From IMG/VR virus record IMGVR_UViG_3300013004_000030, positions 57,834 through 121,833 of that record: a DNA stretch of 64,000 nucleotides, one strand, 5' to 3'. The position numbers and the translations under genes were made by a program. Below, piece by piece: positions 1 through 64,000 of this stretch. Position 1 is the first letter of the stretch, and every line of letters starts with the position of its first letter. Source of the stretch: a virus. Lineage: Duplodnaviria; Caudoviricetes. Below the pieces are notes generated by a model. The model had not been told where the DNA came from. It ran no database searches and was given only the letters and a program-made list of their open reading frames with translations.

Positions 1-1472
1 ATAACATCCCACGAAGAAACCAAAGCTCTCCATTCCTCGTATTTGACCCCGGCCGCAGCAAGTTTCTCTCGCAGCATATCTCCAAATATGTGCTCTCTAA
101 CATGGTACGGAGAAACCGGCTGCCCACTTGTCGTAATGGCGGGCAAGTCTGATCCCACTATGGATTCAAAAGCGTCAATGAGCCCTTGTTTCTGATCAAT
201 TATTGCCTGATGCTCCTTGCCCATGTGCATTTTGACAACCTTGCACCTGGTCAGCTCCACCGTGATCTTTCCACCCGCATAGCTGTCCGGACCTACAGCC
301 TTCACCGTTCCTTTGATATGCACTTTGGATCCGACCGGTATGTCTTCGTTGGACGCCTTCCATTTGTAAAGTCTACCATGCTCGTCTTGCATTATGTGCA
401 AGACCGTGAGGCCGTAGTCGTTGCTCCACCTGGGGGTCTTAATCACGGTCAAGACCCCTTCAAATTTATCCTTAGGCTTAAGCGTCACTTCGGGAGCGGA
501 TTCTGCTTCCTTTTCAACCTTCTCTTTTTCTACCTTCTTGTCCATGGCTCTCTGGTAGGCGGCCGGAATGCTGGCGACAAGACCCGCCGTCTTGCTGTCA
601 ACCACGATCCTCTCGGCCGCCGCGCTTATGTTCCACAAGTAGTCGCTCACATCCTCTTGGTTCTTCTGCGACTTCGCCCAGTCCAAAATCTCCCTAGCCT
701 TGTCCTCGTCGTCGGGCTTCTTGACGGCCCGCACCTCGTCCCTCAGCTTTTGATCATCCTTGCTCATTCCAAAGAAAATAGAATCCAGAATATAAGAAGT
801 GGCCGGCTTGCCCAGATCTTCAGACTTGGATCTGGGTACGAATCCAAACTTGCGGATAACAGCCAAGGCCGCCGTCAAGTACGACACTATCTCTATGGTT
901 CTGGATCCCGAACCACCACCGTAGTAATCGCTGTCTTCGTCTCCTAGCGACTGCACGACACTATTCCAGTCGCCGAAGAAGCCTATTTGTTCCGCCGGAT
1001 CTGCGCTGCCCAAAAAGTCCGCAAGGCAATTTCTGCCTATCTGTTTGTATTCGCCTTGCTCGCTCCTCATGACAAATGTGTCGTTTCTGCGTCTGTTCAT
1101 CTTGCAGTGCTCGCAGTTCGGCTCCGCCGTTCTGTACTTCGCGGGAGGGGGACTCATTCCCGGGGCGGTGTTTATTATGTTCCCGCCCTCCGAATGCATT
1201 ATTCTGGCCACAAATGTCCACCCCTTGACCTTAGGGGCTTCCCCATCCACCCTCAGCCTCAAGTATTCTCTGTCCCACTTCCTGCCGTCCTGATTTTTTA
1301 TCTCCTTGGTGAACCTGCCCAATTCTATTAGTTTCACGGGGGGCAAGCCAAGTTTTGCCGCACGCCTATTGACCTTTTCAAGTTGCTTGTTGATGACCGG
1401 CATTCTGTCTTGGGGGACATTATAGACATTCTCCGCTTCCTCCGCTTCCATCCATAATTTAAAACTGATCAT
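1..1472 (-). CDS. Conserved phage protein with CxxC Zn-binding motif; runs off the window start (3' truncated)
   Basis: ATG at 1472 with GGAGG RBS upstream. Starts MISFKLWME, contains CEHC..RRRNDT..QIGRNCLADF. Same frame is still open at position 3, consistent with its absence from the ORF track (no stop). Confidence 0.8.
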   Translation of the reverse strand, partial: MISFKLWMEAEEAENVYNVPQDRMPVINKQLEKVNRRAAKLGLPPVKLIELGRFTKEIKNQDGRKWDREYLRLRVDGEAPKVKGWTFVARIMHSEGGNIINTAPGMSPPPAKYRTAEPNCEHCKMNRRRNDTFVMRSEQGEYKQIGRNCLADFLGSADPAEQIGFFGDWNSVVQSLGDEDSDYYGGGSGSRTIEIVSYLTAALAVIRKFGFVPRSKSEDLGKPATSYILDSIFFGMSKDDQKLRDEVRAVKKPDDEDKAREILDWAKSQKNQEDVSDYLWNISAAAERIVVDSKTAGLVASIPAAYQRAMDKKVEKEKVEKEAESAPEVTLKPKDKFEGVLTVIKTPRWSNDYGLTVLHIMQDEHGRLYKWKASNEDIPVGSKVHIKGTVKAVGPDSYAGGKITVELTRCKVVKMHMGKEHQAIIDQKQGLIDAFESIVGSDLPAITTSGQPVSPYHVREHIFGDMLREKLAAAGVKYEEWRALVSSWDV

Positions 1473-1538
1473 CGTAGCCTCCAAAACAAAATGCTCTCCC
1501 ACTAGATATGTAATAGACCGATAAATTAGACTAAATCA

Positions 1539-2411
1539 GTGATAAAAACGCCAAATGATCTAGACAGCATTAACAGCAAGAGCGAATTCCTCGCCTACAA
1601 GGGAACAGGCGAAGAAAATGTGCTTTTCATTGGCTCTTGCCGTCTCAGCCCGATCATGTACTACCTGAGCCTGCTCAGGCCCGATCTCAATATTTTCTGC
1701 ATATATGTTCCATTCTGGAGCACGCAGTGGAACTCCGACCCCCTCTTCCCATTCCCCAAGGAATCCATAAAAAATATACTTCCCAAAACCAAGACAATGG
1801 TTACGGAAAGCGTTAAAAACAATTCAATACTCAACACCTGCAGGGAATGTGATAAAAACTTCTTTGATGAGTTCGGGACTTCCCCGGAGGAAATAAGGCT
1901 TCCTAACTATGTCCTTTTCATGTACCTTCACGATATAATCCGCCTCGAGCTCAAGAAGTTCGACTTCTCCGGTTCGGAAGACGAGATCGGACAAATCAAG
2001 GAGATACACGCCAACTCCAGACTGCGGCTTGAGCGTTCGATTGAAAAGAACGACTTCCAACCCGTAAACGATTTCTTCAACGAAAACTTCCAAAATATCA
2101 AAATGTTCTCTACCATCAACCACCCGACCACGATCATCAGCATGATGACATTCAAAATCATGGCGGAGCGTCTCGGCATATACAAAAGGCTTGTGGATTT
2201 TAATTTCCTAAGGCAGGCATCCACGGAGCACTTTCTTTCCGGAAACTCAACCCCCATCACCAAGTTCGACGCTCAGCACTACGGGTTTAGGTTCAATGCC
2301 ACTATATTTGAGGACGAGGTCGTGAGAAAAGAGAATATGACTTACCGTCCGACAGAAGAAGAAAACTTCATAACGGACGACCAGATAAAGCTTATGATGT
2401 CGTACTGCTAA
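1539..2411 (+). CDS. WcbI-like polysaccharide biosynthesis protein
   Basis: 290 aa; IGSC near the N-terminus and FSTINHPT motif resemble the WcbI family; glycan-gene context. Confidence 0.55.
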   Translation: MIKTPNDLDSINSKSEFLAYKGTGEENVLFIGSCRLSPIMYYLSLLRPDLNIFCIYVPFWSTQWNSDPLFPFPKESIKNILPKTKTMVTESVKNNSILNTCRECDKNFFDEFGTSPEEIRLPNYVLFMYLHDIIRLELKKFDFSGSEDEIGQIKEIHANSRLRLERSIEKNDFQPVNDFFNENFQNIKMFSTINHPTTIISMMTFKIMAERLGIYKRLVDFNFLRQASTEHFLSGNSTPITKFDAQHYGFRFNATIFEDEVVRKENMTYRPTEEENFITDDQIKLMMSYC

Positions 2412-2413
2412 AA

Positions 2414-3034
2414 ATGAATAAATGCTACACCTACTACCAAGAAATAGACGCCATAAACAATTGCCCCAGGAGAAAATCTACCCAGAAAGAACTCCTAGAC
2501 CTGTGCAAGGAGTCCTGGAAGAGGAGCGGCTGGGAACTGATCGTCCTTGATCATTCCGTTGCGGAAAAGCACGAATTCTTTGGCGAGTACAGCCAGATAA
2601 TAAATGAACTGCCCACAGTCAACCCGTCCATGTACGACTACAGTTGCTTCATAAGATGGCTGGCGATGGTCCAAACGGGCGGAGGTTTGATGATAGACTA
2701 CGATGTGATAAACAACGGAGTCTATCATCTAGACCGCGACGAAACACAACTCACCGTCTACCAAGGACATGTTCCATGCGTAGTTTATGGAACCCCTGAA
2801 CAGTACCTCGAGGTTTGCAGAGGCTTTTGCGCCATTAAGGACGAGTTCATCCTACACGACGGCAGGCCTCACACTTCCGACATGATAATGCTCGAAAGCG
2901 GCAAGATTAAATTCAAGAAACTGCGGACGGTCGTCGACTATCCCAACAATGGGGGCATCGTGCATTGCAGCCAAGCCCACTGCCAAAAGAACGGCAAAAC
3001 CAAACTAGAGGCCATGAAGGAGTTGCTGGCCTAG
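2414..3034 (+). CDS. Putative DXD glycosyltransferase-like protein
   Basis: SWKRSGWELIVL...FIRWLAM..GGGLMIDYD pattern typical of GT32-like enzymes. Confidence 0.55.
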   Translation: MNKCYTYYQEIDAINNCPRRKSTQKELLDLCKESWKRSGWELIVLDHSVAEKHEFFGEYSQIINELPTVNPSMYDYSCFIRWLAMVQTGGGLMIDYDVINNGVYHLDRDETQLTVYQGHVPCVVYGTPEQYLEVCRGFCAIKDEFILHDGRPHTSDMIMLESGKIKFKKLRTVVDYPNNGGIVHCSQAHCQKNGKTKLEAMKELLA

Positions 3035-4428
3035 CCCTTCTTGTGAAGCACCGCGTAGTTGTAGATAGATCTTATTTCGCCCTCGTCCAGAGAACTGTCT
3101 TCCAAGGTGCTGAAATTAAAAATGTGCTTGTTGACTACGATGTTTCTGTTGATGAAGTTCCAGATCATCTTATCTGCGGAGTGGTCTAGGCCAAAATCCA
3201 CCATTAACTTCATGCCGAAATCATAGGCCAGATGCGGCATCGTCCTCACATGCTCTTTCAAAAAGCCATCGAAACACCTCATTAGAGCCTGGAAGTTGGA
3301 GTCTCCAGTTGCGTAAAGTGCGACCCCGTTGAGGTGGTTGAAGTTTGCGGTGTTGGCCTTTGTGTATACAACCCCGTCGTAAGTAGAGCCAGACACGAGA
3401 AATCCGTTTGAATCCCTCGTGTAACGGCGAAGAGACCCAAGCCAGCCCTTTCCAAAATGGCAGTCGGTCTCGACCAGCAAGGAGGTGTTGTACCTCCTCA
3501 AAAATTCCATAGACCTTAAGAACATTATGTTAGGTCCGGCCTTGAGCCCGTAGTCCGGAACGGAATTCCTCTGCAAGAACTCATCCTCCAAGCCGGGTCT
3601 AACATAAATGTCCTGCTCGGCCGTCAAGTTCAACGAGATCACAACGACGCTCTTGAACAAATTCTTCAACGCCCCCACATCAGGCTTGAAATTGTCATTG
3701 TTCACGACTATCACGAAGTCGATGTCCCTCGCCGACTCCTTGTTCGTGCTTGCTAGAATTCTGCCCGCGAAGGTTTCGTAGCCGTCCTTCTCGCTCGAAG
3801 TCATGTTCAAACAGACACACTCCAGCCTGTTCTGCCTGATCTCCTTTTTAATCTCCGGACATACCGAGTTAACGATCTTTTTCAAATTGTCGTTGACCTC
3901 CATGCTGAGTATCTTTTCGGGAGGCAAGTTCTCTTTTGACCCGAAGAACCAGTCCGAACCATGCAGCAAGTAGTGGTGATATGCCCTTTGTCTGTCGGAT
4001 ATGTTGTTCTCCCTAGCCCAAGGAGTGTTGTAGTACCTTTCTAGCAAGTTCGGGTTGCTGTCCAGATACAGCACATGATCAAAGTCGTCCTCGGGATCCA
4101 ACAACCATGCCAACTTGTGAATCAAGTTCTTCTTGAACTCATCGGGATTAACCCCTATTGGCCCTTTGTGGTTGTACATCTTGAATCTTTTGGACTGGAT
4201 GAAGCCCAAGTTCGTGTCGTTCAAGACCACGAATACCGTCGTGTTGGCGCCATTCAGTATCCTTTCAGCCAAGTTCCCGTCAAAATCCTTGTCCAAGCAG
4301 TCGTAAACCACCACCTTTTTTTCTCCCCCCGTGAGCTCGTCGCCGAATTCGGGGGAAAGACGGCTGTACGAAAAGTATTCCGCGACAGTGGCCTCCAAAA
4401 CATAACTTGGTTCAAGCAGATAGATCAT
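3031..4428 (-). CDS. Hypothetical protein, possible glycosyltransferase-like domain
   Basis: 465 aa ORF; GPN..F, ETD and HLNGVALY motifs; next to glycan genes. Confidence 0.5.
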   Translation of the reverse strand: MIYLLEPSYVLEATVAEYFSYSRLSPEFGDELTGGEKKVVVYDCLDKDFDGNLAERILNGANTTVFVVLNDTNLGFIQSKRFKMYNHKGPIGVNPDEFKKNLIHKLAWLLDPEDDFDHVLYLDSNPNLLERYYNTPWARENNISDRQRAYHHYLLHGSDWFFGSKENLPPEKILSMEVNDNLKKIVNSVCPEIKKEIRQNRLECVCLNMTSSEKDGYETFAGRILASTNKESARDIDFVIVVNNDNFKPDVGALKNLFKSVVVISLNLTAEQDIYVRPGLEDEFLQRNSVPDYGLKAGPNIMFLRSMEFLRRYNTSLLVETDCHFGKGWLGSLRRYTRDSNGFLVSGSTYDGVVYTKANTANFNHLNGVALYATGDSNFQALMRCFDGFLKEHVRTMPHLAYDFGMKLMVDFGLDHSADKMIWNFINRNIVVNKHIFNFSTLEDSSLDEGEIRSIYNYAVLHKKG

Positions 4429-4507
4429 TCTTCAGTAATATAGGTCGCAATCATCCATAATCTTCCCCAAAACCCCTAGATAAAACCAAAACAACCAAGG
4501 TGGAAAA

Positions 4508-4795
4508 ATGAAGAACCTTTATGCCATATTGCTGTTAGTGTCTCTCGTGTGCAACGCATACTTGCTTTCAAGGGACGCAGAGCCTAGGCCGACAAGAGCA
4601 CACCGTGTAATAGTAAAAGAACACAAGGAAGGAGGGGGTGACATTAGGAAGACGGCCGTTTCCGAGGACACGACCATGTTCGTAGTGGACTTCATATCCA
4701 GAATCAACGAATGCGACACCTTTCTATGGGATGTCACGGAAAACAAGAGGGAGATAAGGTACACCATTTGGTTCGCCAAGGAAGAAAACCAATAG
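4508..4795 (+). CDS. Small protein with N-terminal hydrophobic/signal segment
   Basis: AAGGTGG RBS; hydrophobic N-terminus; TAGATA motif upstream. Confidence 0.6.
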
Positions 4796-4802
4796 GAGCA
4801 AC

Positions 4803-4850
4803 ATGCCGGCCAAGTCAAAATCACAACAAAGGCTCTTCGGTGCATCGTAA
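4803..4850 (+). pseudogene. 15-codon remnant [15 protein letters not shown] (DUF3008-like N-terminus) overlapping the rfbA start
   Basis: AGGAG RBS at about 4794, then ATG; peptide resembles the MPAKSKAQQ N-terminus of a small protein family; stops inside the first rfbA codons. Confidence 0.45.
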
Positions 4851-5721
4851 AGGTATCGTCCTGGCCGGAGGTTCCGGTACCCGGCTCCATCCCGTGACCC
4901 TCGGCGTCTCCAAGCAGATGCTGCCGGTCTACGACAAGCCGATGGTCTACTATCCGTTGAGCGCCCTAATGCTCGCTGGCATCCGCGACGTGCTCGTCAT
5001 CTCGACGCCCCAAGATACGCCGCGATTCCGCGACTTGCTCGGCGACGGTTCGGGCTGGGGCATGCGGATTGACTACGCCGTGCAGCCGCGGCCGGAGGGG
5101 CTCGCACAAGCGTTCGTCGTCGGCGCCGATTTCGTCCGCGGATGCCCTTCGGCACTTGTTCTAGGCGACAACATCTTCTATGGAAACGGCCTTGCCCAGC
5201 GGCTACGGTCGGCCGCCAAGCATCCGGCCGGAGCCACAGTTTTTGCCTATCCCGTGTCCGATCCGCAGCGGTACGGCGTCGTGGAGTTCGACGCTTCCGG
5301 CCGTGCCAAGTCGCTGGAGGAGAAGCCTCGACGGCCGCGAAGCCGCTATGCGGTGACGGGCCTCTACTTTTACGACGAGCAGGTGGTCGACATCGCCGCC
5401 GGCATCCGCCCCTCGGCCCGCGGCGAACTCGAGATCACCGATATCAACCGGGCCTATCTCGAGCGGGGCGGCCTGCGGGTGGAGATCCTCGGCCGCGGCG
5501 ACGCTTGGCTCGACACCGGCACCCACGACAGCCTGCTCGAGGCCGGGCAGTTCATCCAGTCTCTCGAGAAGCGGCAGGGCCTGAAGATCTGCTGCCCCGA
5601 GGAGATCGCCTGGCGCAACGGCTGGATCGAAGACAGGCAACTCGAGGCCCTGGCGACGGCGCTTGACAATAGCGGCTACGGCAAGTATCTCCTCGGCATC
5701 ATGAAGGAGAGCGTCTACTGA
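4840..5721 (+). CDS. rfbA: Glucose-1-phosphate thymidylyltransferase
   Basis: [50 protein letters not shown] and WLDTGT motifs; likely GTG start at 4840. Confidence 0.97.
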
Positions 5722-5733
5722 TGGCCCCTTGAA

Positions 5734-6039
5734 TCATTCCTTTTCCTTCCAAGAAATGGGCTTGGAGTCCTTCTTTCTCCTCTTGCCCACGCTGTTGCAT
5801 GCCGAAAGTGTCGGCCGGCACGCGGGATACTTCCTGTCCGTGCCCCGGCCTGCCTTCTCCCGGCCGCATGGAACTATCTTGCCCTTCCTGCTCGCCTTGC
5901 AGTCCACCCATCCCTTGCCGTTGTTCCTGTCGAACCAGCCTCTAAGACCACGCTCCTTTTCTAAATCAAACGTTCCCTCGTTCAACCAATCCTTGAAACT
6001 CGAACCGGGCATAGGATTTTTTAAATCTGCGTTCTTCAT
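5734..6039 (-). CDS. Conserved small basic phage protein
   Basis: SSFKDWLNE then GLRGWF..KGWVDC..CGR..RKYPACRP; start uncertain (ORF-track frame 5734..6210). Confidence 0.6.
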   Translation of the reverse strand: MKNADLKNPMPGSSFKDWLNEGTFDLEKERGLRGWFDRNNGKGWVDCKASRKGKIVPCGREKAGRGTDRKYPACRPTLSACNSVGKRRKKDSKPISWKEKE

Positions 6040-6240
6040 GTTCACTTCTTTTTCGACTTGTTTCCCCAATTTTTCGCTCCGACCTTGCGGCACCTGACCA
6101 ACGCCCCGGAGGCGTAGGCCGACGGCCATTTCTGGTACCTTCTCTTCACCTTGTGATAGCAAGCATCCCGCGATTCCCTTAATTCCACCCACTCCGAAAA
6201 TCTCATGCACTATCTATGGACCCGCCGAGCAAAATCCCCG

Positions 6241-6310
6241 CCGCCGGCCCGCGCAAAAACTACTTGGCGTGCCCGCCGTACGCGGCCGCCACTTTTATTC
6301 CATATTGACC
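6241..6310 (+). repeat. ~65 bp direct repeat, copy 1 (upstream of the nuclease)
   Basis: cccgcgcaaaaactacttggcgtgcccgccgtacgcggccgccacttttattccata is identical to copy 2; followed by TTGACC. Confidence 0.9.
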
Positions 6311-6340
6311 AGATGCAACCATGCGTGTTAAAAGAAAAGC

Positions 6341-6946
6341 ATGGAAGACAAATGCCTGTCGATGCGCATGGACCACAGGTCCGAAGAGGACTTCAAAGAG
6401 GACGTGTCCCAGTTCACCGAGAAGGAATTCTATTGGGGAATGTCGCTCAGGATCCACCTCATAGAAAACGGGCTAGACTGCAGGATAGAGGAGCACGGGG
6501 TCGACAACACCGGCAAACTCATACGCGGAAGGCTCCCGAACGCAAACGCCGACAAGATGTTCCACTTCACGAGCGGCAAGCCCCCCGTCAAGGTGGAGGT
6601 CAAGACCATACCCGAATGGTGCACCCAGTGCTTCACCTTCAAGACATGCGCCCTCAAGGGATGCTATGCCCAACGCGCCTACATCCTCGTTCCTAGGAGC
6701 GGCGTCCACTACATCCTCGGAAGAACGGCCTTCAGACACCTCATCGAAAATCTCCCGGTCAGGACGGACATCAAGACGTTCGGCTACAAGCCGTGCGTCA
6801 GGGCCAGCTCCGAGATGATAGAGGAAATGGTCGGCGAAGGAATGATAAAGAAACAGAGATGGTCGCCCGCCGCATCCAAGTACATTAAAAAAATGGGCGA
6901 AATACTCTTCGCGGAAAGGAAGACCGGACAGAAGACAAGGGCGTAG
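6341..6946 (+). CDS. Putative PD-(D/E)XK endonuclease
   Basis: NADKMF...VKVEVKT catalytic-like motif; directly upstream of a DNA methyltransferase. Confidence 0.5.
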   Translation: MEDKCLSMRMDHRSEEDFKEDVSQFTEKEFYWGMSLRIHLIENGLDCRIEEHGVDNTGKLIRGRLPNANADKMFHFTSGKPPVKVEVKTIPEWCTQCFTFKTCALKGCYAQRAYILVPRSGVHYILGRTAFRHLIENLPVRTDIKTFGYKPCVRASSEMIEEMVGEGMIKKQRWSPAASKYIKKMGEILFAERKTGQKTRA

Positions 6947-6977
6947 AAAGGACCCATGAGACCCAGATCAAGCAATG

Positions 6978-7057
6978 CCGCCGCCCCGCGCAAAAACTAC
7001 TTGGCGTGCCCGCCGTACGCGGCCGCCACTTTTATTCCATAATATTCCATATTGACC
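6978..7057 (+). repeat. ~65 bp direct repeat, copy 2 (upstream of the methyltransferase)
   Basis: Same core as 6241-6310 plus a short duplication (attccat) before TTGACC. Confidence 0.9.
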
Positions 7058-7079
7058 GGACGGCGGCATTTTAATTAAA

Positions 7080-8069
7080 ATGCCTCCCATGCACAAATTC
7101 ATAGAGGTTTGCGCGGGGTGCGGAGGCCTCAGCAAGGGATTCATGGACGCGGGACTCGAGCCGATACTCATAAACGAGATCGACAAGGCGGCCATAGCAA
7201 CCCTCATGGAAAACCACCCCTCCATAAAGAAAAATATAAACCACGGGAGCATGACCGACCTGAAACTAGACGGACTCAGGCCCGACGTGCTCATGGGAGG
7301 GGTGCCGTGCCAGGCCTTCAGCCAGGCAGGCGAGAGGAGAGGACTCGAAGACCCGAGGGGCAGACTCATCGTCGAATTCAACAGGCTCGTCCTCGAGGCC
7401 GAGCCCAAGATATTCATCCTCGAGAACGTCAAAGGCCTAGCCACACACGACAAGGGAAAGACGCTCGCCTCGCTCGCCGAAATGTTCGAAAACGGCGGCA
7501 TGTACACCGTCCACCACAAGATCCTCAACGCGGCCGACTACGAGGTCCCGCAGAAGAGGGAACGGATCATAATAGTGGGCTTGAGGAGCGACCTCGGAAA
7601 GGACTTCGACTTCCCGGAGCCAATAAAGAAAAGAAAAACCCTCAGGGACGCGCTCAAGGACGTGCCCGATAGCGAGGGAATAAAGTACTCCGAGGAAAAG
7701 AGGAAGGTCATGGAACTCGTCCCGGAAGGGGGATGTTGGGTCGACCTCCCGGAGGAAATAAAGAAAAAATACATGGGCAACGCCATCAGGTCGGGAGGGG
7801 GAATGAGGGGATTCGCGCGAAGGCTCAGGATGGACGACCAGTCCCTCACACTGCTCACGTCGCCCTCGCAGAAGCAGACCGACAGGTGCCACCCCACAGA
7901 AACAAGGCCGCTCACCGTAAGGGAGTACGCGAGGATTCAAACCTTCCCGGACGACTACAGGTTCCAAGGAACCATCATGCAGAAGTACAGGCAGATAGGC
8001 AACGCCGTTCCACCAAGGCTCGCATACCACATAGCCAAGAGCATCATTAAAAAACTAAACGCAAACTAG
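7080..8069 (+). CDS. DNA (cytosine-5)-methyltransferase
   Basis: Motif I (CAGCGG), IV (GVPCQAFS), VI (ENV), VIII (QKRER), X (IGNAVPP); TRD segment TSPSQKQTDRCHP recalls Eco47II/Sau96I-type (GGNCC) enzymes. Confidence 0.93.
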   Translation: MPPMHKFIEVCAGCGGLSKGFMDAGLEPILINEIDKAAIATLMENHPSIKKNINHGSMTDLKLDGLRPDVLMGGVPCQAFSQAGERRGLEDPRGRLIVEFNRLVLEAEPKIFILENVKGLATHDKGKTLASLAEMFENGGMYTVHHKILNAADYEVPQKRERIIIVGLRSDLGKDFDFPEPIKKRKTLRDALKDVPDSEGIKYSEEKRKVMELVPEGGCWVDLPEEIKKKYMGNAIRSGGGMRGFARRLRMDDQSLTLLTSPSQKQTDRCHPTETRPLTVREYARIQTFPDDYRFQGTIMQKYRQIGNAVPPRLAYHIAKSIIKKLNAN

Positions 8070-8184
8070 ATCGAACCAACAACGGAGAACAACCATGAAC
8101 GAACCAACATTCAAGAGAAACGCCAAGTTTGGGGAATACCGGCGGACCCGCAAATAAGGGACGCGCACAAAAAGACTGCGGCAA

Positions 8185-8216
8185 AGGCGTGGCCCCGGGG
8201 TCGCGCCTTTTTTTAT
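8185..8216 (+). terminator. Rho-independent terminator
   Basis: aaggcgtggcccc-ggggtcgcgcctt hairpin followed by a T-run. Confidence 0.65.
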
Positions 8217-8255
8217 TCCATGCCGAAAATATTCTTGGGAAAAATATATAACACC

Positions 8256-8900
8256 ATGAAATTCAAGGAATGGCTAACGGAATCGACCGAGCCGAACACC
8301 AAGACGCATGAATCGCAGGAATCAGTCGAGGTTTCCTACAACGACCCCAATGTCAGGGGATACCTCCATGCTGAGCGGGATCCCGAAAATCCACAAATAT
8401 ACAGGGTAAACAGAGTGACCGTCACCCCAGAAGGAATGGGCTACGGAAAGAAGCTGTACATGCTGGCGCTCGAACTGGTGTCCAAAAGGGGAGGAATACT
8501 CGCCCCCGCCAAGGTGCAGACCTCCGACAAGGCCTTGAACGTGTGGCGATCGCTCTACAAATCGCCGAACATAGAAAAAACGCCCCTGGCAGCCAAGGAC
8601 TGGGGGATTGGAGCCCGGCACGAAAGGATGATGAAGGCCTACCCCAACCTAAGGTTCTCAAATCCAGCCACATACCCGCCAAAGCAGGACGCCGAATGGT
8701 GGGCCATGAACTCAGGATACAAGATAAAAACAGCACCGAACAACACGGCAGTAAGCCCAAAAGCTGCCCCAGCCAACCCGACAAAGCCAACAACCCCCAC
8801 CAGCAACATCCAGAGGAGAATTTTCCCGCCCGGAACGGGAGACCTGGAGCTGGAAGACCTGGAGCTGGAAGACCTGGAGCTGGAAGACCTGGGGGACTAA
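8256..8900 (+). CDS. GNAT-like acetyltransferase with MKFKEWLTE N-terminus and acidic LELED repeat tail
   Basis: VTPEGMGYGKKLY (acetyl-CoA motif A-like) and SDKALNVW; 15-bp tandem repeat at about 8841-8892. Confidence 0.55.
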   Translation: MKFKEWLTESTEPNTKTHESQESVEVSYNDPNVRGYLHAERDPENPQIYRVNRVTVTPEGMGYGKKLYMLALELVSKRGGILAPAKVQTSDKALNVWRSLYKSPNIEKTPLAAKDWGIGARHERMMKAYPNLRFSNPATYPPKQDAEWWAMNSGYKIKTAPNNTAVSPKAAPANPTKPTTPTSNIQRRIFPPGTGDLELEDLELEDLELEDLGD

Positions 8901-9106
8901 GTCCTGCCCATCGCATAGGCTATCTCGCCAGCCGCGTTGCACACCGTGTTCCCGCCAAAGTAGTACAGGGCCGTCATTTTGTACAGCTCGTCCGCGAACT
9001 CGCCGGACCCGTACAACTCAGCCCAGAAGGGGTCGTACTCCATCCTCATGTACTCCAGCACGCCCTCGCGAAACTCCATCACCGCCCTGTGCGCCTGCTC
9101 GTTCAT
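8897..9106 (-). CDS. Hypothetical protein
   Basis: GGAGG RBS, 69 aa. Confidence 0.6.
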   Translation of the reverse strand: MNEQAHRAVMEFREGVLEYMRMEYDPFWAELYGSGEFADELYKMTALYYFGGNTVCNAAGEIAYAMGRT

Positions 9107-9245
9107 ATTAAAATCCTCCGAATGAAGGCGTCATTCTATATAATTAAAACCATAAAATCAAGACGAGAAAGATCATTCTGGAAACAAACTGTTTAAAAAA
9201 TAACTTCGAACCCATCGGATCCCTCCGCTCCAAAGTAAATTCACC

Positions 9246-9253
9246 TATAAATA
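9246..9253 (+). promoter_or_regulatory. T4-type late promoter TATAAATA
   Basis: Exact TATAAATA 14 nt before the LamG gene; related TAAATA/TAGATA boxes precede other + strand genes. Confidence 0.55.
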
Positions 9254-9267
9254 GTATATAATTTGCC

Positions 9268-10617
9268 ATGTCCAATCAATTATTAATCAACCACAACTTT
9301 GACGAAGGAAATTCTGGGTGGACGGCCTCCGGGGGTTTCGGCACATATTCCCACACCTCATCTAATCAAATAGCGGTTTTAGATGGAGTTGCGTATTTCA
9401 CCTATGTAAGCAGAACCCTTAGTCAAGTTGTCAACGTGTCCGATCTAGTCGAGAACACTTCTCATTTTATTTGCATTCTAAATATTAGACATAGGCAGAA
9501 AGGAGATGATGGCGGATACACGCAAGTGGACACTTATAGCTTCGAAGTGTTATTCAAAGACAGTTCCAACAATATGGTGGCAAGCAAAAGAACGCCCAGC
9601 TCAGGAGTGACCCAAGCCCCCAAAGATTTTACAGACATAGAACTAAGACTAGACAGAACGGAAATTCCAAATTCCTTTAACAGCATATCTTCAATAGAGG
9701 TGAAAGTAACGGGATTGGACGTTGGTTATTGGAATGGAAACCACGGGCCGATGGTAGACTACATATCTCTATTTTCTCACAAATGTCATAATGAATCCAA
9801 TTTGATTTTGTATCACGACCCTAGCAATACCAATTCTTATCCCGGGTCCGGATCTTCCGTCTATGATCTGAGCGGGAACGGACTAGATGGATTGGCAAGC
9901 AATTTATCATACTCATATCCATATTTTAATTTTAATGGAACAAACTCTCAAATAGAAATTTTGGACAACTCCTTGTTAGAACCCGGCAGTGGCGATTGGA
10001 CCATGGAGGCTTGGCTAAGGGTTACATCCAACCAATCGGGAGTCATACTTGGCAAATTTGAAGATGGCGGCAGAAGCGAAGATGTAAGCTATAGCATAAG
10101 AATAAACTCCAGCGGCAGTTTGTTTGCACAACTAGGGAGTGGAATTAATGGAGAGTATGTCAACAGCACATCTTATCAAACCAGCACAAATATTTGGTAT
10201 CATGTTATTTATGTGTGGAAGAACGGCGGCACAAAAACATTAGAAACATATATCAACGGAACCAGCATAGGCAGCGTCAACCATTCTTTAAACAGTTTGC
10301 TGGACACACCCAATAACTTGTACATTGGTAGCTATAACAACGGAGAATATAATCAGTATTTCAATGGCAGAATAGGAGCGATCAGATTATATAATTCGGC
10401 CTTCACCTCAGAGGAAGTTACGCAGAATTATAATTGCGGAACTTCCTTTTTCTTTGATCCTACTCCTACCTCTACTCCTACTCCTAGCCCCACTCCCACC
10501 CCTACATATAATTCAAATGAATTGGGGCTCCGGTCTCCGAATTCAAATCATTGGAAATTAAACAAGGGAATCAAAAAAAGACAATGGAATATTTTTAGAG
10601 ACATAAGAAATCCATGA
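9268..10617 (+). CDS. LamG/concanavalin A-like domain protein (likely virion-associated) with Pro/Thr linker
   Basis: SYPGSG..YDLSGNG, WTMEAW, WYHV, YING, YFNGRIG..RLYN..EVTQNY; PTPTP run; AT-rich. Confidence 0.8.
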   Translation: MSNQLLINHNFDEGNSGWTASGGFGTYSHTSSNQIAVLDGVAYFTYVSRTLSQVVNVSDLVENTSHFICILNIRHRQKGDDGGYTQVDTYSFEVLFKDSSNNMVASKRTPSSGVTQAPKDFTDIELRLDRTEIPNSFNSISSIEVKVTGLDVGYWNGNHGPMVDYISLFSHKCHNESNLILYHDPSNTNSYPGSGSSVYDLSGNGLDGLASNLSYSYPYFNFNGTNSQIEILDNSLLEPGSGDWTMEAWLRVTSNQSGVILGKFEDGGRSEDVSYSIRINSSGSLFAQLGSGINGEYVNSTSYQTSTNIWYHVIYVWKNGGTKTLETYINGTSIGSVNHSLNSLLDTPNNLYIGSYNNGEYNQYFNGRIGAIRLYNSAFTSEEVTQNYNCGTSFFFDPTPTSTPTPSPTPTPTYNSNELGLRSPNSNHWKLNKGIKKRQWNIFRDIRNP

Positions 10618-10939
10618 TATGGAACCAACTTTTTAAGCCCGGCCAATAAATTCCCCAGTTTCCAAAAATGTAACATTTTCCGGCCGGATTTTTTTTAGAT
10701 ATTAGGCCGAAAAGGGTACCAAGTTCTATAGGAATTCGATCCTATTTCCCAGTTTCAGGAAATGAAACAGGGATCGAATAAAAAAGGGGTCGGGCGCGCA
10801 GCCGCCCCCACCATATCACTGTCCGTCCAGAGATTTTCAAAAAAAATTTCCGGATTTATTTTTTTGAAAAATCCTTCCCGGATAGAGCCCGGCCGTCACC
10901 CCTCCCCCCACTTATCGGGGGGAGGGGTCGGTCTTGTGT

Positions 10940-11494
10940 TCAACCGTTCACGATATAGGTACGCTTGCCGTGGGTCACGGCGGTGATGTTCTCCAACTTG
11001 TAGTCGCGGAGGATGACGGGGCGGGCGACCATCTGCCTTGCCCCTTCCACCTTGGAGCGGAGCCATTCCCGCACAAGGCGGCGACCCTTCGCCCCAAGGG
11101 GCTGGCCGTTGTCCAGATGGTAGACATAGCCGAGGCTATCCCGCACCATCAGTTCAACATACTCCGCCCCCTTATGATCCACGAACGGGGTGAGGGTGCC
11201 ATCCGCACGGGTGCGGAGCGTTCCCCACTTGCGGGGCATTGCGACGAACTGGGCGACTTCGCCCGTGGCCGGGTCAATCGGCCGGTTCTCCGCGTTGCGA
11301 CGACGCTGGACGGCGGCGGTGTAACGCCAGTTGATCTGCCCGTTGACGCGGGCAGTCTTGCGGACGCGACCGCCGAACGGGTTGCCAGCCCGGAGATCGG
11401 GCACGGTGGTGGCGGTGATGGTCACGACGCGGCTGCCCCGGATCGCGGCGAGGCCGGAGGAGAGTTGCGAGCGGGTGATGGCGACGGTGGACAT
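10940..11494 (-). CDS. Hypothetical phage protein
   Basis: 184 aa; AAGGA RBS; conserved element upstream. Confidence 0.75.
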   Translation of the reverse strand: MSTVAITRSQLSSGLAAIRGSRVVTITATTVPDLRAGNPFGGRVRKTARVNGQINWRYTAAVQRRRNAENRPIDPATGEVAQFVAMPRKWGTLRTRADGTLTPFVDHKGAEYVELMVRDSLGYVYHLDNGQPLGAKGRRLVREWLRSKVEGARQMVARPVILRDYKLENITAVTHGKRTYIVNG

Positions 11495-11691
11495 GACAAG
11501 GTTCCTTACGGGTTGTCGGCGGTGTTGCCGATACCCTTACACTGTCCGGCGGTGTATTTTCAAAAATAATGCGAAGGGATGGTGATGGATCGGGTAGGGA
11601 TGGATCGGGATACCTTACAGCATGGGCAAAAGCCAGCCCCCGCGACATTCCCTAGGGATTTGTGCGGGGGCTGGCGATGCCGCCGGTTGTG

Positions 11692-11901
11692 CTAGGCCGC
11701 GAACGCTACCCTTCCCGGCTTGACCTTGGCGAGGCGACCGATGCTCACGAGGATGCCGTGATCCTCTTCCAGAATCTCTTGGGCGATCTCCAGAGCCATC
11801 CGGCTCATGCCATCGCTGAGGTTTTCGTCGTCCCGCACGGAGCGGACAACGGCTTCCACGGTGGCCTTCTCGGACGCGGTGAGGATCATCTTCGGGGTCA
11901 T
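11692..11901 (-). CDS. Hypothetical protein
   Basis: RBS and conserved element upstream; leader duplicated with that of 10940..11494. Confidence 0.7.
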   Translation of the reverse strand: MTPKMILTASEKATVEAVVRSVRDDENLSDGMSRMALEIAQEILEEDHGILVSIGRLAKVKPGRVAFAA

Positions 11902-12077
11902 GGCTGTTTCCTTTGCTACGGGATTGTCGGCGGTGTTGCCGATGCCCTTACACTGTCTGAGGATTATTTTTCAAAAAGCGGTTTTAGGTTTAGTGCTATC
12001 TGTAGGGTCTGGGGGATACTTACGCCTTACGCGGACAACTATGCCCCCGACATTCGGCAGTTTTTTGTGCCAGAAAA

Positions 12078-12292
12078 GGCTCCAGGTGTTCCAGGACAGG
12101 TTCCAGGTGTTCCAGGAGTTCCAGGACAGGCTCCAGGTTGTTCCAGGTGTTCCAGGAGTTCCAGGACAGGCTCCAGGTTGTTCCAGGTGTTCCAGGACAG
12201 GCTCCAGGTTGTTCCAGGTGTTCCAGGACAGGCTCCAGGTGTTCCAGGTGTTCCAGGACAGGCTCCAGGAGTTCCAGGACAGCAGGACAGGA
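12078..12292. repeat. Tandem array of 9-12 bp units containing 20 copies of TCCAGG
   Basis: Units tccaggtgt / tccaggagt / tccaggacaggc / tccaggttgt; intergenic; followed by GC hairpins at 12310-12342 and 12358-12388. Confidence 0.95.
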
Positions 12293-12394
12293 CAAGATAG
12301 ATAAAAAAAAATCAGCCCCGAGGGTTTGCCCCGGGGCTGATTTCACCCTCAACCCATCCCCCTCCCCGCCCGTATTCGGGGAGGGGGGAATCTG

Positions 12395-13279
12395 TTAGGC
12401 AGCCATCTCGTAGACGAGTCGCTCGGCACGCTGCACTGCCGCGTCGTTTGCGGCGAGGACGATCCGGTGCATATCGTCCGCGTTGCCGTGCCGGATCGCA
12501 TCGTGCTGCACATAGCCTTGCACCGCGTTCCAAGCCTCCCATCCGCTCACCATCCAGTCGTTCTGGAGGGCGGGGCGGCCGGAGCGGAGACGCTCGCTGT
12601 AGAGGCGGGCGAAGATGGCTTCGGTGCGATTCTTGTGCATCGTCACCGCCCGGCCGGTCTCACCGTTGGGCTCACCGTAGACCGCCCTCAGAAACTCCAC
12701 CATGTTGACCCGGCGGCTTTCCAGCATGTCGGCCGCGGCGGAAACGCTTGCCCAACTCTGCCGGAGGGTGCCGAAGGTTGCGATCAGTTCGTCCATCTTC
12801 GGCCGGAGACCGCTGGTATGGCGGATGCTGACGGTCGTTCCGCGAACCATCCGCATGATCGCCATGTTCTTGCAGATATCACGGTAGAAGCCGAGGGAGG
12901 CATGGAACGCCCGGCCGTCATAGCCCGCGTTGATGATGACGCGGGGGAAGATGCTGTCGGCGGTTCCGAACACATTCTTCCGCTGTTCCTTCGTCGGCTG
13001 AATGGCCACATAGTGACCCTCATGGAAGTGGCACTTGATGTCGGCCACCCCGTCAAACGCGGTGCTCGCGGCCTCCACTAGGGCGATAACATCGTCGGTC
13101 TGGTGCGGCACATATCGGCTCGTCACCGCGTCGCCGACGACGCTGGAGTCATCACTCCGGAAAAGACCGTAGAACGGGGTGCGGAGTCCGTCCGGGCCGG
13201 AGAGGGGGAACTTGTCAACCGAGAAAGAGAACTTGCTGCGAACCTTGTTGATGATCTCGTTGCTGATGACGGTGCTCAT
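12395..13279 (-). CDS. DUF932/DUF945-family protein
   Basis: V..RYVPHQ, INAGYDG, R.ICKN, SIRHT and W.AWNAV..Y..H motifs. Confidence 0.7.
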   Translation of the reverse strand: MSTVISNEIINKVRSKFSFSVDKFPLSGPDGLRTPFYGLFRSDDSSVVGDAVTSRYVPHQTDDVIALVEAASTAFDGVADIKCHFHEGHYVAIQPTKEQRKNVFGTADSIFPRVIINAGYDGRAFHASLGFYRDICKNMAIMRMVRGTTVSIRHTSGLRPKMDELIATFGTLRQSWASVSAAADMLESRRVNMVEFLRAVYGEPNGETGRAVTMHKNRTEAIFARLYSERLRSGRPALQNDWMVSGWEAWNAVQGYVQHDAIRHGNADDMHRIVLAANDAAVQRAERLVYEMAA

Positions 13280-13347
13280 GATAGAACCTTTTGGGTTTGG
13301 GTTGAAGTGAACCGGATCTGTTCTTTCAACTATCCGGTCGGATGTTT

Positions 13348-13659
13348 TCAAGACTGAATCTTTTTCTTCAGCAGTTCGGCGAAAATCTGGGTGAGAACAA
13401 CCTTCACTTCGGTCGGCTGACCGTTGAACTTGCTTGGACTTTCGCCCAGGAATCCGTAGATGGTTTGAGCCTCGTCCGCCGATATTGTGCCGAGCATCAT
13501 CGCGGAGCTCTTGATTTCCTGGAACTTGACGAACTCACCGACTTCCATGTTGAGCCCGGCGCTCATCTTCTCGAGATCCTCGGCGTTTGTGAGGCCCGCC
13601 TCGAGCCGCTGCCGGATCTGGTCCCGCGTGCGATCGATCGCCGCCAGTATTCTGTTCAT
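13348..13659 (-). CDS. Hypothetical protein
   Basis: GAGGAG RBS; stop lies in the TTGA of the next element. Confidence 0.75.
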   Translation of the reverse strand: MNRILAAIDRTRDQIRQRLEAGLTNAEDLEKMSAGLNMEVGEFVKFQEIKSSAMMLGTISADEAQTIYGFLGESPSKFNGQPTEVKVVLTQIFAELLKKKIQS

Positions 13660-13763
13660 GTTTTCTCCTCGGGTTGTTCTTTCAACTATCTGGGGGGACA
13701 AAAACAAGAACCCGTGCCGGGGCGGGGAGTTTCACCCGTTCTCAACCCGCCCCGGCTTGTGAT

Positions 13764-14081
13764 TCACTCTCCCCCGTAGTAGTCGCCCAAGGGGGTATCG
13801 TCGCCGTAGTAGCCGTAGTCCTCGTCGGTTCCGAACCCGGCGGAGGAGAGGCCGGTTTCCATGTCCCCGTCCATGCTCTCGTCGTAGGACGCCTCGTCGT
13901 CGTAGTAGCCGTTCTCCCGCTCGGCCTCCTTGAGGCAGTGGTGGCAGATGCTGGTCGGGTTGTCAACGGGGAGGCGAGCCCCGCAGACGCAGACCATATC
14001 CAACTGACGGCCGCTCTCGTCGTAGCGGGGGCAGCATCCGGCCTCGTGTCCACAGCATGGAAAGTCTTGGCAGTAACCCAT
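13764..14081 (-). CDS. Cys-rich, acidic-tailed hypothetical protein
   Basis: CQDFPCCGH..GCC, CVC, CHHC; GAGGAG RBS. Confidence 0.7.
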   Translation of the reverse strand: MGYCQDFPCCGHEAGCCPRYDESGRQLDMVCVCGARLPVDNPTSICHHCLKEAERENGYYDDEASYDESMDGDMETGLSSAGFGTDEDYGYYGDDTPLGDYYGGE

Positions 14082-14144
14082 GATTGTCTCCTCGTGTTGA
14101 AGGTTTGTAACTGACTAATACTTCAACTATCCGGGAGAGGATTT

Positions 14145-14417
14145 TTAATCCTCGTCCCCTTCCTCGTCGTCATCGGCTGGGAACATGATATCCCATCCCT
14201 CTTGGCTGGTTCCCGAGATGAGGAACTCCCGCTGGCTTGCGTCAAGGTAGGGGAAGCAGTCTTGCACATACCCGCCTTGACGGTAGCGGTTGAGATCTTC
14301 CGCGTTGACGGTAACACGCTGCTCCTTGCCGGTCACCACGCAAGGGCCGATGAAGGTGTATGTGTGAACCGGATCGTGCTGCTCTTCCATCCGGCAACTG
14401 GAGTCTGCGTAACGCAT
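14145..14417 (-). CDS. Hypothetical protein
   Basis: VQDCFPYL...REFLISG..W motif; RBS and element upstream. Confidence 0.7.
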   Translation of the reverse strand: MRYADSSCRMEEQHDPVHTYTFIGPCVVTGKEQRVTVNAEDLNRYRQGGYVQDCFPYLDASQREFLISGTSQEGWDIMFPADDDEEGDED

Positions 14418-14457
14418 GACATTTCCTTTTTGTGTGAGGGGTTGGGCTCTTATTTTT

Positions 14458-14712
14458 TCAACTATCCGGGGTGTAGGAATCAACGATCTTGAGTATTTCC
14501 TCCTTGAGGTTCTGTGCGGCCTGTTGGATATCGTTTCCCCAGCCCGCGATGACTCCGTCCCTCCGGCTTTCAACCTTGGCACAGACCCGGCCCCAATGGT
14601 TCACGAAGACCATCATGCTGTCGGTCGTGCAGTCGGCGAGACGATCCATGAGTCTCTGGATCTCCTCCATCGTGGAGATTGTGTCTTGTTCGGTCGCGAT
14701 CATCAGTCGCAC
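14458..14712 (-). CDS. Hypothetical protein
   Basis: AAGGAG RBS; stop lies in the GTTGA end of the element. Confidence 0.6.
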   Translation of the reverse strand: MRLMIATEQDTISTMEEIQRLMDRLADCTTDSMMVFVNHWGRVCAKVESRRDGVIAGWGNDIQQAAQNLKEEILKIVDSYTPDS

Positions 14713-15005
14713 TCCTTGAGGGGTTTCGGGGTGAAATAAATATCCCGTTCAATGTAGAGTCCGCCCCAGAGCCGGACGCTCTCCAGTTCCGGGATGCTGA
14801 AGTATCCGAGTTCCTCCTCTTGGAGGATGACCTTTCCGAAGGCGGTTCCGTCCTCGGGGTTGTATTCGGTCATGTACCAAGTTCCGGCACCGCACGGGTT
14901 GAAGAACTTGGCGTAGGCGATTGCGTCTTCGCCCTTTCCGTCTTGTGCGTAGAGGGCGGGAACCTTGCTGAGGATTTCTTTGGTGAGGATCTTTTGGCGT
15001 GCCAT
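14703..15005 (-). CDS. DUF2958-family protein
   Basis: KFFNP.G..TWY.TE..AFG..EELGYFS..EL...IERD.YF. Confidence 0.8.
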   Translation of the reverse strand: MARQKILTKEILSKVPALYAQDGKGEDAIAYAKFFNPCGAGTWYMTEYNPEDGTAFGKVILQEEELGYFSIPELESVRLWGGLYIERDIYFTPKPLKECD

Positions 15006-15049
15006 GATTTTCTCCTTGGTTGTTCTTTCAACTATCTGGGGAGGTTAAA

Positions 15050-15238
15050 TCAAGCGGCCTCTTCCTTGCTGACGGCGATGCCGAACTTTTTCTTGATGGC
15101 CTCAAGCATCCTCAGATCATCGTCATTGAGGTTGATTTTCAGTTCCAAGGCCTTTTTGTAGTGATTTTCGGCGTGGCTCAATGCCCCGGCCAGAAACACG
15201 ATCTCTTGCCAGTTGAGGGTGACGCGCTTTTCTTTCAT
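15050..15238 (-). CDS. Hypothetical protein
   Basis: AAGGAG RBS and element upstream. Confidence 0.7.
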   Translation of the reverse strand: MKEKRVTLNWQEIVFLAGALSHAENHYKKALELKINLNDDDLRMLEAIKKKFGIAVSKEEAA

Positions 15239-15281
15239 TTTTTTTCTCCTTGTGTTGTTTCAACCATCTGGTTGGGATGAA

Positions 15282-15614
15282 TCAAGGAAGGAATCCCAAG
15301 GTTAGGATCTTGTCGGCCAAGTCCCACGGGATCTCAACCCTCATGAAGAATCCGCCCTTTTCGCCTCTGATCCTTATTTTTGGAGTCGGGCAGAAGACCT
15401 TGAAGTTCACAAAGTTTTTGTCTTGCTTGCCGTAGTAGGGGTCAAAGCGACGGCAGCCGGGCTGCATTCTCGCCCCCATTTTGGCTAGCCATGCCTCGGT
15501 CTTTTTTGCCTTCCACGGGTTCACGGGAAGGATATTTTTCTTCTTCATGGAGAGCCGGAAAGATTGTGACAGCCTTTCCAAGGCTTCCATGTTGGTCTGT
15601 GCCGGGTGGAACAT
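15282..15614 (-). CDS. Paralog family A member (C-terminal IPWDLADKILTLGFLP)
   Basis: Shared C-terminal motif. Confidence 0.7.
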   Translation of the reverse strand: MFHPAQTNMEALERLSQSFRLSMKKKNILPVNPWKAKKTEAWLAKMGARMQPGCRRFDPYYGKQDKNFVNFKVFCPTPKIRIRGEKGGFFMRVEIPWDLADKILTLGFLP

Positions 15615-15859
15615 CAGACTTCCCTCACGATGGGCATGACTCCCATCATTTCAATGACTTGCGAGCATTGGTCGGCGACTCCGTCGTTGTCGTAGTTGTA
15701 GACGAAGGCCTCGTCCTTGTTTTCTGTCGTGCCGCGGAGCCCGACATAGAACTCCTTGCCGTCTTTTGGGAGGATGACGATGACCCGTGCGTTCCGTCCG
15801 GCGAACTCACGGTCAAGTGCGGCCTTGTTGGCGATTGCTCTGACTTCGCTGACCAGCAT
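15614..15859 (-). CDS. Hypothetical protein
   Basis: AAGGAG RBS and element upstream. Confidence 0.7.
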   Translation of the reverse strand: MLVSEVRAIANKAALDREFAGRNARVIVILPKDGKEFYVGLRGTTENKDEAFVYNYDNDGVADQCSQVIEMMGVMPIVREV

Positions 15860-15914
15860 GGTTTGTCTCCTTGTGTTGTTTCTTGTGTTATTTCAACCAT
15901 CTGGGCTCATGAAA

Positions 15915-16178
15915 TCAGATGGTGACTTCCACCGAACCGGGCTTCCAGTAGGGCTTGTTCCAGACGCGGAGGTTGTAGGAGACGAATCCGACGAGATTTC
16001 CGTCTTGGTGGAGTGTGGCCTTGCCCCAGTTCCCGCCGCCGATGTCGTTTTCTCCTTGGAACTTGAGGATCTTTTCCCGAAGTTCCTTGATGGTCGGGGC
16101 GGAGATGCTGTGGTTCTCAGACCAGTCGCCTTGGTTTCGGTCGGGATTTCCGTTGATCGTGAACTCAATGGTGAACAT
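15915..16178 (-). CDS. Hypothetical protein
   Basis: GNPD..Q and IGGGNW..G.VSYN.RVW motif; element upstream. Confidence 0.7.
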   Translation of the reverse strand: MFTIEFTINGNPDRNQGDWSENHSISAPTIKELREKILKFQGENDIGGGNWGKATLHQDGNLVGFVSYNLRVWNKPYWKPGSVEVTI

Positions 16179-16532
16179 GATTGTCTCTCTGAAGGGGGAA
16201 GGGTGATATTGTTTCAACCATCTGGAGGCACAGAATCAAGATCTCATTCTTTTTTGGTGTAGACCATGTCGCAGTAGACCTTGTCCTTTTCAACGATCAA
16301 GCCGTAATCGGCCTCGGGCGTGTTGACTTGCAGATAGTGTTTTCCTTCCACCTTGCCGTCGTAAGAGACGCCGTAGCCAAAAGAGAAGATGACGGAGAAC
16401 AGCACAATCAGTTCGTTCATGGTTTCAATCCTTTGAAAATGGGTCGTCCGTGTTGTTTCAACTATCTTGGGATAAAAAATCAGGGGGCGGGATTTTTAGT
16501 TCCCGCCCCCTTTTCAGTTGAATGAAAGGCTG

Positions 16533-17195
16533 TTAGCCCGCCTTCTTGCGGATTGCTTGGTACATGGTTCCCGATCGGGTCGGGGCTCTCTTTGTGCCCT
16601 TGAAGAACGACCGTTTGCCGCCGGTGCCCTTCCCCTTGTTCTTCACCATGATCCACCGGTTTCCGATCCGGTAAACAACGGGCAGTGGGTTTAGGCGGTA
16701 GGTGCCGGGGATCAGGTTCCATTCCGAGTCGGTGTCAAACTTGGGGATGGCTCGTGCCAGGGGTGCGGAAGTCCCGTACTTGATCACTTCCTTCGTCGTC
16801 TCGCATGTGATGATGGTGATGTTAGTCCCCACCATCCAGTCCGTCGCGAAAGCTTGCGACCTTCCGATGGCTTGTGCTACGACGCAGTTCTCCTTGTTGC
16901 CGCACATCGCCTTGTTGATGCACTGCTGGGTGATACGCAATTCAAGCGGATCGTTGGCAGCATAAATCTTCCATCCGTCCTTGGTTGTCCGCAAGAGGGT
17001 TTTCCCGCCGCCTTCAATATCCTTCCTCGCCTTCGCTTCCGCACGAGCCCGGCCCTTCTTGTAGGCGGCTTGCTGCTTCGGCGTAAGTTCGTCCCAGTAG
17101 ACCATCTTGGCCTTCACGGTCTTCTTGGCCTGCTTCTTCTTCGCGGTCTTGGCTGCTGCAACCTTCGTCTTCTTGACAATCTTCGTGGATGACAT
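16533..17195 (-). CDS. Basic hypothetical protein
   Basis: 220 aa; AAGGAG RBS; Lys-rich N-terminus; hairpin at 16482-16515 downstream. Confidence 0.75.
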   Translation of the reverse strand: MSSTKIVKKTKVAAAKTAKKKQAKKTVKAKMVYWDELTPKQQAAYKKGRARAEAKARKDIEGGGKTLLRTTKDGWKIYAANDPLELRITQQCINKAMCGNKENCVVAQAIGRSQAFATDWMVGTNITIITCETTKEVIKYGTSAPLARAIPKFDTDSEWNLIPGTYRLNPLPVVYRIGNRWIMVKNKGKGTGGKRSFFKGTKRAPTRSGTMYQAIRKKAG

Positions 17196-17247
17196 TCTTT
17201 GTCTCCTTGGGTTAAAAAAATCTTACCTAACTAATCAACGCTGCTTG

Positions 17248-17643
17248 TCAGACCTTCACCTTTTTGGGCTTGGTGAAGATCAATTCCACCTTCGTCTTGA
17301 AAACCTTGACATGGAACTCCTCGTAGTTGTCACACGCCGCGAGGGTCTGATCGGTGACGGGGAAGGTTTCCGCGAAATCGTCGCCGCCGACGAGGTAATG
17401 TGCCTCCTCGTAGTAGTCCTCGTCCTTCTGGGGATCGCAGCCCTTGGCGTAGGCCACATAGGTCTTGTCGCCTTCCATGTCCTTCGGATCGCCGTTGCTC
17501 ATGATGTACACGCCGTGGTCGTGGACGAAGAAGATGGCGGGCTTGGGGGCTTCCTCGCTCCATCCCATGCCCCACTTGGTGCTGTTGAGGGCATGCTGGA
17601 CGCAACGCTTGATCTCTGAGGTCTTGAACTTGCAGACTCCCAT
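17248..17643 (-). CDS. DUF3085-family protein
   Basis: FVHDHGVYIMSN..VAYAKGCDP...GGDDFAE. Confidence 0.8.
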   Translation of the reverse strand: MGVCKFKTSEIKRCVQHALNSTKWGMGWSEEAPKPAIFFVHDHGVYIMSNGDPKDMEGDKTYVAYAKGCDPQKDEDYYEEAHYLVGGDDFAETFPVTDQTLAACDNYEEFHVKVFKTKVELIFTKPKKVKV

Positions 17644-17698
17644 GATCTTCTCCTTGGTTTGAGGGATGATATTTTTTCAACCATCCGGGTTTCAAGAA

Positions 17699-18148
17699 TC
17701 AACACTGGGAGAATCCGGTGATCACCCTTTTGTGTTCCTTGTTCCATGTTTCGCCGCAACTCCGGCATCCCATTATGTGGTGACTATTCCAGGTCGCGTC
17801 ATCCAGGATCGTTACGGGCTTTTTCTTCAGGCAGAATGGGCAGATGTCCGGGTTTTTTGAGTATTCCTCGCTTGAGATCTTTGGCTTTTTGGGCTTTCTT
17901 TTCCAGGCGAACAGCCGGCCCATGATTTCGTTGAGGATTTCGGCGTCGTGCCGGGCATCGTCGTCCAGGGCGTATCCGGCGTCATCCCAGTAGAAATCGT
18001 CGGTGTCGTCCAGGGCTTTTTGCAGGTCGCCGGCACTTTTCTCCAGGACTTCGATGCAGCAATGCCCGTTTCCCACGCTTGCCACGATGCGCACAGGCTT
18101 CTTGAGCTTCACCATTGCCTTCACGATGTCAGGCAGTAATTCTTCCAA
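17699..18148 (-). CDS. Hypothetical protein with C-terminal Zn ribbon
   Basis: CPFC...CRSC; true start may lie further upstream. Confidence 0.6.
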   Translation of the reverse strand: MEELLPDIVKAMVKLKKPVRIVASVGNGHCCIEVLEKSAGDLQKALDDTDDFYWDDAGYALDDDARHDAEILNEIMGRLFAWKRKPKKPKISSEEYSKNPDICPFCLKKKPVTILDDATWNSHHIMGCRSCGETWNKEHKRVITGFSQC

Positions 18149-18253
18149 GGATTGCTCGAACTCATATTCCTTGAAATGTTCCTCGATCAGCTCCTCGACT
18201 GTTTTTCCGAGCTGGAGTTCGGTGATCAGGGGGTGTTGTTTTTTAATATTTCT

Positions 18254-18784
18254 TCAACCGTCTCGAAGGATTATTTCAACAAGTTTCCTTCTTGACGGGC
18301 ATTTCGGCTCGAGGCCGAAGAGTTTTTTGTATTCTCGGCGGATTTCTGCCCATTCCACATCCCAGGATCCGTCGGAACTCACGGTTATTGTCTTTGGCGC
18401 GTGATTAGATGCAGACAATAGTATAAGTCCCACTGCGAGGTCGTAGGGTTTGTGCGCTGTTTTGCAGAACTCGAAGTATTGCTTGCCCTGCCCGAAAGGC
18501 TGGGGTTCGGGCATTTTCTTGTGCAGCATGAAGGTTTCGTGGCCTTCGTCCTTCCATCCGTTGAATCTTATTAGTTCGTCGCTCACCTCGGGGCATTTCG
18601 GGAGCATCTTCTTGTTTCCGAATACATCAAACTCCTGCGGTTCGACAGGAGAATCGTACTCGTATGCGAGCAGGATGTTTTTGCTGCCGCACAGATCGAT
18701 GATTTCCACGAAGTCGAGGCAGATCTTCTCCCACTGCTTCTGGGTGAAGTTTTTTTTCTGGTAGTAGTAGTGGGTGTAGCCGAT
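18254..18784 (-). CDS. Conserved phage protein (GYTHY N-terminus, FCKTAHKPYD), apparent ATC start
   Basis: AGGAGA RBS 8 nt before ATC-GGC-TAC-ACC-CAC-TAC, in frame with the ORF-track ORF. Confidence 0.7.
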   Translation of the reverse strand: MGYTHYYYQKKNFTQKQWEKICLDFVEIIDLCGSKNILLAYEYDSPVEPQEFDVFGNKKMLPKCPEVSDELIRFNGWKDEGHETFMLHKKMPEPQPFGQGKQYFEFCKTAHKPYDLAVGLILLSASNHAPKTITVSSDGSWDVEWAEIRREYKKLFGLEPKCPSRRKLVEIILRDG

Positions 18785-19308
18785 TGTCAGGGTCTCCTTA
18801 CTTTCTCGAGTTCCTCAAGCAGATCGAGGACGGCCTTGTTGTAGACATACTGCTCGAGAGCGTCGATGTCGCAGAAGTTGCTTTCGAGCCTGGCCTTGTC
18901 TGCCTCCTCGAGGAGTTTTTTCGACTCGATCCGCTTTTTCTCGATCCACTTATTTGTTTTCATGCTTCCACCTCCAGAACCCGGACTTCCTCGTCGGGTC
19001 CGAGGTCTAGTAGTTCACTCCAGTTCCACTTGTCCGGGCTTTCCGACATTTGGTCGTCGAACTGGATCTCGAGCACTACAGTCTGGGTCTTGATCATTTT
19101 TTACTCCGGTGTGACGACGAAGGTGAATCGTTCCTTGAAATACTTGAGTTCCTTCTCAAGCCTCTGGATTCTGGCGGTCATGGCATGTGGGGCGAATGGG
19201 ATCCACGATCCCTCCTTGTCATTCCTCCAGCAGAGGATGCCTTCCACAACTTTTTCTTCGTAATACATGATGTTCTCCTTGTTGTTTCAACCATCTTGGC
19301 TTGGTTTT

Positions 19309-19524
19309 TCAAAGCGGGATGATTTCCATCGCGATCTTGGCGGCGGTGTTGGGGATGTTGTCTTTGGAGTTTTTGATGGCTTGCGAAACCTTATCAAGAA
19401 TCTTCGGAGGGTACTGGGTCACATCCAGTTCCCATTCCATGAAAAGGTATGCAACAACCGCGTCTGAGAACTGGCATCCTTGCAGGCCGTGGAAATCTTC
19501 GTAGTCGTCGTAGTTGGGGTCCAT
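19309..19524 (-). CDS. Hypothetical protein
   Basis: AAGGAGG RBS; elements on both sides. Confidence 0.7.
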   Translation of the reverse strand: MDPNYDDYEDFHGLQGCQFSDAVVAYLFMEWELDVTQYPPKILDKVSQAIKNSKDNIPNTAAKIAMEIIPL

Positions 19525-19567
19525 AACATCCTCCTTGATGTTGTTTCAACCATCTGGCCTCTTGTTT

Positions 19568-19876
19568 TCAAGAGGCGATCTTGTAGACGGGGGCGGACAC
19601 GAAACCGCTTCGGACTGCACGTCCGGTGGGGATCAACTTGTCCTTGAGTTCGGCGAGGACTTGGGGAACCCACATCGCGTTCTCGCTCCAGTCCTTGATG
19701 CACACCTCGTCGTTCTCCAAGCATACCTCGGGGAGGTTCACGCTGACCATGCCGAAGGGTTCGTCGGTCTGGTGATCCACGGCTTGGATGGCTACGCGGC
19801 CGTTGTGGTTGTATGTGTGGCAGACGAGACGGAGGGTGACGGTTTCGCCAAGGAAGTTGATGGTTACGGTGTTCAT
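19568..19876 (-). CDS. DUF4313-like protein
   Basis: Y..NGR.AI..EPFG..SVNL..IKDWSEN...TGR..RSGFV..PVY. Confidence 0.7.
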   Translation of the reverse strand: MNTVTINFLGETVTLRLVCHTYNHNGRVAIQAVDHQTDEPFGMVSVNLPEVCLENDEVCIKDWSENAMWVPQVLAELKDKLIPTGRAVRSGFVSAPVYKIAS

Positions 19877-20108
19877 GGTTTACCTTTCAGATGTTGTAGA
19901 GTTCGCAGAAAAGTGAGGCAAGGTCGGTGATTGAGATGCCTTCGTACTGGGAGAGGTTGTCCGTCCGGGCGTGGTTGAGGGTGTTGTCGGAAACCTTGAT
20001 GCCGACCTCCCTCATGGCGAGCAGTTCGTTGAGTAACTTGCAGTTCTGAGTTTCAAACCAAGACATTTCATTTTCCTCCTGTTGTTTCAACTATCCGGGG
20101 AGGATTTT

Positions 20109-20471
20109 TCAATCCTCCTCATTTTCGGCCTCCTCCACGGCGGATTCCAAGGCGTGGACGAGTTCGGGCTTCCGGGCGAGCCATTCCTTGTGGAGTTTGG
20201 CGACGGTGTAGTTCTCCTTCCGTTCCGGGAGATACACCGGCTTGCCGCACTCCGTCATGGGACGCCCCATGACGTCCATTCGCTGCACGAGCGGCCAGTG
20301 CTTAGTCCAAGTCTCGTGCGTGAACGAGAAGAACCACCAACTGCCGTCCATCATCACGGCCTTCACGCCGATTCGCTTGAACTTGGTGCGGACTTCGCCC
20401 TTCTTGGTCGTGTAGGTGCCGATGGGAGCCCAGCTGACCTTCGTTTCTTTGACGGTGAACCAGTTCATCAC
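20109..20471 (-). CDS. Hypothetical protein
   Basis: AAGGAG RBS; elements on both sides. Confidence 0.7.
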   Translation of the reverse strand: MMNWFTVKETKVSWAPIGTYTTKKGEVRTKFKRIGVKAVMMDGSWWFFSFTHETWTKHWPLVQRMDVMGRPMTECGKPVYLPERKENYTVAKLHKEWLARKPELVHALESAVEEAENEED

Positions 20472-20678
20472 AAGTCTCCTTTAGTGGGGTGATGTTGTTT
20501 CAACCATCTGGGGCGATTAAATCAAAGGGCTATTTCCTCCGTCGCCAGAAAGCCTCCAGGCCGTAAATGAACCCGATCAGGAGCCTGAGCCATATGTTCA
20601 TACTTTTTTCCATTAAGCATCCAAGGTTTATCTCGGATTGGATAAATAATGAGTCCTATTCCACAACAAGGAGAAGAA

Positions 20679-20945
20679 ATGCCAAGAAAGACCAATATAC
20701 AAACAAGAAAAGGAACGGCCGCATCATGGGCGAGCTCCAATCCTGTTCTTGCAGCCGGCGAGCCGGGCTTTGAGACCGACACAAAGAAACTGAAGATAGG
20801 CGACGGAACGACGGCTTGGAACAGCCTTCCCTATTTTACCGTGGACGGTGGTGTGATTGGCGGCGGATCTCCGACACCGACACCGACACCGACAGCCGTT
20901 TATTTCAGAATGAATCCTCCAACAGACAAGAATATTTCTTGGTGA
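20679..20945 (+). CDS. Short protein with tail-fibre/Mtd N-terminal-like domain and PT repeat
   Basis: IQ.RKGTAASW.S.NPVLA.GE.GFETDT.KLKIGDG.TAWNSLPY; ATAAATA upstream; terminator hairpin at 20963-21000. Confidence 0.75.
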   Translation: MPRKTNIQTRKGTAASWASSNPVLAAGEPGFETDTKKLKIGDGTTAWNSLPYFTVDGGVIGGGSPTPTPTPTAVYFRMNPPTDKNISW

Positions 20946-20995
20946 TTTCTATTTGACCGTGTGCCGGGGGAGTTACTCATACTCCCCCGGCTTTT

Positions 20996-21205
20996 TTATT
21001 TGCCAAGCAGTTCCTCAAGAACCTTTGTTTCATGTTCCGCCTTGATCCAGTTGTCGCAGTGCTGGTGGGTTTCAATGTCGGAACTCAGAGCGTCAATCGC
21101 GTTGCCGAAAGATCCAACCTCAATCTCCTTTGCGAGATTCTCAATCTCGGGCTCTTGGAGGAAGGCGAAGGGAAGGCTGCGGAAGCGGTCGGCGAGGCTT
21201 TTCAT
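20996..21205 (-). CDS. Hypothetical protein
   Basis: RBS and element upstream. Confidence 0.65.
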   Translation of the reverse strand: MKSLADRFRSLPFAFLQEPEIENLAKEIEVGSFGNAIDALSSDIETHQHCDNWIKAEHETKVLEELLGK

Positions 21206-21251
21206 GTTTTTCTCTCCTTGGTTATTATTTCAACCATCTGGGTTTGGTTTT

Positions 21252-21569
21252 TCAAACCGCGTATTGACCCGGCAATGCCGGAAGTCCGCACTTGGGACAG
21301 AAGTATTCGCCGTTTTTCTCAACCGGCTCGCCTCCGTCCACGAATCCGTTCCATCCGCAGTATTCGCTGGACTGCTTGGCTTGCTCAATGTGCTTGCACT
21401 TCCTTCGGAACTTGAAACCCTCGCAAGTGCAAGTCCAGTCGTGCTGGACTGTGCCTTGTGGCGTAGGCCCATACGAGACTGTATGGGTTCGGCCGGTTCC
21501 TTGAACATGGGTCTCAAACTGCTCGGCGGACTGGCAGTGGAAGTGGATCTCAATATTGAAGTCTGTCAT
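21252..21569 (-). CDS. SWIM zinc-finger protein
   Basis: WTCTC.GF.FRR.CKHI plus C-terminal CPKC. Confidence 0.75.
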   Translation of the reverse strand: MTDFNIEIHFHCQSAEQFETHVQGTGRTHTVSYGPTPQGTVQHDWTCTCEGFKFRRKCKHIEQAKQSSEYCGWNGFVDGGEPVEKNGEYFCPKCGLPALPGQYAV

Positions 21570-21612
21570 TGGATGGCCCTTTCTATTCTTTTAACCATCC
21601 ATTCAATAAAAA

Positions 21613-21858
21613 TCAGTTTTTAGGCTTGATGGATCTGACCATGGTGAAGGGTGCGAACCTTTGGGTCGTAACCACCACTTTATAACCCGAATCGTTGCAG
21701 TAGATCGCTCCGTCCGTCCCCTCGCAGACGATGCCGCTTCTCTTCTTGAAGCCGTTTTTTTCCAGCCTGTCGACAATGATGTCGTAGGCCCATCCCTGGA
21801 AGGAGAACTTTCCTCCCTCTGTCACCAGATCGTCGATCGCTTTTTTGCTGATGTACAA
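21613..21858 (-). CDS. Hypothetical protein
   Basis: AAGGAGG RBS; TTG start. Confidence 0.6.
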   Translation of the reverse strand: MYISKKAIDDLVTEGGKFSFQGWAYDIIVDRLEKNGFKKRSGIVCEGTDGAIYCNDSGYKVVVTTQRFAPFTMVRSIKPKN

Positions 21859-21971
21859 GATTTCCTCCTTGCTTTTGGCGTCATTGCCTTCCTTTCAACC
21901 ATCCAGGTAACAAAAAAAATCCCCAGCAGGTCATGCCGGGGATTCTGGTTCTCAACAAGCACAAATCCAGG

Positions 21972-22320
21972 TCATTCTTTGGACTTGGTGTACATGCTCT
22001 TAAGGACTTCGGCGTCCTGCTGGACAGCGGTTCCTCGATCGTACCCCGCGTGCCAGATTTCGGCATATCGATCGGGCTTCGAGACCGCCTCTACGACTCC
22101 TGCCACGAAAAACTTTGTGGCCAGGGTCGAGTTCTCGAGTTTTGCCTGGGTGAGCTGGTGCATAAGGTCGATTGACTGGTCCGTCTCGATGTCCTTGGCC
22201 TTCTGAGAGAGCCTCAGGTCATCCCTCAAGGAGACGATCTGCTGGTGCTGGAACAGGATGACTTGGAGGCTCAGGGCTGCGGTGATCATGAGGGCCATGG
22301 CCCAAAGGTTGTTCTTCATC
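21972..22320 (-). CDS. Membrane-anchored hypothetical protein
   Basis: N-terminal TM segment, coiled coil; AAGGAG RBS. Confidence 0.65.
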
Positions 22321-22380
22321 TTTCTCTCCTTGAAAGTTAGGGTCCCAGCTTGCATTTTAACTGTTCAGGCCCCCGCCATG

Positions 22381-22620
22381 TCAAGCGTGATGGTATCCCT
22401 TCTTGACCTTGCTGGAGACCAGCTTGTCGAACTCCTTCCTGGCCTCCGGCTCGGTCACGTCCTGGACCTTGTACCCCTCGGTCATGTTGCCGCCCCGGCG
22501 TCCGTAGCTGAAGAAAACGCTGAAGCTTTCGCTGCCTTCCTGCTCGAGACGGGCGTGGTAGACCTTGTCGCTCGATCCCTCTTGGAAATACAGGTCTGCG
22601 CTGTCAATGGTCTTGGTCAT
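22381..22620 (-). CDS. Stand-alone WGR-domain protein
   Basis: LYFQEGSSDKVY..FSYGRRG..KLV.SK.KKGY. Confidence 0.8.
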   Translation of the reverse strand: MTKTIDSADLYFQEGSSDKVYHARLEQEGSESFSVFFSYGRRGGNMTEGYKVQDVTEPEARKEFDKLVSSKVKKGYHHA

Positions 22621-22791
22621 TTTTAGATTCCCCTTTTTTCTCGGATGCACTTCGGGCATTGCCGCAGGATTGTGGTTTTGATGGGGGTTCCGCAAGCGGA
22701 GCACCTACGGACCTTCTTTTCCGGCATGATCTCTCCTTTTTCTCAAGCCCGGCCCCCACAATAGCGTGGGAGCCGGGGCATGAGGGCTTTT

Positions 22792-23004
22792 TCAAGCCGC
22801 CAACTTGGCGATGACCGACTTGCGGACGACGAAGACGTCACGCTTGCGGCCCTTCTTGCGGACATGAACCTGATCCACCTTCTTGGCAAGACCCTTCTTG
22901 CACAGGAGCCGCAGGAGGACGGTGGTGCCGATGTAGTCGGCCCCGGTCTTCTTCAGCCCAAGAACTTCCGCGAACTCACGAACCGTAACACGCTGATTAG
23001 CCAT
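22792..23004 (-). CDS. Small winged-helix-like protein, paralog of 38544..38885
   Basis: LGL..TG.DY.G.T..L..LC.KGL...VD.V...GR shared. Confidence 0.65.
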   Translation of the reverse strand: MANQRVTVREFAEVLGLKKTGADYIGTTVLLRLLCKKGLAKKVDQVHVRKKGRKRDVFVVRKSVIAKLAA

Positions 23005-24431
23005 AGAAACCTTTCTTTGAAGTGAAACCGAACACGAATAAAACTGTCTGGTCTTGGATTTTCAAAAACTTATGCTAGACATCGCTCGTCTTTCCTCACC
23101 ATGTCCTGGATCATCCTCAGGACTTCAATCTTGGTTCCTTCAAAGCCCATCGCCTTGAGAGCCTTGTAGGCCGACTCGCTGCCGGACTTGGCCTTCTGGT
23201 AGAGTCGGCACAGCCTAGCCGCAGTAATGGTTGTCATTGATGATCCTTCCGTCTCTCATTTCTTGCCAGCAACGGCCTTCTCTGCCGTAGATTTTATTTA
23301 TCTTGTTGAAAGCCTTGACTGCTGCTGTTTCCGAGAAGTGCTTGAAGATTATTTCCCTTCGGCTTTCGTTGCCGAAGTTGCACAGGGTCATGGCGACCCA
23401 CTCGCTTTTCTTTTTTCCTTTTACCGGCATGACTTTCAACCGTCCAGTCTTTTATTTTCAGCTGGGTTTGGTCATCTTGGCTATGAGGTGGGCTGCGTCT
23501 GGGACTGAAACTAGGTTCTTCCAGCAGCAGTTCAAGGCCTCCACGGCCTGTTGGTTCAAGAAAATAAGGGCAGAACTTGATTCAACGCCGAGATCATACT
23601 CTAGGTATGCGTACTGGCAGGCGAGTTGGACATATTCGAAGAAGTTTATGTGAGTCTTCATCGTCCGTATGTACGAAGAAGACTTTTTATTTTCACGCCG
23701 CTACCCGGACCACCTCCAGATTTGCGTCAAGATAGAAGCATTTTGTCTTGTCCTTGCTTGCTACCGCGTACCTGTCCACCTGTTTACCGTAGACGGACTT
23801 CATTTCTGCGTCCACGAGTTCTGTGTGGTTTGCATGATCCTGGGATTCACTCTTGTAGTCGCCTGCGACTTCGCTCTGGAAGGGATGGATGCTGGTCACG
23901 GTCCCGAAATCGGGGATGTAGTCGCCGACCTTCAGTTCAAGAACGCTGATCTTCATTAGTTCCTCCTGCCGATCCGGTTCCAGACCATGCGGGCAACGCC
24001 CGTCTTCCAAGCCCACAAGGCGTCCATCACGATCATTCCCGCGACGAACGACACGATTCCGACGATGATCTTGTCCATTGCTTTCTCCTTGTTTTTTCAA
24101 CTGTCTGGGGTTAAGGAATCAAGGGAACTTCTTCGTTGTAGGGCCGGAAATTGACCGCCACGACCCCGAAGCGTTCGTTAGGGATTACAGGTACGATCTC
24201 GTCCCACCTTCCCATGGTGTCACGATAGATCAGACGACGCCCGGGATGGGCAGCCGATACTTGCTCCCAGACCCATTCCGCGTCGTTCGTGATGCTCTTA
24301 CTGCCGCTGTCTGGATCTACCACGAACACCTTGTCTTCTTCAACACGGACAACATGAAATTCTGCGTGCCGCATTTTGCCATCCTTCTTCTTTGAAGAGA
24401 GAAAACATACCGGATGTTAATGGATCGACTT

Positions 24432-24506
24432 AGTGATCGGCGGGGCTCGAACCCGCAACTCCTCTCGTTTGGCGAGTGGAACTCTACCGATTTGAGTTAC
24501 GACCAC
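24432..24506 (-). ncRNA. tRNA-like RNA with non-canonical, elongated anticodon arm
   Basis: Acceptor GTGGTCG/CGATCAC, D arm ACTC/GAGT, T arm GCGGG-TTCGAGC-CCCGC; middle arm TCC.CTCG-CCAAA-CGAG.GGA has no canonical 7-nt loop. Confidence 0.7.
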
Positions 24507-24586
24507 CGATAGTTTTACGATAGGCGTCCGGTATCACGCGCCTACCAACCTTTGGAATCTATCCGACCCCTGTCGCCTTTATGTTG

Positions 24587-24811
24587 TTATGCCGCACAGC
24601 CCATCTTGGACTTCGCGGCGACCACCTTTCCCTCCGTGTTGTAGAGGGTTGCGTGGATGACATCCTGGATGTCCACGACCATGTTGTAGTAGTGGCAGAT
24701 CTTCTCGTAGGAAGCGTTCTTGATGTATCCCTTGCCTCCGCCGATGTAGGCGATCTCAATGAAATACTGCCCGCTTGCGTCCTTGCCGTCCAGCCATTTG
24801 ATGTTGTTCAT
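24587..24811 (-). CDS. Hypothetical protein
   Basis: RBS and element upstream. Confidence 0.65.
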   Translation of the reverse strand: MNNIKWLDGKDASGQYFIEIAYIGGGKGYIKNASYEKICHYYNMVVDIQDVIHATLYNTEGKVVAAKSKMGCAA

Positions 24812-24854
24812 TATTGATTCCTTGTTGTTTATTCAACCATCTGGGTTCGTTTTT

Positions 24855-25397
24855 TCAAACCGCCCGCGACTTCCTCCGGTCTTCCATCCAGTTCCAAACG
24901 GCAGTCTCGCTGACCTCTCGGCCGAAAGCCTTGAAAAGATAGTTGAGCCGGGATTGGAGTTTGCTCCTACGAGCGTTCACGGCATGAAAAGGCAACTCAC
25001 CATCGCAAGTCAGATTCTCGGGGCTCAACTCGCAATACAAGGCGTTGATTGCCTCAAGGATAAGTTGCTCCGAATGGTTCTGAAATGGGGTGTAAGGAAT
25101 GGGCTGTTCGGCCTCGGTCTTCGCTTGGGCGAAAGCCTTGAAGGCGGGATTCTCGGGCTGGGCAAAACTCTGCATCACCACGGCGGTTTCGGTATTCGCA
25201 CCTTGGGCGGCAACCATCATGCTGTAGGGTACGCCCCACTGCGAGCCGGCCTCGCTGCCGCGACCCGCACCACGGCTCTCAAGGATCCGAACCTTGGCCT
25301 TCTTCGGGTTCATCTTGACGATGATCCCCTTGGTACGCTCGCCGTTCTCGCGGCCAAACTCAACGATCATCCCGACACGGCACTCGTCGCGGTTCAT
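24855..25397 (-). CDS. Hypothetical protein (SH3/KOW-like N-terminus; LSPENLTCDGE C-terminal motif)
   Basis: 180 aa between two elements. Confidence 0.7.
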   Translation of the reverse strand: MNRDECRVGMIVEFGRENGERTKGIIVKMNPKKAKVRILESRGAGRGSEAGSQWGVPYSMMVAAQGANTETAVVMQSFAQPENPAFKAFAQAKTEAEQPIPYTPFQNHSEQLILEAINALYCELSPENLTCDGELPFHAVNARRSKLQSRLNYLFKAFGREVSETAVWNWMEDRRKSRAV

Positions 25398-25455
25398 GAT
25401 TATGATTCCTTTGGGTTGGTGGGTTACATTTATTCAACCATCTGGCTCAAGGAAA

Positions 25456-25689
25456 TCAAAAAGACCAGTCCTCGTTGTATGCCTCGTCCAAGTTCACCAT
25501 ATTGACCGAACCCCCGAAATACTCGAAGTGATCCTCGAATGTTGATTCCGGGGGGAAGGTGCTATGCAACTTCCTTTTGGCATATTCCTTCCGGAGGGCG
25601 GCAAGGGCGGCTTCCTTTGTCTCGGAGGCAACGGAGATTCCTGATCCCCCGAAGATGTTGGGTATCCGGCCGATCCAGATCGTTTTCAT
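25456..25689 (-). CDS. Hypothetical protein
   Basis: GAGGAG RBS; elements on both sides. Confidence 0.65.
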   Translation of the reverse strand: MKTIWIGRIPNIFGGSGISVASETKEAALAALRKEYAKRKLHSTFPPESTFEDHFEYFGGSVNMVNLDEAYNEDWSF

Positions 25690-25728
25690 TTTATCTCCTC
25701 GTTGTTTCAACGATCTGGGCGGTTATTT

Positions 25729-26472
25729 TCAGGACGCACACCATCCGCCAACGAGCCACTTGCAGCCGTGGTCCTCGGTCGCCTTCTTGTAGAGTTTGCT
25801 GCCTAACTTCTCGTCCATAGTCTGGAGTTTCGCAAGGAGTTTGTCCCTCTTGGTTTTGGTCTTCAAGAGTTCCTTGCGGATGGACTTGAGGCTCTTGTGG
25901 TTCTCGGCGGTAAAGTCAGCGTTCAGATCACCGGCCTTCACCAAAAGATCCTTCAAGTCCTTGGAAAGGGCATTGAACTTCTTGTTTTCCTCCACGCAAG
26001 GATCAAGAACGGCCTTCAGACTGGCCTTCTGGGTTTCCGAAAGTTGGTCGGCAAGCACAAACTTCCAGACGCTTCCGTCCATATCCGAGGCGATGCACTT
26101 GGACACCTTGACCCCGAATGTTCTGAAGAGTTCGTTTGGGTCAAGGGAAACAGTATGAACGCCGGGGTAGTTCCCCAACTTCTTGCCGCCGAATGTTGGG
26201 CTTGAGGTCAGAACCTCTCGCGTGTCCTTGAACTTCACGGCCAGAGCCGCGCCCCTTTTGTCGGTATTTTCGGAGATGTGGTCGGAAGCCTCGCTCCTTG
26301 AGTTGAAGACCTTATCAACGACTTGGATGCCGCTCAGTGTGGCGAAGGTGCCGCTGTAGGCTCCGGAACCGTACTCGTACCGCTCCTCAGCGACGAGTTC
26401 GTTGTACTTTGAGATCAATTCGGACTTGGTGAGGTTTCCGTCAAACTCGGCTTCTTTGAAATTCGCGCCCAT
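25729..26472 (-). CDS. Hypothetical protein
   Basis: 247 aa; MGA..F, EYG..YSGT, W..GGWCAS. Confidence 0.75.
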   Translation of the reverse strand: MGANFKEAEFDGNLTKSELISKYNELVAEERYEYGSGAYSGTFATLSGIQVVDKVFNSRSEASDHISENTDKRGAALAVKFKDTREVLTSSPTFGGKKLGNYPGVHTVSLDPNELFRTFGVKVSKCIASDMDGSVWKFVLADQLSETQKASLKAVLDPCVEENKKFNALSKDLKDLLVKAGDLNADFTAENHKSLKSIRKELLKTKTKRDKLLAKLQTMDEKLGSKLYKKATEDHGCKWLVGGWCAS

Positions 26473-26517
26473 GATTGTCTCCTTGTGTTATTGTTTCAAC
26501 CATCTGGGGAAATAAAA

Positions 26518-26742
26518 TCAACGACCCAGCAAAAGGACGCGGGTGTTGGGCTTGGAGTCGTCGCCCCAATCGTGACGACCATCCCATTGCTTTTTCTTGC
26601 GCTGCCCGTCCCAGTTGGCATCGAGCACGGCGTCCGTCTCGCTGATTCTGGGGTCGTCAAAGCCGCCCTCGTATCCGTCCACGACGACCTTCAGGTCGGG
26701 ATCGAACTGGCTCAGGGCCTTAATGAGCTCTGCAACGGTCAT
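26518..26742 (-). CDS. Small phage protein (MTVAELI..L..FDPD..VV..GYEGG)
   Basis: Common phage N-terminal motif. Confidence 0.7.
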   Translation of the reverse strand: MTVAELIKALSQFDPDLKVVVDGYEGGFDDPRISETDAVLDANWDGQRKKKQWDGRHDWGDDSKPNTRVLLLGR

Positions 26743-26817
26743 GATTTACTCCATGTCAACGAGTCGCCAATCCAGTATTGTTTCAACTATCCGGCAAGGA
26801 GTTTTCAAGAGAAAGAT

Positions 26818-27033
26818 CTACGATCCCAAACTAATCATGAGATCGGACTCCACTCCGGCCGGCACATCTTCTTCCAATATGTTTGCGAGCATACCCGCAG
26901 TCAAAAACGTGTCGGCATTGGTTCCAAAGCTGATGTCGCTGTTGCTCACGGCTTCCATTACATCAACATAGTTCTTGCCGGTCGCCTCGCAGTAGTCGGC
27001 CAACTCAACATACTTCATGGTCTGAATGTTCAT
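26818..27033 (-). CDS. Hypothetical protein
   Basis: AGGAGG RBS and element upstream. Confidence 0.65.
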   Translation of the reverse strand: MNIQTMKYVELADYCEATGKNYVDVMEAVSNSDISFGTNADTFLTAGMLANILEEDVPAGVESDLMISLGS

Positions 27034-27081
27034 TTTGTTCCTCCTAATCGGTTATTGTTTCAACGATCTGGCGATGGATTT

Positions 27082-28116
27082 TCAAGAATCTTCTTCGTTC
27101 TTGAGTTTCAGGCTGTCCAGAGCGTCCGCGTCAACATCCTCTCTGATCCCGAGATAGGTGGGCTGGTAGAGGCTTCCTCCATCGTAGGCGTACAAGTACC
27201 GAACCTCCACGATGTCTCCCTTGGAGGGGATTGCGTAGTTTGCGGGGATTGTGACATTGCCCACAGGGGTTCCGCACGCCATCTCCAAACTAACGCTTCG
27301 CTTCTGGTTGATATTGCTCACGACACAAGAACAAGTGCTGTAGAACTTGAACTTGAGGTAGTTACCGCCGCTGGCGGGTCGGCCAACTGAGTATCGTGAG
27401 CCGAGTCGCTTGAATACGATGCCTTCCGCGTTTTCCTTCTTGAGGAGATCGTAGAGTTTTCTCTTGTTGTCTTGAACGATCGGGACATACCGGATAGTGT
27501 CGCTTCCGAGCGTGGCGAGCATCAAGGAACGCTTCTCAAGGATGGTGTTTCTATGACACTCTCCGTCAACCTCAAGAAGATCAAAAACATATAGAGTTTC
27601 GCCCACAAGTTCACCGTCAAGGAGATAGTCGCCGGGAATCTTATCGGCCTCTTTGGCGATATGGGTGGGAACACTGACTTGTTTGCCCTTGCGGTTGAGG
27701 GCATAGACCTTTCCGTTCTTCTTGCCGAGCATGAACCGCACGCCGTCAAACTTCTGCTGAACCACCCAGTTTGGATCATCAAGAAGCCGTTCGCACTCAT
27801 CCTCGTCAATAGGATTGAGGAGAACGCACTGGATTTCGGTGGGTGTGTCGGGAAGGTCGGCTTGGGGAATAACGCTAGGCCCGTTCTCGGTCATGTGCCG
27901 GTATCCCTTGGCGAGCTTGCTGTCCACGAGCTTCCGCCAAACCTTCAAAGCCTCGTCCAGATCAACCGGGCTGTTGGTCTTGCTGCCGGTCGTCATGTTG
28001 CCCCCGCGGCGTCCGTAGCTGAAGTTGACGACATATCCGCCGTTCTTCTCCTCCACATTCGCGTGGTAAACCTTATCCGAACTTCCTTCTTTGAAATAAA
28101 GACTTGCGCTGGTCAT
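27082..28116 (-). CDS. WGR domain fused to ATP-dependent DNA ligase
   Basis: WGR N-terminus; QKFDGVR (motif I), LDGEL, VFDLL, EGIVFK, LKFK; OB-fold tail EVRYL..LYQP.YLG.R.D. Confidence 0.88.
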   Translation of the reverse strand: MTSASLYFKEGSSDKVYHANVEEKNGGYVVNFSYGRRGGNMTTGSKTNSPVDLDEALKVWRKLVDSKLAKGYRHMTENGPSVIPQADLPDTPTEIQCVLLNPIDEDECERLLDDPNWVVQQKFDGVRFMLGKKNGKVYALNRKGKQVSVPTHIAKEADKIPGDYLLDGELVGETLYVFDLLEVDGECHRNTILEKRSLMLATLGSDTIRYVPIVQDNKRKLYDLLKKENAEGIVFKRLGSRYSVGRPASGGNYLKFKFYSTCSCVVSNINQKRSVSLEMACGTPVGNVTIPANYAIPSKGDIVEVRYLYAYDGGSLYQPTYLGIREDVDADALDSLKLKNEEDS

Positions 28117-28163
28117 GTCTGTTTCTCCTCGGGTTGTTGTTTCAACCATCTGGGGCATGGGAA

Positions 28164-28607
28164 TCAAAAGTTGTTCAGGCAGAAGTCCTCACACTCGTCC
28201 TCGTTCATGATGAATCCGAAGTATTGGACGCGCTTCTCGGTCGTCTCGACAACAATCCCATCACTCGTGTAGACCCAGGAGTGCTGGCGCCAAACTCCGT
28301 CCTTGGAAAGTGCGTATCCTGTGCATATTCTGCAAAGCTCCCGATTTTCCTCCCAGCACGCCGCGCTGTTCGAGTGGCAACGGCAGGGTTCGCCCCGCAT
28401 CATCTTTGATCTTCCTGGGAACTTTCGCCCTCTCTCGAGGATTTTTTCCTTGTCCGGCTCGATCACAGGAGCACAAACGGCCCAGCCACCGATAGCCAGA
28501 AGCTTCTTTTTGAGAAGGCAGCTCGTGTTTCCGGTGCGAATCGTCATGCCTTGATCGCGCGCCCTTCGAAGCCAAGCATTGTCGGGTTTTTTAGTTTTGA
28601 TCTTCAT
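28164..28607 (-). CDS. Hypothetical protein (transglutaminase-like CH.N / H.W pattern)
   Basis: CRCHSN..TGYAL..WRQHSW..ETT..YFG. Confidence 0.65.
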   Translation of the reverse strand: MKIKTKKPDNAWLRRARDQGMTIRTGNTSCLLKKKLLAIGGWAVCAPVIEPDKEKILERGRKFPGRSKMMRGEPCRCHSNSAACWEENRELCRICTGYALSKDGVWRQHSWVYTSDGIVVETTEKRVQYFGFIMNEDECEDFCLNNF

Positions 28608-28818
28608 GATATTTCAACTATCTGGAAGCAAATAAAAAAGGCCGGCCCTCTCGGGAACCGGCCTATTGTCCGATCTCGGTCTTTTTTTTGCAGGAGTCTT
28701 GACCGTTCGGACTGCGGGTGTTTGGCCCGATGCAAGCCGACTACCGCCCGCTGAGTCGCCGTTTCTGCTGGAATCTGGCAGCAGCACAATCACGGCAAGT
28801 TTTGGTTCGTCTTGTTCT

Positions 28819-29296
28819 TCATAACCAAGTCCCCAGAAGTTCGTCAAGAACTTTCTTCTCGGACAGCCAGACCTTCTCGAAGCTTGTTCCAACAATGCTC
28901 TTGTTGTTGTCGTGGAGATCCGCCCTCTTGATGAGTTTGGCCTCCTCGCTGATCTTCGAGAGCCTCTCGGCCTCGAGCCGCTTCCTCGTGTTCCTGTTCT
29001 TGTCGGGGTGATTCTCCTTGGTGTAGACATCGGTGAGCTCGATCACAAGATCGAGAACCCTGGGTCCGAACTCCTCTAGAATCCGGCCTCGGCCGAAGTC
29101 AGGGTTCTTTGGCTCGACATCCTCCAGAACATCGTGGAGGCAAGCTGCGGCAAGAACATCGAGGTCGTTCGTCTTGGAACTCACAAGCTCTGCCACGGCC
29201 AGAACGTGAACATGGTAGGGCTCCCCGGTGTACTTGCGCACTTGCCCGATGCTTGAGTGGGCCTCGATGGCGAACATTTTTGCTTTTTCGTATGCG
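28819..29296 (-). CDS. HD-domain protein, small alarmone hydrolase-like (RelA/SpoT HD)
   Basis: FA..AH..GQ.RKYTGEPY..H...VA, AACLHDVLED, ELTD, IKRAD..DN. Confidence 0.82.
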
Positions 29297-29297
29297 T

Positions 29298-30020
29298 TCA
29301 TGTTGTTTCAACTATCTGGGTCTTGTTTTTCCAAGACAGATATTCTTGAAGGTACTTGTGGTCATCGGTGTCCGCCTTGTCATTCAGAAGGAAAAAGTTC
29401 TCCACCTCGGCGGGAAGCGGGCCGTTCACGATCTCCTTCGCGTATCTAAGGGCCGAATACATGCGTCCCTCTCGGGCGAAAATCTTGAACTCGGCTTCCT
29501 TGGAAAACCTGCCATGGTCCACGGCGTAGTAGAGGGCCAGATTCTCGTCGGAACCTTTCACAAAGAATGACTCGGGCAGCCTTTTCTTGGTCAAGTATGA
29601 GCTGAGGAACTTTTCCATGTCCTTGTCTGCCTTTGTCCTTCTCCTCTTTCTTGAAATATAGTCCTTCCTCTCGATCGTGATGTCTTCCCCGTAACCCCAG
29701 TCCTTGCCGATCTCGTACACAAGTTCAACGAGGCTTTCAACCACCTTCTTGTCTACAACCGGGAGGGAATCTTCGGCCTTCTTCTCCTCGTCTTCCTCGT
29801 AGTCTTCCTCGTAGTCTCCCTCGTAGTTCACGACATGGCCGTTCACCGAGGAAAGTTCAACCTGGTCGCTGTAGTTGTTGTCGTCGTACTCGCTCGACTT
29901 TCGGAACGTGAACTCGACAAGTTCCGGACAGCCATCAAAGGCACTTGCAATAAGATCGTCTGTTGGGAAAAATCGGGTAAGGTTGTTCTTGACATAGATC
30001 AGCCGGTCAAACTTGAGCAT
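29298..30020 (-). CDS. Hypothetical protein with family-B repeats at the C-terminus
   Basis: ALRYAKEIVNGPLPAEVE. Confidence 0.7.
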   Translation of the reverse strand: MLKFDRLIYVKNNLTRFFPTDDLIASAFDGCPELVEFTFRKSSEYDDNNYSDQVELSSVNGHVVNYEGDYEEDYEEDEEKKAEDSLPVVDKKVVESLVELVYEIGKDWGYGEDITIERKDYISRKRRRTKADKDMEKFLSSYLTKKRLPESFFVKGSDENLALYYAVDHGRFSKEAEFKIFAREGRMYSALRYAKEIVNGPLPAEVENFFLLNDKADTDDHKYLQEYLSWKNKTQIVETT

Positions 30021-30522
30021 GATTCCTCCCCATTTTGGGTCTGATGTAGTTAGAAGCCATCATCCTGACGAAAATGCGTTTGCCGTTCGTCCTGCACACA
30101 ACTCCACGGTGGGGAGTCCTGCTGTCGTAGCAGACGATTGTCTGGTCGGGCACTTCCAAACCATCCAGTCCCATATTTTCAAGAAATACGTTCTGGCTCT
30201 CCCTGTCCTCGGGAACTTGATCCAGTTCCGGCATCATCCTCGGGAACTCGGTCCGGTTCGGCCCCTTTGCCCAGAGCACATATTTGTTGTCCTTGAGGAA
30301 GTCCCCGTCGAAGTGCCAGCGAACATCCCTGCAAGTCTGGATTCCTGGGTGGCAGTCCTGAACGATGAAGTCCACGAGGTAGAACTTGTATCCATCCGGA
30401 AGCATGTCCCTCATCGCATCCAGAAGTGCATTGAAGTCCGGAAACTGTTTCCGAAAGGACTTCAGATCGCAGTCCTTGACGATGATCCGCTCGTGATCGG
30501 CAGAAGTTGGAAAGTGTTTCAT
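30007..30522 (-). CDS. Putative 2OG-Fe(II) dioxygenase-like protein
   Basis: WHFDG...HRG...RIFVR (HxD..H..R). Confidence 0.55.
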   Translation of the reverse strand: MKHFPTSADHERIIVKDCDLKSFRKQFPDFNALLDAMRDMLPDGYKFYLVDFIVQDCHPGIQTCRDVRWHFDGDFLKDNKYVLWAKGPNRTEFPRMMPELDQVPEDRESQNVFLENMGLDGLEVPDQTIVCYDSRTPHRGVVCRTNGKRIFVRMMASNYIRPKMGRNHAQV

Positions 30523-30550
30523 GTTCTTTCAACTATCTGGGATCGGAGGA

Positions 30551-32014
30551 TCAAGCCGCCTCCGGCACGAAGTCCGGGTTGACGGCCAAGTCCTCGGCCA
30601 CATTGAAGAGGCTCTTCTGGCGGCTCGGATCCAGATGATCGCGGTACTTGTTGAGGAACTTGGCCTCGTCCTCGGTCAGTTCACGGTTGCTGTGTCCTCG
30701 GGCTTGGGAGACGGTCTTGCCGTCCGCACTGATCTGGACAGTCACCAGCGGCTTGTCCAGTTCGTCGGTCTTGCGGAGGAACACGATGCTGTACTGGCGA
30801 TCCACGACGCCGCTGACATAGGACGCGACGCAGTGGTTGAGGGCTGCACCCTCGTTCACGATGTCGTTGACATCCTTGGGCAGCACAACGCTGTAGGTCT
30901 TGTCGGAGAACTCAAGGATCTTGATGCTCTCGCAGATGCTGGCGAACCGCTCGGCGAAGGCTTGGCTCTGCTTGACGCGGTAGTTCCGGGCGGCGATGTC
31001 GTGGCTCATCTTCAGACCCTTGGGATAGCGGTCGTAGTTGTTGCCGCTCATCTCGCTCTGCATCCGGGCATAGTCGTCCAGCATCACGAGGCAGTCCCAG
31101 TTCTGGTGGATCATGCTGTGGCAGATGCCTTGCATCGGAAGAATGTGGAAAACATAGTCCATCACCTTCTTGGCTTTGAAGCCGCGATCAGTGATCTTCT
31201 TCAGACGGCTCCACTGGTAGGACATGCGACCAAGGGCGAACTTGTACTTCTCCCACACATACTGCCACAGTTCGCCTTCGCCTTGCTGGCAGTAGTAGTG
31301 GTAGTCGTCCAGCCAAGCACCCAACTGGGAACGGTTCTCGTCCACGCGGCCTTGCACATGATCCGTGATCACATACTCGGTGTTGGCCCGCTCACCGACA
31401 TGCTTGCAGAACCATGCGTCCATACCCCGCTCGCGGAAAGCCTTGAAGTCCAGCACCTTGTTGGATTGAAAGGCGACGCTGCAAACCGTGGCAAGCGGCA
31501 TCCGCTGGATGTACTGATTCTTGGCAAGGCTCTCAATCGCCATGCTGTTATCGCCCGTGAGCATGTCCAGCCGGTTGCTTGCGTTCACAAGACGCTTGCT
31601 GATGTTGCCGTCGCTCTCGCGGCGGTTACGCTCGGTATGGTTCTTGACCCAACGGGAAAGGAGCGTGAAGTACATCTTCACCCATCCCTCGGTGGCGATC
31701 TGGGCGATCTGCTCGTAGAAACCCTCGCGTCCGGGCTTGAACTCCTTCCAGCGGCTACCCGGATGGGCGGGCGGCGGCAGAAAAAGCGGGTCGCCCCACG
31801 AGATGTTCTTGAAGTGGCTGTCGCCCATCTCCAGTTCCGTGTTGCTGTGGAACCACTTGGCAACGGCCACATTGTAGAAGAGGCTCGTACCATTATTGAA
31901 CACGAACACGATCCGGCGGCCGTCCTCGCTCGCCGTGACGGTGGAAAGGCCAATGTACTGGGTCTTGTTCCGGGCGGCACGAGAGGCGACGGCGTTGTTG
32001 ACGACGGTTTCCAT
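30551..32014 (-). CDS. PcfJ-like domain protein
   Basis: DY..M..YP..L...HD, EG..L.HCV.SY, I.FLR...PLVT.Q..QARG..N. Confidence 0.82.
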   Translation of the reverse strand: METVVNNAVASRAARNKTQYIGLSTVTASEDGRRIVFVFNNGTSLFYNVAVAKWFHSNTELEMGDSHFKNISWGDPLFLPPPAHPGSRWKEFKPGREGFYEQIAQIATEGWVKMYFTLLSRWVKNHTERNRRESDGNISKRLVNASNRLDMLTGDNSMAIESLAKNQYIQRMPLATVCSVAFQSNKVLDFKAFRERGMDAWFCKHVGERANTEYVITDHVQGRVDENRSQLGAWLDDYHYYCQQGEGELWQYVWEKYKFALGRMSYQWSRLKKITDRGFKAKKVMDYVFHILPMQGICHSMIHQNWDCLVMLDDYARMQSEMSGNNYDRYPKGLKMSHDIAARNYRVKQSQAFAERFASICESIKILEFSDKTYSVVLPKDVNDIVNEGAALNHCVASYVSGVVDRQYSIVFLRKTDELDKPLVTVQISADGKTVSQARGHSNRELTEDEAKFLNKYRDHLDPSRQKSLFNVAEDLAVNPDFVPEAA

Positions 32015-32070
32015 GATTTGTTCCTTTAAGGTGACGGGTGATGTTGTTTCAACTATCCGGAAACAAGAAA

Positions 32071-32340
32071 TCAAAACACCACTTGAATCTCGGAATCCTC
32101 CTCCCAAGGAACCTCAGTCACAATGTAGCCCACCCGGTCAAACAGATGGTATCCGGCGACCAGCGTGTTGTGGGATGTCAGCGTCCAGACCGTCTTTCCG
32201 GGCTGGTTTCTTACGAAGTTGTGCTCCACTCCCGCGGTTCCGAACAAACATCCGTCCCAGCCGGCATCCCGGTCGTGGGGATTCTTCAAAGGCCGGAACT
32301 TTTCGTCAAAATCTTCGGGGGTCATGAAGTTGATGTCCAT
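32071..32340 (-). CDS. Hypothetical protein
   Basis: VWT..GYH..DR.GY.VTEVPW. Confidence 0.7.
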   Translation of the reverse strand: MDINFMTPEDFDEKFRPLKNPHDRDAGWDGCLFGTAGVEHNFVRNQPGKTVWTLTSHNTLVAGYHLFDRVGYIVTEVPWEEDSEIQVVF

Positions 32341-32588
32341 GATCTTGTCTCCTCAATATTTCAACTATCCGGGATCAAGGAATCAAGACCAGTCCGAGCC
32401 AACAGTTTCATTGTTCACAGAAACTTGGATTTCCCCGGACTGGGTGCGCTCTCGCACGTTCAGCACAGTGCCGTCCGTGAAGACGATGGTCAATCCCTCG
32501 TCCCAAGGATCCGAGTATGTGACCGTGGCCACTGTCTTGCCTTCAAGCTTGTCCATGATCTTGTCTCCTCAATATTTCAACTATCCGG
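32334..32588. repeat. Exact 39-bp direct repeat (32334-32372, 32550-32588) covering element, RBS and start codon
   Basis: tgtccatgatcttgtctcctcaatatttcaactatccgg twice, bracketing one small ORF (32383..32556). Confidence 0.9.
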
Positions 32589-32849
32589 CTTCAAACTTTC
32601 AGGCTCGAGGAACAAAATCTTCTCGACCATCTCGATGCTTGTCACGAAATACATGCCGGGCTCATCTTCTTGTTTAAATGCCAAAAACTTGCCAGGCATG
32701 CCGTGATCAATCATCATCATCTCGATTGTGCCGGCCTCCCGGACATCGTACTTCTCCATGAACTCGGCCAGCTGCTCGCCCTTCAAGGTCTCAAGGTTGA
32801 CCCTCAAAAACTCCTTGACCTTCAACTTGTTCGCCATGTCGATCTTCAT
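32577..32849 (-). CDS. Divergent family A-like protein
   Basis: C-terminal EMVEKILFL. Confidence 0.6.
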   Translation of the reverse strand: MKIDMANKLKVKEFLRVNLETLKGEQLAEFMEKYDVREAGTIEMMMIDHGMPGKFLAFKQEDEPGMYFVTSIEMVEKILFLEPESLKPDS

Positions 32850-33060
32850 TTGTGATCCTCGACAAGAAAAGAGGGCATCTCGGAAACTGGTCTGCCCTCA
32901 GGAATCTTGCCAATGGCAGCCTCCCTGGATTCGTACCCGCTGGTGTGGCACCACTCCCCATCCTCCTGGCGCTCGAGACGAACCCAGGACTTCAGCTCTT
33001 TTGAATAATATGCGTCCATTTTTCTCCTCCTGGTTCATAACCATCCGAAGGAGAAAAATC

Positions 33061-33256
33061 AAAAAAAGCACGGCCCGAAGACCGTGCTTATGCCGTTTGC
33101 CAGTTCTTCCCCCTCACCCAAGACGGCTACTTGGTTTTCGTCGTGGGAAGCTTCGTTTTTCTTTTCTTTGCCTGCTCGAGAACGATACTCGAGCAGCTCC
33201 GTTTGACTCACCTTCCCCCTCACACAAGACGGCTACTTGGTTTATTCAAAGGGAAG
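33061..33256 (-). ncRNA. Candidate ~195-nt sRNA with two copies of a structured motif
   Basis: TAGACA-N17-TAATAT promoter (33292-33264), motif copies at 33212-33256 and 33106-33150, terminator at 33061-33089. Confidence 0.65.
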
Positions 33257-33289
33257 CGAGAGCATATTATTAGAATTAATTAGATTTGT

Positions 33290-33709
33290 CTAGATCATTT
33301 TCCCGTTCTCGAGAACAAGCTCGGCGTAGCTCCTGGGGACAAGGATGTGCACGGACGCGTCGCCCTCGCTTACATAGATATCTTTCCCGTTCGGGCAAGA
33401 AATCAAAATCTGATCTTGTTTTTGTTGCTTTTTTGCAGACTCGAGACCAACAATTTGTTGGCAGCCCTTTTCTTTCAATAAATCCTCCCAGACAAACTCG
33501 TAACTGACGCATTTCTCCGAGAACAAGCTTCCCATCCATTCCTCGAAGATGTCGAGGTACTTGTCCTCGAATATCTTGTGCAGGAGTTCAGGCTTGCACC
33601 TATCGCACGCCTTAACGTCAGTCCCGCGCTCATCCTTATACCAGCTCGAGACCAAGCCGCTGCCGCAGCCGCACTGCCGTGTCAGCTTGTAAAATTCGCC
33701 GATGTTCAC
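33290..33709 (-). CDS. Family A member with N-terminal Zn-binding motif
   Basis: CGCGSG..CDRC; C-terminal LVPRSYAELVL. Confidence 0.65.
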   Translation of the reverse strand: MNIGEFYKLTRQCGCGSGLVSSWYKDERGTDVKACDRCKPELLHKIFEDKYLDIFEEWMGSLFSEKCVSYEFVWEDLLKEKGCQQIVGLESAKKQQKQDQILISCPNGKDIYVSEGDASVHILVPRSYAELVLENGKMI

Positions 33710-33855
33710 GATATTTCGCCGTCCTTAAGCTCGGGACCCTCATACTTGTAGTCGATTGTGTCGAATGGACACAACTCCAGGTTGCCCCCGGCCTCGATAA
33801 AAATCTTCACGAGACGGTCATAGTGCTCGCCTTTTGCCAAAGATTCCTTCATAAA

Positions 33856-33928
33856 TGACCCCATGGGGATTTGAACCCCAGTATCCACCGTGAAAGGGTG
33901 GTGTCCTAGGCCACTAGACGATGGGGCC
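33856..33928 (-). tRNA. tRNA-Glu(TTC)
   Basis: GGCCCCA/TGGGGTC acceptor; CCACC-CT TTC AC-GGTGG; no encoded CCA. Confidence 0.92.
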
Positions 33929-34243
33929 TCAAGCGTGGCTTCAGTCTTACACAAACCACAAGTCTACGGGAGCCGATAAAGAGGATACCCGCGACCCCAT
34001 CAAATCGGCAATAGCATTTTAGCAGTAATTATTCAATTATTCAAGCGTCTTCAGCTGCCGACTTCAACTTCTTGTTCTCGGCCATCAGTACCGCCACGGA
34101 ACTCTCGAGCTTGTTGATGCCCCTGATGATCCTGTGAATCTGCTCGCTCTTCTCCTGCTCGTACGTGTTGGCAGCCAACCTCTTCAGCTCGCTCAAATCA
34201 TCCTGGGAAATATACATTAGAACTCCTTGGTTGAATTAGGAGA

Positions 34244-34882
34244 GTGGGATATTTGAATTATTCAAGCATAGATAAGCTTGGAGGTTCAAATCAATTGGAT
34301 AAAGGGCTAGGCAAAAAAATACTTGAACTGTATGAGAAGGGTTTTTCCTACAGAGAGATTAAGATGAAGTTGGGTTGTTCAAAAGGAACGGTCAGCTATC
34401 ACTGCGGGTCGGGACAGAAACAAAAGTCCAAAACAAGACAGCGCAAGGGTAGGGAAGACAATGTGTTGAGAACAAAGATTGAGAGGTTTACTGGTTCTTT
34501 GAACAAAAGCCGCCAACAAGAAAACAAAAAAGACGGCCGACTGATAAAAAAGATACTTCAAATTAAGATCACGCAATTCTCCTTAACTGGCAAGAGAAAA
34601 GACAAGAATGTGAGGTGCAAACTAATGTTTAAAACCAAAGACTTATTGACCAAAATAGGATCCAATCCTGTTTGTTATCTGACAGGTAGACCCATAAATT
34701 TGGAAGATGGCAAATCCTATCATCTAGATCACATATTGCCTAAAAGTAAGGGAGGAGACAATTCGTTAGATAACTGCGGTCTTGCATGCAAGGCCGCAAA
34801 CCAAGCAAAGACTGATTTGACGCTTGAAGAGTTTGTTCAACTATGCAAAGAGGTTGTAGAAAAAAACCAACCCGCCCAGTGA
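34244..34882 (+). CDS. HNH homing endonuclease with N-terminal HTH
   Basis: GFSYREI..KLGCSKGTVSYH; CYLTG..HLDHILP.SKGG.N..DN...C..AN..K. Confidence 0.85.
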   Translation: MGYLNYSSIDKLGGSNQLDKGLGKKILELYEKGFSYREIKMKLGCSKGTVSYHCGSGQKQKSKTRQRKGREDNVLRTKIERFTGSLNKSRQQENKKDGRLIKKILQIKITQFSLTGKRKDKNVRCKLMFKTKDLLTKIGSNPVCYLTGRPINLEDGKSYHLDHILPKSKGGDNSLDNCGLACKAANQAKTDLTLEEFVQLCKEVVEKNQPAQ

Positions 34883-34903
34883 CCCGGGCGGGTTGGTAAA
34901 AAG

Positions 34904-35185
34904 TCCGAGAGGTGGGACTCGAACCCACAACCCCCAAATTATGCAATCCACTTCGGCTTTCGCCGCCAGATTTCTCTGTTCGTGGTCTGGACTATGCCTT
35001 CACCGTTGTTGTTGCCAACTTTAGGTGGGTGATTATAGTCTCTACACGTTCCCTTTCGGGCTTCGCTCGGCGTTGGGTCGTCCTTTCGGACAGGCCGTTC
35101 ACCGAATTTACACCTGACTAACCATTCGTTTCCAAATGGCCGACCCTTTAAAGTTTGACGCTCTGACCAATTGAGCTACTCTCGG
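34904..35185 (-). tRNA. tRNA(CAT), probably Ile2 or elongator Met, split by a group I intron
   Basis: Exons 35185-35152 and 34943-34904 splice to TCAAA-CT CAT AA-TTTGG; C1-G72 is paired, so not initiator. Confidence 0.88.
34944..35151 (-). mobile_element. Group I (IC3, Azoarcus-like) intron, 208 nt, after U33
   Basis: AAATTCGG..AACGCCGAGC, GTGTAGAGACTA, CACCCACCTAA, GGTGAAGGCATAGTCC core; terminal G; U.G pair in P1. Confidence 0.9.
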
Positions 35186-35202
35186 ATATTAAACCAATTA
35201 TC

Positions 35203-35379
35203 TCATCTCCACCTGTTCGCAAGCGCGAAGAATGTTGGAGCCCACAAGCCCACGAAGATTCCGAATCGTTCGCCGTGCGCCGCGTCAGTCCCCTTGCTGA
35301 GGAACCAGATGGCGATGCTGGCTGCGATGCTGATGAATCCGGCGTAGAAGCAGATGGTTCCGATTGTCTTTTCGTTCAT
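35203..35379 (-). CDS. Small two-TM membrane protein
   Basis: 58 aa, below the ORF-track cut-off; GIFVGLWAPTF motif. Confidence 0.65.
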   Translation of the reverse strand: MNEKTIGTICFYAGFISIAASIAIWFLSKGTDAAHGERFGIFVGLWAPTFFALANRWR

Positions 35380-35444
35380 TTTATTTCTTTCTAGGGGTTT
35401 GGTTGTCTTGGAGGAGTATATCTAATCCGTCCAGTAGAGTCAAA

Positions 35445-35822
35445 TCAAGAAACCATTTCTTTTCCTGCAAGGTATGCGTCGTTAATGATTTGATCTAATT
35501 CACAGAAGAGGGAATCTCCCATGTTGAACTCCCACTTCTCCCCCTTATATCCTGCCAGGAAGACGCGCTCTGCGATCTCGTAGGTCATCTCGTGGGCGTC
35601 GCCATTATGCATCATCTGGTTGACGCACCATGAGTCGGTCCCCTCGTCCTCGTCTTCCTCGCCGTTGGGTTCGGTGGAATCAAGCCAGGCCTTCTCGATC
35701 TTATTGAACTTTTTGACGGCCTTCTTCTCCCACCATTCGCTGAAGAGCTGTTCGGGAGTTGCCTTTTTCTTGGGCGCCTTCTTTTTGAGCGCCACTTTCT
35801 TTGCTGCTTTTTTCTTAGCCAT
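35445..35822 (-). CDS. Hypothetical protein
   Basis: GAGGTG RBS; Lys/Ala-rich N-terminus. Confidence 0.7.
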   Translation of the reverse strand: MAKKKAAKKVALKKKAPKKKATPEQLFSEWWEKKAVKKFNKIEKAWLDSTEPNGEEDEDEGTDSWCVNQMMHNGDAHEMTYEIAERVFLAGYKGEKWEFNMGDSLFCELDQIINDAYLAGKEMVS

Positions 35823-35837
35823 GATTCACCTCTTGAA

Positions 35838-36173
35838 CTAGACCCTCACAGACCCGCAGGTCGAACCGCATGTGCTTTGGAAAAAGTTCTCTGTCCTAGG
35901 GCTTTTAGAGGTCCGGTAGTATTTCTTGCAGCGCTCGACGAATCCGGGAAGGTTTCGAGCGATTTCCCTGGGAAGGTCGCATGGGATTAGATTCCACACG
36001 TCGGCCCTGGCGAAGGCGATCTTTAGGGCGGTCGCCTTCTTGAAACGGTCTTTTGTATTGCACATCGAGTAACCGACCTTGAAGCCGTCCTCGTGTTTGA
36101 TGGCGACGAGAACACCGAGGGGCTTTTTCTTCTTGTTCCTGATGTACTGGACTACGAACTTTTCTCTGTTCAT
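35838..36173 (-). CDS. Hypothetical phage protein (GYS.C..KD.F.K..AL.IA..RA)
   Basis: Motif resembles 54768..55031. Confidence 0.65.
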   Translation of the reverse strand: MNREKFVVQYIRNKKKKPLGVLVAIKHEDGFKVGYSMCNTKDRFKKATALKIAFARADVWNLIPCDLPREIARNLPGFVERCKKYYRTSKSPRTENFFQSTCGSTCGSVRV

Positions 36174-36811
36174 TTTACTTCCTTTTCTATTTGGCTTGCG
36201 ATCCGCCGCTTTGCATATTTTTCTAGTGAAAGCTTTTGTTTTTTCATCATCGGGATTATATCGCACCGGAGCCAGTTGCGTCTAGATCCCTTTACGACGG
36301 AATTCGTCTCGTCCTCGACGATCCACTTGGACCAACCGTTCCTTTGGACGAACTGCCTGAAATCGTCCTTTTTTGTCAAGAGGAATGGATGGATCACGGT
36401 GAAGTTGGGGAACTTGCTCTCGAGTTCAAACGGCCTTTTTGAGGGATGTCCTCTGAAGCAGTTTAGAAGGTAGCTCTCCACCCAGTCGTTGAGGTGGTGG
36501 GCGGTGATGATTGTTCCGTCCTTCGCCGACCTCGAGTAGAAATCCAACCTTGCTTGTCGGCAGTCGTTTTCCGTCTGCAGGTTTACCCCTATTTCCGTCC
36601 TGCCCTCGATATTCAGGAAATTGCACAGTTCGAGGAACTTGTCCTGCATGGTGCCGTTCTGGGCCCGGAGGTTGTGGTTGAAGTGGAGCGGGGTGAAGCT
36701 ATATCCCTTCCACTTCAGCCAGAACAGTGCGGCTATGCTGTCCAGGCCCATGCTGACGGCGAGGTGGTAGTGCTTCTCCTTGGGCAGGATTTGTTTGATG
36801 ATTTTGATCAT
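36170..36811 (-). CDS. tilS: tRNA(Ile)-lysidine synthetase-like, catalytic PP-loop domain only
   Basis: LAVSMGLDS, HFNHNLR, TAHHLND.VE..L.N, HPFL, DETN...RRN.LR..IIP. Confidence 0.8.
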   Translation of the reverse strand: MIKIIKQILPKEKHYHLAVSMGLDSIAALFWLKWKGYSFTPLHFNHNLRAQNGTMQDKFLELCNFLNIEGRTEIGVNLQTENDCRQARLDFYSRSAKDGTIITAHHLNDWVESYLLNCFRGHPSKRPFELESKFPNFTVIHPFLLTKKDDFRQFVQRNGWSKWIVEDETNSVVKGSRRNWLRCDIIPMMKKQKLSLEKYAKRRIASQIEKEVK

Positions 36812-36842
36812 GTCGTCAATCTAACCGTCCGTGCATGGATTT

Positions 36843-37166
36843 TCAACTATAGCAACTCATCATGGCTCGCATCTTGATTTCAACCGAATGGTGAAAGGCA
36901 AGGCTCCAGCTTTCTTGTCCTTCCGGCGCGACCAGTTCCGCCCTGTCTCCGTCAAAGATCACCTCGGAATCCAAATTGAAGCTCAAGTCTGCCGGCGAGT
37001 TTTTCTTCTTGATGAGGTCCAGGTGCTTTTCGTTGGCGAACCACCTCTTGTACCTGTCGTACAAAACGCCTTCCTTATAGGCGACGATCTCGGAGCAGTA
37101 GCCCATTTTCTTGATGACCTTGAGAACCTTGCCGAGCGTAACTTGAGACATGTTTTTGTCTTTCAT
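36843..37166 (-). CDS. Hypothetical protein
   Basis: Overlaps the upstream stop (ATGA/ATAA-type coupling). Confidence 0.6.
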   Translation of the reverse strand: MKDKNMSQVTLGKVLKVIKKMGYCSEIVAYKEGVLYDRYKRWFANEKHLDLIKKKNSPADLSFNLDSEVIFDGDRAELVAPEGQESWSLAFHHSVEIKMRAMMSCYS

Positions 37167-37570
37167 TTATATGATCTCGGGTTGCTTGCGAGCATGTATT
37201 GCGGGTTCTCGCAGTATTCGTAGATGCCTTGGATGTTTACCCTTGCCCAGAACCTTCCGTTGGAGTCGCTGTAGTACCTCCAAGTTCCGTCATTTCCGCG
37301 GTACTGCCAAGATATTTGCATCTGGGCGATCTCGTCGGCACGCTTCTGGGCTTGCTCTTGCTGTTTCTGCAAGGCGACTTGTTCTCGGTTTTCTTGAATC
37401 TTCTGAACTATAGGCTGAGATTCCTTTGTAATCTGGGCAAGACCGAGCAGAATGGAAACAACAGCAGCGGCGATCTGGAAGTAAATCACGATTCCCCTCC
37501 TTGCGAACCTTTTTGGCAAATCCATTTTTGCCTCCCCCTGTTCATCGGCCATTCCATTGGCCTCACTCAC
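37163..37570 (-). CDS. Membrane-anchored hypothetical protein
   Basis: TM segment, Gln-rich coil, W.Y...DG.W.YY domain. Confidence 0.65.
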   Translation of the reverse strand: MSEANGMADEQGEAKMDLPKRFARRGIVIYFQIAAAVVSILLGLAQITKESQPIVQKIQENREQVALQKQQEQAQKRADEIAQMQISWQYRGNDGTWRYYSDSNGRFWARVNIQGIYEYCENPQYMLASNPRSYK

Positions 37571-37864
37571 ATTACTTCAACTATCCGGGGATCACTTTTC
37601 AAGCCACGCGCCGTAGAGGTTTTTCATGATGTCATCGACCTGCCCCGAGATGAGTTTAATGGGGGCGCAGTCGCACATCTTCGCCAGTTCTTCTTGGCAG
37701 TCTCCCAAGAGATTACTTATCTCCTCGTAGGCGGCCCGGTTCTCTTCGCGAAGGTGCATGCTAGCCGACTGCTTGGCTATGGCCAGTTTTTGTGCGACCC
37801 TGGAGCAAGCCTCTACTTCTTCTCTGTTCATAATGTCCTCCTTGTTTAACAAGAGCTCCTCCTT

Positions 37865-38242
37865 TCAATAAGTGCACTTGGGGCAGTACATAAGTTCGCC
37901 GGTTTTATGGTATCCGTCGATGTAGCCCTTCATCATTTCTTCCTCATCCTCTTTTGAAATCTCGTCCGGCTCGGATCTTGTGTATTTAGCCACCTTAGGC
38001 AAAGGAGGCACATCTTTTCCCATCTGGGCAAGAAAATTTCTCTGGCCCTTCAAGTATCCGTATCTGTACGGACTAATTTCTTCCTCCATAAGAGGAGATT
38101 CAGTCTGGACTTGCAGATGCTCGACAGATTCAGTCTGGACTTGCAGATGCTCGACTTTCTCCTTCTTGCGGGATGAAAATACCACAAGAAAAATGAAAGA
38201 AACTAAAGATAGAGCTACCAATAAAGCAAACTTTGACTTCAT
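37865..38242 (-). CDS. Membrane-anchored protein with a 30-bp internal duplication
   Basis: VEHLQVQTES twice. Confidence 0.65.
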   Translation of the reverse strand: MKSKFALLVALSLVSFIFLVVFSSRKKEKVEHLQVQTESVEHLQVQTESPLMEEEISPYRYGYLKGQRNFLAQMGKDVPPLPKVAKYTRSEPDEISKEDEEEMMKGYIDGYHKTGELMYCPKCTY

Positions 38243-38543
38243 GACGCGCGTTCCTTCCGTGGTGGACAAATTTCAACGACGATTATAGTCGAAGACCGCT
38301 ATGGCCAGCTGTCTCCGCCCGGATTTTCAAGCTAGGCCGTGGCCCAATCGGCGATTTCTTTGACTTTTGCACGGCAGACCCAGACCAAGTGGTTCTCGCT
38401 CGCGTCGCCCATGATCGTTTCATAATGATCCCTGAGCTGACGCGACATTAGGACTCGATGTCTTGCCTCGGCGTACAGCAACGCAAGGCTGTAAGGCACC
38501 TGGGCTCCTCCGACCGACCACGATTCCCCTTGCCCGGACTGGT

Positions 38544-38885
38544 TCATGCCGCCTCCTCGTCTTCGTCATCGTCTCCCCATGTCCACTGCTGTGGCTGGGT
38601 CGTAGCTACTGGAATAGCGACTGGGGTCTGTGGAACTTGAACTGCCGGCTGTACTGGAGCCGGTGCTGGTGTCGGGCACAAGAGTCTGAGGCTGATAACC
38701 TCTGGGATCTCGTACACTACGCTTCTTCGTCCCTTTCCGCTCCTTGAGGTAACAACACGATCCACCTCGGTAACCAGTCCCTTTTCGCATAGGATCTTGA
38801 GAAAGATGGTGGCTCCTACATAGTCGGTGCCGCTTGTCTCAAGGCCTAGGTTCTTGCACAAATCTTTCGTTGTCAATCTAGCCAT
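38544..38885 (-). CDS. Winged-helix-like protein with Pro-rich/acidic tail
   Basis: Paralog of 22792..23004. Confidence 0.7.
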   Translation of the reverse strand: MARLTTKDLCKNLGLETSGTDYVGATIFLKILCEKGLVTEVDRVVTSRSGKGRRSVVYEIPEVISLRLLCPTPAPAPVQPAVQVPQTPVAIPVATTQPQQWTWGDDDEDEEAA

Positions 38886-39109
38886 TTTTCAAACCTTTCT
38901 TAGGGATCTCTCCCGATCTTAGAACTATCCGGAACCTTCTTTTCAAACATCCCCGGGCTTTTCCGGGCGATCCTTGCAGTATTCGCAATCCGCATCCTTG
39001 CACCTCTTCTCTCTCCACTCCCCGCAAACCGGGCAGTATGTCGCGTCGTACTTCTTCGAGTACTTAAGTTCGTGGGTGCATTTCCTCGGCGAATTCGTGG
39101 TGATTTCCG

Positions 39110-39436
39110 TCACCTGTCGTCCTCCTCGTCGCCCCAGTCGTCGTCTTCTTCCTCATCTTCGTATTCCCACTCGTCGTCGCCTTCGTTGATTTCCTCGAAG
39201 TTTTCGTCTTCGTCCTCAAAGATGCTATCGTCCTCGTCCTCAAAGATGCTATCGTCCTCGTCATCGTCGCCGAACAGAGAATCCCACTCGTCTTGGTGCT
39301 CGCCCGGATCTGCCGGCGACAACCGCCCTCCTTCGTAACCGCATTCCGGGCACACTCGACTTCCGGTCACATCGCTGAATTTGTATTCATCGGCGGAGTT
39401 TCTTTTGCGGCAATTAAGGCACTGGATTATCGGCAT
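39110..39436 (-). CDS. Zn-ribbon protein with long acidic tail
   Basis: CLNC..CPEC then a D/E-rich repeat. Confidence 0.7.
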   Translation of the reverse strand: MPIIQCLNCRKRNSADEYKFSDVTGSRVCPECGYEGGRLSPADPGEHQDEWDSLFGDDDEDDSIFEDEDDSIFEDEDENFEEINEGDDEWEYEDEEEDDDWGDEEDDR

Positions 39437-39933
39437 TATTCATCCTCCTCTTCGTCACTGGGCTCCATGTCCTCGTCTTTGCATATGAAGACGACCTCCA
39501 CAGCAACAGAGACGCCCTTCTCCTTGAAGACCGTGACATCATAGCAGCCGTCGCCGTAGCCGCTGCTGCTGATGAATCCTCCGGGCAGGAAGCCGCAGCG
39601 CTTCTTTGACAGAGACTGACGGCAGCAGTCGTCGTAGATGTCTTCTCCGTCATCGCCGTACGAGGACAAATCAAAGACTCCAGCCTGTCCCGAGTCGACG
39701 CCGATTGTCATTGATTCGGTCAGCATGTTCCGCCCGTACATGCTGAAGTCCACATGATGGACCAGGATCTTGCTGACCCGCTCGCCCCACGAGCCCTCGT
39801 TGCTCGTCTCCACATGGGCCGTCCAGGTGCCCTTCTTTGCAGACACCAAACGGTTCATTTCTACGGAGTAGCACGGGTCGCCGATCACGATCTGCCCGGA
39901 ACTCACCTTGAAACTTTCTACGGAGGTCTTCAT
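39436..39933 (-). CDS. DUF4241-like protein
   Basis: SG.I.IGDPCY, IGVDSGQAG.FD, SSGYGDG.Y. Confidence 0.75.
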   Translation of the reverse strand: MKTSVESFKVSSGQIVIGDPCYSVEMNRLVSAKKGTWTAHVETSNEGSWGERVSKILVHHVDFSMYGRNMLTESMTIGVDSGQAGVFDLSSYGDDGEDIYDDCCRQSLSKKRCGFLPGGFISSSGYGDGCYDVTVFKEKGVSVAVEVVFICKDEDMEPSDEEEDE

Positions 39934-40299
39934 GCATCCTCCTCCTGGGTCTTGTAGAGTTCGCAGAACTTTCCCGCAGCGTTTGGATAACATGTCATGT
40001 TGTCAAAGCAGCTGTTGAGGTAATCGACCATCTCTTGGCTCAAGGCCTCCGGGAGGTTTTCAAAATATTCCATCTTGATGTACTGCAAAAGCGCATCAAT
40101 GTAACTGAGTCTCATCTGCTCGGCGTTCATTTTCGACCTTTCTGATGATGTCCCGCAGTTCGAACACAAAATCCGTCTCTTTTCCCTCAACGGCGATGAT
40201 CTTCAGGGCTCTCTTCGCCGTTTCGAGAAGCTCTTTCTGGGCTTCCGTCATAGTTAACCCCTCCCTGGGTATAACTTGAAACTATCCGGGCTCAGGTTT

Positions 40300-40671
40300 T
40301 CAAAGATTCCTGAGAAAATTTATGAACCGTCCGAAATCACGCAGATCCTCGAACTTGTAGAAATTGTTCACTCCTCCCACGTAGTCCTTGCGACCCTTGC
40401 AAGACCGGCACAGAAACCCGTTGAAGCAGCCCTGGCCGAACTGGACGTAGATGCTCTCGCCGTGAAGGGTCACTTCACCTGACACAGCGATGCCGGCCTT
40501 GTTGACGCGGATGTCGTAGGAGCCCTTCTCCAGGCCCAGTTCCTGGGCGGTGATGGCAGCCAACTTCCTGCTCATCTTCAGGAACTGCTCCTTGGCCTCA
40601 AAGTTGTATCCAACGTTCTGAGCGCAGATCTTGATGTACTTTTCAAAGTCAAACTTGATCGTCGTGGTCAT
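40300..40671 (-). CDS. Hypothetical protein
   Basis: DIR.N.AG.AVSGEVTLH..YVQ..R.C.GR.DY.GG.N. Confidence 0.7.
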   Translation of the reverse strand: MTTTIKFDFEKYIKICAQNVGYNFEAKEQFLKMSRKLAAITAQELGLEKGSYDIRVNKAGIAVSGEVTLHGESIYVQFGQGCFNGFLCRSCKGRKDYVGGVNNFYKFEDLRDFGRFINFLRNL

Positions 40672-40715
40672 GGGTTGATCTCCTTGTTGCACTGAAACCA
40701 TCCGGCTCAACAAAT

Positions 40716-41042
40716 TCAAAGAATTTCCAGCCGGGCTGGAACGAACTCAATCTTTCCGAAGACGAGCGTGCTTTCGTCGCCGTCCAGGGGATCTACTACG
40801 ATGACATTGCCGTCCTTGACCTTGACGGGGAAATTAAGGTCAAACCAGTCGTCGGCCGGCTCTTCGTGCTCGTAGGAGGCGCTAGACGCCCACAGTTCGA
40901 GATTGTCGTTGCCGAAGTGGAACCGCTCCCAGAGCGTGTTGTCGATCTCGACGCTGTGGACGCGGAGTTCTTTGACCGCGTCCTTCAAATCCCGCAGCGT
41001 GAGGCCGCCCAGCACATGCTTTGTCTTGATAATGTCGTCCAT
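40716..41042 (-). CDS. Hypothetical protein
   Basis: 108 aa between elements. Confidence 0.65.
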   Translation of the reverse strand: MDDIIKTKHVLGGLTLRDLKDAVKELRVHSVEIDNTLWERFHFGNDNLELWASSASYEHEEPADDWFDLNFPVKVKDGNVIVVDPLDGDESTLVFGKIEFVPARLEIL

Positions 41043-41749
41043 GATGATTGCCTTATTCGGTAGGTTTCCGCCTACCTACAACCATCTAATTCAACAAAAT
41101 CAGGACTTGAACTCGACGGCGGCGTCCTTTAAATACTCGACAAGTTCCGAGGCAAGTCCGTCCAGCTCGCGCTCGTAATGCTCGAGCTTCTCTCGGACAG
41201 CCTGGATATCTTTTCTCAGCAGCACGATACGCTTGACAATATTTAGAGAGCTCATTTGTGGCCGTATTCCGTGAAGAGCTTGAGGCGGGATTCTATAAGG
41301 ATCAGGTCGTGTTCTATTGCGGCAAGGGTTCTTTCGTCAGTAGTCTCGGCCGTACTTGAGGAAAAGAACTCGAGGAGACGCTCCAAGGAATCGTGGATGC
41401 TTGCTTTCGCCCTGGACTGCTTCACGACCATCTCTTCTCCTTATTTAAAATCGCATGACATAAATATGCCGTCCAGTCTAATTTTTTCAGTCTCGTTCCA
41501 TGAAATCTTTCAAGTCTTCAGCGAACAACTTCGCGTCCTCCTCGTTCATGAACTTGATCCTGACCTCTTGCTGGTGGACGCTGATTCGACGGCACCTCAC
41601 GCGAGCCCTCATCCGGTCAACAACGCCGTCGTCACCCCAAATCCCCATGACCCAGAGAAAGCACAAGAAAATCCAGTTCATTAAAACACTCCTTGAAGAA
41701 CGCGGATCATACAGAAAAAAATAGAAAAGTCAAACCTCTAATACACTTG

Positions 41750-41840
41750 CTTCTCCTGGATCCGAAAACCAAGTAGCCGTCTTGAGTGAGTGGAGAAGAT
41801 GAGGCAAAGGCATTTGGGGCTGTAAAGCCCCATCTTATTT
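41750..41840 (+). ncRNA. Third copy of the structured RNA motif, followed by a terminator-like hairpin
   Basis: CTTCTCC..CGAAAACCAAGTAGCCGTCTTGAGTGAG..GGAGAAG then TGGGGC/GCCCCA hairpin and T-rich tail. Confidence 0.6.
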
Positions 41841-42382
41841 CACAGGCTACTCACCAGTTCCTCAACGGTCTGAGTCGGGTCAATCTGGCCGACCGCCACC
41901 ATCTGGGAGAGAAAACTCTTGAGTTGACGCTTAGTGTCCTCAATCTTTTTGATGTACCTCTTCTCCCGCCAAGACTTCTCCTGGAAAGCAGCCTTGAGGG
42001 TTATCTTGCTCATGTCATCAAGGATCACGCCGAACTTTCCGCAGTAATCAAGAAGCGTTCCCTTGTCCTTGGCCTTCTCGGAGACGATCTTCTCCGCTTC
42101 CTCGCACAAACGGCGGTTCCTTCGCACCGCCATCTCGGCCGCACTCCTCGGGCTCCTTCGGGCAACGAAGATTTCAAGTTCCTTGGGGTTGTTGAAGCCC
42201 CAATCAAGAAGTTCGTTCACCAGTTCTTGCGAGATGTTGGGATCTTTTCGGCGAACATTTTCAAAAACCCGGCCTCGGATCCAATCGTGGATCGTTCCCC
42301 CGCCGCAGTACCAGTGGGCCGCCTTGAGCACGGGATAGATCACGCCCATCGGCTTCTTCATCAAGGATTCAAGATCAGTCAT
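41840..42382 (-). CDS. Hypothetical protein
   Basis: 180 aa; AAGGAGG RBS; element upstream. Confidence 0.7.
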   Translation of the reverse strand: MTDLESLMKKPMGVIYPVLKAAHWYCGGGTIHDWIRGRVFENVRRKDPNISQELVNELLDWGFNNPKELEIFVARRSPRSAAEMAVRRNRRLCEEAEKIVSEKAKDKGTLLDYCGKFGVILDDMSKITLKAAFQEKSWREKRYIKKIEDTKRQLKSFLSQMVAVGQIDPTQTVEELVSSL

Positions 42383-42400
42383 AGTGGCCTCCTTGTTGTT

Positions 42401-42766
42401 TCAACCATCCAGGGTCGCGTTTTCAAGTTCTTCTTCAAGTCTTGCTGGCGGCTCGCCCATCCAACGCTGGGGCTTGATATGACCAAACCAATCCTGGATC
42501 GTTGGAATGAAGCCACAGTCTTCCTTCACATGCTGCTCGCCGACCCAACGCACAGGAATCATCCTGCCGGTGCTGATCTGGATTGCGTGCCCGAAAACAC
42601 GCTCAGCTTCGTATATTCCCTGAGTGTGGTGGCGGAGGGCTCGGTGCCGGAAATCGGCCCAAAGTTCTTTACTAGCATCAAACCAGTCGTGGATCGATTG
42701 GTAGTCTTCAGGGGTTCCGCCCCACTTCTTCGCAGAACTGACCGCGTGGTGGTATGAGTTCGCCAT
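42401..42766 (-). CDS. DUF6915-like protein
   Basis: HA.SSAKKWGG..EDY..IH.W.D.SK...D.RHRALRH..GI...FG..EQHV.ED. Confidence 0.75.
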   Translation of the reverse strand: MANSYHHAVSSAKKWGGTPEDYQSIHDWFDASKELWADFRHRALRHHTQGIYEAERVFGHAIQISTGRMIPVRWVGEQHVKEDCGFIPTIQDWFGHIKPQRWMGEPPARLEEELENATLDG

Positions 42767-43411
42767 GATTTGCCTCCTCTGATCTTTCAACTATCTGGCG
42801 ATGCATTTTCAGGGAACAGCTCCTTGTTCAACTTTATCCTCACCTCCACGAACCTTTCGGGCATCTGGCAAGAGCCGGAGATTCGTTTTGTTTCAAGCCT
42901 CAACCTTGCGATGTCGCCCTGCACCTTCACGGACGCACAAACTGGAATGGAAATGTCGGGGTCGGGCCACACCTTGGAACGACTGAAGAGAGAAATGCCC
43001 AGATCGTTCTTCCTCATCCTAGTTGCCATTATTGGCAGCCAGTGGGATCCGAAGGATATTTCGCTCCCTATTTCATCCCGGATGTCGGCAACGGTGAGGA
43101 AGCCGAGCATCATCTTCGTCCAGAGGACTTGTTGTCGCTTGCTCATGCATGCTCTACGAACGAAAAGCCGAACTGCTTCACTCGTCGTAGGGACATTCCG
43201 GGCCGCTAGGCAACTCATCGTACTGGTCGCTTGGGCTATCAAACCAAGGCTCCAAGTCAGGAAGCATTTCGTGCAGGCCTGGTGTCCAGATGGTCCACAA
43301 ACATCATCAAGTTCTTGCCCGTATACTTCTCGAGCAGAAGGTCGAGCTTTTCCTTGATTAGCTCGTAGTCCACATCCCTAGCGCTCTTGTCATCGCTCTG
43401 GACGGTGAAAC

Positions 43412-43693
43412 TCAGGCTGTAGACATGCGTGTACATGAGAACCCCTTCAGTACAAGAAGTTTCAAAGCCACATCGTCGGGAACAACCCAGCACTCCTTCT
43501 TCGTTTCGTCATTGAATCCTGGGCCTTCCCAGACCGCCACCGTTCCGGCGGGCGAGTCTTCTACATCCATAAGCTCAGCCCACTTGATTCCAATTTCCTT
43601 CAACCAGGCCTCGAACGAATAAATGTCAAGCCCTTCCCATTTGCGGGTGATTATATGGAACAACCTCGCCCTGTGTTCGTTATTCCATTCCAT
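43412..43693 (-). CDS. Paralog family A member
   Basis: MEWN.E...LF..K; VVPDDVALKLLVL. Confidence 0.7.
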   Translation of the reverse strand: MEWNNEHRARLFHIITRKWEGLDIYSFEAWLKEIGIKWAELMDVEDSPAGTVAVWEGPGFNDETKKECWVVPDDVALKLLVLKGFSCTRMSTA

Positions 43694-43695
43694 GA

Positions 43696-44112
43696 CTAAA
43701 ACCGGTATCCCGTGTGCTTGCTTTCCACGATCCGCTCGTTGAAGTCCAGACGAACCTTGCGTTCCTCCACATCAAAGAAGAACTCGCCATAACTTCCATC
43801 ATTGATCTCCCAACCATCGCAAGCGTCCTCAAGAACGTCGTAGCACACGCTCTCTATAAGTTCCTCAAGGTCGTTGGCATCTTTCCACATTATTGTCCGG
43901 GCACCGTTTGACCACTGGGTGCCGTTGTTGACCTTGGCACCTTGGACAGGGAGATTCAAGACCTTACTGTCAAGATTGATCCCCTCAATCTGCCCGCTGT
44001 CGCCGGAGCCGTCAAAGGAAACGGTGAAGTTCTTCACCCCCTCTCGCTCACACAGATCAAAAATCAAATCCTTGTTGTCCTTGATGTAATCGGCAGTCTT
44101 GATAACAGGCAT
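43696..44112 (-). CDS. DUF6878-like protein
   Basis: V.FDGSGDSGQIE..GWEINDG.YG. Confidence 0.75.
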   Translation of the reverse strand: MPVIKTADYIKDNKDLIFDLCEREGVKNFTVSFDGSGDSGQIEGINLDSKVLNLPVQGAKVNNGTQWSNGARTIMWKDANDLEELIESVCYDVLEDACDGWEINDGSYGEFFFDVEERKVRLDFNERIVESKHTGYRF

Positions 44113-44166
44113 GCTTCACCTCTCTTTGTTGGAAGGATGTTGCATCAACTGTCCGGGCACATTTTT

Positions 44167-45104
44167 TCAAAGAGGCAGCCCGCCCAAAACAACAACCTTT
44201 TCGGCCAAATCCCTCGGAACTAGAAGAAGTCCATCATGCCCGGCGTTCTCGTCAAAGCACTGGGGGTCGCCTACCGCAACGACATCGAGCCCTTCGTTCA
44301 ACGCGAGAACGAGGGCATCCACAAGCTCGGGAGTAGTCTCATACACATGGTAGCGGATTCCTTGGCCGGTCAGCAACGCCGGCCACCATTCCCAGCCGTC
44401 CATGGACTCCTTCTTGGACTCGTAGGCTTCCTCAATGAGCGCGTACAGTTTGCCTACCATTTCTTGCTTCACAGCATCATTCCCAAAACAAGGATTCTTT
44501 CGGCGATGTCCCGAGGAATCAAAATCCACTGACCAGCACGGTCAGGGTTCGCCACAATCAACCGGCCCGAAATCTCGTCGTGCTTGAAGTTGATTAGTTC
44601 AATCAAACCGTCAAGCGTCTGCTTGCTATTTAGAGAATTCGACGAACCACCATTGTTCCTAAAAATCACGGCGTCATACCTGGTCAGATACCTGTTCCAG
44701 ATCGCACTAAAGTTAGCCCTGTCGGTACTGGACTCCATCTGCATGGAACGCCACTTCTCCCGGAAAAGGGAAGTCAGCTTGGCGAAGTTTTCTGGATTCC
44801 ATTCCATGATTCACTCCGGCAAAAAACCCAACACAAGAGCCTTGTCGGCGAATTCCTTGGGAACTAGCAAATAAAGGCTCCGGTCCACCGAAACCTTGTT
44901 CTGAACCAGCACCCTATTCTCTATCTGGTTCAATAAAATCCAAAGGTCCTCGTGTGGACCGTGGAGAATCGAGTGCCTATTCAAATAATTCAGCCAAGAT
45001 GGGGAATCTAGGTATTCGTCCCCCCAATCATCAGCCTCGCCAAGAAAGCGATGCTTTTCAGACAGCAGATCCGAGAGAATTCTTAGATTTTTCTCGCTCC
45101 ACAT
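44167..45104 (-). other. Three tandem family A genes (44167..44529, 44469..44807, 44811..45104)
   Basis: C-termini LVPRDLAEKVVVLGGLP, LIPRDIAERILVLGMM, LVPKEFADKALVLGFLP. Confidence 0.75.
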
Positions 45105-45108
45105 AAAG

Positions 45109-45183
45109 TACCTAGGGCGAGATTCGAACTCGCACTGTGATCATTTTGAGTGATCCGCCTCCTGCCAGTTGGGCTACCTAGGC
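45109..45183 (-). tRNA. tRNA-Leu(CAA), short variable loop
   Basis: GCCTAGG/CCTAGGT; GATCA-CT CAA AA-TGATC; variable region about 5 nt. Confidence 0.88.
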
Positions 45184-45232
45184 CTTTTTCCAAATTTACT
45201 CAAGAACTGTCAGGAAAGCAATAGATACTCCC

Positions 45233-45469
45233 ATGAGCGCAACAACAACAGAAGGAACCGGTCCCGGTGCCGTCGACCGCGTAATTCCCAGAATATACAA
45301 CAACCAGATCAAGGCACAGAACATAATCAACCTCGAGCAGGTCATCCAGGAAGTAACCCCCCGCCACATCGACGGAGGAGAACTCAAGGCGATGATGATG
45401 GCGCTTTCCGAAGACGAAATGCAGACCATCCTCAAGGCTGCCGAGATACTCAAGAAACTTGGCAAGTAA
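45233..45469 (+). CDS. Hypothetical protein
   Basis: TAGATA box just upstream of ATG; fills the gap between minus-strand features. Confidence 0.55.
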   Translation: MSATTTEGTGPGAVDRVIPRIYNNQIKAQNIINLEQVIQEVTPRHIDGGELKAMMMALSEDEMQTILKAAEILKKLGK

Positions 45470-45778
45470 TCAAGGCAAACCGTTCAAAGCCAGCGCTTTT
45501 TCAGCAAGTTCATTGGGAACAAAGATATAAAAACCGTATTCATGCCCATGAATACAAACGCTGTCTATCTTTTCACTGAGATTCCACTTCTCTACAAGAC
45601 TGTCCGCCCCCTCAACAACCTCACAACCTATTTTATTCAAATAAGAAGCCCACTCGACATCGAGACTGTCGGGCTCCAACGGTGGAGGTGTCGCTGCCAA
45701 CCGAAGAGCAGACTTTATCACTTCATTCCGCTTCTCCCTAAACAACTCCTCCAGTTTGTCCAAGTTGCCATAGATCAT
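45470..45778 (-). CDS. Paralog family A member
   Basis: FVPNELAEKALALNGLP. Confidence 0.7.
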   Translation of the reverse strand: MIYGNLDKLEELFREKRNEVIKSALRLAATPPPLEPDSLDVEWASYLNKIGCEVVEGADSLVEKWNLSEKIDSVCIHGHEYGFYIFVPNELAEKALALNGLP

Positions 45779-46056
45779 CAGTTGACCTTGATTTCCTTGG
45801 TATGCGTCTCCGGCACGCCGAAAGCGTTCTTGGCAGTGAACTTCAAAGTCACCGTGTTGCCGCTGACCTTCGTGTAAAGATCATGAAACACAAGCGTGTC
45901 GGGATAGTTGACCATCCCCCGGACAATCTCCTTCGCCTTCAAAATCTTGTTGATATCTGCGTCGCTGATCTCGATGGGATTGGCCTCGCACACATAGTTG
46001 AAAGCGCTGATCGAGCCGGCGACAAAAACCAAAGCAAGCAGAAATCGCATTTTCAT
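45778..46056 (-). CDS. Secreted/membrane-anchored protein
   Basis: Signal-like N-terminus; F.AKNAFG motif. Confidence 0.65.
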   Translation of the reverse strand: MKMRFLLALVFVAGSISAFNYVCEANPIEISDADINKILKAKEIVRGMVNYPDTLVFHDLYTKVSGNTVTLKFTAKNAFGVPETHTKEIKVN

Positions 46057-46111
46057 TCTCCAAAGGAAGGTGACAACAAATTACCGTCTAGGAAAGAAAA
46101 ATCAAGTGGCA

Positions 46112-46171
46112 GAGCTACTTTGTCCTAATTGTCATGCGTTAACTGATAATTATCGTGGAAAAAATAAGTAA
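46112..46171 (+). pseudogene. C-terminal remnant of an HNH endonuclease
   Basis: ELLCPNCHALTDNYRGKNK*; stop overlaps the 3' end of tRNA-Leu(TAA). Confidence 0.65.
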
Positions 46172-46241
46172 CCCGGATCAGATTCGAACTGATACTTGAA
46201 GGTTCTTAAGACCTTTGTCTCTGCCGTTGGACTACCGGGTC
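46169..46241 (-). tRNA. tRNA-Leu(TAA), short variable loop
   Basis: GACCCGG/CCGGGTT; AAGGT-CT TAA GA-ACCTT. Confidence 0.88.
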
Positions 46242-46525
46242 TTCATATTCACATTATGCCGATTGGAATACGCTCCCTCATTTGCTCATTCCCTTGATGA
46301 CACCGGCGACCACGGCAAGGCCAAGAATTATACCCATCCCATTACCCGTCTCAAGAGCAACCTTGAAGAACGAGAAAACCACAAGCGCCATGAATCCAAA
46401 AAACAATATGCCGCAGCCGCCATTGTTCCCAGGCGGCGGGCCAGGATTCCTCTCGGCATCCCGCCATCCCATGCACCAGCTGCCGTAGCCTCGCATCCGA
46501 TGGGATCTCATGATGTCCTCAAAAA

Positions 46526-46599
46526 TAACCCGGACAGGAGTCGAACCTGCGACCTAAGCTTTAGGAAAGCTTCGCTCTATCCAACTGAGCTACCGGGTC
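46526..46599 (-). tRNA. tRNA-Arg(CCT)
   Basis: GACCCGG/CCGGGTT; AAGCT-TT CCT AA-AGCTT. Confidence 0.92.
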
Positions 46600-46630
46600 G
46601 TATTTGTATTTTACCAAAACTCAAGGCAAC

Positions 46631-46930
46631 TCAAGGCAATCCGCCAAGAACCAGACACTTTTCCGCGAACTTTCTTGGGACCAAGAGCCAGGGGGAAACA
46701 TTCACTCCGACCGCGTGGTATTGGGTTTCCGGATTGTCGATGAAAACCCTACCCCTCAATCCCTCTTCATTCAAGGTTTCTTTGATCCATTCTGGGTGGA
46801 CCATCAGCACCTTGTGCTCGTCGCAGTAGTTTACCCAGAACTCCGGGTCTTTCGGATCTTTCCAGAGCTCCATGAACTTCTTGTCAAAGAGCTTCTCGAG
46901 TTTTTCGTGGTCGATGCTCATGTCTTTCAA
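46631..46930 (-). CDS. Paralog family A member
   Basis: LVPRKFAEKCLVLGGLP. Confidence 0.7.
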   Translation of the reverse strand: MKDMSIDHEKLEKLFDKKFMELWKDPKDPEFWVNYCDEHKVLMVHPEWIKETLNEEGLRGRVFIDNPETQYHAVGVNVSPWLLVPRKFAEKCLVLGGLP

Positions 46931-46964
46931 CCGTCCGGGCCCGACGAATCAAAAACCCGAATAG

Positions 46965-47039
46965 TACCCGATGCAAGATTCGAACTTGCGACCCACAGCT
47001 TAGAAGGCTGTTGCTCTGATCCAGCTGAGCTAATCGGGC
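46965..47039 (-). tRNA. tRNA-Arg(TCT)
   Basis: GCCCGAT/ATCGGGT; ACAGC-CT TCT AA-GCTGT. Confidence 0.92.
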
Positions 47040-47046
47040 ATGTGTG

Positions 47047-47322
47047 TTAGTAGCTTTTACCTGAATGGTATCTCTCTCGTCTCTTATGCCGTCCGTTTCC
47101 TTTGTTTCTATTTTTGTAGAAAGGGGTAGTGGCGTCGCAGTTGGAACAAATGAGTCTGAGATTGCTCAGACTCCAATCCTCCGGGTTGCCATTTTTATGG
47201 TCACACAAAAGCATTATCGGTTTACCAGCCCATGTGTCAATGCCGCACATTTCGCAGCAGTTCGGTCTGGTTTCTTTTAAATACTTTTTAGCTTGACGGA
47301 TCTCCGAGACTTTGCCACTCAA
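47047..47322 (-). CDS. Small HNH endonuclease between two tRNAs
   Basis: CEMC..DHKNGN..DW..SNLRLICSNC. Confidence 0.75.
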   Translation of the reverse strand: MSGKVSEIRQAKKYLKETRPNCCEMCGIDTWAGKPIMLLCDHKNGNPEDWSLSNLRLICSNCDATTPFYKNRNKGNGRHKRRERYHSGKSY

Positions 47323-47381
47323 AGAAATCTCTTCTTTTTTCAGCCGATTATAGTTTTCGAAACCAATCCAATAGTTTTAAG

Positions 47382-47454
47382 AGCTAGTGGCAGGAGTTGC
47401 ACCCGCGACATTCAAATTACAAGTTTGACGCTCTGCTGTCTGAGCTACACTAGC
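47382..47454 (-). tRNA. tRNA-Thr(TGT) with atypical D and T loops
   Basis: GCTAGTG/CACTAGC; TCAAA-CT TGT AA-TTTGA; T loop TGCAACT; D loop lacks GG. Confidence 0.8.
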
Positions 47455-47631
47455 GTACCCTATCTATCTATTCATCCCTTGTTGAAATGAACGGCTAGAT
47501 ATGTCACGAAACCGACAGCGATGAGCAGTGGAAGAAGTTTGGCTCCTCCTCCGCCTATCGTTGCCAGAAACACGATGATGATTATAGCCCATCCGCCGCT
47601 TCCGACAATATCTTCAAAACCAAAAAAACCT

Positions 47632-48057
47632 TTACTCATTTGAACCCTCCTCAACAACACTGTCTGGGCTGGACCTTTTCAGCTCTTCAAGAAAAACCTT
47701 GCCCAGTTTGCTCTTGTCTCGGATTCCGAGAAGGAAAATGAGTTTGAGATCAAGGGCGAGGGCGATCTCGGGAGCGTCCATAATGAGAAGCCTCTGGAGG
47801 GACGCACAAGCCCTGTAGAGCCTCGTTCGTCCAAAGTCGCGCCTGAACTTGTCGAATTCATCAACGGTCTCAAAACGCCCGTGGCACTCCCTGCAAAGCC
47901 AGAAGTTGTCCACATCCGTACCGTATTTGTTCTCCAACTGAAAGTTCCACCGGTCGGAACTGTGGACATTTTCGTTTCCGCAGAGGAAGCAAGGATCCGA
48001 CTTGGGAATCTCGCCCCAATACTCGCCGTCGTTTTCGTCTTCATGCTCTTGGCACAT
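47632..48057 (-). CDS. Zn-finger hypothetical protein
   Basis: CFLC...CREC. Confidence 0.65.
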   Translation of the reverse strand: MCQEHEDENDGEYWGEIPKSDPCFLCGNENVHSSDRWNFQLENKYGTDVDNFWLCRECHGRFETVDEFDKFRRDFGRTRLYRACASLQRLLIMDAPEIALALDLKLIFLLGIRDKSKLGKVFLEELKRSSPDSVVEEGSNE

Positions 48058-48197
48058 GTTGTTTTCCTAGGTGTTGATGGGATCCACGCAAAGCACTACG
48101 GCGGAACTGACGGAATGATTCGCTTTTTTCTAAGTTCTTGCCACCGAATATCGGCCTCAAAACTTATCGCAGAACGATAAGGTCGATATACTTTTCA

Positions 48198-48334
48198 TAA
48201 GTTCTTTGTTTTCAAATACTTGCATCAATTTTACGCAAGTGCTTGCATCAATTTTACGCAAGTGCTTGGCAATAAAGGACTTAGGTCAAAAGGGCAAAGT
48301 TTTTTGACCTAAGTCCTTTGTTTTCAAATACTTA
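48198..48334. repeat. Intergenic cluster of direct and inverted repeats
   Basis: taagt(t/c)ctttgttttcaaatactt twice; cttgcatcaattttacgcaagtg twice in tandem; 18-bp perfect inverted repeat aaaggacttaggtcaaaa/ttttgacctaagtccttt. Confidence 0.85.
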
Positions 48335-48739
48335 TGATTCGCAAGCATTCTGGACATGATCCAGGAAGTCTGAGATACGGTCATCGTTGTGGAATGGATC
48401 CAAATCTCCTCCTCTGATGCTGTTGGCGAGTTCTGAGTCCATCTCGTGCAGCACATTGAAGTGGATCTGGCCGTTCCTCTGGGACTTGTCGCGGTTGGCA
48501 GCTTGGGCTATCCGCACGTTCTGGAGGTACTCTACGAACAAGATTGTCTTCTTTTTTGTTGTTGCCGGATTCTTTTCGAACACGCCTTCGCAGGTGTATT
48601 CGCTTTCCTTCTCGCTGTAGAGGTGGTTCCCGGCCTCATCCAAGGCGATATTTTTGGCTTGTTCCGGGCTGTCGGCCTCGACCTCCAAGGTATTGAAGCC
48701 CCAGGCGGTCCTGCACACATTGACTAGATATTTAGGCAT
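48332..48739 (-). CDS. Hypothetical protein
   Basis: VEA.S.E.A..A N-terminal domain; R.GQ..FN.L...DPFH.D C-terminal domain. Confidence 0.7.
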   Translation of the reverse strand: MPKYLVNVCRTAWGFNTLEVEADSPEQAKNIALDEAGNHLYSEKESEYTCEGVFEKNPATTKKKTILFVEYLQNVRIAQAANRDKSQRNGQIHFNVLHEMDSELANSIRGGDLDPFHNDDRISDFLDHVQNACES

Positions 48740-49202
48740 TTTCCAACTCCTTGGTTTCGGGAGCGAGTTCCGCACTGATCTGGGCGGTGGTGAGTGCCGG
48801 CTCGGCCTTGCAGTCTACAAGGGTCTTGCCGGTACGAGTGGCGGGAGGAAGGGTTCCGATGTACTTCTTCTCCACCAACTTCTTGGCTGCCTCCACATCC
48901 TTGGGCTTGGGCATGGTGGTCTCGCCCTTGACCCCGGCCAGAAGGGCTTGCTCCATCGCCGCACGCATCTTCTCAAGGGCGATCTCGCGGGTGGCTCCGA
49001 GATGGGGGATGAGGAACTCCAGCGTCGCCAGGAGCGGCACATGGGCCGTGGGGGCATATTCCTCGTCCTCGAGCTTGACAATGGTTCCAGTGACCCGAAG
49101 CGAGACCACCTCGTCCACCTCGTACTGTCCGGCGGGAAGCTCGCCGTAGAACTCCTTGTAGATGCTGACCAGAGCCGTTGCGACTGCGTTGTCCATTTTC
49201 AT
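48732..49202 (-). CDS. Hypothetical protein
   Basis: 156 aa; RBS and element upstream. Confidence 0.7.
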   Translation of the reverse strand: MKMDNAVATALVSIYKEFYGELPAGQYEVDEVVSLRVTGTIVKLEDEEYAPTAHVPLLATLEFLIPHLGATREIALEKMRAAMEQALLAGVKGETTMPKPKDVEAAKKLVEKKYIGTLPPATRTGKTLVDCKAEPALTTAQISAELAPETKELENA

Positions 49203-49245
49203 GGTTCCTTGGGTGATGTTTTTACAACTATCCGGGAGGAAGAAA

Positions 49246-52200
49246 TCAATTCACGCGAGCGGCCGAGTTTCCGGCCTTGTTCGGGTCGGAGTCGCAAGCG
49301 TCGATATACTTCTTGATGAGTACATCGTTCGGCAGTTCAAAACTCTTCATAACGAGGTAGGCGTGAATCTGCTCGGGCAGACGCACCGGGGCGAAAGCCC
49401 GGATCACATTGAAGGCGTACCTCACAGCGGCGTTGTGATCCTTCATCAATCCAACCTCAACTTCCTCCGGGAGGCGACCGCAAACAATCTCTTCCGCATA
49501 CTTGACGCAGTAGTCAGGGCTGTCGGCCAACTTCGCCTCCAGGTTGGCCGGAAGCCGTTGTCCCCGCATGATCATCTTTGCATACTGGTACAACTGAGAA
49601 CCGTCGCTCATCGTGTTTTCAAGATGCTCGGGAAGCCGCCCGACGATAATGGTCGATGCCAACTCGTAAAGCCGGTGGCTGTCCCCAGAGAGGCAGTCTT
49701 GTAGTTCCACATCAAGAGTTCTTCCATAAGTCTTCTGCAAGCGTCCGTATTCAATAATCGCCGAGTTGGAAGCCTTGAGCCGATTCTTCAGACCTTCCCT
49801 CAACACGCCGTTGGTGATGGCGGCGTACTTTGTGAGGATGTTTGCGATACCACCGGCATCGGCTCTATCGCTGGGAGAGAATACCTTTTCCTCAAGATGC
49901 TCCGGGAGCGGGCCTCGGATGAACTGGGCGTAGGAAAGGCAAAGGTTGGGATTGGAGAATGTGTCCTCCAGTTCGCTCGGCAACCTCCCACGCACAATGT
50001 TCTTCGCGTAAAGCAAGAGGTTTTCGTCGTCGCCCTTCAACTCGTCCACAAGTTCTTGGGGAAGATCAAGATCCCGCTGATGGAGCGATCCGAAGTAGGA
50101 AAGAATCGCCTTGTGGGAGGGCTTGAGCAACGCTTCCAGTTCAACATCAAGCTTGCCCACAAGCGAGGCGTAGGAAGCGACATTGCTGGCAACGCTCCTT
50201 GGATCTTCCTTGCCGCTGAAGAAGCACTTCTCGTTCTCTGCCGGAAGACGCTCCCGCTTGAAGTTGACCTGGCACCAGAGGACGAGGCGTCGCGTGTTAC
50301 GGAACTTGGGGATGTGCATCGTTTTTCTCCTTGGGATGTTCTTACAACTATCCGGGCAAAAGAAATCAAACCCTGACTACAGAGTTGCCCATCCTGCCAG
50401 GGTCGTTCTCGCTCGCCTCAATGTATGCCTTCACATACTTGTTGTCGGGGTCTTCAAAGCTCTTCATAATCATGAAGTTGTGAAGTTCCTCGGGAAGCCG
50501 CACAGAAGAAAATCCACGGATCACCTCAAAGGCGTACTTGCTCGCATAAAAGGCGTCCTTGAAGAAAACCCCCTCAAGTTGCGAGGGAAGACGACCCCTC
50601 AAAATCTGCTGGGCGTAAAAGAAACAGTGCTTGGGATCGTCAAATGTGTCCTCAAGGAACGACGGCAGCCTTCCGATGGTCTGAGCCCATCCGAAAAGCT
50701 GAGAGTTCTTTCCCTTGAAGCAATTAAGAAGGTCTTCGCTCACCTCTTCTTGGCGGCTGTGCAGAATCTTCGCATACCTCAGAACGGCACTCGGCTCGCA
50801 CTTGAGAAGTTCCTCAAACCTCGGCTCGAGCTTTCCGGTTCGGAACGCATACTCGGAAACATTGCAAGCGATGATTGACGGAGATTCCTTCTTGCTCTTG
50901 AAGAACACCTCTTCACGGTCCGATGGGAGGCGTGCCTTGTTCGTGTCGTAGTCGTGGATACACACCCAGTTGTTCTTCATCCAGAGAACAAGACGGTGGG
51001 TTGTGCGGAACTTTGGAATTTTGATGTCCATAACTTATCCCTTTCTAATTTCCTACTGTCCGGGGATTTATTTTTCAAGAACCCACATACGAAAGGTAGT
51101 CCCTCATGCTCTTCTTCTCCCATTCATACATTTCCTCATAACTCTTCAGCAGAATCATGTTGTGGATCTTCTCGGGAAACCTACCACGGATCACATGCCT
51201 TGCATACTGCCACATGTGGCTCATGCTCTTGAGGAAAACCTCTTCTTCGGTTTCTGAAAGCCTCCCGAAATTTTGAGCCCACTTAAAGGCGGTGGACGGA
51301 TCCTTACACAACTTCTTCCAGAACTTTTTCTGGGTCACTGGGTCGGAAAATTCCTTCTTCCCCATATAAACAAGATAACGCACACCGATCTCAGGATTCT
51401 TGATGAAGACCCTCTCGGCCTCGCTGCTGATGCCGATGTTCTTCATCACAAGTTGAGCGTACTTTAGAGCCGAACTAGGCACCCTACAAGTGATCCGCTC
51501 TATATCACGGTCATGAACCGGAGTCCAACACTTGTGCTTCCTAAGACTGTTGAGAACCGCGATGAGTTCACGGGCGTCGCCGGTGTAGTTGTTCACATCA
51601 AATGTGATCTCCATCACTCGTCCTCCGTGCAGATGTCCTTGAGGTACATGCTCACATACTGTCTGGCCTCGGGTTTTTCAAAACAACCGATGACAAGTGC
51701 GTTGTGAACAAAATCCGGTAGACGACCCTTCAGAACATGCTTCGCGTAAAGATGGGCGCTGTGGGGGTCGCTCGCAAAGACTTCCTCCAGTTTTCCGGGA
51801 AGACGAGCCTTCAGAATGTTTCTAGCGTAGAGGAAGGCGTAGTAGGGACGAGCCTTGAGCCTTCTTGCGATCTTGGGCGTGATCTTGGACATTCTTCAAA
51901 GTACCTCTTGATCCAAGTGTTTTCGGGGGTCTCATAACTCCACAACACCATGGCGCTGTGAAGCGTGTCTGGCACTTCACTGTCTTGGTTCAAAAAATAA
52001 ATCCACATGGGATCGGCCAGGAACTCAGCCTCAGTCCACTCGTCCCACGGCTTCCTCACCTTGTTGATGAACTCGGTGAGCTTGTTCGGGAATTCCCCCG
52101 AATACCTTCTGCCCGGATATTCCATCCTCTCGGCACTGATATTTATCGAGGGGATTTCCGCCCCGTCCCTGTGCTCGACCTCTAGGAAATAATAATGGCT

Positions 52201-52828
52201 CCCGTCGTCGAACCTCCACTCCTTCTTGGAAACCCCGCCCACCGACCAGGACACAGGACGGCCGAAAAAATCATCGGCCAATTCAAAAAGAACGCTGCTC
52301 GTCTTGTACGATGAACCAAGCTTGAAAGGCTTCATCCCCTAAAGTAGTAAAGGGGAGATTTTTGAAGTATTTCTTAATCAGAAGATCGTCTGGGTGCTGG
52401 TACGACAGAAGCACCATCTTGGCGTGCATTTTCTGGGAGACTAGATCGTTCTCCTCGGCAAACGCCACGATCCACTCGGGAGAAGATAAAATTTCATCCT
52501 CGGTCCAATCGCACCAAGGTTTCTTCACCTCGAGCACAAAAGATTGAATTTTTAACTGCTCGTGCTCGTAGTCGAGAAGATTGTTTCCCCATCTAAAGCT
52601 TATGTTGATGGTCTCTTCGCCCAGAGCGTGGCTGATGTTCAGCCGCCAGTCAGTCTGCCATTCCCATACTGTGATCGGACCCTTGTGGGGGTCGTCCCAT
52701 CGGCAATGCTTGTTGCTGGACTTGCCAAAGTGCCGTGCGGCGATCTCGAATATCTTATCGGAGTCGCCGACCAGCTCACTCTTCAGCTTGAACGGACTAA
52801 TGCTTTCATCGTCATAAAGAGGCATCAT
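49246..52828 (-). other. Six tandem family B genes (49246..50319, 50366..51031, 51075..51617, 51614..51892, 51811..52335, 52283..52828)
   Basis: Helical repeat YA..(I/V)..GRLP..LE and/or shared C-terminal H..(M/L)(V/I)..S(F/Y)..P.....(K/R).Y. Confidence 0.75.
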
Positions 52829-52835
52829 TTTAAAG

Positions 52836-53093
52836 TGGAGCAGCTGGGGCTCGAACCCAGGACCAACGGATTAACTTACCACTGTGACTTTCGCCACCCT
52901 TGCGGTTTGTGGTCTGGACTTTGCCTTCACCCATACGGTGCCGCCCGTCAAGTCTCTACACCTTCCCTTTCGGGCTTGGCTCGGCGTTGGCATTTTAAAG
53001 CGTTCGCCGACTTTGAGCGGTTCTACTCTCAAGGTTTCCCTCAAGGCACTCCTATTTTGAAGTCCGATGCTCTACCAACTGAGCTAATGCTCC
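52836..53093 (-). tRNA. tRNA-Lys(TTT) split by a group I intron
   Basis: Exons 53093-53060 and 52874-52836 splice to TCGGA-CT TTT AA-TCCGT. Confidence 0.88.
52875..53059 (-). mobile_element. Group I (IC3, Azoarcus-like) intron, 185 nt, after U34
   Basis: P1 ACUU|C..GGAGU with U.G at the splice site; AACGCCGAGCCAAGC, GGTGTAGAGACT, GGTGAAGGCAAAGTCC, GTGGCGAAAGTCAC; terminal G. Confidence 0.9.
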
Positions 53094-53098
53094 AAATG

Positions 53099-53186
53099 AA
53101 AAACAACGGCGTGAGGTTTCCTCCCGGACTAAGATGGCAGTGGAGACCACCAACCAGGATTCGTTAATTCTCACGCCGCTGTTTTT
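53099..53186 (-). ncRNA. Candidate ~88-nt structured RNA directly upstream of tRNA-Lys
   Basis: 17-bp closing stem AAAAACAGCGGCGTGAG/CTCACGCCGTTGTTTTT enclosing TCCTGG/CCGGGA. Confidence 0.45.
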
Positions 53187-53254
53187 AGGCCCTATACATA
53201 AATTATTCGACGATTTCCCACAATGCGGAAATCGTAGCCCACTAATCCATTAAA

Positions 53255-53458
53255 TTACCGACCCACCTTGCACTTGCCGTTGGGGCAGTAGGGCGGAGTG
53301 ATGACACGAACGGTTCCCCTGGTCACGCTGCGAACAGTGCTCACAGTGCCATTGGTCACCTTCCGAACCGCATTTACACCGCAATTGCCGTTCTTGCAGT
53401 CAGCGGCATGAGCCTCGACGCAGAAAAGAATTGCGGCACAAATCATAAGAGTACGCAT
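53255..53458 (-). CDS. Small secreted Cys-containing protein
   Basis: Signal peptide ..EAHA; CKNGNC and CPNGKC. Confidence 0.7.
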   Translation of the reverse strand: MRTLMICAAILFCVEAHAADCKNGNCGVNAVRKVTNGTVSTVRSVTRGTVRVITPPYCPNGKCKVGR

Positions 53459-53485
53459 ATTAGGATCCTCCTTTTAAAAAACGGC

Positions 53486-53854
53486 TCAACGCCACGAACG
53501 AACCCGATACCACATGCCGTTCCGGCCCTGAGCCGAAGCGTCGCCCGTCAGCGACATATTGCCGCTGGGGGTGCAAGTGTTGCAGTTAGGACTGCTGCCA
53601 TAGCCGACTCCCTCAAACCTGCCGATACATCCCCAGACATGCCCGGTGATGTTGTTGGCAGCCATGTAGTTCGCCTCGGCCTGACACCGATCTTGGTCAC
53701 TGCCGCTTGCCGCCGAATGATCGGAGGTGTAGGAGTATGTCTTCGTCGGCTGGGAATAGGTAGGAGTAGAGTAGGTATAACCCCGTCGCGGACGAGCATG
53801 GGCAACACCGCTCGACAGCACACAGAACGCCAGTGCAACGATTGCACTCTTCAT
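53486..53854 (-). CDS. Secreted protein with minimal CAP/SCP-like domain
   Basis: Signal peptide; A.YMA..GH..EGVG..C..A.G.NG.WY..R.W. Confidence 0.65.
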   Translation of the reverse strand: MKSAIVALAFCVLSSGVAHARPRRGYTYSTPTYSQPTKTYSYTSDHSAASGSDQDRCQAEANYMAANNITGHVWGCIGRFEGVGYGSSPNCNTCTPSGNMSLTGDASAQGRNGMWYRVRSWR

Positions 53855-53960
53855 AAAAACCTCCGTGAAATGGCGGCGGCTGACACGAGCCTCCGCTTCC
53901 TTTTGAACTATCCCGTGTCGGATTTTCCAAGTAACAGTCTAAAGAAACATGAACTTGAAG

Positions 53961-54530
53961 TCAAGTTTCAATTTCATTGAACATATTCTCCCAGTAGCCA
54001 TCGGCCTTGAACTTCCAGATGCTATCCACCAGGATTCGGGCAACTGAGATCGGGTTGGGAGATGATCCGCACACGACCTCCTCGGCATCAGGCGGCTCCC
54101 AATAGGTGGCGGGAATGTGCTGGTAGTAGCTAACAATATAGCACGGAAGTTCCCTGAACGACGCAATCGTCTCGGTCTCCGTAACACCCGCAGCCACGCT
54201 TACTCCCGCAACCGTGATCGTCCGCTCGTTTTCGTCAACCTCCACTGACTCGCCCGGAAAGAAATGACCAACAGCATCGTTCACGACAGTCTTGAGGCGC
54301 TCCCAGTTGTTCTCGGAAAATTCCTCGAGCGTGGTGCAGAACCCGTCCTTGTACTCGGCGGGCTCCCAGAGCTTCACCTCGTTCCACGCGAGAACAAGGT
54401 TCTGCCCCGCAACCTTAACCTCGTGGTTATTGTCGCGTTGGCCAACATACTCTCCCACAATCCACCTGGGCTTTTTCATCAATCCAATCTTGACGAAAGC
54501 CTTGATCTTGACTCCGGACTTCATTCTCAT
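53961..54530 (-). CDS. Hypothetical protein
   Basis: 189 aa; PATYWEPP motif; elements on both sides. Confidence 0.7.
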   Translation of the reverse strand: MRMKSGVKIKAFVKIGLMKKPRWIVGEYVGQRDNNHEVKVAGQNLVLAWNEVKLWEPAEYKDGFCTTLEEFSENNWERLKTVVNDAVGHFFPGESVEVDENERTITVAGVSVAAGVTETETIASFRELPCYIVSYYQHIPATYWEPPDAEEVVCGSSPNPISVARILVDSIWKFKADGYWENMFNEIET

Positions 54531-54767
54531 GCTCCTTGGGGGGATAACACATCAACCATCCGGGACAAAATTTTCAACGACCCGAAAGAACAAACTTAGA
54601 GATTTCCGGACACCAATCCTTGAACTGGTGATGCTCAATAAAAAACTTCTTTCCCCGATTTTCGCCCAAGAGTTTCTCCAAATAAATCATGGCGGTTTTT
54701 TCATCTTGAAAAACCCCCTCGATCTTCTTGTGGTTACTTCCGTTCTTGGACATCACGATATAAACCA

Positions 54768-55031
54768 TCAGACCTTCTCCAGGCTTCTGGTCAAGGCTCG
54801 GCCAAGGGCGATCTTGACACCGAGACGGCGGTTGAAGTTGTCTTCTGCGGAGCAGACCGCAACACCCTCAAGTTCCTCCCCATCCGGGGTGCGAACTTGC
54901 ACAACCGTCTTCCCTCCCCGCTCCGAGACCGTCTGTACCAAGCCTCCGTTGAGGTTCTGCATGGTCTTGCCCCGGCGGGTGTGGATCACCCGAACCTTGT
55001 AGCCGCTCTTCCTGAGTTGCTCCACAGTCAT
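54768..55031 (-). CDS. Small phage protein resembling the gp49/gp66 (N4) family
   Basis: GKT...G.A.CS..DNFNRR.G..IALGRA. Confidence 0.55.
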   Translation of the reverse strand: MTVEQLRKSGYKVRVIHTRRGKTMQNLNGGLVQTVSERGGKTVVQVRTPDGEELEGVAVCSAEDNFNRRLGVKIALGRALTRSLEKV

Positions 55032-55098
55032 TCTGTTTTCCCTCAAGTGATCCATGTACATCAATAAATAGCCCAAAAGAACGCAAGCGATGATCGTC

Positions 55099-55377
55099 TC
55101 ATGCAGCAGAAGAAGAATCATTGAGCTCTTCCTCGAGCAGCTTGTTCAGACCGGCCACATCGGTCGTGTCCTTCCGCTTCCTCTTCAGCTCGGGAAGATT
55201 CACGCCCTCGGAAACGAGCTTCTTGTACTTGGTCGCAACGCCGGCCGGGGTGCAACCCAGAGCCTTTGCGACATCTGCCTGGCTTCCGCCTTCCTTGTAA
55301 GCCTTAGCCCATGTCTTGATGAAATCTTCCTTGTTGATCCTCGGACGCTTGATAACTTTCGTGTCTGACATTTTCAA
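55099..55377 (-). CDS. HTH protein
   Basis: SQADVAKALGCT..V..L...GV.LP.L. Confidence 0.65.
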   Translation of the reverse strand: MKMSDTKVIKRPRINKEDFIKTWAKAYKEGGSQADVAKALGCTPAGVATKYKKLVSEGVNLPELKRKRKDTTDVAGLNKLLEEELNDSSSAA

Positions 55378-55381
55378 TCTC

Positions 55382-56656
55382 CTAGTTGCTGTCGTTGTCT
55401 ACATCTACGCGAACCACATCACCGAACGGGGGAGTGACCGATTGGTTGGTCAGCACCCAAAGAACATCAAACTTGCTGGTCGGATCGTCACCGAAGTTGC
55501 CGTACCCATCGGTGAAGAACACCGTGTAGTCGGGCTGGATTCTCTTCTCAATGAGGTGCTGGAACACCGGGGCGAAGTCGGTGCCGCCGCCGCCTTGAAG
55601 GGCGGGCAGAGGCTCATACGGGTCAATCCAGCGGCTCTCATACACACCAGCATCGCAGTCAAGGAAGTAAATCTTCGCATTGAACTTCCGGCGAATGTCC
55701 TCCAACTCCCCGATTGCTTGCTTCAAGTCGCTCTCGCTCATGCTGCCCGAAGTGTCAATCGCAAAGGCGATCTTCGGTGCGTCGGGGCCAATGTTGCTGG
55801 GGAAGATGTAGGGAGCCGAAAGGAACCGGCGGTTAGGCACAGTCCATGTAATGTCACGGGACGCCTTACGGGACGCACCGAACCGCAACCGCTGCCGAAG
55901 GGCTTGCAACCAGTTCACCTTGGGCTTGAGGTAGCCCACGATAACACGCTCCATACCGGCGGGCATGGAACCTTGGTTCTTGGCACAAGTGTAAGCCTCG
56001 CAGATGGCAGACCGAATGTAGTCCTTCATCTCTTGATCGTGCTGCTCCTTGCTCTGCCCCGGCTTCTTCTCCGGCAGAGGAACGCGACGGTCACGAATGA
56101 CAACCACATCACCATCACCGGGCATCTCGCCGGAACCCTCACCATCACCCTCGCCGGAACCGTTTAGGTCAACGACATACACCTTGCGACCACCAGTGCC
56201 GTTCTTCTCAAGTTCCTCGTAGATACGCTCCGCCGTCATGCCCTCGTACTTATCGTCAAGGAGGGTTTCCTTGATGAGAAAGTCGGGCTTCTCAAACTGG
56301 AACTTGAGCATGAGGTTGATGGCGAAGTCCGTAGCCATGTTCCACATCATCGGATCGCGGCTGCCCATGCGACCGCTATGCTCAAAGATGAAGTGACACA
56401 GTTCGTGGGCGACGAGGAAAAGAAACTGCTTGACCGTCAACTTGTCATAGAAGTCAAGGTTGAAGATCACATTGCCGTACTTGTCAATACAAGCCGTCTG
56501 GCAGAAGTGATCCTTCCCGGCCACTACGCTGAAACTGCACCGCTCGCTCATCACGCCCCAAAAGGGGAACTCGCGGGCGAAGGCCAGCATCACAATGTCA
56601 ATGTTCTTCTTGAACTGGTCGAGCCGAGACTTTTCAATGGCGGAAACTGCGGTCAT
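55382..56656 (-). CDS. Metallopeptidase-vWA protein (DUF2201-like)
   Basis: HELCH..H..R, WN.A.D..IN; MIDAS DTSGSM, GGGGTDF.PVF, FTDGYG. Confidence 0.88.
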   Translation of the reverse strand: MTAVSAIEKSRLDQFKKNIDIVMLAFAREFPFWGVMSERCSFSVVAGKDHFCQTACIDKYGNVIFNLDFYDKLTVKQFLFLVAHELCHFIFEHSGRMGSRDPMMWNMATDFAINLMLKFQFEKPDFLIKETLLDDKYEGMTAERIYEELEKNGTGGRKVYVVDLNGSGEGDGEGSGEMPGDGDVVVIRDRRVPLPEKKPGQSKEQHDQEMKDYIRSAICEAYTCAKNQGSMPAGMERVIVGYLKPKVNWLQALRQRLRFGASRKASRDITWTVPNRRFLSAPYIFPSNIGPDAPKIAFAIDTSGSMSESDLKQAIGELEDIRRKFNAKIYFLDCDAGVYESRWIDPYEPLPALQGGGGTDFAPVFQHLIEKRIQPDYTVFFTDGYGNFGDDPTSKFDVLWVLTNQSVTPPFGDVVRVDVDNDSN

Positions 56657-56769
56657 GGTTGTTCTCCTTATGCACCACTCACCGTCCAGGATTTTATTTT
56701 CAAGAAAGGGAACCCCCGTCCTCCCGAAGGTAGCGAACCCATCGGGAGGACGGTGGCCCACACGCTTTC

Positions 56770-57861
56770 TCAAGTCACGGTGATGGCACCGTGGAGGATT
56801 TCGCTGTTCGCCTTGATCCACGCGGCAACCGCCTTGGAGTGGAACAGTGCCGTCTTGATCTTCTCCGGTGCCGTCAGCATGATGCGACGGTAGAACAGAC
56901 TGGCCGGTTCCGGCGAGATACCCGAAATCACCTTCACGCAGTTCTCCAAAACCTTCTCGGGAGTCTCATGCGAAAGAAGATGCGAGGCCACCGCGTTCGC
57001 CACGGCATAGGCCACCGAAATCTCCTTCCGGTTCTCCGTAAAGGTCTCCTTGCCCTCCACCAGACGGGCGATGTTCGGGAGCGATGCACACACCTTGAGG
57101 TACGCACAGAACTCCGAACTAACAGCACCCACGCAAGCCCGAATCTGGCTCATCGCGTTCTGCCCCGCCTTGAGCCGCTTGCTCACATAACACCACGACC
57201 GGGGATTGGCCGACGCACTGTACTCGTCCTTGCGGGGCGACAACAGCGACGAAGGCGAGAACGAAATGAAACCAATCACATCGGGGTGGACATCGTTCGT
57301 CATCGCCCACTTCGTCCAGTGGTGATGGTCGGGACTGTAATCATAGATCGCAAAACGATCCAGAAGGGCAGCCGACAGCGGATAGGTGTGAGCACGATCC
57401 TCCGCACGGTTCGCAGCAGCACAGATGTACCACGACCGGGGCAACTCATGCTTGCCGATCTTGCGATCCAACACCAACTGCAAGGCCGGATTCTGCACCG
57501 AAGGCTGGGCGGTGTTCAACTCGTCCAGAAACACAATGCCCTTCGTGTAGAGGCGACCGTTCGCCACGATCCCACCCTCGCTCGGAAGGAACTCGGGACG
57601 AACCCACTCCACCGCAACCGGATTCTTGTTCTCGTCCTTCTTGATGATCGGGAGGCCACGCATGTCAATCGCCTCCAAACTGTTCAGCCGAAGGTCAATC
57701 ACCAGATCATCCTCGTCCGCAGACGCACGGATCTGATCGCTCTTGCCCACCCCCGGCGAACCAAACACCAGAAGCGGCTGATCCACCTCGCGGCAAGCAC
57801 GAACCTCCGCAGTCAGATCGCCAGAAATCGGGTTGCCCTTCTCAATAAGCGTGTCGGCCAT
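56770..57861 (-). CDS. MoxR-like AAA+ ATPase
   Basis: Walker A GSPGVGKS, Walker B FLDELN, AANR.ED, L.DRF, PRSW. Confidence 0.9.
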   Translation of the reverse strand: MADTLIEKGNPISGDLTAEVRACREVDQPLLVFGSPGVGKSDQIRASADEDDLVIDLRLNSLEAIDMRGLPIIKKDENKNPVAVEWVRPEFLPSEGGIVANGRLYTKGIVFLDELNTAQPSVQNPALQLVLDRKIGKHELPRSWYICAAANRAEDRAHTYPLSAALLDRFAIYDYSPDHHHWTKWAMTNDVHPDVIGFISFSPSSLLSPRKDEYSASANPRSWCYVSKRLKAGQNAMSQIRACVGAVSSEFCAYLKVCASLPNIARLVEGKETFTENRKEISVAYAVANAVASHLLSHETPEKVLENCVKVISGISPEPASLFYRRIMLTAPEKIKTALFHSKAVAAWIKANSEILHGAITVT

Positions 57862-58024
57862 TTTCGGATCCTCCTTATGAGTGTCAGAACCAACTTCCCA
57901 TAAACCATCTGGGAATGAGTTTTCAAAAAACCCAACCCGGTCTCAAACCACAACTCCCCAACCATCCGGGGAAAGTTTTTCAAAACCCAAGTTGACCCTC
58001 AACAAACCATCCGGGAAAAGATTT

Positions 58025-58501
58025 TCAATCGTCCTCTTCGTCATTCACATCAGAATAAAAGCCGCCCTCAACAGAAGCAGTCTCCCGCCGCACTTCCACA
58101 CCAGGATAAACCTCGGAAGACTCAACCACAGCCGAACACGAAGTCTCCTCAGGCAAACTGGAAATCTTAGAAATCCTCCCGAACTCCTCGAGAACACGAT
58201 CAAAACGATCAATTGTGCCAACCGATCGTACAAGATTCGCAAACTCCGACAGGATGCGCGTCGCCAAGTCAGGATCAAGATTGCTCTTCTCTACAAAATC
58301 ATGAACCATCTTCAACTCGGCCACCGAAACCTCCTGGGACGGCTTTGACGATGCCCGTCCCCGGACACCGAAAACCAAGGCATATGAAACATCAACACCA
58401 CCCTCACCCAACGCGGAAATACAGTCCTTCACGCTGGCCTGAGGATTGTTCTCAAAATACTTCCGAATCAATTCACTCTTGTTCACGCCACCACGAGCCA
58501 T
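58025..58501 (-). CDS. Hypothetical protein
   Basis: AAGGAG RBS; VNKSELIR.Y..NP N-terminus. Confidence 0.7.
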   Translation of the reverse strand: MARGGVNKSELIRKYFENNPQASVKDCISALGEGGVDVSYALVFGVRGRASSKPSQEVSVAELKMVHDFVEKSNLDPDLATRILSEFANLVRSVGTIDRFDRVLEEFGRISKISSLPEETSCSAVVESSEVYPGVEVRRETASVEGGFYSDVNDEEDD

Positions 58502-58542
58502 AAAAAACTCCTTGTTGAAAATCACTTGAAAAGCATTGTAGT

Positions 58543-59070
58543 CTATTTTTTCTCGTTGTAAAGAGCCTCAAAATACCGGCGAGAAGCAAAATCAACTCCC
58601 TCAAAAGAACGCAAAACCATTCTCGTGTGCATCTCTGAAGGAAGAATCCCATTTAAAACATATTTGGAATACAAATAACTCGCCAACGAATCCGAACTAA
58701 TCGCCTCCTCAGCCTCTCGCCACCTATCGCCCACAACACAAGCCGAAACCAACACACACAAACGAGGATTCCGAAGAAAACTCCGAAGATTCACACCATG
58801 ACCCAAACAACGACGAATATAATCCCCACCCAAACCAATTGGTTCAATTAAATTCAAATCAATTTTTTTAGAACTATGAAAAAACCAATCCCTAATCTGA
58901 CGAATCGAATAATTTGTGCCCTCAAATGCACGAACAACAGTGTTGAATTCCCAAGAACTACGCTCCGCCCAAAACGGAGGGTCAAAATCAAAAGAACCCA
59001 AAATACGAAGGTTACTCAAAAACTTGGAGAACTCGCTCCAAGCTTCTTCTTTTGTTTGAAATAAACTCAT
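58543..59070 (-). CDS. Paralog family B member
   Basis: RWREAEEAI; YSKYVLNGILPSEMHTRMVLRSF. Confidence 0.7.
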   Translation of the reverse strand: MSLFQTKEEAWSEFSKFLSNLRILGSFDFDPPFWAERSSWEFNTVVRAFEGTNYSIRQIRDWFFHSSKKIDLNLIEPIGLGGDYIRRCLGHGVNLRSFLRNPRLCVLVSACVVGDRWREAEEAISSDSLASYLYSKYVLNGILPSEMHTRMVLRSFEGVDFASRRYFEALYNEKK

Positions 59071-59451
59071 CGGATTTTATTACGCTGCTCGCTTCAGCCG
59101 CTCAATTTCCACAACATCCTTTTTTTGTGCGAACCTGGTCATGTGCCGATCCTGAAGATACGAATCAGCCAAACCAAACAAATAAAAACCCAGATCTCCA
59201 ACCCTGCACACAAAAGCCAAAAACAAAACCATCCCCATCATCGTTCCCAAATACATCACAACAATAAAAAGATCAGCAAACATTCTAAAACTCCAAAAAG
59301 AAAAACACCTGTCAAAACCGGCAGGTCATACCTGTCAAAACCGTCAGGTTTCTTGCGACATATTAAGTGAAATCAATGAAAATAGACCTTACGCCACAAT
59401 GATTTTCATCCTAAATAAAGAGGTCGGAATTAATCAACAACAAGGAAAAAA

Positions 59452-59679
59452 ATGAGCGAAAATGAAGGTCCCGTCTACAGCATGCTAACAGGAAAACCAT
59501 GCGGATATCTCTTGTTTACATGCGCATACAATTCAAACCTGAATGAAAATTCTTGGGGCTCACCCACATCATACATGGACGGCTGCGAATGCCCTCTAAA
59601 TTTTGACCCACCACCAGACACAGACAACCCTTGTCCAGCTGTAGGCCAACAATACTACATGAACGCCTACTGTCAGTAA
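59452..59679 (+). CDS. Small Cys-rich protein, family C (6 Cys)
   Basis: PVYSMLTGKPC; AAGGA RBS; CTAAATA upstream. Confidence 0.75.
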   Translation: MSENEGPVYSMLTGKPCGYLLFTCAYNSNLNENSWGSPTSYMDGCECPLNFDPPPDTDNPCPAVGQQYYMNAYCQ

Positions 59680-59701
59680 AACTAAGGCCTTAGGATAAAA
59701 C

Positions 59702-59917
59702 CTAAGGCCTTTTTTCTATCTCCATCGTCTCCTCCATATTATCAACCATCATGTGATCCCCCTCAATCACGCCGCACACACGAACCTTATATCCGGCCGC
59801 CACATCCTTGGAACAAAGGGAAACGGCCTCCTCCCAAGTATCCGCCTCCGCAATCGCAGCCCAAGGCTGGTCATTGTCCGGGTAGTATCCGACAACAGTG
59901 AACTTCATTTTACCCAT
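59702..59917 (-). CDS. Hypothetical protein
   Basis: 71 aa following a family B gene. Confidence 0.6.
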   Translation of the reverse strand: MGKMKFTVVGYYPDNDQPWAAIAEADTWEEAVSLCSKDVAAGYKVRVCGVIEGDHMMVDNMEETMEIEKRP

Positions 59918-59923
59918 CCAGGA

Positions 59924-61480
59924 TCAAGAAATAAGCTTGGCCCTCTCCTCAACACTCAAAGTCCCAATGTACTCCCGAGCCAACCTCTCCCTACCCTCAA
60001 TAAACTCCACATACCACCTCTCCCCAGAAAGAATCATCATGCTGTGAAGACTCTCGGGAAGACGACCACCCAAAGCATGAACATACCGATAAACCCGATT
60101 ACTCCGACTCTTAGGACACTTCCTCTTCAAAATGCCACGCTCTATCGACCTGTGCATCTCCTCAGAACCAGCCTTGAACTTCTCAAAATACAACAAACTC
60201 CCATACGAATTCTGGGCGATCACAGACTCCGCCTCAACCCACCTACCACAAATCACATGAATCGCATACTGACAAGCCAACTTGGGATCCTTCATGATCG
60301 CCGGCTCACCCAAATGAAACCGAGCCGCCGTCCTCATGGCATACGCAAAAGAAGCCATGCCACTCTTTGAGATCAATTCCAAAGTCTCTTGAGGCAGATC
60401 CTCAAACAAACAATCCAGAATCTCCTCGTTCACTACACACCCCCAATCCTTGAAACCAACTCGCGCCTTGCCTCAGGATCCAAATCCTCGAGATACCGAA
60501 CCGCACGCCTCTCACACACATCCAGAAAACGAAGATACCTCTTCGTCCAACCCCTGCGCTTGTCATCAAAACTAAACATCATCATCTTCTGGTGAAGATC
60601 AGCATTCAAACGACACCCTGTCAAAACCGCATACCTGTACATAACTTGTGCGCGATTCTTCTCCATCAAAACATCCTCGAGCTCCGGCCACCGGGGACGA
60701 CCTACAGCCTTCAGATAATTGACAACCACATCCGAAGAACTTTCCCAGCGCCACTTCTTGCCCCGACGAACAAACGACAAAACCTTCTCCTCCAACGGAG
60801 CCCACCGACCACGCACAATATTTTTAACATACTTCAAGGCCACTTCAAACTCACTAAGTATCGCCGCCTCCCCAAGCTCCCAACGACCACGAACCACCTC
60901 CGACGCATAAGCCAACGAAGAATGAGCACAGGAACTAATTACCTCCTCACCCGCCTCCCACCTGGAACCCAAAACATTACAAGCATAACTGAAGGCCGTG
61001 TTCGCACTCCTAAGTATCGCCGCCTCCCCAAGCTCCCAACGACCACGCACAACATGAAGCGCATACTCCAAGGCATACGAGGGATTGTCTGCAATACCCC
61101 CCAACTCCCAACGAGTCAACGGAATCCCATTGCGTGCCTTCTTTATGGCATACCGAGGCTGACAAACAGTAGCCGGACGAACAACCGTGTCCTTAACCGC
61201 ACGCATCTGCCGACGCATCTTTTCCCTCCAAGTACCGAATGTACATCTTCGTCCAGTTGTTGGACTCACCCAATACCATCCGGGTATGCAAATTCAAAGG
61301 AAGACCACCATCCCTATACGCCAACCACAAACACACAAAACACAACCCCTCCCAATCATAAAAATCCAGATGATCACGCAAAGGAACCCGAACCCCAGAA
61401 TTCTCAAAATCCTCCGGAGTCCAGCCCTCAAGATAAGGCTGCAAATCATCCATAAACGAAAAAATATCTTCGGAATTCAT
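59924..61480 (-). other. Three tandem family B genes (59924..60433, 60433..61218, 61193..61480)
   Basis: YA..V..GRW..GE..I repeats; C-terminal LP..LH..M. Confidence 0.75.
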
Positions 61481-61640
61481 ATTTTTTCAATAATCAAAAC
61501 CGGAATTATTACAATCCCAATCCAAAAAACAAAACATATTCCCGAGATCAAAATTTGTGCGTATTTTTTCAATAATTGAAAGCAAAATTATTAAAACTTG
61601 CACAAGAAACAAAGAATAAAAACAATAGCCAAAATTTGTG

Positions 61641-61922
61641 CTAAGGCATTATGCCCAATATGATAATCTTCTCCGCCATGTCCCGAGGTATCCCAAGATG
61701 AAACTTACTCAAAACATTCCCAGGAATACTGTTGCGCAAACTCCAAGGACACTCCAAAACAATACGCTCAATCCCATCACCACGACGAATCCAATTGCCT
61801 CGATCACGAACTATACCCAACGACTCAAGATACGAAACCCAAACCCTAAGATCGCCAAACTCCTCGTACTTACTCTCAACAATCTCCGAAAGCTCCCTGT
61901 GATGAACCGAAGACCATTCCAT
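61641..61922 (-). CDS. Paralog family A member
   Basis: MEWS..H...L..K; IPRDMAEKIIILGIMP. Confidence 0.7.
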   Translation of the reverse strand: MEWSSVHHRELSEIVESKYEEFGDLRVWVSYLESLGIVRDRGNWIRRGDGIERIVLECPWSLRNSIPGNVLSKFHLGIPRDMAEKIIILGIMP

Positions 61923-62247
61923 GGCATTGCTCCCTAGAAGAAACCATCCAGAATACCAAAATCAAACAAGAGAAACCAGCGCCATAGCCAAATCCACCCT
62001 CTACCCAATATATCCCTTAGCACCTTCCTACACCATCCTGCCTATCGAACCAAACCCGTCGTGCGAACTCAACCCATTAAAAACACACTTGTATTCTTTT
62101 GAATAATACTTGTCATTCTCCGGGGAAACAAACACAATGTTAGAAAAAATTCGTCAATTCTCGAGTGCCACCATGAGTCAAAACAACAAGACAACTACTC
62201 ATGGATGCATCTACAGGTAAATTTTAAAAATACAAACATACTAGGGT

Positions 62248-62490
62248 ATGGAAACAATATACAGTAATTTAGGCGGCAAATTCAACGCCGAATGCCCCGA
62301 AGGATACTACAGATCAAGCTTCTGCGCAGATCCCTCAGACCCATCCTTCAACGAAACACTGTTCGCCTGCGGATACCCAATCCAAATCAACTGCTACAGC
62401 ACTTTAAACGGCGACACAATACCGCCCGAAACCGTCGCCTCAACTTATGCGCCAGGATACGAATGCGTAAGCTACTGCGATAATGTCTAG
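62248..62490 (+). CDS. Small Cys-rich protein, family C (6 Cys)
   Basis: TIYSNLGGKF; ends YCDNV. Confidence 0.7.
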   Translation: METIYSNLGGKFNAECPEGYYRSSFCADPSDPSFNETLFACGYPIQINCYSTLNGDTIPPETVASTYAPGYECVSYCDNV

Positions 62491-62874
62491 GACGAATAAT
62501 ATTTCATCACCCTATACATTATGTAACAACAAAAAACCAAGGAAATAACAATAACAATAACCCTGGTCGGTTCGTCATGTATAAAAGTCGGACATATAGG
62601 ATGACGATTCATATTCATAAATGTATGTATACATATGGAACGATGAACCCAATGCTCAATTCATCGCCATCATAACCTCCGCCAGTAACAATACTATGGG
62701 GCGGTGTCATCTACACAGTCATCAAAGACTATCTCCAAGACCGATTTTAATTTAATTATTGGAAACCAATTTTCTTACACGCACAAGAAACCAATCCAAT
62801 AAAAAACAAAGGCCATAATTTGTGCAAGTGGCACTAAATCAAATATGACCGGAATATGAAAGGAGGACCCTTTC

Positions 62875-63114
62875 ATGCCAGACGAACCAATATTCAGCTC
62901 CCTCACAGGGAAATTCGACCCCAATAACCCATGCGCCAACTGCTCCGGATACTGCGATGTACCATCCGGAGCCGATACCCAGAGCAACGCCACATTCCAA
63001 TGTAACGACAACGCCGCATTCCCAGAACTCTTCGGCTACACCACAGGTTCCTGCCTAGGAGTATGGTACTCAAACGAAGAAGGATTCTGGAAATACGCCA
63101 ACTGCTTCAACTAA
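62875..63114 (+). CDS. Small Cys-rich protein, family C (6 Cys)
   Basis: PIFSSLTGKF; AGGAGG RBS. Confidence 0.75.
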   Translation: MPDEPIFSSLTGKFDPNNPCANCSGYCDVPSGADTQSNATFQCNDNAAFPELFGYTTGSCLGVWYSNEEGFWKYANCFN

Positions 63115-63204
63115 ACCTGACGGTTCCGGCAATCTTTGTTCTACCCCCACTTTTTACCTCCCTTTAGATAAAACTAAATCTAGATAAAAACAAAGGAGAA
63201 CAAC

Positions 63205-63465
63205 ATGAGCGAACCAATCTACAGCGTCCTTTCATCCAAACCAGACCCTTCAGCCTGCGGATACCAAAAGTGGGAATGCAAATCCCTCGCCGCACTAGGA
63301 TACGGAGATAGCGGATACGTAGCATTCCAAGTGGAAACAAATACAAGCGGATGCTCCTCGTGCCCCAACGGTTACTTCCTGGCAGACGAACCAGGAGTAA
63401 CATGCGACTACGAAACCGGACCAGAAGGCACAGTCAACTACGCAAATTACTATTGCAATGAATAA
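63205..63465 (+). CDS. Small Cys-rich protein, family C (6 Cys)
   Basis: PIYSVLSSKP; AAGGAG RBS; TAGATA upstream. Confidence 0.75.
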   Translation: MSEPIYSVLSSKPDPSACGYQKWECKSLAALGYGDSGYVAFQVETNTSGCSSCPNGYFLADEPGVTCDYETGPEGTVNYANYYCNE

Positions 63466-63503
63466 TCAAATACATTGATTGCAATATGCCTGCGGATCAG
63501 GCA

Positions 63504-63752
63504 TCACTCACCAGGACAATATCTCGCATCACATGTCGAAGGACCAAACACGCCCTGGCACTCCTCACTACTGGAAAATCCATAATACTGCCAGCCAAAA
63601 AGCTGAATGCATGTTCCTACTGTCCCACCAGGCGTATTGCTACAACACTTATACCCATCCGGGCACCCACACCCAGTCGGACACTCAGCAGTGTTTGTCA
63701 CACAAGGCTTGCCTGTCAAAACACTAAAAATCGGATCGTTGTTGCTAGTCAT
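63504..63752 (-). CDS. Small Cys-rich protein, family C (10 Cys)
   Basis: PIFSVLTGKPC; ends YCPGE. Confidence 0.75.
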   Translation of the reverse strand: MTSNNDPIFSVLTGKPCVTNTAECPTGCGCPDGYKCCSNTPGGTVGTCIQLFGWQYYGFSSSEECQGVFGPSTCDARYCPGE

Positions 63753-64000
63753 AAAGTTGAATCCCCTATCGATTTAAATCCTACCTATATTTCAGCCAAC
63801 TATCAAATTACTTACATCCAAAACTCAGCAGGATTTTCCAGCAGACAAATAAAAAAGGCCGGGAGATAATTAAACCCCCCAGCCAGTAAAAGTCGATTAT
63901 TCGACAAAAGCCCCATCAAGGACAAACAGCATTCATAGTGCATGTGCGATCCAAATGACTATGATTCGTACATTCACTGCAAACATTTTCGGGCTGGCCA

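Follow-up and report, generated by a model that had tools for sequence, protein, structure and literature searches.

A recurring module at two loci of a very large lake-water phage, tentatively read as part of trans-acting small RNAs

The module, its copies and its genomic setting

What is the stretch of about 200 nucleotides at 33256-33061 (minus strand) in which the same elaborate motif occurs twice, and does it act as an RNA? It lies in a window of 64,000 nucleotides, which covers bases 57834-121833 of an IMG/VR virus record; the record is 121,833 bp long and, according to CheckV, 24% complete. Positions below are those of the window unless record bases are named. PHROG matches in the record comprise baseplate wedge proteins, a 2082-aa tape-measure protein, a tRNA nucleotidyltransferase, a transposase and HNH endonucleases, and the window carries seven tRNA genes. 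The baseplate and tape-measure matches in combination with the tRNA genes and the 24% completeness indicate that the record represents part of the genome of a very large tailed phage. The tRNA nucleotidyltransferase (phrog_2244, E=4.7e-42) and the 405-aa transposase (phrog_506, E=1.4e-122) are both encoded outside the window, at record bases 29589-31097 (plus strand) and 33493-34710 (minus strand), respectively. The stretch is also present in lake-water metagenome runs; no RNA run was among those listed.

The initial annotation had described, on the minus strand, two copies of a motif (CUUCCC ... AAACCAAG UAGCCGU CUUG N GUGAG GGGGAAG) with a hairpin between them. Both copies (33256-33199 and 33150-33093) and the hairpin (33196-33172) are indeed found, and they form part of a module of about 60 nt that is present in three copies: two in tandem on the minus strand (33256-33061, hereafter locus A) and a third on the plus strand (41750-41842, locus B). 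The corresponding features are the following.

33264-33292, minus strand: candidate sigma70-like promoter TAGACA-17-TAATAT, 9 of 12 matches; its first hexamer overlaps the TAG stop codon of the upstream 139-aa ORF
33199-33256, minus strand: module 1 (CM score 85.9 bits; alignment and folding)
33256-33250 with 33218-33212, minus strand: outer stem P1 of module 1
33241-33236 with 33228-33222, minus strand: inner stem P2 of module 1, with the bulge at 33224
33235-33229, 33221-33219 and 33205-33199, minus strand: loop UAGCCGU, GAG and linker CAAACGG of module 1
33172-33196, minus strand: hairpin P3 of module 1 (CTGCTCGAG/CTCGAGCAG), CUGCUCGAG / UAUCGUU / CUCGAGCAG, 9 bp, no U-run after it
33151-33170, minus strand: A-rich linker CAAAGAAAAGAAAAACGAAG between modules 1 and 2, with repeated A-R-N triplets
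33093-33150, minus strand: module 2 (CM score 85.2 bits; alignment and folding)
33150-33144 with 33112-33106 and 33135-33130 with 33122-33116, minus strand: P1 and P2 of module 2
33129-33123 and 33099-33093, minus strand: loop and linker CAAACGG of module 2
33061-33089, minus strand: intrinsic terminator of module 2, 10-bp stem (33089-33066) with 6 G-C pairs, loop UUCG, then 7 U
41750-41810, plus strand: module 3 (CM score 80.1 bits; alignment and folding)
41750-41756 (CUUCUCC) with 41792-41798 (GGAGAAG), plus strand: P1 of module 3
41768-41773 with 41781-41787, plus strand: P2 of module 3
41774-41780 and 41805-41810, plus strand: loop and linker CAAAGG of module 3
41815-41842, plus strand: intrinsic terminator of module 3, 7-bp stem (41815-41832) with 5 G-C pairs, then UCUUAUUU

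Each module consists of a 7-bp outer stem (P1), whose 5' strand lies 10-13 nt away from the core, beyond an unconserved spacer, and an inner stem P2 of 6 bp (ACCAAG/CUUG-N-GU) that contains one bulge and is capped by the 7-nt loop UAGCCGU. Both stems are separated by an asymmetric, purine-rich internal loop in which 5'-...RAAA faces 5'-GAG. Every unit is followed by 15-16 nt with the CAAA(C)GG linker and then by a hairpin, which is a plain 9-bp stem after module 1 and an intrinsic terminator after modules 2 and 3. An A-rich stretch similar to the one between modules 1 and 2 also precedes copy 3. Alignment of the three copies bears out the earlier description of an invariant loop amid varying linkers. 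Nineteen consecutive bases (AAACCAAGTAGCCGTCTTG), the subsequent GTGAG, the CAAA(C)GG and most of the outer stem are invariant, while the bulged base of P2 between CUUG and GUGAG is U, G or A, and the 5' side of the internal loop is wholly different among the copies and varies by 3 nt in length.

The 15-mer CAAGTAGCCGTCTTG, which covers the inner stem and the loop, occurs exactly three times in the window (33239-33225 and 33133-33119 on the minus strand; 41770-41784 on the plus strand). When up to three mismatches are allowed there are seven matches, against a mean of 1.27 in shuffled sequences, none of 100 of which reaches seven. The whole record of 121,833 bp contains the same three copies of the module and no other; a weak match of 20 bits at 17237-17280, obtained with a covariance model built from the three copies (R1), is a plain hairpin without P2. 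By blastn, likeness between the copies is limited to cores of 25-32 nt, and the regions upstream of copies 1 and 3 show no likeness when compared. Since 19+5+6 bases are invariant, the spacers and flanks have diverged and the cores are all that aligns, the core appears to be under constraint at the sequence level rather than to stem from a recent duplication of a whole segment.

Identical sequence in contigs of other lake-water runs shows that the module is not an assembly artefact. Three such contigs have 0 differences from the window: X6 corresponds to 32671-33160 (module 2 and its terminator), X9 to 32993-33143 (part of module 2 and the terminator) and X7 to 41427-42246 (all of copy 3). Over 32000-42500, the contigs of four lake-water DNA runs contain no variant in either locus. 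Contigs in three lake-water runs join 37742 to 40848 and thereby skip 3105 bases; this junction has 21 letters on its shorter side and may stem from a repeat or from another organism.

The genes around both loci are nearly all encoded on the minus strand. Locus A lies 600 nt downstream of a phage tRNA-Glu gene, and copy 3 sits between two minus-strand genes and is antisense to them. No protein family is shared between the flanks of the two loci. The phage itself has relatives, as 350 viral contigs encode relatives of its baseplate protein at 55-90% identity. No close relatives of the neighbouring 139-aa, 180-aa and 518-aa proteins were found in viral contigs, and none of the eight neighbouring proteins checked recurs beside DUF6915 in 80 DUF6915 loci. 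Given that these neighbours lack close relatives and that DUF6915 is the one gene shared with the 80 neighbourhoods, the two loci seem to belong to a lineage-specific accessory region. Comparison of the neighbouring proteins with Pfam, PHROG, PADLOC and NCBIfam gave nothing informative beyond PcfJ-like, DUF6915 and HNH matches, and no candidate protein partner for the module emerged from these searches.

Transcription signals, coding potential and folding

The strong, orientation-matched terminators are the best evidence that the module is transcribed as RNA. Between 26001 and 46000 we counted 28 terminator-like sites, compared to 22.9 +/- 5.6 in shuffled sequences. Five of them have at least 7 pairs, at least 5 of which are G-C; the hairpins that come 15-16 nt after modules 2 and 3, on the strand of the motif, both belong to this group. 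The strong terminator that had been reported to bound the tandem motif, a 10-bp stem with a U-run extending to 33061, is thus among the five strongest of this region. The terminator of module 3, the sole strong plus-strand terminator of the same scan, is surrounded by genes of the minus strand and directly adjoins the stop codon of the convergent 180-aa gene. We consider it probable that the module is transcribed in the orientation of the motif.

Promoters are less telling. The sigma70-type sequence TAGACA-17-TAATAT proposed upstream of the tandem copies is present at 33292-33264, but sigma70-like matches occur in these 20 kb at chance density (16 versus 11.9 +/- 3.8 in shuffled sequences), so that the match by itself does not identify a promoter. 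A promoter scan at copy 3 found none.

Neither locus is coding. The single ORF at locus A has 54 codons with a GTG start, lacks a Shine-Dalgarno (SD) sequence and ends in the T-run of the terminator; with a spacing of 106 nt between modules 1 and 2, the copies are moreover out of frame. At locus B, a plus-strand ORF of 323 aa (41786-42757) runs over copy 3 and shadows a Pfam-confirmed DUF6915 gene on the minus strand; its GC3 is 0.56 versus 0.70 for the DUF6915 gene. Downstream of locus A, the terminator at 33061 ends 42 nt before the ATG of a co-oriented 57-aa gene with an SD sequence. Copy 3 is followed by no co-oriented gene, and a stand-alone RNA therefore fits locus B best.

The initial annotation took the motif for a structured RNA, and the three copies do fold alike: the same P1/P2 shape is the minimum-energy structure of all three units, and RNAalifold gives the same consensus. 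The folds are, however, no more stable than those of shuffled sequences (z of -0.25 to -0.61 for the single units; z of -1.60 for the 216-nt region, with 10 of 200 shuffles as good). Eleven of the 13 pairs are invariant over the three copies and one is compensatory, a C-G to U-A double change in P1 of copy 3, and this covariation is not significant (its score is equalled by 166 of 500 shuffles). The complementarity of P1 is kept across the unconserved spacer, including its 3-nt indel, whereas the invariant P2 stem would equally fit a site that acts at the DNA level. Read from the opposite strand, the core of each copy would give a weak hairpin of 5-6 bp with UUUUCG behind it, which is scored as terminator-like at 33118-33134 (plus strand).

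The protein genes of this region display a signal of their own. An element of about 19 nt, with the approximate consensus CC(C/A)(A/G)GAT(A/G)GTTGAAA(C/T)AA(C/T)A, recurs in about 35 copies on the minus strand between approximately 13,300 and 42,800 of the window (among them 42791, 42405, 32581, 32365, 32053, 30533, 29312, 28618, 28146, 27064, 26500, 25711, 24101, 21234, 20504, 20091, 19550, 19291, 15897, 15264, 15032 and 13686). Every copy lies on the strand of the genes and precedes an SD sequence and start codon by 10-35 nt, and the heptamer GTTGAAA occurs in the record 57 times on the minus strand versus 16 times on the plus strand. This element looks like a phage-specific promoter or 5'-UTR signal. 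Among the few genes here without it is a 64-aa gene (ORF 41487-41681, start at 41681), which has a good sigma70-like promoter of its own (TTGACT-16-TATGAT, 10 of 12 matches; 41733-41706, minus strand) back to back with locus B. At 32586-32335 (minus strand), the adjacent 57-aa and 89-aa genes share an identical upstream sequence and start, CCGGATAGTTGAAATATTGAGGAGACAAGATCATGGAC, of which a partial third copy is located around 32062.

Known families and related sequences

The module belongs to no described RNA family and was found in a single phage lineage only. The initial annotation recognised no Rfam family, and the Rfam scan agrees with it both at gathering scores and at E<=10. Across the whole window, Rfam 15 gives six tRNA matches at gathering scores and nothing else. 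Lowering the threshold to E<=10 for both loci (32900-33400 and 41650-41900) yielded nothing meaningful, as the best match, ncS025, reaches 19.3 bits against a gathering score of 46 and aligns to the terminator alone. The literature was searched as well, both for UAGCCGU and for tandem structured RNAs of phages and metagenomes, and judging by titles and the openings of abstracts, none of the papers listed describes the motif.

Pattern searches in which the invariant bases were fixed and the stems or the loop left free gave a similar picture, their matches being attributable to chance or to coding sequence. The exact 15-mer occurs at 56 loci in viral contigs, none of which has the flanking motif. 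AAAC-N3-6-TAGCCGT-N4-7-GTGAG is found at 103 viral loci, of which three have a pairing stem (3 bp) and none has P1 or other features, and AAACCAAG-N7-CTTG-N-GTGAG at seven, four of them near-identical, again without P1 or flanking features. In JGI metagenome contigs, the fixed-spacing pattern with NGG has 0 loci. Without NGG it has at least 119, and none of the matches listed shows P1; 13 of those listed have four pairing stem bases, most of these sharing one near-identical flank. Against GenBank phages, blastn returned only E=10 matches to the A-rich linker, and megablast of 6 kb found no match. The covariance model R1, built from three sequences, gave nothing below E=6.7 in five DUF6915-bearing records and nothing below E=6.4 in 80 DUF6915 neighbourhoods (546 kb). 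Of the 80 records found by the baseplate protein, 50 were searched with it and gave no match at E<=1; all are fragments of 2-64% completeness.

Three known types of element were compared with the module directly. The kink-turn consensus has a 3-nt bulge followed by tandem G.A / A.G pairs next to a Watson-Crick stem. In the module, the 3' strand does have G-A next to P1, but the opposing strand has A-A in register instead of G-A, and inspection of the alignment shows an unpaired 5' stretch that is long (6-9 nt); a canonical kink-turn was rejected on these grounds. In ToxI-like antitoxin RNAs of type III systems, nearly identical direct repeats follow one another without a gap, immediately ahead of a gene for an endoribonuclease toxin. 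Here the units are 106 nt apart, are alike over 32 nt only and are not contiguous repeats, and none of ten neighbouring proteins matches PADLOC, with no toxin or defence model among them, so this candidate was likewise dropped. In the case of an RNA anti-CRISPR or solitary CRISPR repeat, the core would match the repeat of a host CRISPR array. A search of 185,579 species genomes with a pattern that also required NGG after GTGAG gave five single loci, none of them array-like and none with P2 pairing.

Readings of the two loci

We propose, with a probability of roughly 0.4, that the two loci encode trans-acting phage small RNAs presenting, once or twice per RNA, a sequence-specific module that probably binds a protein. 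RNA-A would be a transcript of about 200 nt with two modules (33256-33061, minus strand) and RNA-B one of about 90 nt with a single module (41750-41842, plus strand). Both would be transcribed from their own promoters, presumably of the host type, and each would end at the terminator hairpin that follows module 2 or module 3, respectively. The invariant core of 25-28 nt could serve as a recognition site for both sequence and shape, most likely of a protein, as the stem, the loop and the internal-loop bases are fixed while the bulged base, spacers and flanks have diverged. In this way the RNAs might function in trans as sponges, decoys or scaffolds with multiple sites; the initial annotation had likewise suggested a decoy RNA, for a protein or a ligand. 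The two loci share the module and no flanking protein family, which points to an RNA that acts on its own. In addition, both lack the recurring upstream element of the approximately 35 protein genes, which fits separate transcription units. Alternatively, RNA-A could be the 3' UTR of the upstream transcription unit comprising tRNA-Glu and the 139-aa ORF.

The tandem locus also invites a reading in cis, in which the module is a riboswitch-like or factor-dependent attenuator or antiterminator. Its loop would have two alternative partners, the linker and the 5' arm of the terminator that follows; a bound ligand or protein would choose between them and would thereby set read-through into the block that begins with the 57-aa gene (locus A) or antisense transcription of the convergent genes (locus B). 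Locus A indeed has the classic layout of a leader, its terminator being placed 42 nt before a co-oriented gene start, and the conserved linker precedes each hairpin at a fixed distance of 15-16 nt. The loop contains a 5-nt run (four Watson-Crick pairs and one G-U) complementary to the 5' arms of both terminators, which differ from each other in sequence, as well as complementary runs of 3-5 nt to each linker; such a 5-nt run is found in 4.7% of random 10-mers of the record and in 0 of 52 other arms of perfect 8-bp hairpins. This complementarity was, however, spotted post hoc, and 5 bp would have to compete with terminator stems of 7-10 bp. The linker changes in copies 1 and 3 weaken the pairing with the loop and are not accompanied by a compensating change, and at locus B there is no co-oriented gene that could be controlled. 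Moreover, a degenerate version of the recurring element (GGATGGTTATGAACC) is located downstream of the terminator and ahead of the 57-aa gene, so that this gene may have its own start signal; as most genes of the block carry their own upstream element, read-through may not be needed at all. For a metabolite riboswitch a wider family would be expected, and none was found. On balance we regard control of the terminators in cis as rather unlikely. A variant that combines both ideas, a terminator switch of a new class under the control of a factor, appears somewhat less probable still: a phage or host factor bound to the core would decide between loop-linker and loop-terminator-arm pairing, gating the small-gene block at one locus and antisense transcription into the convergent genes at the other, and the short terminated RNAs of such a switch may also act in trans. 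Similarly unlikely is a base-pairing antisense RNA with the loop and core as seed, in which RNA-B would be cis-antisense to any transcript that reads through from the 180-aa gene into the gene after it, and RNA-A, with two copies of the same 28 nt, would reach that target in trans. RNA-B is flanked by two minus-strand genes and lies on the strand opposite to them, and the core of RNA-A forms a perfect duplex of 27-28 nt with the minus-strand copy of locus B (-51.7 kcal/mol). The RNAs also combine an intrinsic terminator having a U tail with an A-rich, A-R-N-like linker, as is typical of Hfq-type small RNAs. Yet the best other duplex in the 121.8-kb record (-31.7 kcal/mol) falls within the range of the best duplexes of ten shuffled cores (-30.7 to -33.9), and a seed leaves the invariant stem, the internal loop and the maintained P1 unexplained. 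Furthermore, a sigma70-like promoter downstream of locus B belongs to the next gene itself, and mRNA complementary to RNA-B may therefore be rare.

Improbable as well is the option that there is no RNA gene at all and that the module is a DNA-level site (for a phage DNA-binding protein, promoter-like or for recombination), a weak terminator of the opposite strand or a functionless dispersed repeat. The stem and loop of the core are equally invariant, as would be the case for a DNA recognition sequence, the core is found in both orientations relative to the genes, its opposite strand is terminator-like (33118-33134, plus strand), and neither folding energy nor covariation is significant. Against this stand the strong unidirectional terminators that follow the motif in its orientation at both loci, and the separated P1 strand that stays complementary through a double change and a 3-nt spacer indel. 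A spacer of varying length is awkward for a dimeric DNA site, and three copies in 121.8 kb are few. Mimicry of the h44/h45 junction of 16S rRNA, put forward in the initial annotation, would have the module titrate a factor recognising the 3' minor domain of the small-subunit (SSU) rRNA. Its support is the likeness of AACCAAGTAGCCGT to a 16S segment noted in that annotation (a presumed 12 of 14 with an indel), and that segment forms one strand of a helix, not a 7-nt hairpin loop. No SSU rRNA model of Rfam matches 32900-33400 or 41650-41900 at E<=10, and RF00177, which is present in 14 of 14 control genomes, is absent from the record at E<=0.001. We thus consider this mimicry highly implausible.

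If the loci indeed encode trans-acting small RNAs, their organization is reminiscent of the CsrB/RsmZ-type RNAs that sequester proteins. Such RNAs likewise stand alone, end at a terminator, repeat a sequence-specific module and are encoded by more than one gene per genome. Unlike them, the phage RNAs lack GGA-in-loop motifs and carry one or two modules each, and the module is a two-stem element with an internal loop instead of a simple hairpin; no homology was found. Locus A also resembles fluoride and ZTP riboswitches and the put RNAs of phage HK022 in its order of candidate promoter, putatively structured RNA, terminator and gene. In those systems a loop or pseudoknot overlaps the 5' arm of the terminator, similar to the loop of the phage module, which is complementary to both 5' arms, and the tandem arrangement is reminiscent of tandem aptamers or of the two put stem-loops. 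The differences are that there is no match to a riboswitch of Rfam, that locus B has no downstream sense gene, that the phage element lacks a wide phylogenetic distribution and that the pairing amounts to 5 bp.

Few small RNAs of very large environmental phages have been described, and many intergenic elements of these phages are unexplained. If expressed, the RNAs would constitute a regulatory or counter-defence RNA specific to one lineage, with a modular recognition element as its building block, and pairing between the loop and the terminator arm would offer a simple switch. As the element is known from a single phage lineage and no relatives were found, its general importance is limited.

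With respect to its location, RNA-A is comparable to the species 1 and 2 RNAs of phage T4, which are encoded beside a tRNA cluster: it lies near tRNA-Glu in a region with seven tRNA genes. It has no tRNA-like features itself, neither ARAGORN nor the tRNA model of Rfam giving a match. As in the case of small RNAs derived from 3' UTRs, it could arise by processing of the 3' end of the upstream unit or be initiated within that end. The same region contains a tRNA-like gene (35186-34903, minus strand) that seems to be split by an insertion of about 200 nt and is called neither by ARAGORN nor by Rfam at gathering scores. The group I intron model of Rfam matches 35167-34964 (E=9.5e-5; 26.4 bits, below the gathering score of 50). 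The strongest terminator of the area (34897-34866, 14 bp) comes after the split gene, which also adjoins an HTH-HNH endonuclease gene (34244-34882, plus strand), and the lake-water contigs display raised depth and variants at 35186-34903.

Follow-up and report, generated by a model that had tools for sequence, protein, structure and literature searches.

The split tRNA gene and its genomic context

The window considered here, meaning the whole 64 kb stretch of DNA that was analysed, forms the final part of a 121,833-base IMG/VR virus record with a CheckV completeness of 24%. Its larger ORFs match phage families, including those of a virion structural protein, a DNA ligase and an ATPase, and the genome is that of a large uncultured lake-water phage. 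The minus strand carries a tRNA-Lys(UUU) gene that is very probably split between U34 and U35 by a compact, ORF-less group I intron (Table 1). The coordinates and the 185-nt length are exactly those proposed in an earlier sequence-only reading of this DNA, which left the strand unstated, and ARAGORN run with introns allowed also starts the tRNA at 53093. The 3′ exon ends on discriminator A73, position 52836, and CCA is not encoded.

Table 1. Features of the split tRNA-Lys(UUU) gene, its intron and the second split tRNA gene of the record
Feature	Position	Strand	Remarks
Split tRNA-Lys(UUU) gene	53093-52836	minus	Read from the sequence
5′ exon, 34 nt	53093-53060	minus	Acceptor 5′ strand, D arm, anticodon stem 5′ strand, C32 U33 U34
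Probable group I intron, 185 nt, ORF-less, compact tRNA (IC3) type	53059-52875	minus	RF00028, model R1 and covariation
P1 and internal guide	53048-53063	minus	A31-U34 and first intron base (53063-53059) pair with intron bases 8-12 (53052-53048)
P10	53054-53052	minus	Intron bases 6-8; can pair with U35 U36 A37
P2 hairpin, 7 bp	53028-53045	minus	GAAA tetraloop 53038-53035; 7 of 7 pairs change on both sides among relatives
Catalytic core (P3, P4, mini-P5, P6/P6a, P7, P8)	52916-53020	minus	Pairing in the alignment
P3	53020-53015 with 52946-52941	minus	100% of cells paired
P7	52956-52951 with 52920-52916	minus	Pseudoknot crossing P3; 100% paired
P8, truncated	52928-52940	minus	4-bp stem, 5-nt loop; alignment gap relative to relatives
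3′ domain	52879-52912	minus	Closing helix 52912-52909 with 52882-52879 around two hairpins; helices 11-13
Terminal (omega) G	52875	minus	Invariant in 31 of 31 sequences
3′ exon, 39 nt	52874-52836	minus	U35 U36 A37 A38, anticodon stem 3′ strand, variable loop, T arm, acceptor 3′ strand, discriminator A73
Second split tRNA(CAU)	35185-34903	minus	208-nt intron after U33

The gene is easily overlooked. Neither ARAGORN with default settings nor the Rfam tRNA model detected the split tRNA-Lys gene, and ARAGORN with introns allowed found the span while calling it tRNA-Ala(GGC) with a 162-nt intron. The expectation that standard finders could miss the gene or miscall it as Asn was thus borne out for the missing, by default ARAGORN and Rfam, but not for the miscall. 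The available text of the tRNAscan-SE 2.0 paper describes the program as not designed for such introns (PMC8450103).

Searching the record with R1, a covariance model built from 29 related introns with the window intron left out and its structure chosen by RNAalifold, finds one further intron, at 34939-35156 on the minus strand (117.8 bits), inside the split tRNA(CAU) gene of Table 1. An HNH endonuclease ORF adjoins this second gene on the opposite strand. As the tRNA-Lys gene escapes ARAGORN in default mode and likewise both the tRNA model and the group I threshold of Rfam, standard annotation would undercount the tRNA set of the phage by two genes. The seven other tRNA genes of the record, tRNA-Leu(UAA) among them, are intact, and neither a second tRNA-Lys nor a tRNA-Asn was found record-wide. 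Searches of the seven ORFs surrounding the tRNA-Lys intron against Pfam and PHROGs gave no matches, no homing endonuclease was recognised in or beside this intron, and there is no sign of its current mobility. A promoter and terminator scan gave nothing above shuffled expectation.

Six DNA runs from lake water, dating from 2018 to 2024, contain the stretch at 0.89-0.99 of sampled words; four of them may be the source sample, while run X6 is not flagged as source. A contig from X6 is identical to positions 52843-52974, short P8 included, and one from X5 differs in having a P8 loop longer by about 13 bases. None of the listed runs holding the stretch is an RNA run. Contigs in which the intron is skipped were also encountered, joining 52874 to 53060 (185 bases skipped; X6, X7 and X8) or 52873 to 53060 (186 bases skipped; X6 and X8). 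The shorter side of these joints measures only 20 letters at a likeness threshold of 85%; they most likely represent intron-less tRNA genes of other organisms and were not counted as evidence of splicing.

Structure of the intron

The secondary structure from P1 to P9 was drawn by hand and then counted on a MAFFT alignment of 31 sequences, the window intron and 30 relatives, that had not been fitted to any structure; the scans behind this comparison set were seeded with a single core motif, so that the set is biased. All P1-P9 helices form with standard pairs in the window intron, which also has all 80 of the columns that are invariant across the alignment. Of the 1570 cells in the 31 sequences 96.4% are paired, a share that drops to 28-41% once partners are shifted by 1-3 columns. 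Both-sided changes are seen at 27 of 51 pairs, and none of 500 shuffles reached the observed covariation score. The core helices P3, P4, P5, P6, P7 and P8 are paired in 93-100% of cells (99.5% for P4 and 100% for P5), and both-sided changes occur in P3, P5 and P8; P7 never varies and consequently gives no covariation signal.

The 3′ domain behaves similarly, its helices 11-13 being paired in 94.8-99.2% of cells with changes on both sides, and its two hairpins are closed by a GCAA loop and a GAAA loop, the latter at 52892-52889. The single-sequence minimum free energy (MFE) fold agrees with these helices. Its z-score is -3.21 for the 196-nt stretch, and it contains P4, P5, P8 and the P9 domain while missing P1, P3 and P7, as is expected of a pseudoknotted ribozyme.

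Family models place the element among group I introns with differing force. A search with RF00028 (Intron_gpI), which had been named as a check on the sequence-only reading, gives a match over the full model (1-253) at 52894-53069 on the minus strand with an E value of 7.1e-10; its score of 44.1 bits lies below the gathering score of 50, the curated threshold of the family, so that a default Rfam scan is silent on this intron. Two of its relatives, L002 and L005, pass the same cut-off with 56.6 and 78 bits. Model R1, by comparison, matches 52870-53065 on the minus strand end to end with 201.6 bits and an E value of 9e-61, and its alignment sets both intron ends in register with those of the 29 relatives. 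The sole sizeable gap in this match, of 10 positions, is P8.

The P8 helix is what distinguishes this copy. In Azoarcus, a P8 motif of the CCUAAG...UAUGG type receives the GAAA loop of P2. Most relatives of the window intron have a similar receptor, and it is missing from the truncated P8 described here, which is 13 nt shorter than that of the nearest kin, L265. The GAAA loop of P2 is nevertheless retained, so that the window intron has the loop without the receptor motif of the site-3 family. The loss of the receptor may weaken folding. A reduction of P5, P6 and P8 together had been put forward as a peculiarity of this intron; that description fits P8 alone, since the small P5 and P6 are common to most phage relatives and only the P8 truncation is special to the window copy. 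At 185 nt the intron is short against a median of 217 nt for the 160 introns that were classified among the matches listed, five of which measure 185 nt or less, and other Lys introns of 181-184 nt exist that have a different short P8.

Predicted splice junction and tRNA identity

The insertion lies between nucleotides 34 and 35, following an exon that ends in ...CUU, which is the position of site-3 introns. Within P1, U34 stands opposite intron G9, forming the U.G wobble at the 5′ splice site, and the C-G, U-A and U.G pairs of this helix are each found in 31 of 31 aligned sequences. The residues that build the junction are equally constant, with U33, U34, the guide G-A-G and the terminal G invariant in all 31. 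A pair of U-1 and G-omega was reported in 98.5% of raw calls by Williams (2020, bioRxiv 10.1101/2020.01.27.920355).

The P10 part of the guide follows the exon of the host tRNA. In the Lys(UUU) introns exon UUA faces guide UAG with three of three pairs in 5/5 cases; in the Leu(UAA) introns exon AAA faces guide UUU with three of three pairs in 41 of the 103 matches listed, and the next four combinations listed, covering 43 introns, make two of three pairs. Two of the five Thr(UGU) introns oppose GUA to UAC, and the other three form one pair of three only.

The invariant U34.G pair, the terminal G and the 3-bp P10 together set the junction at U34|U35, and hence the anticodon as UUU (Lys) rather than GUU (Asn). 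When the exons are joined by these coordinates, ARAGORN calls the product tRNA-Lys(ttt), a 73-nt cloverleaf with a 7-nt anticodon loop. The central proposal of the sequence-only reading, that a group I intron of 185 nt interrupts a phage tRNA-Lys(UUU) gene and that the P1 U.G pair and terminal G fix its insertion after U34, is therefore upheld, to which the three P10 pairs and the joined product add their weight. That a real group I intron occupies the U34|U35 junction of a tRNA-Lys gene is, in our judgement, highly probable.

Two pairs of the joined tRNA are non-standard. That of the anticodon stem, U27.U43, recurs in the nearest kin, L265 and L275, but that of the acceptor stem, U7.C66, does not. 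The discriminator A73 follows the rule for Lys, bacterial tRNA-Asn having G73, and the Lys-intron relatives examined likewise have A73. The exons alone do not decide between Lys and Asn. By blastn both exons come closest to annotated phage tRNA-Lys genes: among the 40 matches listed from phage records, the 5′ exon finds 19 tRNA-Lys, 4 Gln, 3 Arg and 1 Thr and no Asn, and the 3′ exon, again among 40 listed, finds 14 Lys, 5 Asn, 3 Met, 1 Arg and 2 labelled "OTHER". In a small panel of 79 tRNAs from fetched loci, the number of identical positions is 59 for Lys, 59 for Met and 54 for Asn, figures that do not separate Lys from Asn.

Relatives and history of the intron

Comparison with phage records by blastn reveals the same core in the tRNA-Leu(UAA) of two huge uncultured phages, LR756501 and LR756511, and also in the split capsid genes of two pelagiphages. 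The LR756511 intron carries an internal ORF. A scan with a 20-base core motif gave at least 119 places in viral contigs, most of them, among the matches listed, being intron-split tRNA genes, and at least 120 in bacterial genomes. From 245 motif places ARAGORN with introns allowed returned 191 tRNA calls across the motif, of which 160 were classified by an anticodon-arm rule.

Among the matches listed, the classes are Leu(UAA) site 3 with 103 members, CAU site 5 and CAU site 2 with 11 each, Arg(CCU) site 5 with 6, Thr(UGU) site 3 with 5, Lys(UUU) site 3 with 4 besides the window copy, Arg(UCU) site 2 with 4 and Lys(CUU) site 4 with 2, smaller classes making up the remainder of the 160; these counts are approximate, as 31 of the 191 calls were left unclassified, L101 was called Asp(GUC) though it is Leu(UAA) by eye, and L223 was called Asn. 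The window gene itself was rejected by the classifier owing to its U27.U43 pair, and its class was set by hand.

A scan for the Lys 3′-junction pattern gave 54 places. Of these, 12 are complete tRNA-Lys(UUU) genes, whose introns measure 181-204 nt, 4 show the 3′ junction only and 38 are chance matches. One of the 12 lies on a contig already counted among the 4 core-motif copies, which brings the viral contigs with a complete tRNA-Lys(UUU) intron at U34|U35, besides the present one, to at least 15. Guide motif and junction both recur in one bacterium, Tsukamurella sp. 8F (L223). The same tRNA, junction and AUAGGAG guide are shared by 5/5 of the Lys(UUU) introns compared, and yet at least two structural kinds can be told apart. 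In one, P2 has a GGAA loop and P8 is short (L043, L119 and L012); in the other, P2 has a GAAA loop and P8 bears the receptor (L265 and L262). The window copy has the P2 of the second kind with the receptor lost.

The nearest kin, L265 and L275, lie on contigs of 381 kb and 146 kb and are identical to each other over the compared stretch of tRNA and intron. They share nearly the whole tRNA body with the window gene, U27.U43 included, and agree with it at 227 positions of 280 aligned columns (tRNA and intron), the intron being 81% identical. The differences from L265 in P2, P3, P9a and P9b preserve pairing, which points to selection on the fold after the lineages split.

A maximum likelihood tree was built from 84 site-3 introns; its alignment included the guide region, whose presence should draw introns of one host tRNA together. 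The Lys label changes 8 times on this tree, with at least 3 changes forced by starred branches, and the window intron is interleaved with Leu(UAA) introns. The Lys introns form one group in no bootstrap tree, and monophyly of the 12 Lys introns is rejected by an AU test that was run after the tree was seen (p 0.0059). The label changes and the AU test argue for repeated movement of introns between Leu(UAA) and Lys(UUU) genes. The window intron would then have come by transfer from a neighbouring tRNA class, a move that would require a change in nothing but the P10 portion of the guide, since the exon ends in ...ACUU in Leu(UAA) and Lys(UUU) alike.

Comparison with known introns

Compact tRNA-type introns occur in the tRNA-Leu(UAA) of bacteria, cyanobacteria included, and of plastids. 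The corresponding class of tRNA-Leu(UAA) group I introns, Leu.3Ug, is marked as subgroup IC3 by a database (Williams 2020). Leu.3Ug introns and the phage copies in LR756501 and LR756511 are inserted, like the window intron, after U34 behind an exon ending in ...ACUU, and have the G-A-G guide. They also share the P1-P9 layout with GAAA loops on P2 and P9, and model R1, which scores the window intron so highly, consists mostly of Leu introns. The window copy departs from Leu.3Ug in its host tRNA, Lys(UUU), in a P10 guide reading UAG instead of UUU, and in a P8 without the receptor motif.

A close resemblance to the Azoarcus ribozyme had been proposed from the sequence. The Azoarcus-type tRNA-Ile(CAU) class, Ile2.5Ug, is likewise made up of compact ORF-less group I introns in a tRNA anticodon loop, shares the core motifs and in its members L042 and L112 has the same GAAA hairpin near the 3′ end, but it is inserted after position 36 of a CAU tRNA and not after position 34 of a UUU tRNA. 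The best global identities to the window intron among the matches listed are 77.3% for Lys and Leu site 3, 75.5% for Glu, 74.1% for Thr and 59.1% for CAU site 5, the last figure being the best of 11 members of the Ile2.5Ug class and not that of Azoarcus itself. The resemblance therefore stands for the core, while the nearest relatives, at 77-81%, are phage introns of Leu(UAA) and Lys(UUU). No Azoarcus record is among the 120 bacterial genome places listed by the core-motif scan. The length of the Azoarcus intron is given as 205 nt in the available text of PMC13168695.

With regard to hosts, the list of Leu, fMet, Ile and Arg given earlier as the classical bacterial ones is out of date, as Williams (2020) raised the bacterial classes from four (Leu.3Ug, Arg.5Ug, fMet.2Ug and Ile2.5Ug) to 21, and at least 15 other viral Lys(UUU) copies were found here. 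Published accounts of phage tRNA introns are sparse. The running text of Williams (2020), as available, names neither tRNA-Lys nor phage, and Hausner et al. 2014 (PMC3984707), in its available portion, places all phage introns known to that date in protein-coding genes. Devoto et al. 2019 (PMC6784885) describe tRNA introns in Lak megaphages as unreported before to the authors' knowledge and call them enigmatic, leaving them without class assignment in the available text. As far as that text goes, the Lak introns too belong to very large uncultured phages and are missed by tRNA finders in bacterial mode; the Lak phages are low-GC gut phages and the window phage comes from a lake, the two being likened by description only. 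No publication describing a group I intron within the tRNA-Lys gene of a phage came up in our literature search.

Given at least 119 viral motif places, mostly split tRNA genes, against so sparse a literature, the locus exemplifies an element that is widespread and yet has hardly been published on. The kind of element is already known, and the window copy would be a further member whose splicing is predicted from its sequence.

Proposed splicing and alternative explanations

The precursor RNA would first fold, with A31-U34 and the intron guide forming P1 and placing the U34.G pair at the cleavage site. Free guanosine bound in P7 would then attack after U34. The terminal G (52875) would subsequently occupy the same pocket while the guide holds U35 U36 A37 as P10, and the 3′-OH of U34 would join U35 to give a 73-nt tRNA with the anticodon loop C U U / U U A A. 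Trimming and CCA addition would presumably follow through host enzymes. We consider it likely, from the features of the sequence, that the intron still splices well enough to yield a working tRNA.

Three other explanations have to be set against this scheme, two of which question the intron or its junction. Moving both ends by one base, so that a real intron is inserted after U33 and the 3′ exon starts with what is otherwise the last intron G, also gives a 7-nt loop and produces a tRNA-Asn(GUU). The anticodon stem and 3′ exon do look like some tRNA-Asn genes (5 of 40 matches listed), and for L223, the one bacterial relative, the classifier preferred Asn with the junction after U33. With this junction, however, the base before the cut would be U33, Watson-Crick paired to A in P1 instead of facing G, and the last base of the intron would be A and not G, even though U34.G and the terminal G are invariant across the 31-sequence alignment. 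Three of three P10 pairs form in the Lys register only, the discriminator is A73, the 5′ exon has 0 Asn as opposed to 19 Lys among 40 matches listed, and the guide motif of L223 is itself identical to that of the Lys introns; we regard a tRNA-Asn as very improbable. Scarcely worth entertaining is the idea of a chance resemblance or assembly artefact with no intron at all, for which the sole point is the unmet curated threshold of Rfam. It is confronted with the E value of 9e-61 for the family model, a fold backed by covariation, flanks that are exact tRNA halves, and the recurrence of the same sequence in contigs of several runs.

The remaining alternative accepts the intron and doubts its activity, seeing a decaying copy in which the P8 receptor has been deleted, useful folding and splicing have ceased and the tRNA-Lys gene is a dispensable pseudogene. 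A P8 of 4 bp and a 5-nt loop, where the nearest kin have 13 nt more and a receptor-like motif, is what such decay might leave, as are the U7.C66 mismatch absent from kin and an RF00028 score under the cut-off, and the listed runs holding the stretch include no RNA run. Decay sits poorly, on the other hand, with the intact state of all other helices, with the presence of all 80 invariant columns, and with an R1 score of 201.6 bits to which the P8 gap is the only exception. Where P2, P3 and P9 differ from those of L265, the changes compensate one another, the short P8 is unchanged in run X6, and the Lys introns of 181-184 nt have a different short P8. Azoarcus ribozymes with broken tetraloop contacts, moreover, still work at higher Mg. 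A pseudogene is accordingly unlikely, though less so than either of the two explanations above, and a compact group I intron that splits tRNA-Lys(UUU) after U34 is the reading we prefer.

Implications

The missing P8 receptor is the point of interest particular to this copy, and if the intron splices, it offers a natural test of which parts of a compact ribozyme are dispensable. A bolder possibility, which we put forward tentatively and think rather less likely than not to hold in full, is that this is a naturally pared-down ribozyme that lacks the clamp between P2 loop and P8 receptor, still splices and has persisted for years in lake phages, and that it belongs to a radiation of site-3 introns that hop between tRNA genes by retuning P10. 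The recipient genes share the ...CUU exon end (Leu-UAA, Lys-UUU, Thr-UGU, Glu-UUC and Arg-UCU), only three P10 guide bases would be retuned, and the radiation would be large and essentially undescribed. Were this true, the family would supply natural ribozymes of 181-185 nt, below the 205-nt Azoarcus model, and would provide a worked example of how a self-splicing intron switches its target gene.

A second split tRNA gene and its neighbors

The window carries a second intron-split tRNA gene, tRNA(CAU), which ARAGORN -i miscalls as tRNA-Stop(tta). Its intron scores 117.8 bits with R1, the covariance model built from 29 related introns with the tRNA-Lys intron left out, as against only 26.4 bits with the Rfam group I intron model RF00028. 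Because its acceptor end is C1-G72, the tRNA probably serves in elongation, as Met or Ile2, rather than in initiation. An ORF matching HNH endonuclease families lies convergent with the gene, ending 21 bases from the tRNA 3' end, and may be a free-standing homing endonuclease that partners the tRNA(CAU) intron.

Features of the window discussed in this section
Feature	Position	Strand	Evidence
ORF, 212 aa, HNH endonuclease families	34244-34882	+	phrog_6050, E 1e-27
Intron-split tRNA(CAU)	34903-35185	-	RF00028, R1, ARAGORN -i
Group I intron of tRNA(CAU), 208 nt, after U33	35151-34944	-	R1
tRNA-Leu(UAA), the phage's own, intron-less	46168-46241	-	
ORF, 181 aa, start 8 bases past tRNA-Lys end	52283-52828	-	no Pfam/PHROG match
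Perfect 17-bp stem around ~52 nt, then U run	53098-53186	-	MFE -40.8 kcal/mol, z -4.37
Gene pair, DUF2201 metallopeptidase-like + VWA-like protein / ATPase (phrog_1297)	55382-57861	-	Pfam E 1e-32 for DUF2201/VWA-like protein

The 17-bp stem, immediately upstream of the tRNA-Lys gene, is without a match to any Rfam family, and may represent either the terminator of the gene upstream or a processing signal. Seven small ORFs flanking the tRNA-Lys gene (50366-54530) are without a Pfam or PHROG match. In the gene pair, the DUF2201/VWA-like gene overlaps the end of the ATPase gene by ~50 bases; PHROGs gives the family of the DUF2201/VWA-like protein the label “HNH endonuclease”, apparently in error.

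Distribution of the intron family

The same intron core is found outside tRNA genes, at two loci from Pelagibacter phage HTVC120P and a deep-sea relative, L004 (MH598807 19253-20171; RF00028 48.6 bits) and L005 (KT997847 21730-22635; RF00028 78 bits). The ORFs on both sides of the core are each annotated “capsid protein”; therefore a group I intron, absent from the record annotation, interrupts the capsid gene of these phages.

A contig of the lake-water sequencing run X5, from the same lake habitat, aligns to window 52843-53019 and carries a close variant of the tRNA-Lys intron, with 12 differing letters and ~13 extra bases within the P8 loop, like the type of the nearest kin, L265. A viral locus (L024) and a Pyrinomonadaceae MAG (L143) hold a related intron in tRNA-Lys(CUU), between U35 and U36, one base further along than in the tRNA-Lys(UUU) of the window. 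The commonest home of the family is tRNA-Leu(UAA), yet the copy in the window is intact. In a 595-kb uncultured phage, tRNA-Leu(UAA) houses a 700-nt member (LR756511 408814-410280) containing an inserted ORF, with a putative HNH-like motif noticed in the DNA. The tree and the AU test show more than one move of the intron family between tRNA-Leu(UAA) and tRNA-Lys(UUU).

Follow-up and report, generated by a model that had tools for sequence, protein, structure and literature searches.

The five short genes at the end of the analysed window (64,000 nt of a 121,833-bp record of an uncultured jumbo phage from a lake, 24% complete by CheckV) most likely encode swappable virion-surface modules and not precursors of modified peptides, because the nine-residue tag at their N-termini heads about 90 unrelated proteins and resembles the start of a tail-fibre repeat. 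We give about an even chance to the reading that this sequence is a docking or assembly tag, which would mount interchangeable, disulfide-stabilised surface modules on the virion. The five genes, designated m1 to m5, and a hairpin adjoining m1 are located as follows.

59452-59679, + strand: m1, 75 aa, 6 Cys, net charge −7; tag PVYSMLTGK at 59470-59496
59684-59711, no strand assigned: hairpin resembling a bidirectional terminator, 11 bp stem, between m1 and a converging 71-aa gene at 59702-59917
62248-62490, + strand: m2, 80 aa, 6 Cys; tag TIYSNLGGK at 62254-62280
62875-63114, + strand: m3, 79 aa, 6 Cys, singleton core; tag PIFSSLTGK at 62887-62913
63205-63465, + strand: m4, 86 aa, 6 Cys; tag PIYSVLSSK at 63214-63240
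63504-63752, − strand: m5, 82 aa, 10 Cys, singleton core; tag PIFSVLTGK at 63734-63708

The initial annotation had described five ORFs of 75–86 aa on both strands with 6, 6, 6, 6 and 10 Cys residues, and all of them were recovered at these coordinates with the same counts. Its further descriptions were also reproduced: each protein ends in (Y/N)C plus 1–3 residues (AYCQ, SYCDNV, ANCFN, YYCNE and RYCPGE for m1 to m5, respectively), m1 and m4 have a common Cys spacing (6-20-1-13-12 and 6-24-2-13-16), and no Sec signal was found by eye in any of the five, whose N-termini are polar and acidic without a hydrophobic stretch. An obvious signal peptide is carried by the thioredoxin-like protein P0009 of the same record, unlike the tagged proteins. 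Short lead-ins (MSENEG, ME, MPDE, MSE and MTSNND) precede the tag, which starts each protein in the common form [PT]-[IV]-[YF]-S-x-L-x-[GS]-K. The cores behind it had been called largely unalignable, and indeed gave no mutual BLASTP matches at E 1e-3; they are strongly acidic, contain much Gly, Pro, Asn and Tyr but hardly any basic residues, and several have CxxC-type pairs. Cys accounts for 7–12% of the mini-proteins versus 1.5% of the crude proteome of the record, and no Pfam or PHROG family matched m1 to m5.

The five ORFs look like real genes, judging from their orthologues and relatives, upstream sites and the terminator-like hairpin. The m4 orthologue P0006 is 74% identical with all six Cys kept, and m4 clusters with P0022, P0023 and L053:10190-10498; m1 has relatives in other phages (P0037 and P0070); over 68 aa, the m2 core shares 47% identity with the C-terminal half of a 120-aa tagged protein (L049:11842-12201), and the ending CVSYCDNV is common to m2 and P0064. 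Purine-rich, Shine-Dalgarno-like stretches were seen by eye 8–14 nt upstream of five of six starts. That the ORFs are chance frames or pieces of a larger gene is suggested by their shortness and their lack of database names, but the tag is confined to ORF starts in the record, the Cys pattern is kept in orthologues and paralogues of other phages while the tag carries synonymous changes, and Shine-Dalgarno-like sites and a terminator are present, making this explanation extremely improbable; untranslated fragments of a larger gene, named in the initial annotation as what would overturn its proposal, are contradicted by these conservation data. The 'TAAATA/TAGATA boxes' reported upstream of some of the genes reduce to the hexamer CTAAAT, which precedes m1, m3 and m4 by 31–41 nt and is suggestive of a putative promoter; the record contains 33 CTAAAT sites in all, these three included.

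When all six frames of the record were scanned with [PTAS][IVL][YFW]S.L[TSGA][GSA]K, six matches were obtained, every one at the start of a short ORF. The sixth copy lies outside the window (G000:C1:39604-39693) and encodes a truncated protein of 29 aa with 3 Cys. In the complete 238-kb relative G004, a codon-agnostic scan gave exactly four matches, all at ORF starts in one cluster, and the reversed DNA pattern used as a control matched nowhere in five records, versus 23 matches for the forward pattern. No internal tag-like repeats occur in the ORFs of this record or G004. Across the family the tag comprises nine residues, [PT]-[IV]-[YF]-S-x-L-x-[GSA]-K, after which the next residue is usually Pro or Gly, and begins 2–14 residues from the initiator Met after a short acidic or Asn-rich lead-in. 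Among 68 proteins, Ser and Leu are present in all 68, Lys in 66, Pro in 65, Gly in 64 and Ile in 63, with a mean pairwise identity within the tag of 0.80, and the residue after the Lys is P, G, N, F, S or Y, followed by variable sequence with no conserved Glu. Synonymous sites in the tag vary between copies; its Ser codon is AGY in all six copies of the record versus 35% AGY genome-wide. Judged from these substitutions, the tag is under selection at the protein level.

By DNA-pattern and profile searches, the latter a check that the initial annotation had proposed, 91 distinct tagged proteins of 29–561 aa were gathered from uncultured jumbo phages, and the tag was N-terminal in 46 of 48 longer and 24 of 24 short profile matches. 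BLAST clustering divides the cores of the first 68 into 31 or more unrelated groups; behind the tag stand, among others, lectin domains of the Laminin_G_3 type, beta proteins without Cys and numerous small cores rich in Cys. Laminin_G_3 was found in four of 63 tagged proteins scanned, of which three match PHROGs named baseplate wedge or virion structural protein; the other 59 gave no match in that scan. There are six tagged copies in this record and 4–6 per relative, and on sequence evidence m1 to m5 and the truncated sixth copy belong to a lineage-wide family of freshwater jumbo phages united only by the tag. Among the 67 members no longer than 150 aa, Cys residues are even-numbered in 56, odd-numbered in 6 and absent from 5; in 48 of 62 small members the final Cys is at most 4 residues from the C-terminus, and 81 of the 91 proteins are net negative. 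The even parity in small members would be a disulfide signature, though not a universal one because the sixth copy has 3 Cys.

The surroundings of the genes agree with another explanation, namely that the tagged proteins are intracellular metal-binding or host-takeover factors, the tag being a motif that binds a cytoplasmic partner of host or phage, or a stability signal. The cluster is located at 117–121.6 kb of the record, and its genes sit among small genes of unknown function adjoining a MoxR and VWA pair, not among structural genes; the lack of a signal peptide and the CxxC-type pairs would also suit such factors. The window ends 248 bp past m5, and since the record is only 24% complete the cluster may extend further. 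Against an intracellular role, the predominant Cys counts of 6, 10 and 14 are not multiples of four and their parity is strongly even, the acidic composition with almost no basic residues is unexpected, the same tag stands on lectin domains, and the tag resembles a fibre repeat. We therefore regard this explanation as improbable.

The tag looks like the start of a tail-fibre repeat, a short likeness that may reflect homology or convergence. Its counterpart is the opening half of a (W/Y)S-x-LTGKP-xTFxPxxHxH unit repeated in actinophage proteins annotated as minor tail proteins, with the same (W/Y)-S-x-L-T-G-K-P string. The protein P0054, which entered the database search at E 6.3 and was noticed post hoc, has internal repeats of aYSvLTGKPstFaPsaHxxxH; 430 phage records contain homologues of it (annotated, among the matches listed, as minor tail protein, tail protein or hypothetical protein), and it also matches tail-fibre PHROGs. 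Aligned to P0054 by hhalign, the tag profile gave a probability of 74.6% (E 2.7e-5, 14 columns), and the first 60 aa of a 277-aa tagged class align to three successive repeats (E 5e-5, 0.001 and 0.043). In the cultured Streptomyces phage Spernnie, the minor tail protein CPT_Spernnie_020 contains VSWSSLTGKPSTFAPAAHSHDW, then three more KP-xTFxPSxHxH units, although the hhalign probability against this protein was only 23.8%. In the 277–312-aa tagged class the likeness continues through GKP-x-(L/T)-F and a later GG, but the 277-aa class has only the GKPxLF part without the HxH half, which is likewise absent after the tag in m1 to m5. The actinophage repeat is tandem and inside a long fibre protein, whereas the tag is a single N-terminal copy, and Pfam Phage_fiber_2 (PF03406) matched in none of five records. 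Histidines that bind iron are described for the T4 gp37 needle (PMC6957217); equating the T4 His boxes with the actinophage repeat as one kind of unit is our own inference.

Fixing unrelated proteins to a virion by a short peptide has precedents. In phages K1E, K1-5, SP6 and Klebsiella phages, receptor-binding proteins that have nothing else in common are joined to a branching domain by N-terminal peptides of 7–11 residues (PMC6872550), and the Klebsiella branched tail-spike groups compared were KP32, KP34, Menlow and PhiK64-1 (PMC6872550; PMC13352976). As in the tagged family, a very short N-terminal peptide is the sole common part of one phage's unrelated proteins, several genes per genome are often clustered, and jumbo phages carry many; there the peptide plugs the proteins into the virion, as the tag would here. 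The bodies differ: those of the K1-5/SP6/KP32 type are trimeric tail-spikes or depolymerases with a beta-helix, whereas the tagged bodies are mostly Cys-rich mini-domains of 29–150 aa, with some lectin and beta domains. Also unlike branched systems, one tag is kept across very divergent phages: tblastn at E 1e-5 matched no more than 7 of the 165 crude ORFs in this record to G004. A T4gp10-like branching domain receives the peptide in branched systems, whereas here no socket was found in the two proteins tried: a sequence-only phmmer search of two baseplate-region proteins of the 24%-complete record against PDB sequences gave no gp10-like match. By this analogy, there is about an even chance that the arrangement is a new version of the way in which branched receptor-binding proteins use a conserved N-terminal peptide. 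A second system comparable in part is the gp38 adhesin of the T2/S16 type, a small protein of its own on the long tail fibre's tip, in which the N-terminal portion for attachment is conserved and the portion that binds the receptor varies. However, gp38 is encoded by one gene per phage and has ~260 aa and glycine-rich motifs without a cysteine pattern, and its attachment part is a domain, not a nine-residue tag.

In the AlphaFold model of m4 (pLDDT 68.6, moderately confident, with no fold match), a four-stranded beta core has pLDDT 70–81 and tag residues 1–10 have values below 50, as do residues 1–37 in a model of the 277-aa class; thus, in monomer models the tag is predicted to be unstructured in front of a small beta core. 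Under the docking explanation, the tag would stem from the opening half of a tail-fibre shaft repeat and, free in the monomer, would slot into a virion partner in the fibre or baseplate, so that each phage would present an assortment of differing small modules for binding or decoration. The Cys residues, even in number and with one of them close to the C-terminus, would pair as disulfides when the particle meets oxidising lake water; against this, an export signal is absent, so that disulfides would have to form after lysis or via some oxidase. Virion genes adjoin some clusters: that of the relative G001 is near baseplate hub and tail sheath genes, and that of G004 near portal and terminase genes. 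On the other side, ~90 kb separate the cluster of this record from its block of baseplate and tape-measure genes (1.9–28 kb), and the G004 cluster is ~19 kb from the collagen-like fibre gene. The initial annotation had offered virion tips docked through the common motif as one of two readings, and it is favoured here by the unrelated bodies, Laminin_G_3 among them, of the 91 tagged proteins, the fibre-repeat likeness, the unstructured tag and the even Cys counts; from these we infer that the proteins would sit on the virion, dock there, form disulfides and perhaps act in adsorption.

A constant N-terminal sequence on diverse small proteins could also be a capsid targeting sequence of the T4 type, with which the proteins would be loaded into the prohead and injected with the DNA as anti-defence factors. 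The T-even internal proteins IPI, IPII and IPIII carry such a sequence (PMC3012670) and resemble the tagged family in having a constant N-terminal signal of ~10 residues on fast-evolving, small, unrelated proteins from genes of similar size. The m1 to m5 proteins are small, acidic and without export signals, the G004 cluster adjoins portal and terminase genes, and G003 has a gene for an S8 protease at a distance of 1.6 kb from its tagged genes, all in line with prohead loading. In T4, however, the signal starts at Met and is cut off after loading by the prohead protease, whose sites follow the rule L/I-x-E, whereas the tag stands 2–14 residues after Met behind a variable lead-in and is followed by P, G or N, with no conserved Glu-type protease site or other evident cleavage site. 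The tagged bodies look extracellular, unlike T-even internal proteins; Laminin_G_3 lectins and an even-Cys signature would be odd for cargo packed in the reducing cell and injected into another, and the resemblance of the tag to a tail-fibre repeat points elsewhere, leaving capsid targeting distinctly unlikely.

Returning to the genes around the tagged clusters, the relatives have operon-like runs in which tagged genes are accompanied by GT2 glycosyltransferases, a GlmS-like amidotransferase and a nucleotide-sugar epimerase, together with a weak PaaK/F390-synthetase-like enzyme and an S8 protease, and a conserved 170-aa protein of no known family is inside the clusters of G001, G002 and G003. 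These neighbours and the invariant or nearly invariant Ser, Leu and Lys would be expected if the tag were the recognition site of a phage-encoded enzyme for glycosylation, acylation or proteolysis, modified at its Ser or Lys, of which a RiPP leader would be the extreme form; sugar-nucleotide and O-FucT-like genes also occur in the present record, with an O-FucT similarity that falls short of the Pfam cut-off. The glycosyltransferase, GlmS-like, epimerase and S8 protease neighbours fit modification and docking equally well, but none of the relatives' enzyme genes is near m1 to m5 in the window, and in G002 a module of PaaK-like, 134-aa, membrane and ACP-like proteins is 145 kb from the tags. 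No LanM or radical SAM enzyme, both of which the initial annotation had advised looking for, and no YcaO or similar enzyme was found among the 124 proteins of the 24%-complete record or 13 neighbours. RiPP precursors such as prochlorosins have a leader of 20–80 residues with a GG or GA cleavage site; like the tagged genes, they combine a constant N-terminal part with a variable Cys-rich rest in several copies per genome, whereas the tag has nine residues, no GG/GA-type site after it and no cognate enzyme in the record. The same tag heads folded proteins up to 561 aa, including Laminin_G_3, not short cores, and the earlier suggestion of leader-directed RiPP substrates is accordingly disfavoured. 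Modification as such is unlikely; it could coexist with docking.

A broader form of the docking explanation can be entertained tentatively: the tag would be a universal plug of a freshwater jumbo-phage lineage, mounting disulfide-knotted mini-binders, lectin and beta domains on one conserved virion socket, with at least 31 unrelated folds swapped by gene gain and loss and the Ser or Lys perhaps also glycosylated or covalently linked by neighbouring enzymes. If true, this would be a new minimal, portable system for phage display or host range, and the proteins an undescribed class of phage-encoded knottin-like proteins. As for the 'diversified library' of the initial annotation, the term aptly describes numerous unrelated cores behind one tag, but no dedicated diversification mechanism was seen, and the locus is nearly invariant across four lake metagenome runs, with a single T>C at 59714.

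The five tagged Cys-rich mini-proteins (m1-m5, 75-86 aa) start with the 9-residue motif [PT]-[IV]-[YF]-S-x-L-x-[GSA]-K, hereafter the tag, behind which lies the core, and are encoded in the window as follows.

59452-59679, plus strand, m1
62248-62490, plus strand, m2
62875-63114, plus strand, m3
63205-63465, plus strand, m4
63504-63752, minus strand, m5

All five ORFs were found where the initial annotation had placed them, and its description was borne out in that they carry 6, 6, 6, 6 and 10 Cys residues, end in (Y/N)C plus 1-3 residues, have a Cys spacing common to m1 and m4, and possess largely unalignable cores, among which BLASTP gave no match. All have a negative net charge (-4 to -8) and a high content of Gly, Pro, Asn and aromatic residues. 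A search of the six frames of the record with the strict tag expression returned 6 matches, none of them anywhere but at the beginning of a short ORF; the sixth copy is a 29-aa ORF with three Cys residues, located just upstream of an ArdC-like gene (G000:C1:39604-39693 in whole-record coordinates). SD-like sequences precede 5 of the 6 tagged starts, a bidirectional hairpin terminator lies 3' of m1, and an orthologue of m4 retains six of six Cys residues at 74% identity. These mini-proteins are products of real, fast-evolving genes. Regarding possible promoters, no upstream hexamer was enriched genome-wide, and the T4-type TATAAATA occurred only once. No family name was obtained for m1-m5 in Pfam, PHROGs or NCBIfam; weak ADAM10 and BRINP rows were below the cut-off and were taken as composition effects. 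Outside the window, a 31-aa metallothionein-like ORF at G000:C1 about 46250 (plus strand) begins MCKCKCVPCVRGKCEKCRCKDCKCEGCSCK, with an upstream CTAAAT and an SD-like site spaced as for m1, m3 and m4.

The 121,833-bp IMG/VR record, of which the window covers bases 57834-121833, has an estimated completeness of 24%; a 261,744-bp contig that encodes m3, m4 and m5 is also listed in the protein index. Since it encodes gp25-, Baseplate_J- and P2 gpI-like baseplate proteins, a 2082-aa tape-measure protein, a tRNA nucleotidyltransferase and DNA methylases, along with seven tRNA genes within the window, the window is a portion of a large tailed phage. No DNA-level relative of the window was detected among 50,697 deposited phage genomes, in which the best match of the record's MoxR-type ATPase was below 60% identity. 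Near-identical DNA of the locus was present in lake-water metagenome runs from 10 studies (2018-2024), four of these possibly being the source, and no RNA run was among those listed. The locus contigs of four runs were identical except for one T>C at 59714, so that they offered no microdiversity for comparing tag with core. Between 58000 and 64000 the window shows strong strand asymmetry (GC skew -0.23 to -0.39, AT skew +0.21 to +0.26) and a GC content of 0.44-0.47 versus about 0.50-0.56 upstream. The record also encodes an IS605 OrfB/TnpB-type protein with a Cas12f1-like TNB domain (G000:C1:33493-34710; L008:14496-15710, minus strand) and two SET-domain proteins (L007:8207-8704 and L008:18423-18968).

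Searching 5.8 billion proteins with the whole mini-proteins recovered only the window's own five and one further protein, P0006; two long Cys-repeat proteins that appeared beside the five in a 1.84-billion HMMER search were judged compositional. Scans of IMG/VR and JGI metagenomes with m4, and blastn and tblastn against 50,697 phage records, gave no match, and the ESM Atlas gave no usable one. The family was widened by means of a degenerate DNA pattern back-translated from the tag, which hit 16 loci in IMG/VR, the motif lying a few residues after Met at an ORF start in 13 of them. Five related records contained 23 clustered pattern matches, compared with 0 for the reversed-pattern control, and two additional tag patterns led to further records. 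The sole match of the metagenome pattern scan, inside a long ORF that by its sequence resembles a TonB-dependent outer-membrane receptor, was discarded as chance. A motif-profile search, which the initial annotation had proposed, was built from 25 N-termini and run against 5.8 billion proteins; 46 of 48 longer matches and all 24 short ones bore the tag N-terminally. In total, 91 distinct tagged proteins of 29-561 aa were collected.

Among the first 68 of these, the mean pairwise identity of the tag was 0.80 (Ser and Leu in 68/68, Lys in 66, Pro in 65, Gly in 64 and Ile in 63, with Tyr in 39 and Phe in 29 at position 3), and their cores fell into 31 BLAST clusters, 20 of them singletons. Besides lectin-type Laminin_G_3 domains (see below), the cores included three classes.

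Cys-free all-beta cores, 277-312 aa (the 277-aa class)
LTF C-terminal ends, 104-180 aa
small Cys-rich cores, many members

As to the mini-proteins themselves, m1 has kin in P0037 and P0070, m4 in P0022 and P0023, and m2 in P0064 and in the C-terminal half of a tagged protein, 120 aa long, that is encoded in G004, a complete 238-kb genome of a related uncultured jumbo phage; m3 and m5 are singletons without relatives. Only 7 of the record's 165 crude ORFs, m2 among them, gave tblastn matches in G004, and the tag-bearing phages are only distantly related. Because synonymous positions within the tag vary from copy to copy, and because the tag Ser codon is AGY in 6/6 copies of the record versus 35% AGY genome-wide, these codon patterns point to long-standing selection on the tag peptide rather than on DNA. 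P0068, a 60-aa protein from a contig of 385,600 bp, has the tag twice in succession (GPVYSNEPIFSVLTGK), which suggests duplication or recombination within the tag.

The initial annotation had proposed either RiPP precursors or docked virion tips. A strictly defined RiPP leader finds no support. In the best-supported reading, to which we give an even chance, the virion bears interchangeable surface modules that are attached to it through the tag. Receptor-binding proteins of K1-5, SP6 and Klebsiella phages are documented to be mounted by N-terminal peptides of 7-11 residues (PMC6872550; PMC13352976). The attachment logic would be the same here, applied to mini-domains and lectin domains and with a tag conserved across a whole jumbo-phage lineage. 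A Laminin_G_3 lectin-type domain was found in 4 of 63 tagged proteins scanned, three of which match PHROGs named baseplate wedge or virion structural protein. The tag could also be a capsid targeting sequence of the T4-like kind (PMC3012670), which we consider quite unlikely. No paper describing the tag was found in a literature search that was aimed at comparators rather than at the tag itself.

Should the tag prove to be a docking peptide, it would rank with the shortest and most broadly shared virion attachment signals known, kept across jumbo phages with otherwise unalignable proteins and carrying unrelated small modules by the dozen. A new family of small phage proteins rich in disulfides would thereby be defined, the proteins with which uncultured giant phages adsorb or cover their surface could be picked out straight from sequence, and a 9-residue element would be available for loading foreign domains on particles. 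Such a tag would cleanly separate 'address' from 'cargo'. If it were a packaging or modification signal instead, it would still belong to a system not described before, in a phage lineage that is large and recurs in the environment.

In an AlphaFold2 model of m4 computed from a five-sequence alignment (overall pLDDT 68.6), a four-stranded beta core reached 70-81 and residues 1-10 were below 50. With Foldseek, no PDB entry matched this model at E 0.001 (top rows E >2, TM about 0.2), and in a wide VIA fold search the best Z was 2.6, with no solved fold matching. The model of the 277-aa class (pLDDT 53, first 37 residues below 50) was too poor for fold search. A free, unstructured tag before unrelated bodies would be the expected look of a docking or co-assembly peptide, low model confidence being no proof of it by itself.

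Regarding the cysteines, members of up to 150 aa (n=67) had an even, non-zero count in 56 cases, an odd count in 6 and zero in 5, and the last Cys lay within 4 residues of the C-terminus in 48/62. Totals such as 6, 10 and 14 are more in keeping with disulfide pairing than with Cys4 zinc sites. The N-termini as read contain no export signal, in agreement with the absence of a Sec signal reported initially; that the tagged proteins are simply small proteins of the cytoplasm seems to us very doubtful. The record's thioredoxin-fold CxxC protein, P0009, has a clear signal peptide and a homologue in G004. On the simplest view, the cysteines of the tagged proteins would be oxidised after lysis, on the particle. 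P0009 is encoded by one of three adjacent genes (G000:C1:51352-53458; L009:13352-15455), the others specifying a CAP-domain protein, P0010, bearing an N-terminal hydrophobic segment, and a carboxypeptidase of the M14 type. Nearby, at 54209-55027, lies the gene of an O-FucT-like protein whose match falls short of the Pfam cut-off.

In P0054, obtained as one profile match, the motif is internal and repeated ('aYSvLTGKPstFaPsaHxxxH'), and the repeats match tail-fibre PHROGs. Homologues of P0054 occur in 430 phage records; the matches listed are mostly from Streptomyces and Microbacterium phages and are annotated as minor tail protein, tail protein or hypothetical protein. The annotated minor tail protein of the cultured Streptomyces phage Spernnie contains VSWSSLTGKPSTFAPAAHSHDW followed by three further KP-xTFxPSxHxH units; its gene is one of several consecutive minor tail protein genes and precedes the endolysin gene by two positions. 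By hhalign, a 27-sequence tag profile matched P0054 over 14 columns (probability 74.6%, E 2.7e-5) and the Spernnie protein with a probability of 23.8%, and residues 1-60 of the 277-aa class aligned to three successive P0054 repeats (single-comparison E 5e-5, 0.001 and 0.043). Apparently the tag corresponds to the opening half of a fibre-shaft repeat, with the His half missing. In T4 gp37, HxH histidines of three chains bind iron along a trimeric needle (PMC6957217), and we infer that the actinophage repeat is the same kind of unit. The likeness is short, P0054 reached only E 6.3 in a database-wide profile search, and Pfam PF03406 Phage_fiber_2 had no match in 5 records; common descent of tag and fibre repeat is therefore plausible rather than proven. 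Long ORFs of the record and of G004 contained no internal tag-like repeats.

The mini-genes of the record lie near the contig end, about 90 kb from the baseplate block. The tag clusters of the related jumbo-phage genomes have the following surroundings.

G001: adjoins baseplate hub and sheath genes
G004: adjoins portal and terminase, with a collagen-like fibre gene 19 kb away
G003 (complete): same-strand run of epimerase, GlmS-like, GT2, PaaK-like, tagged, 134-aa, tagged and 170-aa genes, with an S8 protease further on

That the tag is a handle for modification, a reading compatible with docking, is unlikely on balance and is kept alive by the sugar enzymes adjoining the tag clusters in these relatives. 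A 168-170-aa protein of no known family lies within the tag clusters of G001, G002 and G003 (L051:4300-4803, L053:8315-8824 and G002:C1:267711-268220), with 67% identity between G001 and G003 and more distant copies elsewhere in G002 and in G004. It contains an 'RNPVDRFRS' stretch, which we take to be reminiscent of sulfotransferase motifs, and gave no match in a PDB profile search. A conserved module of a weak PaaK/F390-synthetase-like adenylating enzyme, the 134-aa protein and a 95-aa membrane protein was located at three places.

L105:1456-3880 (G002), with an additional ACP-like 71-aa protein bearing a DSL motif
L049:9548-12962 (G004)
L053:9710-11733 (G003)

In G003 and G004 this module has tagged genes inserted into it; in G002 it has none and sits 145 kb from the tags, and a specific link of the module to the tags was therefore rejected.

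Four 'GRW..E' repeat paralogues (175, 169, 278 and 95 aa; window 58543-61480, minus strand) are interleaved with the mini-genes of the record; they contain repeated '..YA..V..GRW...E..I' units and a common C-terminal 'LP..LH..M.L' block, and neither Pfam nor PHROGs assigned them to a family. The ORFs of 205 and 287 aa that overlie these genes on the plus strand are apparent low-complexity shadows. The cluster is adjoined by a MoxR and VWA pair (window 55382-57861, minus strand), in which the gene of a 363-aa MoxR-type AAA ATPase (phrog_1297) overlaps that of a 479-aa DUF2201_N metallopeptidase-like and VWA-like protein. Two short hydrophobic ORFs, possibly membrane peptides, lie by m1 (67 aa, 59080-59283, minus strand) and by m2 (43 aa, 62487-62618, minus strand). 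In G004, a run of giant ORFs on the minus strand (L080-L083, 3.4-70.5 kb) reaches up to about 5290 aa at 54590-70465; several contain RCC1-like or LamG-like segments, and the run presumably encodes virion proteins.
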